DNA of 64,000 bases from Dimorphilus gyrociliatus (taxonomy: Eukaryota > Animalia > Annelida): positions 310,001 to 374,000 of the forward strand of contig CAJFCJ010000024.1 in NCBI GenBank assembly GCA_904063045.1. The letters run 5' to 3'. Each line of letters begins with the position of its first letter. Positions within the stretch are counted from its first letter, which is position 1. The translations under genes were made by a program, and so were the position numbers. The notes under the pieces are model-generated. The model did no database searches. It worked only from the letters and a program-made list of their open reading frames with translations, and was not told where the DNA came from. Below are positions 1 to 64,000 of the stretch, piece by piece.

Positions 1-1797
1 CAGTTGACTTAAAATAGAAACCTATTGTATATACGTATTTATTTATAAAAACTGCTTAAGCCTCTAAATAAGTAATCTTTTATATGACTATTGTCTTATT
101 AACTGTTGATATCTATAAGAAGTAACGGTTACACGTAATTGTAATAAAACTATTTATAAATATTATTAGTAAATTATAGCTAATAGCTACATGTTATGGC
201 CGAAAAAACTAGAAGTTGGACAGTAATATGTCTATATATGAGAGAATGAATAGAAATTTAGGTTATGCTAATAACGTGTTAATATTTGTGGCTTAGTTTG
301 ATTAGCCTTTAGGTTGCAGAAAAAGAAATAGCATGTCTTTTTTTATCTCTAAAAACTTTAATAAATCTGTTTTCTTTTTCAAAAATACTCCTGTTTATTT
401 TTTACTGTTATATTTTTTATATCAATATTTAGTTTTACAGAGAGCCAATCTATTCTAAGAAGAGAGTATTGCATTATAAAGGATTCATTATTTATTATCC
501 TTGAACTTTAACCTTAACTTTCTCTCTCATATCCCTCTTTAGTTGGTATTTTTTCCTTGCCAATTGTAAAGATTATGTGAGGTATATAGAGAAAACATTT
601 GCATGTTCTCTGTCTTCACTTTTCTATCAATCTCTATTCCTCTCTCTTTTTCTCTCACTCTTTCGCTCTCTCATCTGTCTGTCAGTCTCTCTCTCTCTAT
701 CTCTATCTCTTTCTCTTCCTACTCTATTCTATTTTATGTGAACCCTTATTTAAACATCTGAAAATATCTTTGTAGAAACCTTTCAAAATTTGCTTTTAAC
801 CAATCTTTTAACTGTAAAAAATATCTGGCTAAATCCTTTCATTTCTCCACTAGCAGGCTCTATTGACCCGAACTAGTGCTGTAATGCAGCATAATAATCA
901 GCGAGTTACCTATAGTAGGCTGGCATTTACTGCGTAATAATCCTACAGTCATAATAACTAAAGCTTAAGACGAAGCATTAATCTTTCTATCCGAAAGATT
1001 TATAGTAGAACGTAGAATTGTGGAAAGATTATAATAATAGCTAAGAAAAAATAATATTTATTAACATAGCTCGTAAAAAAATTTCTTAGTCAGTGTGTAT
1101 GTATTATTCATTATTTAACTAGTAAAGAGAGCGTTACGGGTGGGGGGTAAGGAAGGAAAAAAAAATAACTTGCTCCTTAAAATCTTATATAGGCCGATTA
1201 TTTGTCAGAATGCATATACACACTCTTTATACAATAAATACATTATGGCATATAGTATTAAGATTGATATTAAAGAGTAGAAAAGAGAGAAATTTGGTCG
1301 ATTAGTTATTGATTTTATATATATTTGATAATATATATATATAATATATTAGTACTATATATAAACTATTTTGTGGAAAAGCATGAAATATAAGTTAATA
1401 TAAGTATAACTGATAAAGAATACTTTTTTTATTAGAACTCAATAAAAAATTGAAAATTACTAATAAATTCGAGACTTGAATAGAATAAACTTGTATTTTT
1501 TATACTTTATTTATGTATACATTCTATTTTATTATGTAATTTAAACTAAATTTTGTCCTTGTAATGCTTTTATACTAGTTTTTTTTATTTCTTTGCTTTC
1601 TAAAATAGATATTTTGACCGATTATGGTAAAACATTAACTACAATAGCAAAACATAACTAGGACTTTGTTAAAATCAAGTAAAAGGTCATTCAAAGTTCC
1701 CTTTTTCTCTTCTATATAGATTCTTCTAAAGTAGAAAAAACACTTTTTTCTCTTTTCTATTCGTTTCTAAATTCATTATTTCTAGTGCAGCTTTGTT

Positions 1798-4732
1798 TTA
1801 TACTCTAGTTAAGGGATGTTGACCTCTAATTGGTTTAGGGTTCAATTGATATTGATACTTTGGTGTTTGTGGATCATAGTTTTCGGGTCTTCTTAATCCT
1901 GGTCCTTTAACATTCAATATCGTACTGGCGTATGCTCCAAAATAATTGCTAAACCTCGATTTTGGTAGGATTCCTCCAGCATAGATTCTGATTTTACCTG
2001 GAAATAGTTTAAAACCATTTTCCTTGTCTTGGAAGATTGACAAATGTTTTTTTGTTAATGTAAATGTTTCAGTTATTGGTCTACCAATGGTGGCAGGTAG
2101 ATCTTTTCTCTTAAATGCTACAAGCTCAATGTTTGGCATGGGGAAAGGAGTTTCCAACCATTCTACGTAGACTTGAATAATCTCGTCGCAAGAAACTCTC
2201 CCTATATTCTTTACCATTACCGTTACAGAAATAGCCTCTGAGTCCTGCATGGATGTGCTGATTTGGGACGGATACACTGACACATTATAATAGTGGAATT
2301 TAGAATAAGATAAACCATAACCGAATGGAAATAGGGGTTCTCCTCGAAAGTATCTATAAGTATGACCTGAGACTTGCATATCGTAGCTTTCAATGGAATC
2401 TATCGCAGTAGCATTTGCATGCCAAGTGAATGGTAATCGACCGGAGGGTGTAGAAAACTGACCAAATTTTGTCAGTATACTGAAAAATGAATAATACTTA
2501 AAACTATCTATATACTGTATACAGTATAAATTTATACGACGGAAGGTGTCTCTACTCAGTGGTAAAATTTAAAACCAAACTTACCGATAGATGGCATGAC
2601 CGGTCATCTGACCCGGATAAAGGCAAGCCAAAATAGATTTAACTTGATTTGATTTCACAGCTAGTGTAATATTTAAAGGACCTCCGGAAAATAGTAGTAG
2701 GACAATTGGTAAATTTTTCTTAGAAGCCAAAAGAATCGATTTTTTTAACATATATTCCTGGTTTTCGGGTAGATTCAATGTTTTTCGATCATTTCCAGTT
2801 CCCTCCAATTCAGAACCTAATTTTTAAGATAAAGCCAAAAAGAAATAAAACGATATTAAAAGCCTATCAATATTGAAATATAGCATATTTTACAAACCAG
2901 TCCCAAGCGTTAAAATTACTAGTGAAGCGTCATTTTTGAAAGCCTTGTCCAATAATCCATCAATTTGTTCTTCATCCGAATCTCCACAGGCTGGAGTATT
3001 ACAAATGTTATGTGGATAAGTCTTGTTAGCCAAGAAAACTATTCCGTCATGAACAGATGACCCAAATTGGTTATCAGCATAGGCAGCAGCATTTCCGTAT
3101 ACAAACTGTAAATTGTTTATGAATGGACCAAGTAATATAGTACCACGACTTTTAACTGATTCGCTTAAGGGAAGGAATCCATTGTCGTGCTTGATTTCAT
3201 TTTTTAACAAAACTATAGATTTTAGCGCGGCTTCCAACGCTAATTGGTTGTGTTCTTCGTGTTGAACTTCCGTAAATGGTATATTTCTATGTAGAGGAAA
3301 ATAAAGGATACCAAGAACCAAGTTAAATGTAGAATTACTCAAATAAGTTCATTTTATACTACTTACTGATATGGATGGAATTGATCAAATTCTCCTAATT
3401 TCATCCGTATCGTAAATAATTTTGCAACACTTTCCCTAATTTCCGAAACACTTAATTCCTTAGTTTGGATAAAATTCTTCAAATGGTACATACTATATCC
3501 TCCACTTTCAAGATTAACACCATTTTTAAAAACATCAAAGGCTGCTTTTGAAACATTTCCATATAATTTACTTTGTAAGAGATTTGAAATGGCTCTATCT
3601 TCTGCAACAATAACTCCCTTGAAGTTCAATTTATCTCTTAGAATTTCTTTTTGTGCTCTATGGACACACGACGGTGTACCGTTGAACCTGTGATTTGTAC
3701 ACATAATTGTTGATGCTCCGGCTTCTACACATTCTTTAAATGGTGGTAAGAAGGTAAGATAAAAGTCACGATCGGAGACTTTTATAGTTGAATCATACAT
3801 TGAGTTCTCTATGTGACAATATTTTCAATAGACAGTTGGTATTACGTTAAATCAATTTCTATCTTACCTGGCCCACTGTGTGCTATGAAATGTTTACAAC
3901 CGGCTGACACTTTCAAATATTTAGGATCATCACCCTGAATACCGGTGATAAAAGCTCTAATCATTGTTTTAACTAGTTCAGGATCCTCGCCATAGGTTTC
4001 CTGATTTCGACCCCAAAGAGGATGTCTCATGATATTTGCAACTGGAGCAAAACAATTTAGTCCATGATTAGTTACTTCAGCGTTCCTTAATTCTTTCGAC
4101 TTTTTGTTGATTGCTCGAATTTCATCTCCAATAGCGCTTGCAACTCTTTTAACTAGGTCGGGATCGAACGTGGCGGCTAGATTAATAGAATGAGGAAATC
4201 CAGTTCCTTTGGTTCCAACCTGCCCATGAAGACATTCCGTGTGCCATGCAAAAGCTTTAATACCTAATGACTCAATAGGTAAGGTTGTACCCTGTCTAGC
4301 ATATGTACTCATATGTAAAAGTCGATTTAATCCAAGATGTAAGACCAAGTTTTTAGCTCTTTGTTCAAAACTTAACGATTCATTAAAATAATCATTGACA
4401 ATAGCAATGTTTTTCTCCTTGTAAACGAATGCGTTTCGTAACCTATCATATTTTTCAAGTTTATTTTTTGGGTCTTCCTCCTTAGCACCAAGTACTCCAG
4501 CCAAAGAATCTTCCGATTCAGTATATTTAAGCGAATTTAGTTTACCTTTATCAATAGTTCTTAGAGGTTTATCTGGTTTTTTATTTTCTGAAACATGTTT
4601 CTCCGGCGTTTCACTCCTTTTAAAACTTCTACTTGTAAAAGTAAGTATAATGATAATCAGAGCAGAAACTACTACAAATTTTTTCAAGTTGCATAACGGA
4701 GGCTTAGGCCTATCTAAATAATTTCTTTTCAT
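1798..4732 (-). CDS. Glycoside hydrolase family 3 beta-xylosidase/arabinofuranosidase-like protein, about 869 aa, with N-terminal type II membrane anchor
   Basis: Five exons with GT-AG introns, frame preserved: 4732-3868, 3808-3367, 3286-2898, 2816-2585, 2479-1798. GH3 motifs seen: WHTECLHG, FPHSINLAATFD, WGRNQETYGEDP, CKHFIAHSGPEN, ELEGTGNDRKTLNLP, PSGRLPFTW, RYFRGEPLFPFGYGLSY, and a C-terminal Fn3-like domain. Hydrophobic FVVVSALIIIILTF lies near the N-terminus. Confidence 0.93.
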
Positions 4733-5837
4733 TTTCTTTTATAAATTAATTATAAAAATATATATATGGTTTTGTTGCTATACTCTCCCTAGATATCTCG
4801 CTACAGACAGAAAGAATTTCGAGATTGAATAGTATTGATATTTAAATAAAACTCAATAGAGCGTGGCAAGTCTGAGTGAGAGGGTATATATATGGCCCAG
4901 GATTATTGAATACGTTCTTTTCACCTAAGGTAGGCCTTCATCTTTAAATAACTTTTTTTTTTCTTTTTTCTTCTTTTTCTAGAATCTTCTATAATTCAGA
5001 GCTAAAAATAGAATATCGCAAACTACGATAAATGAGAGATGTTAGGTGATAATGTTTGATAATTGTTGCATTTGTATTAGTTTTCTTTTCTAAGTTTTGG
5101 CTGTTGAGAAATATAAAATGAAAGAACAGATTCTGTGGAATTTGACGATACGAGAAACAAGGATATATTCTAGTTTTGTTTATCGCTATTATCGCCAAGA
5201 GACTTTAGAAGCACCATTTATTTTTCTTTCATGATTTCCCTTTCGTTTCCAAATGAAGTTTTAGAGTTTGAAGAAATATTAATCAGTTATAACTTATCAT
5301 TTACAGTTAGAGCGTTTGTTTACCTATTATATTAATACTAGGATTTGAAAATTAACTAATTAATTTTGTCTTCATTGGCCGATTTAAACTTTAAATTTTC
5401 CCCTAATTGAAGTTCAGTTAATTGGAATTACAGTCCAACACTCTGGGGAATTTTATGCAAATGATGCAATTAATGTGGGAGTTTGGTAAAATTGTACTTT
5501 TTTCTTTTATCTTTTCCTTTATCGTTTACTATCAGATAACATTTATTTTTTACCATTTCCTTTATATTTTTTAGTATTGACCTTATTATTTGTATATTTA
5601 TAGATATTCTTTATATAGAAAATAATATCTGTTAACTAATTCATTTAGTATAACTATATAATAATATAGTTAGTACTGAAAAAATGGTTTAAAAATGAAT
5701 AAAAATCCTTTTTTTTTGTTTAATAAAGAAATATTTGTCCATAATCCCAAATCAAGAGGAGGAAGGGAAGATAACTTAACTGAGTTCTTATCTGTGTGAG
5801 AGGAAGCAGAGAACAATCAGGAAAAGGGCGCATTCGA

Positions 5838-5839
<2 letters not shown>

Positions 5840-5872
<33 letters not shown>
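5840..5872. repeat. (GA)n microsatellite
   Basis: Uninterrupted GA run seen directly. Confidence 0.95.
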
Positions 5873-5877
<5 letters not shown>

Positions 5878-6326
5878 GACATAGACATAGACAGTAAGAG
5901 ACTTTTTTAGACGTATCAATTTTTCCAATTCCTTTGGCTTTGTTTTATATTTCCATTGGACTTTTGGAGAATTACCACAAAATCAGACTAAATAAACGAC
6001 ATTTAACCTTAGCTGTCTTTAGATGTGAAGAAAAATTACCAGGAAATCTGGGTGTGAATGTTAAATGTAATAGTATAGACTTGTAGACAAATAACATTCT
6101 TAGCGAAAACAATCTCTATGTTTTCCTTAATAAAATCAGACAATTACAGAAGAGAAAAGATTAAAAGAAGAATTAAGAATAGAAAATTAGAGAAAGGCAA
6201 AGCGGGAGTTGAAAAAAGTAGTACGTAGGTGATTAATTAAGGGTAATAAAATATAGTCATAGTAAAATAGAATATAAATCAAATTTATAGGCCTAAATTA
6301 TAATTCAATGTTAAGAAAAGAAGTAA

Positions 6327-8767
6327 TCAGACACAAAGAACGTCCTCTAGTGGCAGCCTATCCCTAATCAATCGATGCTCCTTGCCGTATTCATCCCATA
6401 ATCCGCAAGCGATTTCGGCCGACGCCATTTCGCCAATGTTCTTCGCTACTAACCAACAGATAAAAACCCCATCTTGCTTGAGATACTCGGAGACAAATTT
6501 TTCCGTTATAATTTCAGTTTCTTTAGTTATTCGACCAAAAGTTTTTAACTGGAGCGTGATTAGATATCCCATATAAAATTCATCCTTCACCTTTCCCATC
6601 TCCCTTTTTTTTACTTATTAATAACGAAATATTTAATTTAGGAATTTTTAAAATATTATAGAAAATGTTAAACGTTAACGCTTCTTTGATATTATAAAAC
6701 ATTATAGTATCTCATTTTTGAAGAATTGTCTCGAGAATGTAATTATTCAAGTAATGATTAAGAAAATATAATAGGGAATTGTTCTAAGTCACGCTCCTGT
6801 TTCCGAATGTATATAACTCTTGCTGTATAACCGCCAATTCGTTTTATCCACTGCAGTAAAGAAAAAAAGCTAACAACGGCCAGGAAGACAAACCAAAACC
6901 ATAGGAATAAATAAATCTTCTCATTGAATAGGTTAATCGGCAGGACACATTGCACAGTATGGCTGTGCTGGGTTGCTAACCTTCTTACTATAAAGTCACA
7001 CATTGTGACTCTTGGAAATATTTGGGAGGATTTCGCCCAAGCGTTATTGCCTTCTAGAAGTGACGTAATTACATGAACCCCGTACATATGATAGTCAGTT
7101 CCCAAAAAGAGATTCAATAGGAATAATTGGGCAACAGCATTCACGACGTATAATAGTTTCACCCCTAAATATGTGCAGGTTAAATAGTTTCCATGTAAAG
7201 TGGACGCAACGCACAGACAGCGTTTAGCCAAGGATGCATAGAGACGCTTGGCGCAATTCTTATGCTCAATGCGTTTGTGTTCGTGAGAGCAGAGGTGGCG
7301 TTCCAGATGAGACAGTAAATAGCGCATTGTCCTTTCTCTAGAAGCTTCGTACGGTCCTCGACTACAAGATAGAGCGCTGTCCATGACAGTGTTTAAATTA
7401 ACACCCGACTTCCGCCTAATTAGACGCCAGACGACACATGGTAGGAAACAAAGTATCGCCTGTGAAATAAAACAAAAATAAATATATAAAAGGAATGAAA
7501 CTACAGTGATAAATGAGCCTAAATATACAAATTTATATAGTATGTATAATAAATAAGCGTAGGTATCAGTGACTTATTTGCAATTATTTATATATGATTA
7601 TATATGCTTTACTTGAATGGAAAATTTTTAGGCTAAATTCTAAAGATTTATATGCATCATATATCCTAAAAAGAATATTATGTTTACATTCAGAAAAAGC
7701 TTTTTATTCTTCAAATGAGGCAAAAGGATGGATATTGTTATATTCGATATAAACAAATGACTCCCAAAAGTTCTTTAGCCCAACTAAATTATCTTCTGAA
7801 CGGAATATTATGGAAATACTGTATAATAATCATTATGTTAAAAAAGCTTACAAATCCTTTCCAGGTGAAATTTTCCAATAGAAGTATAAGCCCTTTTATA
7901 AAAGTTTAGGCCGTCATTTGCATAATTTTCTCATAAGTTACACTAATCTCACCTATGATTAATCTAAATATAAATTCATGTATACAATAAGGTACCAAAC
8001 GACCTCTTTATGTAAACTAGTAGTATTTACTATCTAAAATTAGGCCTAATATTTATAATTTGTTATTTAAACACGAACAATTAAGACATTAGTACGATTT
8101 GTATGAAGTAAATGACTGTTATGACTGACTATTTAATCATGTATAGCATCCATGGGACGGAAGAGAGAGCCTTGCTAGCTTACATATAGAGGCTGGAAAG
8201 TAGAAATTTACAATCCGGCGCCTAAATAAGTTATTATTTATTATATATATACAAAACTAAAATACGTATAGTGTGTAAATTCTGTATATATCAAATATAT
8301 ATAAGATGTCCTAAAGTGTAAGGGAATTTTATATATTCATATATACAGTTTATACTGTTTGAATACATGCTGCTTAGATAGTATAACGTATATCTATTGA
8401 GTTATTATTCAATATAAAGGTAAACTAAACTGCTTACCTGTGATATTAGTAACATTGGTACCCATTGGTAATAAGCAATATGCATTTTCTGAGCGTCTTT
8501 GTTTGGGAGGCGCTTAACTTTGGTCGGAACGTAGTAGGTATTAACAACCCAACAAACGTTATTGGCATACTTCTCGTGATTGTGAGTAAACTGAGCCGGT
8601 AGCCAACAATGTATAGGTTCACCAACGTATTGCTTCGTACTGACTAGGAGGGCAAACAGCACCAAAAACGAAGTTGTATAACGTCTTGATAACCTATCGA
8701 CCCAATCGTCATCCAATCTGGTTTTAATCTCGCCTATCGTCGCCAAGGCACCAACCACTTTATCCAT
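6327..8767 (-). CDS. inx: Innexin (gap junction/pannexin family), about 427 aa
   Basis: Exons 8767-8438, 7459-6793, 6613-6327. The last junction is tentative (GTGACT donor, AAG acceptor) but in frame. Motifs: DDWVDRLS, QYVGEPIHCWLP, YYQWVP, FPRVTMCDF, VQCVLPINLFNEKIYLFLWFW, and C-terminal F..EYLKQDGVF..L. Confidence 0.95.
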
Positions 8768-11700
8768 GATTTAGAGATGGCGACCTTAAAGGTTGGCTTT
8801 GGCTTCAAATTATTACAAAGAGTTTCAAGTTTTTCAATAAACTTGTTGTATAAAGTAGAGAAAAAGTAAGGAATGATTTTCCTGGTTTAAATGAAAAGAC
8901 ACACAAAGTTGAGAAAATTCGGGGCGTCAGGTTGATTGCTGAGCGTCGAATGAATCGATTATGGTTAAAGGGGGAGGGGTTTGTGTTGGTAAATGATGAG
9001 ACGTTACTATCTGATAAAGTGCTTTCTATTTGTCCACCGACAGATGTTCATTTTTATGAATATAGAATTAATGGAGGCTTTTATGAGTTTTGTTCATAAT
9101 CCTAGCCGTCGATTAGTAACGGTTGATTAAAAATCGACAAGAGATGGAGCTACCAGTTAAATAAGTTATTCCATCAAATTATTTGGCAGGTGGCGTCCAA
9201 GTAGTTGAATTCAATTTAAGTCAACTCCTTTTTTTTCTGGAGGCCTTTGTGATTGTACTGATTTTTTACAATTGATTCAGCATCCTTAAAGAACCCTTGA
9301 CACTTTCATCTCCGTATTAGCTTTTAAACAGACAGAGTTTTCGTCTAGAATCAATTCTTCAATAGAGAATTCAGGCTTTTCATATTCATTTCAAATGATT
9401 CAACCCGCTAACAAGTTTAATTATCATGGCTATATGATTTTAACACTGTTGACGAAAACTAACATAATCACAAGATGGCATTGTTAGTAATAATAGATAA
9501 AAAATATGTTGCACTCAAAAGTTGATTTGAGAGAGCCGAAGTAGTAAACAAATTTACAAGTTTGAAGAAAATGAAAATTAGTAGACTGATGAAGATGGAA
9601 CGTAAATCTTGTGCTAATAATCAGACAAGTTCATTTAATTATCATATCTATCTTCAATAAGATAAAAGAGAATATTTAAATTCTTAAGAAAAGAAAGAAA
9701 GAGAAAAAAGGAAGCTGAGGTAAAAGTTAATAAAAATAAAACAAACTAGATATTCAGACAAACAAAACTAAGATAATTAACATTTTATTAAAATAAACAC
9801 TCTATATATAGAAAAAAAGGATTTCTCATTTTTATGTCATTTAATAATTGATAAATTTAATAATTTTCTTGTTATTCTTAATTAGCATTTCTTTGTTTTT
9901 ATTTATTATTTTATTAATTAGCAGGTTAATTAAGGCTACTATGCGTTGTATGCTTGATTCTTTTTTTTCAATAAGGCTCAAAAAGAGAAATGAGGTAGAA
10001 ATGATTGTTAATAGAATGCGTAGGTGTTTCTTTAATAACTTTAAAATAATACTTAAACCAATCTAACAATTATATCATTTTTATTTAATTTTAAGTTATA
10101 ATCTGTATGAGAGTGATAGAGAGAGTGATGAACTAGAAGACGGATGAAAGTAGGAGAAGGAAGGATAGCAGCCGCTGATGAGTGTAATAAATTTAAACGT
10201 AGATAGGTTTACCTATTATACACAGTATATATATATATATATATTTAAATTTGACAGAACTCCTATTCATATATAAGAATGCATTTATGCTAGACATGCA
10301 TGAATAAACGGTTTAACATAAAAACTATATCTATTTTCGGAGTTACATATGCTAAATTAAAGAGTATCATGATTCAAAAATGAACCTTGTAGTCTTCTCC
10401 TATTCTTTTCGTCTATAATGTGTTAGTTATTAGGGCGCTTTTTTGCTTGGCGTTTGTATTTTTAATTGATAAATATTTTAATTCGATCCTCTTGTAAAAA
10501 AGAAAAAAATATTCTAAAGTAATGCCGTCGACATATTAAAAAAGATCGAGCAAATCGTCTCTGCACTGACTGCAATAAAGCTCGAGAGAGCGTCGAGAAA
10601 AGGCAACAGTAAATTTTTACTGCAAAGAAGAATGATGCGTCGGACTGCTAGTATGGACCGACTTTTATCATCCTCATTTTCTTTGGAAGGATGCCATTAC
10701 GTTTTATTGGTTCATGGGTCACCTGTTAAAAGGACTCCATCTTATGTAACAATTGAGGTAATTTTTGACTATTCATTCTTTTATAGGCGTTGTTTTTCTA
10801 TAACTTGTCCTTATATAGTTTTATATATGTATATCATAAACTCTATATTGCGGCACTCTACAAAAAGTACATTGTAAACATTTTGCCCTCAATGTGCACC
10901 TGCGTCGGGTCGATTACAAAAACTGAGTCGTGACAAACGTCCCATGTAATTGGTTCCTATGAGAAAAGAAACGGGTATAAACTTTGGAAAGGGATTTTAA
11001 ATAGATATTAAAAAGAATTATTAAAGAGATTAAAAGAAATACTTTTGACAACGAAATAAATATCATTGATTTTTCATTATTCAATAATATTAATAATCAT
11101 TTTCACTTGTTTTTTCGTAAGTTCTTTTAGACTCAGAATAGAAACTACGGAGTATAAAGTACATAATAAGATGAAGATACTTTATTAAGTATGAAATGAC
11201 ATGTGAATATTTTTTCATTTACGAAATCCAGACAGTTAATCGATTTGTTTCGAACTGTATACCGAATAACCTTGGTATTTATTGGGTTTTTTTCCTATCA
11301 AATTATTCTCTTCTCCCAGAGTTTTTAAATAGAGTTTATTAATTGAAAAAAATTCGACAACTACAGACTAAAATATAGAGTATTTAGGGGAATGTTGAAG
11401 CTGATAGTCTCCTCTAGATTCTCCTAATTTTGAAAGGCTATAAATAGTAACTACGTACAATGCGCACTAAAAATGATGTACTACTCTTTGTGTATATTAT
11501 CTTTATGATTATATAATAAGTCTACTGATCTTTTTTCTTGACTCTTTCTTTTACAATTTCATTATTTTTTAATATCTGAGATTTATTCTTACAAAATTTT
11601 AGTCTTTGTATCTTTGTTATTCAAGATTTTTTCTAAAACTAACAATACTAATAAGGTAGAATAATTAATTTTTTTAATAACACATTATTCTTGATCATAT

Positions 11701-14700
11701 AGTACTTGATTTCATTTCTCCTCATTTCTTTATCTTGTCTATTTTTACTAACTATAGTTTCTTGCGTTTAAGACATTTCTTAAAGATTTTGCGGTATAGG
11801 TTATTCTCTTAATAAGGTTTCATTTATTTTTAATATTGAAACTGTTTCCAAGAAATAAAATACACTTTTTTCTTGTATCCAGGGTAATTTTCTCTCTCTA
11901 AATTAAATGCAATAGTTGCACTGTAGAATATCTAAAAAAGGTGACTTTCAAAAGCGATAGAAACTGTATCACAGGAAAGTTTCTTTTAATTTAAATCTAG
12001 TAAGAGAAAAGTAGAAATGTCATATTTGCTATTTTTTCAATGGCAAAAATACTCGGAAAAAGATATTTTCAAACTTCAAAGATACAGAGGGAGAATACAT
12101 TTTTTATCCATATTTATCTTCACTTTCCACTAGACTCTTATCTATCGATACAATCGATATCTTATACTGTAGGGGTTAATACCGTATAATAACGCCGCTG
12201 ACCGTGCTCCATATAGTATAAATCCATTTGATTTATCTTTCCATTTCAAGTTATCCTATCTTTTGCTATATTTCCATAAACAGGAAAATAAGAAACTTTT
12301 TAATCATTTCTTTGAATACTCTCATCGTCCTCTTTCCTCGCCTTAACTCCCCTTAGTCCATCCCTCTTCCCAAGTCAACCAAAAAGTGGAAAAATAGTCG
12401 AAATTCAGCGATAGATGGCATTATATATGAATTATGGAATATTAATCTTTATTACTGTTTTGTAAAAATTTTAAGAAATGAAGATAAAAACATAATGAAG
12501 AAAAAATCAATGGGAGAGAGAAAAAAAATTAATACAGCTTTGAGTACTTTATTTTTATCGAAATGTAATATTTTAAGGTATAGAAAAAAGTGGCCAATAC
12601 AATTAATTGATCTATTATATAAAATACTCAATAAAAAACATAGTTTTTCCTTTCTGAACTTAGTTCACTTTCTCTCTCTAGCCCCTCCCCCCTCCCCTCC
12701 CTCCTCCCTAGCTGTATCTACCTCTGTCCATCTATGTATATGCCTTCGTATAGAATAGTTTTTCTTTATCTCTTGATGTTACATGTACTAGTTATTTGAA
12801 ATTAGAATTATAGAGGTATTCGGCGAGTTACTATTGAAGTCATGATGGTGAAAATCTAAGTAAATAAAAAATGGAGGTATACGTAAGTAAACATGAGTTT
12901 TCATAGTACTTATGTAATTTTAAAATAGAGCTGAACATATAAATCTTTTACTAGTAATATATGAATATTTTTTCATTTCATTCTTGTGACGAAATAGATT
13001 TCTTATCACTTTGTCTTTATAATAAAAAGAAAAAGAATTTTAAACGACGAGTGAAACGATAATCTTACATAAGTAATCAAGTGGAATCGCTTTTATAAAA
13101 TATCCAATGAAGATTGTACCTATCTCTGACATACATATTATTTGTAACAAAATATGTTGGAATAGGAATGATGGGAAAGAAGAGCACTACAAGATGGCAG
13201 CATGAGTCGTTTTTCTTACATAGCGCAGTTTGATTTTATATGCGACTACTACATATAAATTATATATATAGACAGTATATATATTTTTTCATTTATAAGG
13301 AGTGTAGGATAGAGAGCAAGAGAAAAATATTGCTTTAGAAGTCGACTTAAAAGAGGGATTCGACACGAAAGGGTCAACTGTGCAATGATAAAGAAATAGA
13401 AATATGCGTAGCATATGCCCCTAGAAATAACAACACCCTCCTTCTTTTTTTATAGTTGGAGTAAAGAAACAGGATAAGGGATAACATAAATACTAAAGGA
13501 AGAAAATATTTACTTACAATATTTATTTAATTTAAAACATTAGGAGAAAGAATAGAGCTATCAGTATTATAATTAATCCGGATCGAATTGACCCGAATCG
13601 GCGCTCGGCGTGGAACGGCTTAACGCCAATTAGGCAGCCAGCTTCAATCGACCCTTCGAATCTTGTAGTGTGCCATATGCTTCTATAAAGATAAGATTAT
13701 CCGTTCTTGTCACACTTAGTTATACTACTCGGGAAATAGTTTAGAGTAGACTCATCCAATTTTTCTTATCTATTACGTAATAGGGCTATTAAGCGAGAAA
13801 GAAACAGTTTTATTAAGTGAGATTATATAATAATGTAGAAAGTAGAAGGCAGAAGGAGAAAGAGTTAGGAGTGATTCGAGGGGAAAAAAGCAATCATGGT
13901 ATGATGTTATTACGCGTGTTCTATTGTGGATCATAAATATCTTTGATTCCGGATAGAAGCAGGTGCGAACGAATTCTTAAAGACCGATTTATCTTTACGC
14001 GCCTTCAAGACGCGCCTGATACCCGACTCAACACGTGCTTTTAATTTAACAACAACGTTTTTCCTACTGCAACTGGCTAGCAGATTACAAACATTCGCTT
14101 TGGTTTGCCAGCTCCCGTACGCCTCTTAAAAATAGATAGTTGGTAAAGGTTGCCGGTGAAAGGTTTTACTCTATTGGGGCCTCCCATTTCCGATTAAATA
14201 CAACATTTTAATTCTTATTTAATTTTCTTGAGGTATATGTAATCGATACGTTTTTACCGTTAATTATTTCTAAGCTGTAAGCCGTATAATTAATTTCGTA
14301 TGGATGAGGAAGGGGGGGAGGAATCTAATCGTTTGAATAATATGTTTTAATCGCAAAACCCTTTGAGGAATTCAAGATTAGATTCATAACTTGTCTTATT
14401 GAAATTTACACAGATAGTGATTAGCTGAAATATTTAACTAATGGAATTCAATTTATTTATTGATTTCTATTATTTTTATAGTAATGAACAAGATATTTTT
14501 CTTTCTAAATTAGAAACAGTACTTTTTCTAGTAAACCTCTAGTTTTTATTAATGTAGACAGAGATGAGTTTCCTTCTTGTTGTATAAACATATAAAAACA
14601 AGCTAACGTTTTACTTATTCTTCATCTTCTATAAAAAAAAACGTCACTATTCGATAAAGCATCGCAAGACTGATTAGATTAATAGGTCTATGCAAAAATC

Positions 14701-16681
14701 ATTGATAGTCCATGAAGGAGAAGAGAAGCGGAACAAGTTACTAGGTTGATAATATAGTATACTTTTAACAATAGAGTAGGATGACTTAATATTAGGAGAC
14801 TACTTATTGTCATCTACGTCCTATTGAATAGTTGAAAGATTAAGGATGTCAATCTGTAAGAGTGCGTCCAGGCTAAAGCGGTCATCAATTTCTGACAAAC
14901 AAGTTACTCTAAAAACGAATACCGCCTGCATAAGTAGCGGCGTGCCTATAAGAGGAAGATATTACGTTTGATCGAGCATGGAACGTGCCGGTGCTGACCA
15001 TCTCTATGACCGATCCGTCGGGGCGAAAAAAGTACAAAGTCGTGATAGGCGTTTCTCTTGCGTAAAAGACACTTATAAAGCTTATTAATTAATTAAATAA
15101 GACCTCAGGCGTTTATTTTTAGTAATCTTTATATACTTAAGTCAAGCACAGATAAAAACTTACGAGGAGATATAACATATTAATTTCCCCTAATTAACTC
15201 TTAACTTAATAAATCTATTTGGACGCTGGAATCTCTTAGTCATTAGTCCACAGAGAGCTTTGATAGGGAATTCGTAACATTTGATTTTAACTGACTGATA
15301 TTAAAAGATTAACCTTAATGAACCATTTAATGAGTGAGGTCTAAATATTTGGAAACTTTAAAATATCCTAAAAGTAGCAAAACTCATATGTTTTTTATCC
15401 GACAAACAATCCATAAAAATACCTATACGACTTATAAAAACTTGTTAACGGCTATAATAAGCTACCTAATTCTTTCATCTAAATAAAAAGATAGATAAGG
15501 ATTAAATAGGTATAGAGATAAACGTAAATTGGTATAAAGAAGAGAAAAAATGGACCAAAGAAAGCAAGTTTAGTGAGTTGAGTGAGTGAAATAGATAATT
15601 TTTGTTATTTCACTGCTCTTCTCTCTTTTCTTAAACTATTCTTTCTAACCTCTCACTCTATTACTTTCTCTCTCGCTCTCTCTCTCTCTCTCTTTCCCTT
15701 TTACCTTCTTCCTTTATCTTCTCTGCCCATTTTTTATCCCTCCTAAACAGGGAGATTAGGAGTTTGGAAAATATCAAGTGCAAAAGGAAAAAAAAGGCAT
15801 CTGTAGGCCTATCTCTTCCCCACCATAATTAATTAAAGAAAAAAAGAAAATTAGTAGCAGCTTAAACCTCAATACGATAAAACAAAATACCCATACCTAA
15901 AGTACATGCGTCAATATATCTACATATTTATATAAAGCATATAGACTGCTGATAAAATACCAATATAAAAACTATAAATGTCCTTATTATGTGTACTCTA
16001 TCAAAATCAAGTTGTTCCATACTTAAGAAATAAAGATGAGAATATATAGGAAAAAGGGTAAAAAGAGGTGAAAAGGGCAAAAACAAAACTTTTATTTTTA
16101 TATATGAAAATAATAGTTATACGAGTTTGAGTTTTTTCCGATAGTTCAAGCACTTTACGCGCTATTAACGTCTTACTCTTGTATTAAAAAACATATGGGC
16201 TAGAACCTTTTGAAAAGGGTAGGACTAAAATGAAAAGTCAGTAATGTTTTGATTATTAATAAAATTGTTAAGTGTATGTTTCTATTTTCTTTCTTTTTAT
16301 ATTTAAAAAAATATATTTTGAAGAAGTAAAAGTTCAAGCGTTGAAAAAGAAAACTTCTAAAAGTTTAATAGAGAATGAAGGAGAGCATTAAAGAAAAAGT
16401 TTATCTATAATATTTGATTTCTTATGAATAGTAAATAACTTGGATTTATTACAATATTTTTATTTATATGTAAATATATCGGTTTATCACGGGAGGGCTT
16501 ACGATCCATAAAATTATATAAAGGAAGTTTTCTCTCTCCTCTCTTAATTAACTTTGGCTCGATATTTTTCCAACATTATACGCTAATACCATCGCAGGCA
16601 GTCCAACGAACTTCCAACAGACGGCGCTCAAGCTTTGTAGCGTCTTCACTTAAATTCCGCCCCTATTCCGAAGCGGATCCA

Positions 16682-19600
16682 ATGCAGAACAGCGAAGTGG
16701 AACGACAGAATACGCCACCCCTTCCTCCACCACCAGCACCTCACATTTGTTCGCACAATTACGAAAGCATAGACGAACCACTGCCACCTCCTCCTCCACC
16801 AACTTCTGCTCAGGAAGTTAAACCTCAACTTCTCGTTCAACCTACTATGCCGTCAAGTCCTCGTCTATGTGTTACTGGCTTCCCAAGACGACGGTTAGAC
16901 GCCGAAGAACCGAAGCAGAACGAGCGCAATCAGTTGAACGAATGTCGAGATTACGGTGATTATAGAGCTACAAATACGCCAGGCTCAACAACTGGTCAAG
17001 ATACTTCGACATCATCAAATTCCTCTTTTAGAAGGAGAGCGGATAGTTTCGGTTTAGATAGAACACCTATAGCAAGAACAGTTGTTTGCAGTTTGTTATC
17101 AGCCTTATTTGTGTCAACTCTCCTACTCTTATGCATGTTTGGATGGTACGATTACAGCTTGAGAGTTGCTGTTACAGTGTCTGCTATGGTTCTTCTCTTC
17201 CTTTCAATCTCATTGTGCATTTCGAGGTAATAGATCATTTTAATTTATTCTTTTACATCATATTATAAAATTAAAGATATTTCCTACTTGAAATTGATCT
17301 TGTTTCTATTCGGAAGTCAAGTGTCAGTTGTTTTTGCCCATTTCCGTATATCAAGTGGCACACAAGTTATTAAGGCATTTTTTTCTATTTATTGAAAAGT
17401 AATTTATCCCATTCTTTGTATATTTATATATGATCTTTCCATCATTTTGTTTCCTTTAACTTATAAACAATCTAAACCTAAACGGTTCAATAATAAATAA
17501 GCCATATATTGTTTTCCTATTACTATCGCCAACTATTTTCATGTTGTTTTGTTCGTTTCTTTCTAGGATGGTCAGATGCGCTTTGGCCCTTATTCTACCA
17601 AGTATTATAACGACAAGAGGAAGGCTTGGATGTTTAATTCTTCTTAGTAGTTTATTATTAAAAGGTCCAGCTGACAATATCTTTCAAAACGTTGAAGAAG
17701 TTTGTAGGAGTCTTAGTTGTTCTACTGAGCAGTCTCATAATCAAACGGCCATTTTACTTCAACCATTTGACGCTATGATGCAACAGCTTAACCATACAAC
17801 TAGAAAATTACAGTACGCAGCTCTCAATGTCAGCAATCGTTTTCGGCCCCTTAATCGATCCCTTATCGAAGCTGATCGATCATTGGTTAGAAGTGATAAG
17901 ATAATACATCAATCGGTAACGGTGAGTGTTGTAAGGCTATATGTTGTCCTTTGTCTTGTTTTTTTCCTACATTAGTTTAAAACTAGTATTCCAAATACCC
18001 TTTATTTTCACTATTAAAAGATGGAAATTGGAAATAGTTTAAGTATTATTGCAGATGATCTAAAAAAGAAAAAAGCCAATTTCTTTAGCAAAAACTATTT
18101 TTCATCGCTACCTTCACTAATTTATTTTGCAAATTTATAAGAGAAAAAAATGTTGAAAACCTATCCTCTCTAAACAGGCCTATATATTTATATTTATAGG
18201 TTACATCAGTATTCATGGTAATTAAAATTAAACAAGTGAATAAATAAATAGGTCAATTTCACAGTTACGATAGATAAGATAAGTCAGCAAAAAATAAAAG
18301 AGTACGAGGAAGAGAGAGAGAGAGAGAGATAAATTGATATAGAAAAAGAATTTTTTTCCAAAATTTCTCTGGAAAACAACTTGAAGCAGCTGCAAAAAAA
18401 TTGCCTACTCTAATAACCGAAAGAATTTTTCACTATCCCATCAAGAGATCGCCCTAATCGACCTTAAAGTAAATTCTTTCTATCGTATACACCATCTTTT
18501 AATTACCATTAATTATAATACTTTATATTTTCTTAACTTTTATTTAAAGTATTCCCTTACATTTCGAATTTTGCTAGCCGTAAAATATTATACGGAATAG
18601 AGTTAGTGAAGTGTAAAGGTGAAGGTCGTTCTGATTGGATGCATTTTAATGAAATGTTTGACAAATTTATTGACTGTTTAAAATAGAAACTTGTCGTATC
18701 TGTCCATCAAAGGAAAAATATATGTTTACACCAACAGGGGGAGCTTTGAATTGTTATCTTTTCCAATGTTTTTTATTTCTGATATTGCTCCTAGTAATAA
18801 CGATGAGTAGATAAATTAATTACAGACACTTGCGGTAAATAAACGCAATTTATTGGCTGTTTATTGCAATAGGGATAATTTAAGACGTACTGCAACAGAA
18901 GGCGTAAATAAAATATTACGTTATTCAAAAATATTAACATTTTGTAGTCTACACAGCAAAAAAAAGAGTACGATCAGGGTTTGTAAGAGAAGGGGAAGAA
19001 ATTAGGAAAGAAGAAAAAACCACCTGTTAAACGTCAATCAAAATATAAACATTCTGTTGCAGAACTGCCGTAATTTGATAAAAAAAGCCCATGCCGATTG
19101 TGAAAATGGTATACAAGAAGCTAGATCAAGGTGCGACAAGATAGTTGAATCGATAGCAGATGTGGTAATGACCGCTCAGAGTTTTTTCAAAAAATTAGAA
19201 ACAAACATACCAAACGATCATATAGAGAAGCGGAGGGCAGAGGAAGAGAAATCGGCTCGACCAAAAACTAATGAAGACCGATCCAAGTTAATGTGTAAGC
19301 CCCTGCAGACTGGCAGTGTTTGTTCGACTTTAGCTAATCCGAAAAATCTGTGCGTCGAATCAGACAATGCTGGAGGAGCTATTAGAAGGGCAATTAACGC
19401 TACTCAATCAGCTATGGAAAAATTGGAAAATTCATTACATTTTTCAGTATCACCAAGTGTTAAAGGATGGATAGACAAAGGAGGAGGAGGAGGACGAGGA
19501 GGATTAAAATCAAATCAGAATAAGACAGTATCATTATCAATATCCGAAAGGATAGAAAAAAAATTCAGAAAAAGAATTGAATATGTTCAATTAGCTATTG

Positions 19601-20954
19601 AAATTCTTCATAAAATGTTACCTATTTCGCTTTTATTAATTGCAAACTCGGCATTTAGACATATAAAAGTAACACCGGATAATCGTTTTTATATCTAAAT
19701 AATTAATCCTTACTTAATCCTTAAATATTTTATTATTTGATTACGTACACGATAGAAGTATTTAAAGAAAACAGCCCTCAAGTTAAGACAGAAAAATACG
19801 AGCGTTTTAACCTTTTTGACCCTTTTTATATAAACAAAATAGAGCAGTTTGGTATCAAGCCGGTAAAGTTTTAAGATGTATTATATCAATAAGGAATTGT
19901 TTAAATCTATATAACAATAAGTATTCTTATATCCGGTGATACTTTTCTTAATAAGTTCTACTTGACTGATATTCGCTATGATAATACTTACGTATCGAGA
20001 AGAGCTGGAAAATTGGATGCGAGAAGGAAAGAAGTTGGTTCTGTACCTCTACTACCTCTTCGTAGATATGAAAAAAGGACTGTTTCCGATGTTTCCGGTT
20101 CCGCTGAATTAACGGCAGCCGAAGAAAAACTCTATTCCGTTGGACTGTGTGTTCTCCTACTCCACTTTTTGCTTGCTTTCGCTTTATATTCATTTGATTT
20201 TCTCCTTTATTGGGTACTCAGTTTAATTACTAAGAATTCTAGTGGTTTAAATCTTGAGAATGATCCGATAGTTTCATCAAGAATATCCTTGAGGGGAGAA
20301 GGTGCACTTTTTGAACTTCTTCATATATTTATATCTTCATTCAATTTGGGTAGTATGTCCAACTATGCACAAGCAGTCGATTCCCGAAAGTGCTTGCCGA
20401 AGCCCAACTCTCCTAAACTTTTATATTTGTTTGTTTTATTAATCTTGTATATTGTATTGCTAGTCACCCTTCTACTCAAAGCCTATATATTCCGAATTCG
20501 GGCCAGGTTATCTGCTTATTTCTATCCGGAAAGGGAAAAAGCTAGATTAGTTCACCTATATTCTAAGCTTTTGATGAGGAGATCCAAAGCCGGGATAAGC
20601 CTCTCAAATAGAGTTCGAGAAGAACAATTGAAGAGAGATTTACAAAGAGAGGTTAGCATCTTCAGGAGGTTAGCTTCAATTTGCCCACCTTTGAAACCTT
20701 TAGTATTTGGCCCAAGAAAGTGCTTGGCGTGCAACGCTCTAGAAGAGCACGGTTTTGTCGATTGTTCAACAGCTGGTTGTTGCGGTTTCTATTGCCCCGA
20801 TTGTTTCCTCGACCTCGGTAGAGTTTGTACTTTATGCGAACGATTTTTTAGAAGAAGTGGAGGATTTGCTTGTGAAGAAGAGGAAGAATACGAAGATGAA
20901 TTCGGTGAATTTGAAGAAATCTCTTTAGCATATGACAAGAGAGTATACTTGTAA
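16682..20954 (+). CDS. DCST1: DC-STAMP domain protein (DCST1/2, sneaky, SPE-42 family sperm-egg fusion factor), about 834 aa
   Basis: Exons 16682-17226, 17567-17921, 19063-19668, 19956-20954, in frame. Multiple TM segments, a Cys-rich extracellular region, FYLTDIRYDNTYV and LLPLRRYE motifs, and a C-terminal eight-Cys RING-like finger (CLAC...CSTAGCCGFYCPDC...CTLC). Pro-rich N-terminal extension. DCST1 versus DCST2 is not resolved. Confidence 0.88.
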
Positions 20955-22233
20955 AGAAGATAATGAATAAGCTGCTGTTTCAAGAAATATCTTTCTATTT
21001 CCAACAATTCTACTTACTATAAGATATCGACAAAAAATTTCAGCAATGAACAACTATATCAAGGATAAAACTGGCATTTATTCAAGTTTTTAAATGTAAA
21101 ATACTCTAAACTGTATGTCTTTTTTTTTGCCAACATAATATGAACTAGAACATCTTATGATTCATATGTTTATATATATATATATATTTATATATTATTT
21201 ATAAAGAAGCACACAATTTCCTGTTGTTTAGACTGCACTGTCAGGATATAAAGTAGATGGCGCTTCAAAACTATTATACAAATAAACACAACATTTTCAA
21301 GATATATAAACAAAAACATTAACGCTAGTTACTATAAATGTTCTTGACATTTTCAATAAAAGAAATTAAAGGATAGACTTTTTAATACTACAGAAAGGTA
21401 ATAATATTTATCTTTCTCTTATCAAGTCGTAGTGTATTACAAAAAGACGCCTATAAATGATAATTGGAAGAAGAGAACAAAAAAAAGGCGAAAAGGGATA
21501 TGTAAGATACGTTAAAATAATAAAAATAACAAAGCAGAAGCAACTAGATTTTCATCTAGCTTGTACTTTTGTAAAGTTCAGAAGAAAAGATAAGATGCAT
21601 ATAACTTTCTGATTCGTAAATGTCAACGATTAATTGCAGTATAAACATAGTCTATAAATTAGATAATAAGGGTTAAAAAAAATTCCTGATAGGGTAGTAA
21701 ATATATATTCTATGTTTTTAGGTCAAAATCAAATCAATTAAAACCTTTTAGTTAGGGAAAATAAATAGAAATAAACGTTTTTACAATTTTCTGCATTTAG
21801 CAAATATGCACCTCCCTCCACTTTCATTTCATCTTAAAAAGAAGAAAATAAACTGAAATCTTTTTATATTTTATAGATTCAAGGTAAGAAAGAAATTGTT
21901 TATATATAATAAATATATGATAAAATTACTTTAAATAGTATATATACTTTATATATATATACTTTTATTGAAAAATAAAATTCCTATTAAGTAGTAATTT
22001 GCATAGTTGGATGAAGAAGAAAGAGAGAATTTATGAATGAATGAATGAATGAACGACTGCATGAATGGAGAATAGATATAACAAAATAGTCAATAAAAAG
22101 AAAATGATGTAAGGATAAATGTTTTCGTTATTAACTCAGCACCACCATTATTATTTTTTCTTCCCTTCTTTTCCAGTTGAATAAATCTTGGAAAAAGTTC
22201 TCTTTTTTTGTCCGAATTCTTTCTCTTATACGA

Positions 22234-25200
22234 TTAAGTATCGAAATATTTACTCTTTGCATTAAATTTCTCATTCACTCTCTTCAGAAGAGCTGGACTA
22301 TTTGTTAACGGATTTCGACATACAATTAAAGTTATTTCGTCTGCACATCTTGCAAGGAGACAGGCCACCTGTCGGCAATCTAGTAGCCTTGTTGAAGTTT
22401 CATTAATTTGCAAAATTCGATCATAGACTTTCAAAACACCGGATGCGGGTGAATTAGGTTTAATGGCGCTTATGTAAACTCCTTTTTCATATACCCCATC
22501 CGATAAGCTAAAACCAAAAGGTTCACTTGATAGCCTTTTTACGATAATTCTCTCTAATTGAACAGGTGTAGGTCTAAAAACTGTTTGAATTTGCCTTTCG
22601 ACTTCCCGTAGCTGCTCGTCACAACTTTCCTTCCTCTTTTCCCAAGGATCATTGGAACTAATGGTATTATCACTAAGCTCTGATAGGCGTTCCCAGATTT
22701 CATTTTCATTTCGACGCTGGACGGTTGATTGACTTCTCCTTAGTGATTTCGGCGTCTTAGCAGAGGGAGATGAAGGATTGCTTAATTCTTCCTCTTCAGG
22801 ATCTTGTCGTCGTATTTTCAGAGTAACTATGTCATTACAGTCGTCTTGCAGTAACAGCGCTACTCGTTCCGGTTCTATTCCCACAACGCCAACTCCATCG
22901 ACGCTTAAAAGTTCATCACCAACTCGTACGACATTGGAACGATGGGCAACGCTCCCAGTACGAACCTTGTTAAATGAAAAAACAAAATTATCTCTTCTAC
23001 CGAAAGATGGCGCTATTTCTTCTCTAATTACTTTACCTGTGATACTTTGGCAACACACTCTTCCGTGTCATGATTTCGGTTATTGATATGTCGAGGGGCT
23101 GAGACAGTTAATCCTAAAGACTTAGCCGCTCTTCTAGGCAGTTTGACAGTTAAAATGCCATAGGCTTCACTCAGCGAATCGGATATATCAAATTCGAAAG
23201 TAACTAAATAATCTTGCTCGATATGAGATGAGAGGAGAGACGTGATTTGATTCAGGTTCAATGAATTTAGGTCTATATTACTAATCGACAATATTCTATC
23301 CCCTATAATATAAAAAATACATATTTTTTATTGCATCATTCCAAAGCGATTTTTTTTTGTAATTCGTTTATACAGCTACGTATCTAGAAGTATACCAATA
23401 ATGCATATATATCTATAATCTGTATATACATATATATATATATATATATGCATTTCTCCATCAATTTCAACTTGAAAGGGTATTGCGAACATCTCAAAAC
23501 ATGCTTGACATAATTATCTTACATATAAAAATAATCGATTTAAGCCTATAAATGTGTTAATTAACCATTATTTTTACGCCTAAGGGGCCTTTCTTTTCGG
23601 ATGAAAATACCCTTGACATTCGTCGCAAGAAAGTGTAAAAGTATGATTCTGGATTTTTTCAGTCCTTAAATATTCTTCAAGGAGTTACTCTGCATAAAAT
23701 ACGTCTATTATTTGCTTGTGCTTTCTTTCTTCAGTATTCCCTCTCAAAGGATTCATATTTTATTAGATGAAAGAAAAAGAATATAAGGAAATTTGTATGT
23801 TTTCCAACACTTAATACCTCGTAGCCTATTGTTTGAGCCTTTCAAGCATGTAGCTGCTTGTTTTTATGGCTCTATGAGTCTTTCGGGCTGGGTTAGAATA
23901 GATTTTAATTTGAATTAGCTTTACGAGTTAGATTAATTAAGTGAGATTATCCACGATGGTAAAAAAGGCTACTAAAATGATTTATGAGCTAGCTTCTTAA
24001 GCAATCACAATAAAGTAATGACCTTCAAATATAACTCCAGTCTGCCATGCGTTTCCACCAACAAATACTTCACTAGCAACTAGTTGAGATCCCTCCTTTT
24101 CCAACAAAAGACCGCAAGGAGTTTTCAAGGAAACTTTATGTGTATGTGTTCTACGAACGGACGGTAAAGAAGACCCACGGAACAAACCGTCTCTTCTTGA
24201 CGTTGATACAGAGGATGATGAGGCTTAAAGGAAAATAAAAAGAAGAGGGAATGAATTATTTACCAAAAGAGTGACGTCAAACTCATAAAATGCAACTCCT
24301 TATATCAAATAGCCTATGAAGATTCTTTTACTTGTTAGTAAAGAAAACAGACAGGTCAAAAAAAGGCTGTTTATAACTATACTGTTTGTAAGAGATTCTC
24401 TTTTTTTGCCTATTTGTACCACTTATTATTTAGGAATGAGCACAAAAAGAAAAGCTCCCAACACCCTCAACCGTTCCCTAATTAGACCGACTATAATTTT
24501 TTCTAATCACTACAAACTCCTATTTGGCCTAATTAGCAAAAGGCATTTACAGTGTGTGTGTGTTTCTTATTTTTTACTTTTATTTAATCAATTTACATTT
24601 CTGCCAATAAAATAAGAAAGATAAGCATAAAAGATAGATTAGGGTTGAAATAACAAAAAGAAGAATAAAAGAAGGGGAGTTTGGGGAAGATATTATAAAA
24701 ACAGAAAAAGGATGGAATTTACAGATTTTTGTATATATACAGTATATATATATATATATATAGAGTATATAAAAAAGGAGATTTTTTACGTTTCTTAGGC
24801 CTATAATGCAAATAAAATTCTGATAAAATCCAATATAGAAAAAAGAGAAGGAAATTAGCAAAAAAATAAACAGTATTAAGTAAAATAACACACAAGGCTA
24901 TTAATAAATATTCATAAAAACAAATAAAATATTTTTTTTCAACCGGAAGTTATTAATTAAAGTTAATATTTTAGAGATATCTTTTTTTTATTATGTTTAT
25001 ATCTCTATATCTATGTATTTGGAACATGCGTATTCACCACTTTCTTTTTGAAAAGCTTCTCGAATATCATCAACGCTTTTTGTTTGACGAATAGCATTTT
25101 TAGGACGTTCATTTTGCCGGACGTCAGGCGTCGATTCTATTAAATTATGCATACGTAAAATATAGTTTTACAATCTGAGTTATACATTTATATTTATATT

Positions 25201-28200
25201 TTTTCCTCCTTTTTACCTAGTTTAATGCTAAAGAAAGGAAAAAAATTGCCTATAAATTATCGCAAATTGAAGGGAAAAGGCTACAAAAAATAACAGTTTG
25301 CTTCATCTCTTTAACTCTGATAGACAAAATTACACTAAATAGTAAAAGAGGAAGAAGAAAGAGAAGAAGAACAAGAAGAAGAACAAGAAGAGGAACAAGA
25401 AGAAGGAGTAGTTGTTGTTGCAGTAGTAGTAGCAATAGCAGTAGAAGGTGGTAAAGGAAAAAAAAATACAAGATAAATTTCTAGGCCTACTCACTGTCGG
25501 AAGTTCGCGACGAATTTAGAATGCTAGACGTTCTTGATATGGCGCCGTTCTGAAAAAAAAGGGAAAAAGGGAAGAGAATAGTGGATGGAAAAGGTGGTAG
25601 AAAAAAATATATAAATATATATATACATATACTGTATATATATATATATAAAATGATAAACGTATACTAAATTATTAATTTTCTCTTTAACTACCTGAGT
25701 TTTTTCTTTTTTTTATCATTATATTCTTTTATATGCAATTAATAGTCTTCTAAATCGGATTATATTAGAATTTATCCTACCTTGGTTGTTCTTATTTCGG
25801 AATTTTGTCTACTTTCAAAACCTTTACCATCTTGACAATTCAACTGAAAGGTATTTGATTTCGAATCATTGTTCTCCGATTCAGCGTATTCCTTATCGGT
25901 TATGACTAAAGACACTTCTGGATTAATCAAATGGCGAGGTAGAATTTCAACTTTGACCTACAAGAATTTAATTAAATATAAATAATTGTTTTGTATGTTT
26001 TTCTTTCGTTTGAAGACAAATAAGCATAATGATAGTCATTATCTACGAAGAGATTCTGGAATAAGAAGAAAGGAGTACATATTGTTAAAACGAGTACAAG
26101 ACAAAGAAACGGGAAGATAAAGATGGTTGGAGAGGGAGAGATTGGAAAAAAAGAAAATCTAGCAATAATCAATATAGAAACGCAAACTATTATAAAAATG
26201 TTATAATTCTCCTTAATTATTTCACTAGAAAGACTGGCTTATAGATTTTCTTGTACGAAGAAATTTTTAAATGATTAAAAGAAAATAGAATAAAATATTC
26301 TTAAACCATCTACTGCTCGCGTTTATTAGTTTATTACTGTAAAGGAAATAAGAGGGAAGAGAGTTAGGGGAGTATGGAAAAAAAGCTTAAAGTTTGTTTT
26401 CTTTTTTTTTCTGTAAAGTAAAGTAGCTTTAACTTACTTCTGCAGCAGGAGACCACTGCATAAGTTGCTGAGCTTCTTTGATGGATATGTTCAAGGTCGG
26501 TACGTTATCAATTGATAAGACATGATCGCCGGGCTTTACAGCACCGCAACGGTCCGCAACACCGGCAGGGATAACCTGAAAAGATATAAGGTAAAACATC
26601 CACTTATTAATTCTATTATTATGACTTTTCTTTCAAAAACAAATTTATTAGCAATCAACTATAGCTGACAGTTTATTGGACTCAAACCGCCAAAAGTCGT
26701 TAGGATCTGGTAAATACTCGCTAGGTGGCGATTAAGAAATATTTCGCAATTGAATATGGTAAGTATATCACGACAAGAAAATAAAATAGTCACCAACCCT
26801 CTCAACTCGAAATCTTGACGACGTCCCATACATAATTTTACTCAACTCAACGCCCAGAATGACGCCTGGGTTTTTTTCAATTTCCAAAAGAACTTGTGCC
26901 TTTGATTCTAAAATTGCAGTAACAATGCTGACGTCGTATTCCAATAACAGTTCGATAAATGAATCTTCCTCAAAACGTAAACGGAGTAGATCAACTACTT
27001 CGTTAAGCGGCAAATTTACAGTCGAGACGGTGTTTACCCTCAAAATCCTATCTCCAGGCCTAATTATACCGCATTTATCCGCCGGAGAATTCGGTCTAAC
27101 TCTTGTCACAGTAATAGGCCTAGACAATTTGGAATCTGACTGAATTCCACCGCGTGCAGTTAATCCAAGATTATCAGCTTCTGTACGTCGTATCTGGACA
27201 ATTGTAGTTTTGCGTCGAACGTTAGAGGATGTATGAATGTGCTTGGGTGGAAGAGGATACTCGAGGTCAAGCGGTACGACTTTTTCACAGAAGCGAACCA
27301 GATCAACCACCTTCATTATAATGAAGAAAATTGATATAAAAAATTCATTATAAAAAAGAATATGCATCATAAAGAAGGCGTGGATTTTAAGGTATTACTG
27401 TATATACAAAAGAGATGAGCCTATAGGCTGATGTGCATTGGATTGATTAAAGATAGAATAAGACGAAAGATAATGTTTAAGACGTACTTCTGAATGCGTT
27501 AGTTGATCCGTCCTTTTACCGTCGATTGCAATAATGACGTCACCAACGTCTACTAAGTCCGATCTGCAAGAGAAAAGTTTGTTTATGCATAGTACACAGT
27601 ACACTAGATAATATATAAAGTTAGAGAAAGAAAGACAATCCTCCTTCTCTGTCTGCATAGATGAAATTAAAGACTTCTTCCAATGAAAATAACGAAAGAA
27701 CAGAGCGATGGAAGTAAAGAAGCGTAAAAAAAGTAAAAAATTCAACATAAGTAACGATCAAATATATCGATAAATAATAAGAATAATTAAATATCTTTCG
27801 ACTAGAGTATTGCAATTGATCGGAAGAAACGTTTGATCCTTTAGTTAATCATGCAAGAAATATCCTTCAAGTTTATAAGAGAGTTTCTTTATTTAAGCGT
27901 ACATCTTTATAAAATTAGGGAAATTAATTTTGAATTATTTTCACCAACAATCTACTAATCTACTATATTTCGTTACTGATATTAATCTTTTTGGCGTAAA
28001 GAAAAAAACTGCAAAGTATCTCTTCTAACCAAGAGAGAGAGAGAGATTTTACTCATGAATAATTTACAGTTTTTTTTCAGATCCTACGAAAATAATTAAT
28101 GAGTACAAGAAATTCATCCCTTGTATGCAAATACGTTAAAAAACTAACTACTTTTTCTCTTTTCTTTTATGGAAATAGAAGGAAATAATATAGATTACTT

Positions 28201-29080
28201 ATATTTTAAGTATATGAAATCAGTAAAAGCAAAGATGAAGAGAAATGAGCAGGAGAGGGAAGATGAGCAGATGATAGAGTAAAGAGAGCCGTGGAGGGAG
28301 AGAGAGAGATATATACGAAAGAAAGGAAAGAGCAGGACGGTAATGTTAGTATAAGGGGGAAGGAAAGTGAGGTCAATTAAATTCTCTTTTTTTTCCTCTA
28401 TCCTTTTTTAATTAGTTATCGAATTCTATCTTTTTTCTTAATTCTCTTTCCTTCTCTCTCTCTCTCTCTCTTTTATATTCTCTTTTCACTTTGTTGCATC
28501 AAAAACACTAATTCTATAAATTCAGAGTTTTGCTAAATGATTCTTTTTCTACTTATTTAATGAGCCCTTTCTACACGTCTAATGAAAAAAATACCATTAA
28601 TATATTATTTTATCATTAAAAATATATTAATCTAAGAGAACTACACGCCATTTTATAGATTTATAATCCGATCATACTTTTATTGAATTTGCGAAAGACA
28701 TTAACACCTGGTGCCTTTAAACTACGAAGAGTCATAATGAATAATTAAAACGGGGTTATTGAACCTACCCATTTGCGTTATGTCGGTTCTGGAGAGTTTT
28801 TGTGGTTTACAACTCAATTAGGGCCTACAGAATGGAATTTAGGCCAATAGCAGAATGATGAATCACGCTCTTCCAGGCGCGTTTATCACAGCAAACTCTA
28901 CGCCAGATAAACGCTAAAGTATCGAGTAAACAAACAAACAAAGCACGTGCGAAAGTTTTTCGTATTAGATCGAGGCTTTGCGTCGGTTTTTTAGGTGAAA
29001 AACAAGGGTGAGCAGCTTTGGAATGAAAACAGTCAGATAGTTGAAATGTGAGGAAAACGAAAAAGAAAAAAGAGTGAGAT

Positions 29081-29123
<43 letters not shown>

Positions 29124-29534
29124 TAGATAGATAGAAAAGAAGGCGAACAGTAGGAAATGCGCTTTTCCCCTTTGTTTATTCGCCCTTTCACGTTCCCCTT
29201 TAATTAATCCTTTTGCAGATTTTTTTTAGTATAAAACAAAAGAAAAGAAGAGAGTAAAGATCCTCTCATCGCCTTACCGATATGCCACACCCCCGGGCCG
29301 CAGATAAGACACTCTTGGTCTGCATTCTTTATCAGCACCTCCTGATATAACCAATCCCAATCCACTATCATTATCTGACCGTTCCAAATCGACGTGCACA
29401 CAACCCCTTCCGCGTTCTTCTACAGATGTGACGTAATCTATTTCAAATTCGGCTCTCTTCCTGAAAGCTGCCGTTGCAAACCTGTCCGGTTTCCTCCATT
29501 CGTCTTCTGTGAAAAAATCTTTATCGTAAATGTT
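22234..29534 (-). CDS. GRIP1: Glutamate receptor-interacting protein (GRIP) multi-PDZ scaffold; six PDZ domains seen, 5' coding exon(s) not resolved
   Basis: Exons 29534-29278, 27563-27488, 27310-26798, 26575-26438, 25957-25781, 25549-25495, 25136-25038, 24223-24023, 23302-23037, 22965-22234 (838 codons, frame preserved). Matches GRIP PDZ1 ([29 protein letters not shown]), PDZ2, PDZ3 (VADRCGAVKPGDHVLSID), PDZ4-5 (FEFDISDS...TVKLP...GSVAHRS) and PDZ7 (PTPVQL...FGFSLSDGVYEKGVY...RNPL). Confidence 0.9.
25343..25447. repeat. Purine-rich AAG/GTA-type low-complexity triplet tract in a GRIP intron
   Basis: Imperfect GAAGAAGAAC units followed by GTAGTT/GCAGTA units; explains the spurious poly-Leu ORF 25250-25471. 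Confidence 0.8.
29081..29134. repeat. Compound (AG)n-(AGAT)n microsatellite
   Basis: Seen directly. Confidence 0.92.
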
Positions 29535-32264
29535 CTGATTAAGAAAGAAAAAAGAACTATATAGGCTTAAATTTTCAATATAAACAGAACTAAATAGAAC
29601 TGAGGAGGTCTTTCTTTTGTTTATTACAAACTGTAAAGAAGAAGCATTTAACAAATAAATAACGTTAAGTCTAAAGTGAAGGAAAACTTGGGGCAGAAAT
29701 TCATTTAAATTATCAGTCTTAATAGCTTTAAAACAGGAAGTAAGTTTTCGATTCTCTCTCTATTGCTAATACAGTATGCTTCTACACTTTAATGACCCTC
29801 ACTCTTTTTCATTTTATCTGCTTCTATTTCATCTTTGCTCCACCTTTTCCTAACCTTTTCAGTTTACCCTTCACAAATGACTGGCACGTTAAAAGGCATC
29901 CGTTGACGAAAAATTTGTTAAAAAAAGAAAAAAGTGAATTGTAGAAGTATTTTAACATAGAAACTAATTTAAATAGGAAGAACCTAAGGGCAAATTGAAG
30001 TAGAACGATATAGAAAGGACAAATTTTCACTGGCAGAAATCAATGAACAATGCTCTTCCACTCGAACTTGTACAAACTAACGTAGTTATCGTTTTCCCTT
30101 TGCACTTTACCAAACTACAAAATTAATCATGAACTTCTTCACTAGTAAACCATGCAAATTACTTAATCAAACTTAATTGAATAAATATAATCTCTTAACA
30201 CTTTAATACAGTAAATAATATCACGAATATATTTTTGCTTTATAATGGAGAGTATAGCCAGCTATAATAATAAATGTAATATATACATGTTTGTATCATA
30301 AAGGACATTTCCGCTTTTACACATTGAAAGAATTGAATGAAAAAGAAAATATCTATTAAGTAATGTGAAATTATATTAATGCTTGTAATAATTAATTGAT
30401 AACAAATACATTTTCATAAAAGGGTATACTCATATAATCTATACAAACTTTACATGTTTATACGGAAGTTAACTATGTAATGAAAATAAAAATTATGTAA
30501 AGTAATATTACAAGATTGTTTACTCTTATTAAATGTAAGAGATCGTGGAGAATAACTACGAACTATTGTATTTATTATATAAATTTATTACATACAGGGT
30601 ATACAGTATAACATATATAAAATCTTATATCTTCTATATATAGTATTTACTGCATATATATATAGTATATAATGAAATATATTATAAAATTGGTCCAAAT
30701 TATAATCCTATAAAATACTATTTTTTATTGGTTTCTTTCCTTGGTCAGTTTTATTCCTCATGCTTTTTATCGAAAATTATATTTTGTGCATAAATTCCCT
30801 AGAGACTAAAATATACAATTCTCTCTCTCTCTAGTTTTCCCTCTCTTACGTTTCTACTACAAAAGGAGGAAAAGTGGTCTGCCTACACGTTGAAAAAGTT
30901 TGCTCTATTCAGGTTACTGTCCATTAGGCTTGATAATCACGTGATGCTTACACATACACTGTTTAATAGTATTAACAAAGCGGATAAAGACAACTGGTAC
31001 TAGAGATTTAAGTAAGTGAAATTATAGCTGGTAAGGGTGTACAAGAATAACTATTAGCCTATAGTCAAACACCACAGCTAATCAACGTACCGCAAAACGA
31101 ACGTGTTCTGAAGCTAAAGCAGATAAACAAATCCGTCTGTAAAGCGTAAAAGTGACGTTGAACTTTAATTAATTCGAAAATTTCGTGTTTTTTCAAGTTG
31201 AACTTTTGTAAAAGAAGGCAAACAAACGTTCTTATCATTCTTTCAACGGAAATGAAACGATCTTCACCTGCGAACATTTAAGACTATCGATCATTTTTAT
31301 TGTGACCGCAATTTTTAAGACGACGAGCCAGTTAAAGAGATTTCCCTTCCTCTTCTAAAAAATCATTATCGTTGACAATTACAAGTGAAATTAAATTTTC
31401 TATTTTTTTTATTACTTGATTCCTTTATTTTCTAAAGAAAATAAGAGAATATAAAGAACTGGGGAAGGGCAAGAGAAGAAGATTGAAAGAAAGAAAAAGT
31501 CAATAAAAGAAAGAGAAAACCTTTAAGACCGCATTATTTTCTTTTCGTTAGGAAAGGTAAGCTATAAAGATTTCGTTAGATGATAATTCAATCAGGGGGC
31601 CTAACGAAAACCAAGGGAGATAAGGTAGAATCACGTGATCAACAGATATACCTAGGCCTTTACACAATTTAATTTTATCCCTAATTTGAAAAATAACCAC
31701 TACAAGGATTTGAGTCAATGTATAATGTTTCCTCAAAACATAGGCTTTATCTAGGGTAAGGTTTGCGGTTTGCTCTATAAATTGTATGTTTAACATAGTT
31801 GATAATATTTTACTGGAAGAATAACATCTGTAAGTCGTAGAAAGAAAGAGGTCAACCATAACGAAAAATATAAATTACAATTATATACAAATCTCTTCGT
31901 GGTTTTTAAATATTTTCAACCCTTTGGGTATTACTGTTGATCTTTATTTTTAAAAAAAAAGAGGAAGAAAGAGGATCCTCCTACACAACATACACATCAG
32001 CTTTCTCTTAAAATTTTATCAAATCTAAAGCAAATGGTCTAAATAAATAGTATAGAGGTATATATAGCATATACATATATATATATATATATATTAGTAT
32101 ATATACTTTGTATAATATTTATGTACGAGGTATCTATTAAAGAATACACTGTATATATATTTATATACAATATATAGTACATATATGCAAACCTAGACAA
32201 ACATTCTTAGGAACACACATACACCATACATACATATATATATATATATATACATATATACATG

Positions 32265-32746
32265 CACAGACTCACACATAGCAAACATACACAACACAAC
32301 CACATACACCTACATACATACTGTATATGTACGTATGTGTGCATGGTATTATTGGATTTAATCAATCTCAACTATCCTTCCTTCTCGAACGAGCAGTTAT
32401 CTCGGTTAGAACCAGTTTGTTCCAACCGACAATAAACACCTGTTTTTGGTTTAGGAAGGCGAGAGAACGATTAGACCAGTTATACTTCTGTAAGATATGT
32501 TTAGATTTTTATGAAGGAAACCCTATAAAACGTAATAACTCGTCTATTTTTTTATCATGTTAGACAGATAGTGATGTTATTTATGAACACGTTTAAAACA
32601 TCTGTTCTATTTATAGCTAATTCAGTGTTAAACATATATTAAGTCCTGTATATAAATATGTATGTAGATATATAAAAATATATATAAATATATACTAATA
32701 TATATATATATATGTGTGTGTGTATGTGTGTATGTGTGAGTCTGTG
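32265..32746. repeat. Inverted repeat pair (16-bp perfect core) in CA/TA-rich arms
   Basis: CACAGACTCACACATA at 32265-32280 is the exact reverse complement of TATGTGTGAGTCTGTG at 32731-32746. The flanking CA-rich and TG-rich tracts extend the complementarity imperfectly. Confidence 0.8.
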
Positions 32747-34504
32747 TGTCTAATATATGTATATGTTCATAATACGTTTATACATACAGACAAATGTATA
32801 TTTATAAGGAATATTTAAAAAAAATCAAGGAATTATAGGGGTTGTGTTCTGAGGGTTTAAACGAAATTAATTAATTAAAAAAAAGTTTTAAACAGCTTTC
32901 ATTTTTTTTTACTTTATAATAGAAAAGTTTTTTCTTTTATTTTTAGATTTAAAAAAAATATTTCCAAACAAATATCACACCTGTGGAGAAAGTTTTTTTT
33001 TTTAAAAGGTGTTTTCAATACAAAAGTACTTTACAGGCAAAACTAGCTTTTTACGCTATCCATTAACCAGTTAACAGAAAAATACTTTAACAATCATACA
33101 CTCCCTCATACTTAATATTGCCTATAAGACAGACTTTCCCTTTTAATAAATAGATATAACTTAACGTTAGATTTAATAAAGAATTAATCAACCAATAATA
33201 AAAAGAATCTCTGATGTAAACATTTTTGTATTATGACAAACAAGCAAACTGCACTTTCTACGATTTCATAGCCGCCGGAAATCGTTTCGTTAAAAGCTCT
33301 AACAAAAATCGCTGTGTATTTTATAGTAACGAGTTTGCTAACGCGGCTGCCTCTATTGAAACGGTATGGAAATAAAACGAGCAATTTCCGTAATGAGCCC
33401 AATCTTTAGAACGTGTCTATGAATAAAATTTCTCTTATTACCCGATTTTTGGTAGTAAAACGATATACCACAAACTATCACATGACCAGCTACCTGAGAA
33501 ATACATTCAGTGCTCCGACTGTTGTCAAAGTTCGCTATTAATATTTAAAGCAGATCTAGTCAATATGCATATAGGGAGGATTTCATTCTAGTCAGATCAA
33601 TTAACTGAATAGTTTCATTTAGAAAGCGCTGTGATTCAAGTACTATTCAACCTTTTATTCCCACTTGCTTTTTACTTTCAGACAGATACGCATATACTGT
33701 ATATGCAGTATTAGTATATATATTAATATATATATAGTTTTGACTGATCCAGATACAATTTTATCTATCATTCCTACTTGATAGGATCTGACCATGTTTT
33801 CATTTTATTCTTTTATAATCGTAGTAAAGTATTACGAACATAAAGTCTATTCCCAACAGTCGGCATCAATTCATCTAAGATGAAAAAATGTTAAAATCCT
33901 ACCAAACTGTACTGCAAGACGAATGTCTCTCAAATTTTCAAGTTCTAGTGATACTCTATCTGTTTTCTAATGGTCTCTTCTAAACAACACCTATGTATAG
34001 AAATGATATATACGAACCGGTGCGTTTGTCGCCCAAGCACTGTAGCATTCCCAGAGGCTATAATATGAGAATAAATCGAAGTGACAGCTTTATTACATTC
34101 CTACTAATTATCTGTCGATTTCCAATCGATATCGATTTAATCCGTCAATAAGATATCTTAGCTGTTTGTCTTTGTAATCAACAGCCTTAATTCCTATAGT
34201 CAGTGAAGTTTGGCAAAAAGTCAAAAAAAGTTTGCAGTAGTCGATTCTTGTTTATATAGCAAATTTTTAATTAATCCTTTTTTCCAATAGAATCCTTCAT
34301 CCAGCCTTTCTTGTTTATTCTTTACATTTATTATAATTAAATTAAGATCATTAGCATGAAAGTACACTTTTCTATTTATTAAGACAAGCAGTAAAATATG
34401 AGCGATAATTTAGTTCTTTCCCTATAGATTTTCGTCGACTGCTGTTTTGCAGTTTTTTCTATAGTATATAAGCAGACTGTAAATGAAAAAGAGATCTTTA
34501 CCGT

Positions 34505-34550
34505 CGCTCATTGGTTGAGTTTTGCGTAACGTTGGAAATTATCCAATCAG
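34505..34550 (+). promoter_or_regulatory. Paired CCAAT boxes about 500 bp upstream of the Rab GDI start
   Basis: ATTGG at 34510-34514 and CCAAT(CAG) at 34543-34547 in a locally GC-richer patch. Motif match only. Confidence 0.35.
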
Positions 34551-35051
34551 CGTCTTTCAAAATCCTTTTATAAAATTACTAATATTCGTCCAAATAAAAA
34601 ACAACAGCAAAATCAGTAATGATCCGATCAAGTAAAGCAGGACATTAGCCAAAATTGACCTTGAACTTTGATATAGTAGACAAGAGGAAACTTCTTCCCC
34701 TCTCGAAACCCGCTTTTTTCAGTCTGCTGAGTGTATTACTATAAAACTTGAAAATACATAAAAACTATATATAAACAATAAGTATTTAAATAAAAAGTCA
34801 TATAAAATATAATAAATAAATGAAATTAGAGGATATTTTAATATTTGAAACACATCCCTTGTTTAATAAATCCTCCTGAAAAACAACAACAACGCACTAA
34901 ATTTTCCAGCTGCGCAGTAATACACATACACCGATCGATAAATTTCGAGAAATATACATTTAGAACCGGAGAAAAAAATCCCTATTACCTTTACTAAACC
35001 TCTATATATAATAAATTTTCTGTGCATTTTCGAGAGGAAATACATCAAATT

Positions 35052-38000
35052 ATGGATGAGGAATATGATTTTATAGTTTTAGGAACAGGATTAAAAGTAA
35101 TCAATGCTTAAAATTTTTAAGTAAGCAATCATCAACGCCCCTATTCTCCTTTTCTTTCTTTTTCAACAGGAATGTATTCTCTCCGGTCTGATGTCTGTTT
35201 CGGGGAAGAAGGTGTTGCATATGGACAGAAATGATTATTATGGTGGTCAAAGCGCTTCAATTACACCCATAGACCAGGTATAAAACATTTGTACAATACA
35301 ACTGCTTAAAGTAAACCGTATTGTCGTTTCCAGTTCTATAGATACTTCGGAAAACAGTATGAAATTCCTCTATTAGAAGAGAAATTTGGGAAACTAAGGG
35401 ATTGGAATGTTGATCTTGTACCAAAATTCTTGATGGCTAATGGTATTTACTCTCACATATAAATATACTTTTGTGTGCATATATATATGTGCATGCAAGA
35501 TATAGATTACTTTACGTATTTGGGCATAAAAGGGAATTTTTACTTGGACTGTAGATAAGGACCTATTAGCTGTGAAAGAGTGTTTATTCAACTTGTTAAT
35601 AGGGTAATTCCCAGTGATTTATTCTCTAATCTACAAAAAAGAAACAAGAAAAAAGGATATCTATATATATATTGTATATAAGTCAAACATTTAGCTCTTC
35701 GGCTATAGATTGATTAAATATGACTGTAAATATTCCTGTAAATGGGGTGATAAAAGGTTAAATAGAACTTTTTATAACGCAGTTTTCCGTCAAGACGGAA
35801 ACGGATATGATAAAGAATCAATTCCTTATTGATAATCAACTAAAAAAATGAAAGGAACAAAAATAATTCATTATTTATAATAGAGAGAAAATTAATTATT
35901 ACATCTACTAATATATACACAATATATATATGGTACAAGATGTGTATTAGAGCATAAAATGGACGTTCTCTCCTTTTATTTCTATTTTCTTTACCAATAT
36001 ATTAAACCTATATACAGTACGTCATAAATTATTTTTATATAATAGATATTATATTGTCACCACCCTCCATGCTCCCCCATTTCTTCTTTCCTTTTTTCGC
36101 TTTACTCCAAGTTGTATTTGTAATCAATATGGATTCTGTAATTACTAAATAACAAAAAAAGTTAAATTCAATATTTTACAATAAACAGGTGAATTAGTAA
36201 AGCTTCTTATCCATACTGGCGTAACGAGATATTTGGAATTCAAGCCTATAGAAGGATCTTATGTTTATAAGAAAGGCAGTGGGATTTGCAAAGTACCATC
36301 TAATGAAACAGAGGCAATGAAAAGCGAAATGATGGGATTATTGGAAAAGAGAAGATTTCAAAAATTCTTACAATTCTGCTCCGAGGTAGATGAAAAGGAT
36401 GAATCAACTTGGAAAAATATGGATCTAAGAAACATAAAAACCAATGAATTCTATGACAAATTCGGTTTAGAAGAGGAAACTAGGACTTTTACGGGTCACG
36501 CTCTCGCTTTATATATAGATGATTCCTACCTAAATGAATCGGCTATTGATTTGATAGTTAAATGCAAATTGTACAATGAAAGCCTATGCAGGTAAGAGTT
36601 AAGGGGAGGGAATTTTTTTTATCTCTAAAATCAAAGAAAATAAATAAATCCAATAAACAGTATATAAGCTTACTATTTTTCGATTTTTTTTAAGTATCCC
36701 CTCTTTACAAAAGCTTTGTACTGTTTATATTGATTTTGCAATAATTAAAGTTAATGAGAAATATTCAATCTCTAGCCTGTCTTTATGAAAGCATATTGAT
36801 TCTATAAAAAAAATACTACTATAGAATTATTTAATATACGCAAATATTCTGTTTATAAACAAAGTAAGAATTTTCAAACATCCCTCTCTCTCGCTTGCTT
36901 TCTCGCTCTTTCGCTCTCTTTCTTCCTTTCTTTCTATTTCTTCTGCATTTTTTGTACTCTTATGAATTGTTTTCTTCGTTTTCTCTTTCACCAAGTTTCT
37001 TTTTATTATTTTTTTTCACATTGGACATAAAAATAGAAAATAAAAAAAATGGAAACAAATTAAGGTTTGCCCAAAGCAGCTTTTAGAGTGTCAGTTGTAA
37101 ATGCCTAAGGAAGCAATTTCACATGTTTCTAGTCTATAATAAATCTTTATATGAGGACAATAACGAGAAATCTTCGATCCTATTTTCTCCGCTTCCGTAT
37201 TCCCCAGTATAAATGTTAGCCTGGGGGCCGTTTACATGCATTACAACAACAATGAATATGTATTGAATATGAATATAGGTATTCACTTAGAATCTATCAA
37301 TTTCTTTTCTTTTTTTAAAGGAGTCGAAAAAGTCCTTTTCTCTACCCTCTCTATGGTCTAGGCGAGCTTCCCCAAGGATTTGCTAGGTAATATAAATTTT
37401 AAAGATAAAAGGATCATAGATAATCATTATCGTAAAACTAATTTCTCTTTAAAAGACTTTCTGCTATCTACGGTGGAACTTATATGTTGAACAAGCCTTT
37501 CGAGAGTATCGTATACGACGGAGGAAAGGTAGTGGGGGTCGCAGCAAAAAATGAAAAGGGAGAAGTAGAGGTTGCGAAATGTAAACAGGTAACTGTTAAA
37601 TATAACAAATATAACATTTTCCACGGTATTTAGGTTACGAGTGGTAGAAAAATATCCTATGTACATTATATACATTATATATATTATACTATACTATACT
37701 ATTAAGAATGTAATTAACAAATACTCTTTATATAAAAAAATTGCTAGTATTTCAATAAAAAGAAACTTAAATTGCTACCTTCCGTTCCCTAAAGGTAATC
37801 TGCGATCCAAGTTACGTTGATAAGGACAAAGTGAAATTAGTAGGAAAGGTGGCTAGGGCAATCTGCTTTTTAAATCATCCTATTCCCAACACTAACGAAG
37901 CTTCTTCCTGCCAAATCATTATACCGCAAAGTCAAGTGGGTAGAAAATACGGTAAGATTTGCCAAAAGATCCTTTTTATATAGTGCACCCTAAGTTTATA

Positions 38001-39139
38001 CTCATCTTTTGCTCTGTGGAAAGATATATAGAAAATATTCATTTATTATTACATATGGATAAATCTTAAACCTTTCCCCCCCCATTTAACAAGTATTTTG
38101 TTTATAAGAAACACATATAGTTGTATATATGATAAGCAATTTACAACATTACCTAGGAAATATCATTATTTTTACTTTTTACCATCTCAACTTCTCTCTG
38201 TCTATATATCTTTTCTCTCTCGCTCTCTGCTTTTTCTCTATTTGTTTATACAGCATATATATATATATATATATATATAAATTTATATATATCCTTTCTT
38301 CTTTTGCTTATTTACTTATATATTGTTATAAAATAGAGACCTATACGAAATCAACAAAAATCCTCTCTAATACTTTGAAAGAACTAGATCAGCAGAGAAA
38401 AATTTCGCTTAGGATGACATTCCACAGATGTCAATTATATAAAAGACGCGTGGAAAACCGAATAGCTAAAATATAATATTAGCAGCTAACATCCCACACA
38501 AGATGATAATTATATTATCCATTAGATTAATTATATCTAACCAACGTTCCATTCCTTCCTCTCTCTTTTTTTCCCATATAATATACTATATAAAAAGAGT
38601 CTTTTTAGTTTGTTTTTTCAATAAGCTAATCCGACAAAGTATAATATAGAACAGGAAACTGAAAAATTTCACTTTTACAATAACTAAATAGGAAAGCTAA
38701 TTATCTTTTCTTTCCATAGTTTTATCTGTAAATAGATTATATTCTATCTCAATGATTAAAAATGACATACTTCATGTTTTCTTTCTCTTCTACAGACATA
38801 TACATTTGCAGTATAGGCAGAGAACTTAAAGTTTGTTCGAAAGGAAATTATCTTGCTCTTGTATCGACCACGGTTGAAACGTCTGACCCAGAGGCAGACT
38901 TACAACTTGGTCTTGATCTTTTGGGACCAATATCTGAAAAGTTTATTAGCGTAAGCGAATTATACGAACCCGTCGATAAAGGTACGGAATCTAAAGTCTT
39001 TATAACATCTTCTTACGATGCAACAACTCACTTTGAGAGTACTTGTAAGGATGTTTTGGAAATTTACAAGAGAGTAGTGGGAGAAGAGTTCGACTTTTCG
39101 AAAGTTAAGCATACTCTCGAAGTTGCCGAACAAGAATAG
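35052..39139 (+). CDS. GDI: Rab GDP dissociation inhibitor, about 454 aa
   Basis: Exons 35052-35096, 35170-35277, 35334-35442, 36189-36591, 37321-37386, 37456-37588, 37795-37951, 38796-39139. Motifs: [98 protein letters not shown]. Confidence 0.97.
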
Positions 39140-39619
39140 GAAAGATTGTTTTCCTCTCTTTTTTTAATTTTGGCCTCCCAATATGAGAATTAAATGCTTG
39201 ATATGATTGATTACTAGTTCGCAATTAAGGAAAAAGCTATATGGAGAAAAGAAGATTCTATACATGCATTTTACAATATTTACTGCTTCGTAACGTTCCT
39301 TGTTTTCATCTTGCTAGAATATCTAATAGATATTCTAGTTGAAAGTCGTGCTATATTAATGTTTCTTTTGGTTCAATTTTGCTTCTGATTTAATAGTGTC
39401 AACCTAAGTCCAAAATATTTGTGTTGTATGCTTTGATGGATGTTAAAGTACGCTGCTTTTTATGCTTACAAATAAATCCAGTTATCCCGGATAGTTAAGC
39501 CTTTCTAAAAAATATCGTATGCTATTAACATAGAGGATATAATATAGATTAAAAGAGAATAATCATTTCAGTCGTTAGATGTCACTACTTTAGTATATTT
39601 CATTTCGTTTCGCAACATC

Positions 39620-39730
39620 AAATTCCCGCCAATTTGAACTAGCCAATCAGGATCAAGAATTTTGGCCCACATGCCAACCAACATTCATGGGTTTTAGCAC
39701 TACCCGAATTATTCATTAGACGCCATTTTG
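39620..39730 (+). promoter_or_regulatory. Candidate PP2A-C core promoter: two CCAAT boxes and a YY1-type CGCCATTTT
   Basis: CCAAT at 39629-39633 and 39643-39647; CGCCATTTT at 39721-39729, about 100 bp upstream of the ATG. Motif match only. Confidence 0.45.
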
Positions 39731-39830
39731 AGACGAGAAATAGCTAAACTTTCTCATTTTTTTTAGTTAACCTAGTCTCCAATTGATTTATCTTAATATA
39801 GTTTCATTGCGTTAAACCATTATCTCTAGA

Positions 39831-41362
<1,532 letters not shown>

Positions 41363-41595
41363 AATCAGAAGGAGCATGGTTTTATACCGAGGCAATGTGT
41401 TGTGTCCTCTCCATTTTTTTCAACAGTTAAAAATATTATATATATTTAAATACTACGTGTTTAGCATTGCCGGTTATCATTATTTTCAATACAAATTTAA
41501 AAGAGTCGATTCCGACAGATGGCGTTATTAGTTATTTCTTAGGGACTATGTAATGATGCATCTAGACGGAAGAACTTTCGGGAGGATAGAATTTA

Positions 41596-41605
41596 GTCAC
41601 GTGAC
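41596..41605. promoter_or_regulatory. Palindromic E-box GTCACGTGAC (CLEAR/USF/MiT-TFE type) 62 bp upstream of the LRR gene ATG
   Basis: Perfect 10-bp palindrome seen directly. Function is inferred from position. Confidence 0.45.
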
Positions 41606-41667
41606 CCTAAATGACATCCTTAACGGTGTTTTTTGTCGTTTTTAAACTATATTTATGAGTATAGAAG

Positions 41668-43244
41668 ATGGAGAGATCAATGACATCCGAAGAACTAGTT
41701 GGTTTATTATATTTCGAGAAAAATCCTTATGATTATATGAAATTAGAGGAACAATTAGAATATCATAGAAGTATGTGCGAATTTGGAAGTGAAAGAATTG
41801 ATCATTGCCCTCTGTGTTTTAAAAACTTAGACAAGGTAATTATCGTGGGTAATAAGAAAGTAAAAGTTTGAAACCTTATCTTTTTTAGCTACAAATCAAA
41901 TAAGGAAATAACTTATTTAGACTTAGAGTTGTACTAATTTTATTGAATTTCTGCTCTTTGAGAAATTGTATGGTTACTGCTCTTTCAAAAGAAAACTAAT
42001 TTTAATGTTTTTGGTATTAATGAACAGTTTAAAAAAACATGATTTGCTTTAACTTTAGTTTTCTGAAACTACTTGAATTCTATCTATAAGACAAAATTAC
42101 AGTAGTTCTGCATAAGATAGATATACACATGCTTATAAAAAATACACACACACACACGTTTGCAGCAGAATTTATAGATTTGACTATCCTATAGAATATT
42201 AATATTTATTAATCTGTTCAATGTTAATAAATTTTTATAGTATGCATCTTTTCCACTTGAAAACAGGAAGCACCAAAGTATATTCTCTCATTTATGGATT
42301 GTGCTAAAGGTGATCGTTTCATTTCTTGGATGAAAAATAAATGTGTATTTGGTTTTCCTCAATTTGAATCGATATTAAATCACTACGTTACATCATGGCA
42401 ATTTACTGAACTGCATCTTGATAGTTTAAAAAAATGTGGTGGAGAGAGTTCTATACCTATTGAGCTATTTACCCTGCAACATGTTACTTGGCTTTCTCTT
42501 AGCCATAATAATTTAGAGAGAATTCCTCCAGATATAGGTCGAATGGATTCATTAGAACATCTTGTTTTAACTGGTAATAAATTGGATGTAGCATCCTTAC
42601 CAAGAACATTGACTTTCTGCAGAAAATTAAAAACTCTTTTGTTAGATAATAATTTATTAGACGCCTTACCAGGATTTTTACTGTCAATGCCTTCATTGAT
42701 TACAGTACATCGACATGGCAATCATAATTATTTTAAATCCACTTTTATGTGGTATCATACAGACGTTAACGAAAGAATTTTAAAGGTGGCTAAAAGTCAC
42801 ACACCTCGATATTACTCCGCCCTTTCACTTCAATTTCTGGCAGCTCAAGCTTTAATATCGTCTCCAACCGAATATCTAACTGATAAAAATATTCCTCCAT
42901 CTCTGAAAGTGTTCCTTGCCGAATCCTTCAGACGTTTTAACATATGCGAACATTGTAAAAAAGCATTTTTAAAGCAAAGTGATGGATATAAAGTTATAAC
43001 ATTTAAGAATCCTTATCTCGGAAACACCTGTGTACCATTTGAACATTGGGCTTGTAGTCTAGAATGCTCAAGAGCAATAGAAATACCAGCGAGAAAGGAA
43101 CAAGTAGAAGCATCTAAAAGAGCTGATAAGGAATACGAAAGAAAAGTAAAATTTCACGAAAAAGACATTGGAATTAGATCTGGTATAAAACCTAAAATGA
43201 CTTATAAAAGAAAAGTCTCGTGTTATGCATGTACAACAATGTGA
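41668..43244 (+). CDS. Leucine-rich repeat protein, LRRC58/LRRC28-like, with BC-box/cullin-box-like segment and Cys cluster, about 381 aa
   Basis: Exon 1 41668-41835 (GACAAG|GTAATT) joins in frame to exon 2 42267-43244. About four LRRs (LSLSHNNLERIP, LVLTGNKL, LLLDNNLLDALP), then SLQFLAAQAL...IPPSLKVFL and CEHC...HWACSLEC, resembling the LRRC58-type C-terminus. Confidence 0.8.
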
Positions 43245-43466
43245 TAACGTTTTTTTTTCTTCTTTTTTAATGAAAAAATTGATAAAGTTATTCTTTAAAA
43301 AAAAATAACAATTGAAATTGAAAGAAAATGAACAAGTGCACTAAATAAAAAGTAAGATTGTTTTTGTTTACGGTAGATATTATAAGCTCTAAGTAATAGA
43401 TAGTACAAACAAGAAACCGTAATATATAATGCTAGGGCAAAGCAGTAACTTTATAAATTCTCTACA

Positions 43467-44509
43467 ATGCTACGTAATATGACTAAGCTTCTTTTTTTAG
43501 TAATTAATTATTTTATTCTGATTTAGGTCTTTTAATTTACTAACAAGTATTATATTGTTATAGATTTATTGTATTGCTGATATAAGTTTGTCAATTAGAC
43601 AAAAATATCATAAAGATATTGAAGGTAAAACTCTTCAACTTGACTGCAAATACTGCGCTCCTGGATTTAAAGTTCATAAAAAGTGTACGAATTCAACCGA
43701 TACAGTTTGTAAACCATGCGAAAATGGTAAAACATTCTCAGCGAGAAGGAGTTTAAGGCAGAGATGCAAAAGATGTAGCGAATGCATTTATCCATCAAGG
43801 GTAGTTAAGGAGTGTACAGTTACATCAGACACGAAATGTGGGAGATGTGATCGAGGTAACTTTTATAAAAACTTAATTGATTGTATTTCTTTTTCAGTAA
43901 AAAACGTTTCATTTTAGGATTTTACTGGAGTTACGAATACAATATATGTCGTCGATGCTCTTATTGTTTCTTGGGAAATCCTAATATTAGAGCTTACAAA
44001 CTGCATGCTTGCGCTCTTGATGGTATGCCAAGAAATTTTCAATGTATCCCTATTCGTAATGGACCTAAAGCTCCTATATGTTAGTATTTAAAATAATAAA
44101 ATGACAAAATTTGAAGTAAATGACACAATCGTTGAAAAAAACAGTTGATTTAAAGAAGCTACGAAAACTAGATAAAAGTGATGATGATAGAAAGTATGAG
44201 AGTTTCAGTAGTGGCGATGGAAGATATTTCCTGGACGACGATGAGGATGTGACACAAGAAGCATTTGAAACGCCACTAGTAAAGAGACGTCTTAAAAAAA
44301 GACATCTTACTGAGGAAAAATTGAATACCAATCCTGAAGGTTCCGTAAAAACTAAACAATTGATGCTGTTATATTTTAAAGAGGGTTTGTATCAGAATAA
44401 AGTTTTTATAATCTATCTTGCTGTAGTATTTAGTATTGCATTAATTGGACTAACTGCTCTTTGGTTTTCTAAATGCAAAAAGTTTAAACCAAAATTGCAA
44501 CTGAATTGA
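43467..44509 (+). CDS. TNF receptor superfamily member: signal peptide, about three Cys-rich domains, stalk, TM, 12-aa cytoplasmic tail (about 283 aa)
   Basis: Exons 43467-43499 (tentative), 43564-43855, 43918-44079, 44145-44509, in frame. TNFR CRD patterns: CKYCAPGFKVHKKCTNSTDTVC; PCENGKTFS...CKRCSEC...VKECTVTSDTKC; GRCDRGFYW...CRRCSYC...C...C. TM VFIIYLAVVFSIALIGLTALWFS. Confidence 0.88.
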
Positions 44510-44951
44510 TTTCCTGTTTCCTTTGACAACACAGCAACAAGTACTTGAATACTGAACACTTGCACACTAACCTTTAATACTCTCTATTTATATAATTGCT
44601 AGCCAAGTGTCTTTTCGGAAATAAACGTTCTAAATGGATATTCATAAAGTTTTTTTGATTTTCTTATGTTGTATTTTATTAAAGGAAAAAATTAAATACT
44701 TGATTAAACATTAAAAAACAACATCAAAAAACACATTTGCAGTATTACTAGAGCATAAATCATATTTTATAGTGCAATTGATGTCATCAATAAATAAGTT
44801 AAATACTTGTATATGTATATATAAATAGAGCATAAATACACTTTCAAAAGCAGCTTAATATTGTAATCACATCTTTTTTCATTATTAGATTTACAAATAA
44901 GCATAAATAGTTGCTGTTCCTATCAAGTATATTGGCTAGTGCAAACTTTAA

Positions 44952-45991
44952 TTATGCTAATTTGAATCCACCTAAAAAGGTTCGATCGGATGCTAGTTGA
45001 TATTTGCACTCAGCACTTACGTCTAAAGGTTTGAGATAAATCAAATCTCCTTTGCTCAGGTTAAATATTCCTTGATGACCAACTGTATCGAGTCTTCTTA
45101 CTTCTGGCGAACTACAATGGAAATGAATTGATAAATCATTTTAAAATTTGCGAAATATTTCTCATTTACTTACTCTAATATATTTTGAGTTCTCTGCGAT
45201 AGCATTAGCGTCTGTACGTCATTAGTTGAACTCCTTTTAACAGTTTCAACTGAACATGTTCGAACTTTAGCATACCTAACGGATTAAAATAGATGATATG
45301 ATTATATCAATTATGTTGGTTGGAATTGCAAACTCTATACCCAATAAAACCGGATACTTCTGTTTGAGCATACAGGAAGTAAATTCCAGATTTGAGTATT
45401 TGAATAGCATTTTCGTTTTTATTAAAAATCAAGTGTCTCGTTCCAGTAGAAACTTTTGGCTTGTCTTGCCATTCGAATCTCTGTCTTGGTTTCTTTGTAT
45501 ATTCCGCGTTGTTGTTGTTCTTTCCTATTTTTTTGGAAGAAAAGGGAAGGAAATTGAATATATAAATCATTCGCTTTCATTAATTATTTCAGTTCAGGAA
45601 AGATATCAGTAACAAAGCTATTGATATAATTACCTAAATAAACCCACTCTGAACCATTTTGTGAATCCAGGTGTATTGCGCTCATTTGGTTTCGTTTCGC
45701 GCCTCTTTTATTTCTTATCTTTAGTTTATAAAAATAGAGAAGCATGAGATAATAGATTTTTGTTAATATAACAATCCTTTAAGCTACAAATAAACATTAA
45801 GGTAAAAGTTAAATAACTACCAATGTGCTTTGCGGTGGCATAACTTTCAAATCGAATCTCGTCTCCAAATTGTTGTATTTCACATAGAGAAAGATACAAA
45901 AAGCAGATGGTACGAGAGCAAACAGGAATGCCAATAAAGACAATATTCTACTCAATGAGTATCTTGTCGTTTTCGTCGTTGTTTGGTCCAT
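44952..45991 (-). CDS. TNF superfamily ligand (type II membrane, furin site, TNF homology domain), about 225 aa, EDA/Eiger-like
   Basis: Exons 45991-45845, 45718-45634, 45524-45341, 45275-45174, 45111-44952, all junctions in frame. TM ILSLLAFLFALVPSAFCIFLYV, furin site RNKR, and THD strands SAIHL, FEW, IQILKSGIYFLYAQ, GHQGIFNLSKGDLIYL and TFLGGFKL-A-stop. Confidence 0.9.
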
Positions 45992-47465
45992 TATTCCAAT
46001 GAAAAGTTTTCCACAACAATGTTTCAGTTTGTTTAAAGTTTCTTTAGAAGTGTCGTTGTTGTGTTTGTAGTTTTCTCTACTTCTAACTTCTCTATATATA
46101 TACACGATCCCACCTAATGTGCATATTCATTATGTTCTGGGAAGCTACGAATTCAGCGAGAATTTGATCCACAATTTTCGAAATTATAGTATATTCAGAT
46201 TACAGATTTTCCTAGTTGTATTGCAAAAGATACCATTTAAGGAAAGTTTTGTCCTATCATTCACAATGTATATAAACAATAAAATGTGATGATAATAGTA
46301 ATAAAACCACAATAATTATAATCCCAGTGACTGTAATAAAGTCATATTTTTTGTTAATTATATTCTATGCCCAAAAGTAAACAGTATTCAAAAAGACTTT
46401 AATGATGGTTATAAGCATAGTATAATAGAAAATATGAAAGATTATTCACTTCCTTTAGGTAATAGAGGGAGGAAGCTGAGAAATAGATAAGAATACTTGC
46501 AGGAGGTCAGAATGAATTATAAATGTATGTTTGATATCTTTTATTACATAAAATACAAATAAAGTGGTTTTGGAGAAAACAAAAGAGCCTATTTTACATA
46601 TTTATTTATTAATTACGATACGATTGCATAATTATTAAATATGTGGAAAGAGATGAGAACGTGAAGAAATATTAGCTTTGAAATAGATAGTTAAATGCAT
46701 AATATACCATGTTCTTTTCCCTACAAAACACTAACAATCATTTGTAATGGCGTTTCTTTCTGTTATACTAATGTTATTATAGCTATTTATACTTAAAGAA
46801 CATTGTACAAAAGACGTATATATATCTATGCTATTGTTTTTTATCGTAAAAAAAAACTACTACAGTCTTGTAGTAAACGTAGTCCTATGATGGGTAGCTT
46901 CAATGGAAAGTCCCTTTTTCCCAGAAAGCTTTTAAAATTTCATACCAATTCCCCAAAACACAAAGACTTTCTTCAGATCTTTACAAGGACTGTTTAATGG
47001 ATTCTGCGTATTGAATGTCTTTACAAAAAGGATTTGTAAGGAAGTGTAATTTAAGATAAATTAGCTATAAACAAACTTTGTATGAACTTACAAACTCCCG
47101 CCAACAGATGTTTAAAGATAAGAAAAACTTATGCAACTTTTTAATTTCATTTTTCAATTTCTTTTTGATTTTTTTATTATTCAAAAATATAATAAAAAGA
47201 AAGAAAAAACATTTATATTCCAATATAAATACATAGTAATATATTTATATGTGTATAAATGACAAATTAATATGGTTTTCTTTTACGTTAGTTCAAATGA
47301 TTCAAAAGAAAAGACAGGATATGATATGAAAAGAAAGTAGAGGGTGGGGAAGGGAGGAAGGTGTGATATGAAGAAAATTCAACAGAGGCGGAGAGAGAGA
47401 GAGAGAGATAAAGAAATCTTTTCTTCTATCACCATTAAATGCAATTAGTATTGTACATTGTTTAA

Positions 47466-49498
47466 TCACACTTTTTTACTTCCATTTTGCTGCTCTCTCA
47501 AATAAGCTGAATATTCTAATCTAGCTCTTTCTAAGACACTATCAACATCGTTACTTCTAATAAATTTATCATAATGCATAGCTATTTCATTGTAATCCAT
47601 TCTTTTCTTAATGATAACATCTTTCTGTTGTAGTAATAATGCTAAGCAGAGAAATAAAAGAAACGGATTTTCGCACCCAAATTCATCAGGGGCAGGTAAT
47701 TTTGGTACAACTTCCTCTGCTTTCACATCTTCCACCATTGATCGACATCCATCTATATCTTGACACTCCAATTTCTTTCTTTTTAATTTCTTATAAGCAG
47801 TATTAAGAACGTTTTTCTTTATATTTGCTTGCTTCATGTATAATGAAGATTTTTCATAATCTAAATCAGATAATCTTATACCTAACATCATATTTGGATA
47901 ATCGGGCGGTATACTTGCCCACATGACTTCTAGCAATGTTAAAACATTATCTAAGGGAAATTCTCGTTTTAGCTCCAGCAGCACCCACCGATAGCAAAAC
48001 AAGAGATCGTCAGCATTCTGGTATTTTAAATAGGAGAAGAATTCCGGATCCTTTCGTCGAAGTAAAAGTTGAAGATGTTCGAATTTCTTATTTAAAACTA
48101 AACCTTTTAAATCAAAGTTTTGTGACAAACGCCTCATAAGAGAACAAAAGCAAATATAAGCGTGTGCCTCATCTTCTAGAACCAATAAAAGAGGTGATGC
48201 TAAATCACTCATCCCCTGACAATAAGACAGAGAGGGATGAGTCAAGGCATAAGTGACAAGTAGATTAAAGAGTCTTATAACATTCTCACTGCTGTCATCT
48301 GAAAAAAGCGGATGACCTCTATCCGTTCTTAGCGTATCTTTTCTAACCATATTCGCAACTAATTTTACATTTTCTGAGCAATTATCGCTATCTAGTAACC
48401 TCTTCCATTCATCCCTGATTTTTGAATATTCCTCTTTCTTTTTTGTCAAGTAATCGAATCTTTTTTTACCGTTGAATTCTCTAGGAAAAACGTTCAGCAA
48501 GTGCTTCCAAACAACTTTTCTTAGCGAATGTTCAACACCATTTTGATACACGTGCATCCGAAATTCTGTATCTCTTGTTAAATTACCCACAGAATCCAAA
48601 TACTCCCTAAATTCTGCATCTGTAAGAGGGCGTCTCTCCCTCGATGTATTGTCCTCAACTTGTTTTTTATTATAATTGAATACTTTTGAGACGTTAAATA
48701 CTGTTGATTGAAGTGTTTCTAGAAGTCCTGTATTTTGGAGGAAACTAGCCACTTTACCCGTACTATTATCTGGTTCTGGTGAGACATCCCAATCCTCTAA
48801 GCCTTCTTCGAATGGTTTTAAGTCAACTTTTAATTTTAAAGCTGGATCTGATTGTTTATAAGCCATATTTAAATCCCAATCGGAGACTAAAGAGAGGTAG
48901 CTTTCTCTTCCTTTGTCATCTTTCGATAAATAAGATATGGCAAATTGTCTGTTTAAAAATAATAAAAACAATAACAAATAAAGTAAACAACAACAATAAT
49001 ATCAACACTTTTAATACAAAAAAAGATAGTAAAATTAGTATATACAGTATTACTAATATACTGTGTATAGCATATAAAATGCAATGGTTATTCATATAAT
49101 CTCTAACCAATTTATAGTAAATTGTTATATTTTAATAATTTAACTATTATTCAAATATTTAATGTCATTAAACTTACTGTGGAATGTGAAAAGCTCTTGA
49201 TAATAAACAACGTAGAACGTCAAGTGATGTTAAACTTGGATCGATTGAAAATTTTTTGTATTCTGGATCCTTTTTTCCATCGCATTTCTGTCAAATAAAA
49301 CACGTTTAGTTATAATCAATACAAATATTAAGTCAATAGGATGAATTAGCGGGCTGTTAAACGTGTCAGAAATCCCAGATGTTCTGTTGAATTTTTTTTA
49401 TAAATATGCTACTTGTAATAAAGTGGGAAAAATGGGAAATTTACCTTAACTTGAACTCGAATTACATCTTTATCCGATGATTTAACTAAACTAGTCAT
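47466..49498 (-). CDS. TBC1D25: TBC1 domain family member 25 (Rab GAP, OATL1), about 548 aa
   Basis: Exons 49498-49445, 49287-49178, 48948-47466. N-terminal VRVQVKKCD..PEYKKFSIDPSLTSLDVL..RAF, LSLVSDWDL, LIR-like EDWDV, TBC Arg finger KDTLRTDR and Gln finger YCQGMSDLASPLL, FCYRWVLLELKREF, NPFLLFLCLA. Confidence 0.94.
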
Positions 49499-49804
49499 TA
49501 TTAATCACAAGTTCTGGCATGTCCTCAAGTGATAAAGCATTTTATTAGTAAAATTGTTATGTTTGTCATGTTGATATTGGGAGACTAATACGGTTTCGTC
49601 ACCAGACAGGATACCAGATTAGTATAATATCAACCAGTAGAATTTCAATATTTATTTACCGCGGTTTAGCAAAATATCGTCTGCTCTGAATAAAGATAGT
49701 ACTGCCAATTTCATATTCACCAGTTTTTTTTTTACCATTTTCAACACTGGACACGAACTTTTAATACAAATTTATAGGAAAAGATATCAAAATCTCAATG
49801 CAAA
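49499..49804. promoter_or_regulatory. Probable bidirectional promoter between divergent TBC1D25 and KLHL12
   Basis: Start codons at 49498 (-) and 49805 (+) are only 306 bp apart, head-to-head. Confidence 0.6.
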
Positions 49805-52800
49805 ATGGAAGGTGAAAAACAACTATCTTCGGATAATCACGCAAAATCAATTTTAACACTAATGAATCAGTTACGAAAAACCAATACTTTATGTGATGTA
49901 ATATTAAAAGTGGCCGACCACGAATTTCCAGCCCACCGAATTGTATTAGCAGCCTGCAGTGACTATTTCCGAGCAATGTTTACAAGTGAAATGAGGGAAA
50001 GAAATAAACAAGAGATAGAAATAAAGGAAATATCAGCAGAAGTGATGACTATTCTATTAGACTTTGTTTATACGGAAAGTGTAGCAGTCAGCGTTGAAAA
50101 TGTTCAAGTAAATATCGATTTGTTTTTATTTTTTTTTTATTCTTGGAAAAAAAATAAGTAACAATTTTCCTTTTATCAATATGTTTACGCTTTTAGGCTT
50201 TTATTTTTTTTTTAAAAAAACAAAACCTTTTTTCATTTCATTTATCTAAAAATTGAATTCTATTTTTTTCCTCTCTTTAACAGAAGGTGAGAAAGAGTTA
50301 AAATACAAAAGTAACTGAGCTACATGTTAGAAGTGAATAATAAAGAATTGATTTCAAAAAAAGATGTATATTATACAGTATATAGTTCAAAAAGAATATT
50401 CGTAAATATAGCTGAGCTTTTATGAACAGGCCATTTGTATTTTAAAAAAAAGACACAAAAAACAAAATGAGATAAAGAACTGTCAATATATTTCATATAT
50501 AGAATAACACCTTTTTGGTATATTTACTTAATTTGCATAAATTTGCATAATTAACTTATAACATTGTAAAATCTTATAATTATAAGATAAAGGTAATTTT
50601 TTATTTTCTCTTGTTTAACAATAGTTGCTATCATTTTAGGAACTTCTTCCTGCTGCTTGCCTATTACAATTGAATGGTGTTAAACAAGTATGTTCAGAGT
50701 TTCTTGAAAATCAATTAGATCCGTCAAATTGTCTTGGAATTTCAACATTCGCCGAAAATCATTGTTGTAGCACTTTAAAAACTTCTGCAGACATTTTTAC
50801 TTGTAAATTCTTTCAAGAAGTTATTGAAAACGATGAATTTTTATCGTTATCTTACAAAGACGTTGAACGTTTAATAAGTAGGGATGAGATTCAAGTAGAT
50901 AACGAAGAACCTGTATATAAAGCGGTTATAAGATGGGTTGCGGAAAAGCCAAACATTAGAGAAAGATATTTACCTGATTTACTAAGACACGTTCGTTTAC
51001 CACTTTTATCAGCAAAATTCCTAACAGACGTTGTAGATACAGAGGTAAGAATAATTCAATTACTACGAGATATATCATTTATTATTATAATTATTTTGTA
51101 GAAACTTTTAAAACGTAGTCACGAATGTCGTGATTTGTTAGACGAGGCAAAAAAATTCCTCCTCAGACCTGATCTTCGTAGTAGAATGCAAACTGAAAGA
51201 ACAAGAAATAGAACGGGATGCGACGATGTTCTTGTTGTACTAGGTGGTTTTGGTACTCAACAATCTCCAATAGATAATGTCGAAATGTACGATCCTAATA
51301 CTCAAACGTGGACTATACTACCAGTAAGTATATCTTATTATTCATTTTATTTATTATTAATGTTATTGTAATAAGCAAGAAAAGGTTATTTCATTTCTTT
51401 CTTATGAATAAAAACTATTATAAAATTCATTGAAACACAAAACAAACAAACAGAAAATAAAACATTTTATGTTTTAAACAAAAAACAGACAATATCAAAG
51501 AGACGAAGATATGTTGCTGCCGTCGCTCTGCATACAAAAATATATGTTATTGGCGGCTATGATGGTAAGTTTTAAAGTCAATAATAAGAATTTTAATCGG
51601 AAAAAGACTATTCATTGGAATTGAAGGTATATAGATATATAAATATATCATTAAAGAAATATAAAATTCTGTATAATTCAATATATTTACATTAAATTTT
51701 CGAAGAATAGACTGTATATATTGTATATTGAATCATCTAATACTTTTCAATTGAACTGATACTTTCTTTTTATCGTATTCAATCATTAGGAATATCTCGG
51801 CTAGATACTGTAGACGTTATTGATATAGCTGATGAAAAACCAACTTGGCAATCGGTAGCAAGAATGCACCAACGAAGAGGTTTAGCTGGAGTTTGTAATT
51901 ACTTAGGTAATTGTTTTCTTATTTTGATTTTTTTTATGAAAAAAACTTGTCATATTTGTGACGTTCCTTTATACTTAGATCAAATATATGTTTGCGGAGG
52001 GTTTGATGGAAGTAGTCGTCATATGTCAATGGAACGCTACGATCCTCAAATTGACGAATGGGTTGTTTTGAATAATATGAGTACTGGAAGGGAAGGTGCC
52101 GGTCTTGTTGTAGTTCACGATAAATTTTATTGCATTGGTGGCTACGACGGTGAACTCTTGCTCAATACAGTTGAAAAATATGACACCACCAACGCTAGTT
52201 GGAGTTCTTCTCCTCCAATGGGTACAAGACGATCTGGTAAGTTTTTCTTTGTCATTATTTGGTCATTTTGCGCTTGATATCCTTCCAAGTGTTCTTCAAG
52301 TATGATAAAATCAAATATTTATATATACTGTATATATATATATAGATATAACTTCAACATTATAAATGTAAGAGTGAGAGAGTATTATTGAAAAATCTTA
52401 TAGCAGGTTTGCATTTCATGAGAGCAGATAATCAACTGTTTTTGGGGTGAGTTAGGGCTTATACATTCCTGCTTCCAAGGATTCAATATTTTTCAAGTAA
52501 ACAAATGTTATGAAATAGAAATGAACCATTTCTACTTTCTTCCTGGACGAAATGCATCATTTGTCTATTATCAAATGATAAATATTGCTCTGTTTAGTAA
52601 TACTGATAAGCGAATGCGCTAAGATGACTTTTTTACTGACTTAAAACAGTAGACGCTATTCAACGTTTATAATATATGCTTGAAGAAGAGGTGGTATAGG
52701 TAAATATTTACAACTTTCGCATACATTGGTACCCAACGCTTTTCTTATCACAATACGCGACATATCCTTAAGAGCTTGAGGACATGAAAGATGAAAACAA

Positions 52801-54998
52801 ACTGTTTCAACTAATTTTTCGTTGCGAGAAACTCTTAAAGCATTATCTTCGTTTGATAAGAATTTATAGATTCCCATTATATCAGCTCCGCAATACAGTA
52901 CCATCTCGAGAATGTGTACATTCTCGCGATATAAAGCCACTTGGGCGACTGTCCAAAAGTCAAAATTACCTCCAATACAAACACGTGAGGTACGATGCAC
53001 GTCTGCTCCATGCTGCAGTAGTACTGCTGCTGGCTGTGTATAATTTGAGTGTACAGCTGCCATGAGAGGTGTTACAGTGTAACGATCGGGAACATTTATA
53101 TTCTGGTAAGATACTAGACGTTGAATAATTTCAACGCTTCTATCTTTACTCACAGCATGAAACAGAGCCGTTCTTTCGGATTGATCTCTTTCTATTGGAG
53201 ATGCTCCAGAATCTAGTAATAACTGAACTGTTTTATCGCATGAATATAAAATAGCCAGCATAAGTGGAGTATAACCCCACATGTTCTTGGCATCTACACT
53301 CGTTCTATCGTGGCTTAAAAGTTGTTCAACACAACTTGGATGATTGTAACGGGCAGCGTAATGTAATGCTGTATCTTGTTCGTCACTCTTGACGCCAATA
53401 TCACACCCTACCCTCAAAAGAATACGCAGAATGTCGGGAAAACCCCTTCGAGCACATAGCATTACAGCCGTTTCTCCATATAGTTCTTGAATGCCAACAT
53501 CAGCACCAAAATTAATTAATAGTTTAACCAGTTCACGTCTTTGATTCCAAACGGCTGCGTGCAGTGCCGTCCTTCCTCTATCTGACGTATGATTAATTTT
53601 CGCACCAATTGCAACTAATAACTTAGCGACGATGTAATGGTCATTAGCAGCTGCCAACATTAGCGGGCTATCACCATCGGCGTCCACAGTGTTAACATCA
53701 GCTCCATACGACAGTAATTTTCGCGTGCAACGGTTATGTCCAAATGAACAAGATCTCAGTAAAGCTTCGTTCAAATCAGTAAAAGAATAAGGTTGACCTA
53801 AAGCGTAGTCGAGCAGCTCCATATCCCCTATTAAGTTGTTAAATTAGGAATACTTTATTAAGTTAATTCACTTATTACGTATTAGATCTAGCTTAATATA
53901 CCATATAGGACAATATTATTCATATAACAGCAATATTTAAATAAAAAATGCAAGGTTTTGTTAAGATTATCTTTTCTTTAGATTGTAAATGAAATTTTAT
54001 ACTATTGCGCAATAAACACTTTTATGTGTTTGCCTGATCATGAGTCATAACAGTCTAAAACATGCGTAAAAAATAAAAAAAAGACGCAAACAGCTGTAGA
54101 TGATTAAGTCTCTACTTATGAATTAAGTTGAAAAAGAATTGGAAGAAATGCGATAGAATTTTTGTAAAACTTGAAAAAAAAATTAGCTTAGTGAATATAA
54201 CTTAGGATAAAAGTTATTGCAAACAATCTAAAACCATGGTGTTTTTCCATATTTTTTCCTTTATTTTCTTTATTTTTGCCAAGGCAAAGAAATAGAGGAT
54301 TTTACTTTTAGAGTTTGCAATTATATGTTTATTCTACTTTGAATAATTTTAACAAACCTTTCGACGCCGCTTCTAGTAGGTAACGTCTTCCAGAAAGCAT
54401 TTTTCTTTGTGCTTAACGGTCAACTATCTCAAAACAAATGCTCTGCATCTCCCGCAAAAAACATCACGTGAGTTAGCAGTGTATTTAGGTCGGTTTGCTG
54501 TAAGATTATGCTGCACTAGATCTATACCCCAAACGGATTCGAACCGAAAACTATCATTGAGTCGTCCGAAATAACCTTTACTTTTTTATTACTTTCCTAG
54601 GGGCCGGCGTTGCTGTAATTAACGATACAATTTACGTTTGTGGTGGATACGATGGCTCAAATCATTTGTTTTCTGTTGAAAGTTTTAATGTACAAACTTG
54701 CAATTGGACAAATGTTGTTAGAATGAATTCGGCCAGGTGTTACGTTGGTGCATGCGTTCTTAAGGGTCAATTAGTTGTTGTCGCTGGTTACGACGGAAAT
54801 CGACTACTCAATTGTTTAGAAAGTTACGATCCCATCTTAGAGAGATGGCAAGTCTTTGACGATCAAATGTCAGCTCCTAGGTGCGACGCAGGCGTCGCAG
54901 TAGTAAGAAGGAAATATTTGAAAAAAGAAACTAGAAAAGTTTCATCTTACGGATTGGTAATAGGAGAAGATGAAAGAAGTCAAGCCAGTTGCGTTTAA
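49805..54998 (+). CDS. KLHL12: Kelch-like protein 12 (BTB-BACK-Kelch CUL3 adaptor), about 592 aa
   Basis: Exons 49805-50107, 50640-51044, 51102-51323, 51489-51564, 51790-51906, 51979-52236, 54601-54998. [65 protein letters not shown] and six Kelch repeats match KLHL12 specifically. Confidence 0.93.
52656..54400 (-). CDS. Ankyrin repeat and SOCS box (ASB-like) protein, about 404 aa, nested antisense in KLHL12 intron 6
   Basis: Exon 1 54400-54358 ([15 protein letters not shown]) splices in frame to exon 2 53827-52656. About 9-10 ankyrin repeats ([43 protein letters not shown]) and a C-terminal SOCS box ([16 protein letters not shown]...[11 protein letters not shown]). Confidence 0.92.
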
Positions 54999-56490
54999 AG
55001 GAATTTAGAATAGAATGATCTCAATTAGAGTTGTTTTTACTTTTTTACTCTTTTACTCTAACTTTACAAAGAACCTATATATATATATATATAATTTATT
55101 TATATATATATATATATACATATATTTTTCACAGAAATCAACTATTTTTTATTCATCTCAATAAATTACTCTTTTACAAAAATCTCCCTTACTCTTCATC
55201 TCGTTTTACTCAGTATCCTAAACCTGCACACAAAAAAAATGCTATATTAACAATCCTATTTCAAGAATTGATTGTTATTAACACGAAAGAGACTATATCT
55301 TTGGAAGAAAGAAGGAAGAAAGAAACTGATATTCAAAAAACTATTATGTTCACTCTTTTTGGAATTTTTTTTTATATTCCTATAATGGACGTTTTTATAT
55401 ATATACAGTATATAAAATTACATATCCATTGATTTTAGATTACAAAATATGTAATAATACAAAATTGATAAAATAATCTTTTAAATACTTCTTTATACCT
55501 TTATTAATAATATTTTTGCGCAACTATTACCTAGTCACATGTTAGCTGATAAGGCAGACAAAAAAAAACATGTAGGCATAAACAAACTCTAGAAGAAAAC
55601 TTTGTCGAAATACTCTGATATATAATAAATGTATAGTTTAAATATTTAATGATGCAAGAAAGAATTGATTGATTGATTGATTTATTGATATTTTTATATT
55701 TTTCTTAATATTTTACATATTAATATATAAACGTATGGTCCCTTGCAAGCATTCTCTCAAAGCCTTGTTTTTTTTTTCACTTCCCTCTATGCTTCTAAAC
55801 TTTCATCCTCGTGTCATTTTTTTAGTTTAAAAGTATTATATACTGTTTTCTCGATACTTATCTTTATCATTTACATCCTATAAAACTTTAAAACTATATT
55901 TTAAATTTAAAAAAAAAACAGTTCCTAGCTATTCTAGATATTAGACAAAGATGTAAACAATGTTTTGTACTTAATAACCTCTTGCTGAGGATATAGGAGG
56001 AAATATATCAAAAGTTATCGATTTAGGTTTATTTTTTTCCTCCGTTCCTCCTTATTCCTCTCTTTACTTGAAACAAAATGAATTTAAAGATTATATAAGA
56101 GAAATTATTGATCATTCTAGTATAATGAGAAACCGAAAATTGCGTACTGATCTTTATACGCTCAATAATTAAATTAGATACAAACTAGTATCATGGTAAA
56201 TAGCTCTCGTTGTCCCTCCCTCTCTCTCTCTCTCTCTCTCATATGCACTCACCTACACACACACTCTTTTCTCTCTCACAATATCTTAAGCAATTGAAGC
56301 AATTCAATTATCGATAACAAAAAGATAAAACATAATTTATATATTATGCAATATACTTTATATATAACGAAAAGGAACAGCAGACTTGTTTTGATACTCT
56401 TTTTATTCATTTCTTAACATTTAAACCAAGATAAAGAAACTTTTCTATAATATTCGAAGAACAAATAGCTATCATTCAGGTTTAGATCAT

Positions 56491-58819
56491 TTATAAGTTC
56501 CGGTAAAAGGTATAGTTATGTTCTCTGACTAAATTATCAGATTCTTCCGGTCCTCGGGAACCGTATTCATATCTAAGGGGCGCAATTCGTTCTTCATCAA
56601 TTCTATGCAACAGTGGAGTAAAGATTCTCCAAGCTTCGGATAGTTCATCAGTTCGAACAAAGTGAGTTTGAGAATTGCGGAAGATGTCAAGAATTAACCT
56701 TTCGTAGGCGTCGGGTAGATTTTGACCAGGGTAACGAAGAGCGTAGGTTCTTTTGATGGAAAAAATAACCGTATGGCTTAATTAATCTATTCGTATCAAA
56801 AGAGGTTACGTTTAACTTACAGATCAAGCTCTGTTTCCTGACAATCGCTTGAATTTCCTGGTTGTTTTCCTATTATTTTTAAATAGATTGCTTCGTTCGG
56901 TTGTATTTGAATGACCAGCTCATTTCTAGCTAGCTCGCCTTTACTGAATATATCACCGGGAACATCCTTCATTTGAACTCTCACTTCGCATTTTCTTTCA
57001 TTCAAGGCTTTTCCAGCGCGAAGGATGAAAGGGACGCCATCCCATCTTTCATTCTTAACATACAATACCGTCGTTGCAAAAGTTGGAGTGATAGATCCTT
57101 AAAAAATGAAATTTTCTATTGATTTCTTTCACAATAAAGCATTAATAAAAAGTTTCCATACCTTTGTCTTGAAGAGTTTCGTCATCCAAATATCCCTTCT
57201 TAGACTCATCAGTTGTGCCATTCGGATCACCCTTATATTGGCCAAGGACAACATTATCGAGCTCAATAGGAGCTATACACTTTAAAACTTTTACTTTCTC
57301 ATCCCGAATATCTTCTGCATTTAAAGAAACAGGCTTTTCCATTGCGATTATAGATAGTATTTGGAGTAAATGATTTTGCATAATATCTCTATTGTAAAAA
57401 ATAATGTTTTATTAAAGAGTTCAAAGGGTAATAATATTAATTTGCATTTACCTAATTATACCAGATTGATCGAAGTATCCTAATCTGCCATATGTACCAA
57501 AGTTTTCTTTAAAAGATATAACTACTGATGCGATATTATCCCTATTCCATATTGGGGAAAATACACGATTACCAAACCTCTGGAAAACTAAATTTTGTAC
57601 CATTTCCTTTCCCAAATAATGATCAGTACGATATAATTGTTCTTCAGTGAATAAATCTAAAAAATCATTGAATATTCTTTAGAAATTTGAATTAGCATTA
57701 TCAATGTTTCTTTAAAAAAATTTTTTACTGGAAAGATGATCAGAAAGATTAGCGGAAGATTCTGAATCGTGTCCAAATGGTTTTTCAACAACAACTCTAG
57801 TCGAAGAATCACTAGAATTGATTTAATTAATTAATTAAAAAAACTGTTTATGCATATATTTAAATGAAATTAATATGTATAGAAAGGTCAAAAAAAAGAT
57901 CACTAACCCTCTTGCCATACAATGGTCATGTACTAGTTGGCTAAATGGTACATAAACTTCAGGAGGAAGTGCAAGGTAAAATATTCTATGTGCTTTTTCA
58001 CCTGATTAAATGATAATTGGTGTAGGAATTGTACAAGCCAATTGAGGTTATCAAAAATGTATAACGTACTTATTTGTGTAATATGAATATCTAGTCTTTC
58101 AAAGCTTTCACTGTGATCATAAGATTCAGCAGCTATATAAAAATTCCTTTTCCAAAATTCTTCCAATTTATCTATATCATTGCCAATGTTTCCGAAATAT
58201 TTTTCCACAGCTTTCCTTATAGTGGATACTGTTAGCTTTGATCTTGAATATCCAACGAAGAATGTATTTTTAGGCATTAAATCATTTTTATATAGCGACC
58301 ATAGGCTAGGATAAATTTTCCTCTTTGCTAAATCTCCCTGTTTAATTTAAAAAGGGTCACATTACTTTTCTTAGGATAAGATAAACTAAAATTGCATATT
58401 CAGTCCTCTGTTAATCAAACACGCGATCTTTCTTGAATTATCATTAGTTGAGATAGAGTCTTGTTGGTTACGAGTCCAACAGATGGCGTGCTTGGTTTCA
58501 TACCCTTCATTTCTACTATTTAATATAATATAACGACTGTGTTGAGACTTTTTTAAACATTTAAGTTGTATGAAAATTTATGAACCGTATGTCCTCTTGT
58601 GATAAGATATTGAAAAAATAACCAAGCTTCATATAATCCTATAGTCCTATAATCCTTTTCTTTCATACAGTATATACGTGACTATAAAATTAATGATTTG
58701 CTTTATCTTACCGAGGCTCCTCCAATGACGAATATATGAGGATCTTGATAATCTTTCATGCCTTTTAGGCCTTCTTCTCCTTTTTTATGGTCGTTCATTA
58801 TCAATTTTTCCTTTAAATC
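56491..58819 (-). CDS. G6PD: Glucose-6-phosphate 1-dehydrogenase, about 499 aa from the in-frame ATG at 58798 (true start uncertain)
   Basis: Exons 58819-58712, 58337-58070, 58001-57908, 57811-57729, 57656-57452, 57388-57162, 57097-56821, 56749-56491. Motifs [83 protein letters not shown]. Confidence 0.95.
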
Positions 58820-58890
58820 CTACTATAAATAAAGTAGCACAAAGTTAATTTATCAATGAATTAATTTGTTAAATAAATCTTTTGTGCCTA

Positions 58891-58923
<33 letters not shown>

Positions 58924-59803
58924 CTTCAAAATTTACATGTTTGATATATATTAGTATATAGATGCCTTTCAATCTCGTATTTTTTTCTTCACTATGTTTC
59001 TCCCTTTTCTTTCTCACCTTGTTCCTGGAATGCGTTTGACGTGGAAGCGACTATATCAATGGATTTAACTTCAATGAAAATAACCATTAAATTGTAAAAA
59101 TAAATTGTTAGATTATCTCATTATTAAATAATTGTATATTCATATGCTAATTAACAACATAAGTTTTAATTAAAATACCAATCTGTTCCGGGCAAATGTA
59201 TTAGTCGACAGGTGTATTAAATGATGTGATTTTTTAGATTGTATATTGCTCTATGGAAGAGTGCAACTTCTGGTTGGAAATACCATATTCTATATATTCT
59301 GTACATTTGCAATATTTTCCGAGTACAATGTTGTTTTTCCCATATTCTATAAAAGAAACGTATTACATAAGTACAAAATTATATATCTAAGATAAAAGGT
59401 ATTAATATTAATAGAAATAATGATAAATGGAAACGAGAAAATAGAAATAGAGAAAGAAGAGACAGAAGAGATTTCCATTAATATTTTCTTTGTTATTTAT
59501 TTAACAATTTTACAAGATGAAAACTTGTGTAAAATATAAAAGCAATACTAATAGCAAAGTATAAGCAATGTAATATTACTTACCACTATTAATTCACTGT
59601 GCCATATAATTTTTTCATTAGTTACAGTCAATCTTAACCTCTTTATATATGTCTACCTATAGTGTGCATATATATATAACTTTCCAAGACAGGATTATTA
59701 ATCAGAGACCTATGGTAGAGAGAGCTATCTTTATAAAAAAAAATTGCACTTTAACGACGATAAGGAATGTTTTATGTAATATACAAATTTTGCTATGTCC
59801 TAT

Positions 59804-59806
<3 letters not shown>

Positions 59807-59839
<33 letters not shown>
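59807..59839. repeat. (TC)n microsatellite
   Basis: Seen directly. Confidence 0.92.
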
Positions 59840-59842
<3 letters not shown>

Positions 59843-60681
59843 CTAGCTATAGGATATTATCTATGGACTCATAACTTAATATTACTATTGAATGTATATT
59901 TAATGATAATCTTCAATGTATCTAATACTTTTCCACTCTTTTCATTCACTTGTTATTAGATTCTCTTAAATGTTATATTTACTAATAATAATTAAAATAT
60001 TATGTAATTTGGTAATTATATCGAACTTGTGTTCTCTTTTATAGTTCGATTGTATCCCGCCCTTGACATTATTTTCTAAATTGCATAACAGATGTCGCTT
60101 TATCGTATAAATATTTTAAATTTCTGATAGGTCAACTAAATTTATCAATTACAAACTCAAACTATTAAAGAGGATTATAAGATAAATATATTTGTATTTC
60201 AGAAATAATTCGTCCTTTATATATAATCTAGAAAAAAGAGGGTGTGGCAGGAATAAAAAAGAAAAGGAGAGTAAGCAATATATTTAAAGAAAAAGTATCT
60301 TTTTCTTCTTCTTATTCTTCTTCTAAGAATTTCTCGAATTAGAATCGTATAGAAAATTGCATTATCCAGGAAAAATGTTCAATTTTTTTGTCATGTTGCA
60401 TAAAAGTCATGAATAAATTAAAATAGAAAGAGAAAAAGATTATCTTTCGTATTTTCAACGAATATATATATATCTAGGCTAAAAAGTAATTTTCCCATTA
60501 ATATAAACAGCCCCTCGCTGCATTATTCCCATTATAAATGCTGCTTAAGTGTTAAAATATCATTGAAAATGTGAATAAGATCATTAGGAAACTGATAATA
60601 GTAATAGTAGAGGTGCACCGAGTTATGATCTTAAAAAATACAAGAAAAACGATAGAATTTTATACTGAACTACCGGGGTTT

Positions 60682-60683
<2 letters not shown>

Positions 60684-60717
<34 letters not shown>

Positions 60718-60900
60718 GATATATATATATATTTATATATATGTTGTATAGGCATACGAATAACAAGCGATTGGCACTAATAGGGGTATGTTCTCATTGA
60801 AAAGGTTTGAAAAAAAAGTCATTAAATACGCTTCAGCTTGTAAATTAAATAAATATAGATCTATGCATAAAGTATATATATATATATATATATATATATA
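60684..60900. repeat. (TA)n microsatellite cluster
   Basis: TA runs at about 60684-60740 and 60873-60900; they account for the spurious YIYI ORFs. Confidence 0.9.
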
Positions 60901-61196
60901 CTCCGTTGCTAAATATACAACACATCTTTTACTTAAATGTATAAATAGGACATGTGAAAACAAAAAGTTATTATAAATCTGTAATGCATTTCTTTGCAAG
61001 AAATGAATAAAAAGAAAAATAAAGCGAAATAAACATTTATTAGGGGTAAAGGATGTATTTTCTAAAATTCTTTGAGAAGAAACTGTTTCATTTCATGAAG
61101 CGTATTAGTAAATAAAAACTTGAAAAAGAACACACCCCAAACGAATACTGCTATTAAAAAAAACGTTGCTTTTTCCTCTCGCACTTTTCCCGTCTC

Positions 61197-63980
61197 TTAC
61201 TCCGCTTTATTGGCTACTTCAGACAGATCTGGTACAAGCTCGTCGATCTTTTCTTCAGCCATTAGTTTCTTTTCCATTTGACAAAGCAAATTGACTCCAT
61301 CGACTACCTTTTGTACTAATTCTACTTCAGAAAAGCCTAACCTATCCAAGTTTGATATATCAAAAGTACCATCGGTTGATTCTGTATCAACTCCTCCAGT
61401 TCCTCTCTTTTGCAGCCTCAAATATTTGAGAATATTATCAAATCTGTCATCTTTGCATAGATTAGGTAATTTAACGTGTACGCCGGCTCTTAGACCAGTT
61501 CCGAGATTAGATGGGCAAGTTAAAACGTAGCCAAGATGTTCATTCCACATGAAATCATATCCTTGCTTCCTTATAGAACCCTCAACGAGTTTCAAACCTT
61601 CGCAGAATCTATCGAATACCAACTTCATATTTCCACCCTTTTCCATTGAGATAACCCTTAAGGAAACAATAGTTAAAATTATTATCCTGCACACTGAGAG
61701 AATAAGTAATCTGTTATATTTTACCTGGAGTGGTCTTCTTCATTAATCCAAACCAAAAAATTTTTATCCTTATTGTGGAATATTCCTCTGCCATCTGGCC
61801 AGTCCCTAGCCATTCCAGCGCAAGTAAGTAATGGAGAAACTGGCTTATCAAACAGGAAATGATCCGCAATAAGTTGATCTTGTTCTTTTTCTGTCATGCC
61901 TGATAATGGATAATATTTTCCCTTGAATTGCCCGCTCAAGCCAGAGAGCGCTTTAGTTAAAATTCTTTCAACTTCTCTTCTCTCGTGTCTAGTGCAATGA
62001 GGTGGTAAAGGAATAGGTCTTATCGAACGTCCAGTTCGGACACGAGAAGATAAGACAAGATCATTATCTAATTGACCATTCGTTATTTTCGATGAATCCA
62101 TATCAGTTGGGTGTTTTTTATCCTTTGTATAACCGTTATGACGATTCTCGATAATCGGATCCAGGAGATCCGCAAAGACTTCGTACGTTTCTTCGTCACC
62201 TGCTACCGCTCCAACTGTAAATATAAAAGGATGACCTGGATTGTCAACACCAGTCTGAATGACGCCATCCAGATTAAATCCACTCTTAGTTTTGGCATCT
62301 TTCAACTTTTCAAAAACTTCCTTTGTCAAGCATTTGGCCATCCAGTTGTTATGTTTGCTTAAATCTGGGAAATTGGATGCTTTAGGCTCGCACACTTTAA
62401 ATTCTGTAGCAATAGCAGTATTCTCATCTTCAGCTTCGTTTCTATAATTTTCGGGTAATAAATCGTCAAAAGATTTCTTTGCTTCGAGTCTCTTTTCGAT
62501 TTCAATCAATTTTCGAACACCATCCATTACTATTTGAACTTGCTGTACTTCGGATGTTCCAAGTCTATCCAAATTCGAAATATCAAAGGTACCATCTTTG
62601 GCCTCTGTATCAACACCTCCAGTTCCTCTCTTTTGTAAACGGAGGGCCTTGAGAATTCCAGCGAATTTACTGTCTTTTGCCAATTTTGGCAATTTGACGT
62701 GAACACCGGCTCTTAAACCTGTTCCAAGATTACTTGGGCAGGTTAATATGTAACCGAGATGCTCATTCCACATGAAGGAGTAGTTGCTTTTCTTGATGGA
62801 GTCTTCGAAACTATTTAAACCGGCACAGAACCTTTCAAAAACTCCCCTCATGTTTCCTCCTTTTTCCATGGATATAATTCGAGTATGATCTTCTTCATTT
62901 ACCCAAACAAGGAGATTCTTTGCATCGTTGTGGAAAATACCTCTTGCTTGGGGCCAATCTCTGGCCATTCCCGCGCATGTTAGCAATGGGGACACTGGTT
63001 TATCAAAGAGGAAATGATCCTCAATAAGTTTATTTTGTTCCTCTTCCGTCATGGTTTCCAATGAATAATATTTGCCAGCTAATTCACCCTGAAAAGAATT
63101 GCATGCCTCAACAACAAGAGTTTCAACCTTTTTCCTCTCTGCCCTGGTGCAAAACGGTGGTAACGCGATACCTTTTATCGATCTACCAGTACGGACTCTA
63201 GATGATAGCACATATTTTGAGTCTAATTCATCTCCTTCTAATTTAGTTGCATCTAGATCTGTTGTATGTTTCATATCCTTGGTATAGCCATTATGGCGTT
63301 TTTCAATGATAGGATCTAACAAATCAGCAAAAACCTCATAGGATTCTTCATCTCCAGCAACAGCTCCAACAGTCATGATGAAAGGATGACCTGGATTGTC
63401 GACACCTGTTTGTATAACTCCATCGATAGTAAAACCACTGCTAGTTTTCTTTTCCTTTAGCGAATCATAGATCTCAGGTGTGAGGCATTTTGCCATCCAG
63501 TTGTTGTGTTTTGAAAGATCTGGAAAATCTCCCGGTGGTCTTTCGACAATTGTTGGCCAGTGGTCGTCAATTGATTCACCTTTTTCCAAAGCCTTCTCAA
63601 TCTCAATTAGCGTCTCAACGCCATTGATAACTAATTGCACTAATTCGACTTCAGATTTACCAAGTCGATCAGCATTCGAAATATCAAAAGTTCCATCGGT
63701 AGAGGCAGTATCGACTCCCCCAGTTCCTCTCTTTTGAAGTCTGAGAAGTTTAAGTAATTCATCAAATTTGTTTTCTTTTGCTAAATGTGGTAATTTAACA
63801 TGCACACCAGCTCTTAAGCCGGTTCCGAGATTCGAAGGACAAGTAAGAATGAAGCCTAAGTGATCGTTCCACATAAACTCATGCCCCTGAGCCTTGATAG
63901 AAGCCTCAACCTTTTTTAATCCAGTACAAAATCTCTGAAAGACCTTTTTCATATTACCAGATGACTCCATGGAAATTACC
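61197..63980 (-). CDS. Multi-domain (at least three contiguous domains) creatine kinase, flagellar type; 5' part lies outside the window
   Basis: Exons 63980-61725 and 61656-61197; an upstream intron runs off the window edge. One C-terminal domain fragment plus two complete domains, each with [41 protein letters not shown], Wx[14 protein letters not shown] and GTGGVDT. The PFI Ile and GGV Val specificity-loop residues are those of creatine kinases. Confidence 0.93.
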
Positions 63981-64000
63981 CTGGATATAAAAAGGAAATT

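Follow-up and report, generated by a model that had tools for sequence, protein, structure and literature searches.

As a rule, the genes for TNF ligands and those for their receptors (TNFRs) occupy separate loci. This is the case for the TNF ligand and receptor genes of the fly, and the vertebrate genes for decoy receptors adjoin other receptor genes, not the gene of a ligand. Ligand and receptor genes do stand side by side at the SCR/SRK genes of the plant S-locus and at the pheromone/receptor loci of basidiomycetes, and it is this placing of the genes which causes matched alleles to be inherited together. These are highly polymorphic recognition loci at which binding has been proven, whereas the pair of genes described below, from the annelid Dimorphilus gyrociliatus, is a candidate singled out by gene adjacency. 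The premise of the original prediction, that the loci of TNF ligands and their receptors are separate, fits the literature that was searched, which gave no report, for any animal, of a TNF gene next to a TNFR gene, and no description of the TNF system of D. gyrociliatus. In the accessible part of a paper on TNF and TNFR in Anopheles, the two genes are not described as adjacent (PMC9646898). Within the invertebrates more broadly, Wengen-type receptors are widespread (bioRxiv 10.1101/2024.07.27.603686), and TNF ligands and receptors of another annelid, Capitella, have been paired by AlphaFold-Multimer in a preprint (10.1101/2024.07.27.603686).

The D. gyrociliatus pair lies on contig CAJFCJ010000024.1 of assembly GCA_904063045.1, within a window of 64 kb, which is the whole stretch of DNA that was analysed. 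A 21-kb piece of the contig record agrees with the window at every base, and from this agreement the window was placed at bases 300001-364000 of the contig. In it, a TNFR-superfamily gene on the plus strand (43467-44509) and a TNF-family ligand gene on the minus strand (45991-44952) stand tail to tail. Reading of the sequence bears out the coordinates that had been proposed for both genes, in that the receptor runs from an ATG at 43467 to a stop codon ending at 44509 and the ligand from an ATG at 45991 to a stop codon ending at 44952, and the distance of 442 bp that had been given between the stop codons is exact. This spacer (44510-44951, assigned to neither strand) holds both 3' UTRs, as seen from the sequence together with transcript contigs, which end inside it at 44563 for the receptor and at 44739 for the ligand, ~175 nt apart. 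The domain content of the genes on both sides likewise agrees with the claim that the neighbours are unrelated to TNF or TNFR: on the receptor side these are GDI, PP2A-like phosphatase and LRR genes, and on the ligand side RabGAP-TBC, BACK-Kelch and Ank-SOCS genes. No second copy of a TNF or a TNFR gene is found within the 64-kb window. The contigs of one public transcriptome-like run show six of the seven introns of the two genes to be spliced exactly as modelled, and the presence of both mRNAs in one transcriptome assembly amounts to expression, not co-expression. The introns at the locus are short (62-109 nt) and the G+C content of the window is low (~31%), both of which agree with the compact genome published for this species (73.8 Mb, 14,203 genes and a median intron of 66 bp; PMC7854359), for which neither operons nor trans-splicing are reported (PMC7854359).

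The ligand gene is made up of five exons, all on the minus strand, which together encode 233 amino acids that are letter-for-letter those of the public protein DgyrCDS13195, itself encoded on the same contig of the same assembly. Exon 1 (45821-45991) contains, from hydropathy, a short cytoplasmic N-terminus and a type II membrane anchor at approximately residues 16-38; exon 2 (45634-45718) contains the stalk, a furin-type site, RNKR, and the start of the TNF homology domain; exon 3 (45341-45524) the N-terminal strands of that domain (…FEWQDK…GIYFLYAQ…); exon 4 (45174-45275) its middle; and exon 5 (44952-45111) its C-terminal strands, the ending ...TFLGGFKLA and the stop codon. Each of these exons has its splices confirmed, since a transcript contig spanning 44739-46061 skips all four introns at the modelled splice sites. 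Upstream, a TATA-like box (46093-46102, minus strand) lies ~35 nt from the 5' end of this contig at 46061. The full-length protein, exon 4 included, matches the TNF profile PF00229 over positions 2-127 of 127, with E=8e-10 and a score of 39.2 bits (cut-off 23). Taken alone, exon 3 corresponds to profile positions 2-39 and aligns to CD40L and TRAIL, and exon 5 to positions 84-127 and aligns to APRIL. The TNF homology domain occupies residues 103-232, and the sole strong hydrophobic stretch of the protein is that at residues 16-38, which gives the type II topology; between the two, a motif scan places the RNKR site at residues 59-62, in the stalk. The TFLGGFKLA ending is a motif typical of the TNF family.

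The best PDB sequence matches of the ligand are to TRAIL (E=0.008) and then APRIL, its ESM Atlas language-model features score 0.91 to TNF clusters, and its ESM Atlas model (pTM 0.60) has TM values of 0.72-0.73 with EDA-like and APRIL clusters. (The domain was also modelled by AlphaFold from the single sequence, but the result, with a pLDDT of only 39, was set aside.) DgyrCDS13195 is, in other words, a genuine and expressed type II TNF-family ligand. It is also a very divergent one, since an exhaustive search with the 60 amino acids of exon 3 against 1.84 billion representatives gave no relative at E<=0.001, returning the ligand protein itself together with an unrelated repeat protein of 4046 amino acids, and a word search with the full-length ligand found itself only. 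Two scans of metagenomes, made with both proteins, gave no relative. Word-index searches with ligand exon 3 and with the exon-2 stretch of the receptor were likewise empty within the length range that queries of exon size can reach, which stops short of full-length proteins, so that no orthologue of either gene was retrieved.

In its overall design, DgyrCDS13195 is akin to the furin-shed TNF ligands (EDA, BAFF, APRIL and, by sequence, TRAIL), with which it shares a type II anchor, an R-x-K-R site in the stalk and a C-terminal TNF homology domain with a hydrophobic FLGxF-like end. The tetrapeptide at which human BAFF and EDA are cleaved is likewise RNKR. Unlike EDA, however, the D. gyrociliatus ligand has no collagen stalk, and its two domain cysteines, C154 and C216, have no obvious match to the disulfide of TNF-alpha. 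The position of the RNKR site ahead of the TNF homology domain makes release of a soluble ligand by a furin-type protease probable. The ligand would thus be made as a type II membrane protein, be cut at RNKR and probably be set free as a soluble trimer, where both shedding and trimerisation are what we infer from the sequence.

The receptor gene, on the plus strand, is modelled as four exons encoding 283 amino acids. The first (43467-43499), predicted from the sequence, supplies the ATG and the first 11 codons of a signal peptide. Exon 2 (43564-43855) contains the remainder of the signal peptide, the first cysteine-rich domain (CRD1) and most of CRD2; exon 3 (43918-44079) contains the end of CRD2 and, from the map of its cysteines, a partial CRD3 with four of them; and exon 4 (44145-44509) contains, from hydropathy and composition, the stalk, the membrane span, a cytoplasmic tail of 12 amino acids and the stop codon. 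Introns 2 and 3 are spliced in the RNA contig exactly as modelled, confirming the junctions 43855/43918 and 44079/44145 and hence both flanks of exon 3. Exon 2 matches PF00020 (TNFR_c6) in two stretches with E=9.6e-13 and 48.8 bits (cut-off 29.4), and its PDB matches are to human CD40 (E=1.4e-11), ELR1, DR6, HVEM, p75NTR and TNFR2, the receptor being closest to CRDs of the CD40, p75NTR, DR6 and HVEM type. The cysteines fall into groups of 6+6+4, which is to say two full CRDs and a partial one, with all 16 CRD cysteines in canonical spacing. Beyond them is a highly charged stalk of 96 amino acids (21 K/R, 18 D/E), followed by a clear membrane span at approximately residues 249-271 and the basic tail (KCKKFKPKLQLN). 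Neither a death domain nor a TRAF-binding motif is present in this tail, and exon 4 has no Pfam domain of any kind.

With 12 residues of tail that contain neither a death domain nor a TRAF-type motif, the receptor by itself is expected to bind but not to signal. The nearest parallels in this regard are the decoys TRAIL-R3/DcR1 and TRAIL-R4/DcR2, which similarly hold a CRD ectodomain at the membrane and have neither a TRAF-binding tail nor a death domain that functions. In DcR1, however, the anchor is GPI, and in DcR2 a truncated death domain is retained, whereas the D. gyrociliatus receptor has a true membrane span with a basic tail, and its charged stalk is unusually long. A decoy function for it is putative. 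A second comparison is with Drosophila Eiger and its receptors Wengen and Grindelwald, where an invertebrate TNF ligand is again accompanied by receptors of the CRD type; Wengen and Grindelwald, however, have one CRD and signalling tails, unlike the two to three CRDs and missing tail of the D. gyrociliatus receptor. The product of the TNFR gene most likely binds some TNF ligand, perhaps DgyrCDS13195, either as a decoy at the membrane or as a binding subunit. With two and a half CRDs borne on a long charged stalk, this predicted type I protein would hold its ligand without signalling; it might damp the ligand or act as its decoy on the membrane, or else form the half of a receptor complex to which the ligand binds.

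What, then, is to be made of the adjacency of the two genes? Under random gene order, 0.01-0.03 adjacent ligand-receptor pairs would be expected per genome, an estimate which assumes ~5-8 ligands, 15-30 receptors and 14,203 genes, with family sizes that are unchecked, and which applies to an adjacency that was picked out post hoc. The arrangement is, on this basis, moderately unlikely to have come about by chance, but not extreme. Since it would be met in only 1-3% of random gene orders, pure chance is an uncomfortable explanation. The reading that we favour, with a little more than even confidence, is that these are two separate expressed genes which happen to be neighbours. In a genome as compact as this one, the adjacency then most likely came about by accident of gene order, or else it is a recent lineage-specific arrangement, and the TNF-TNFR pair is probably not a conserved module. 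Each gene would be driven by its own promoter on its outer side. Necessarily, a shared promoter is excluded, since the genes converge and their promoters lie on the outer sides; moreover, the upstream regions of the two genes have no k-mers in common above shuffled controls, and consensus sites for NF-kB, AP-1 and CRE are found in neither of them.

One hint in favour of a module comes from the 3' ends. An exact 13-nt motif on the sense strand, CTCTATTTATATA (equivalent to CUCUAUUUAUAUA), is common to the 3' regions of TNF and TNFR, with P ~0.003-0.006 when set beside simulated as well as real pairs of sequences; the contig of the receptor breaks off 19 nt before the copy of the motif. Moreover, of the four copies of AUUUAUGCU in the whole window, three are in the ligand 3' UTR (213 nt), at intervals of 71-77 nt. 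It may be observed of these 3' motifs that they are AT-rich sequence in an AT-rich genome and were found post hoc. In vertebrates, TNF mRNA is controlled by AU-rich elements, and the common 13-mer could be a sign of joint post-transcriptional control of the two messages.

It is against this background that the principal alternative is to be weighed, namely that the two genes constitute a cognate module. According to this alternative, which we consider possible if somewhat unlikely, the receptor would bind DgyrCDS13195 as a decoy, in cis or in trans, or as a co-receptor, and linkage would keep co-adapted alleles together; coordination, which forms part of the same tentative proposal, would come about via a common chromatin neighbourhood or via 3' UTR elements. 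The closeness of the genes, with 442 bp between them where so few such pairs are expected by chance, argues for such a module, as does the retention of intact CRDs of the ligand-binding type in a receptor which is missing its signalling tail, although the adjacency was chosen only after it had been seen. Similarly, both mRNAs occur in the same transcriptome assembly, but the genes converge and have separate promoters with no motifs in common. The three AUUUA-containing repeats of the ligand 3' UTR, and the 13-nt sense motif common to both 3' regions, are also in keeping with coordination, but the 13-mer consists of AT-rich sequence, and its copy on the receptor side lies beyond the end of the receptor contig. 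The narrower proposition, that the neighbouring receptor is the partner of DgyrCDS13195, has in our estimation a chance of about one in three. A stronger version can also be put forward, in which the genes are a co-evolving linked pair whose tail-less receptor sets the range of the furin-shed ligand, or presents it or acts as its decoy, and whose messages are co-tuned through AU-rich 3' UTRs; this we regard as doubtful.

The remaining alternatives concern the integrity of the receptor gene, and turn on its 5' end. For the signal peptide to be in frame, a 64-nt GT-AG intron at 43500-43563 must be removed; its donor reads GTAAT, its branch site TACTAAC, and its AG acceptor is rich in pyrimidines. 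The sole RNA contig over the receptor gene reads straight through this intron, such that entry of the receptor into the secretory pathway stays a prediction, and the same contig carries on via a spacer of 222 nt into the LRR gene upstream (41680-43244, plus strand). This LRR gene, which lies outside the pair and has an open reading frame of its own, with no exact counterpart on record as the public model differs, is fused with the receptor in the public annotation of GCA_904063045.1, where a single 637-aa gene covers 41680-44509. Were that model correct, the TNFR part would be the C-terminal half of an LRR-TNFR fusion and there would be no free-standing TNFR gene. The model has in its favour that it was called by the NCBI annotation, with matches to both LRR and TNFR_c6, and that a single RNA contig passes unbroken from the LRR gene into the TNFR. 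To yield the 637 amino acids, however, every canonical combination of splices has to cut out the LRR stop codon (43242-43244), the spacer and the signal-peptide exon with one intron of 346-367 nt, and this fusion intron is unsupported, since over just this stretch the RNA contig follows the genome without a gap. Such an intron would also be long in a genome whose median is 66 nt (PMC7854359). Moreover, a fusion with no signal peptide would leave the disulfide-rich CRDs in the cytosol, the LRR part resembles cytosolic LRR proteins of 300-400 amino acids that have no TNFR part, and a canonical signal-peptide exon with its 64-nt intron lies directly upstream of the CRDs. The unsupported intron, the absent signal peptide and the TNFR-free LRR look-alikes together argue that the public model is a false fusion, and its correctness is, in our view, very unlikely. 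The 637-aa model looks like an annotation artefact, in which two genes that lie close together, with overlapping transcripts in the assembly, were joined; the receptor is read as a separate gene.

The same unspliced contig could be taken to mean that the TNFR is decaying or non-coding, that is, that intron 1 is retained and that the main transcript encodes an upstream open reading frame of 19 codons, making the gene effectively a pseudogene. With the intron kept, the frame which opens at the ATG at 43467 does indeed stop at 43524-43526, and the one contig that covers the intron still contains it. Exons 2-4, however, remain open across two correctly spliced introns, all of the CRD cysteines keep their canonical spacing and the membrane span is intact; the contig itself can be explained by overlap with the 3' UTR of the upstream gene, and assembled contigs drop minor variants. 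A decaying or non-coding receptor gene is, in our view, likewise very unlikely. Two loose ends in the read layout close by, at 43250 and 43269, fall at a T-run, have no match in the window and were taken to be cross-matches of the assembly. A viral or foreign origin was rejected, the base composition being level across the window and the introns of the host type.

Returning to the reading of two separate, expressed genes, both encoded proteins are ordinary members of their superfamilies. The stand-alone reading of the receptor is slightly better than the public annotation, where the receptor is hidden, and because it is hidden in a probable false LRR fusion, surveys of the proteome would miscount or misclassify it. 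The TNF systems of invertebrates are large and the pairing of their ligands with receptors is almost wholly unmapped. If the adjacency marks true partners, the locus would offer a ready-made and testable pairing of a ligand with its receptor, in a miniature annelid that is tractable to work with. The two genes would be the first linked TNF-TNFR module to be described for any TNF system, and would give a shortcut for matching orphan invertebrate TNF ligands to their receptors.

The receptor (TNFR-superfamily) gene (43467-44509, +) and the gene for the 233-aa type II TNF-family ligand (45991-44952, -) converge, and the 3' regions of both contain one and the same sense motif, CUCUAUUUAUAUA, at 44582-44594 (+) and 44818-44830 (-), respectively; the former copy may fall within the receptor's 3' UTR. 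The two genes share it in the same sense because on the DNA it forms an exact 13-nt inverted repeat lying between convergent genes. When judged against simulated and real sequence pairs, sharing of this kind has a probability of P ~0.003-0.006. The 3' UTR of the ligand also contains three copies of ATTTATGCT, sense on the minus strand (44752-44760, 44829-44837 and 44900-44908), out of only four in the 64-kb window as a whole. Each of the three includes AUUUA, and the spacing between copies is 71-77 nt. These copies could be an AU-rich regulatory element; alternatively, they could be a small local duplication.

Elsewhere in the ligand gene, the strand-rich part of exon 3 (45341-45524, -) is matched at 23 places, with 30% identity, by P0002, a T/V/S-rich repeat protein of 4046 aa encoded outside the window. 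This match is read as repeat-driven, and P0002 is not counted as a relative.

No gene is called in the 1.4 kb that separate the TNF promoter from the RabGAP-TBC gene at its 3' end (46062-47465), a stretch which is unusually long for the compact D. gyrociliatus genome and within which the regulatory DNA of the ligand may be located. Further along the window, a 749-aa ORF (61721-63970, -) with at least two N-terminal and at least two catalytic ATP:guanido phosphotransferase domains is a gene of the contiguous-dimer arginine or creatine kinase type, in one long exon.

With regard to the receptor, its first intron (43500-43563, +) has canonical signals and is kept unspliced in the sole transcript contig available, which also extends into the upstream LRR gene. 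This retention could come from the assembler merging overlapping transcripts, or it could be genuine intron retention or read-through. As publicly annotated, GCA_904063045.1 has a single 637-aa model (41680-44509, +) that joins the receptor to the LRR gene and whose product requires an intron of 346-367 nt that is contradicted by the RNA contig. The model is probably, therefore, a false gene fusion, and as it stands it conceals one TNFR from proteome surveys.
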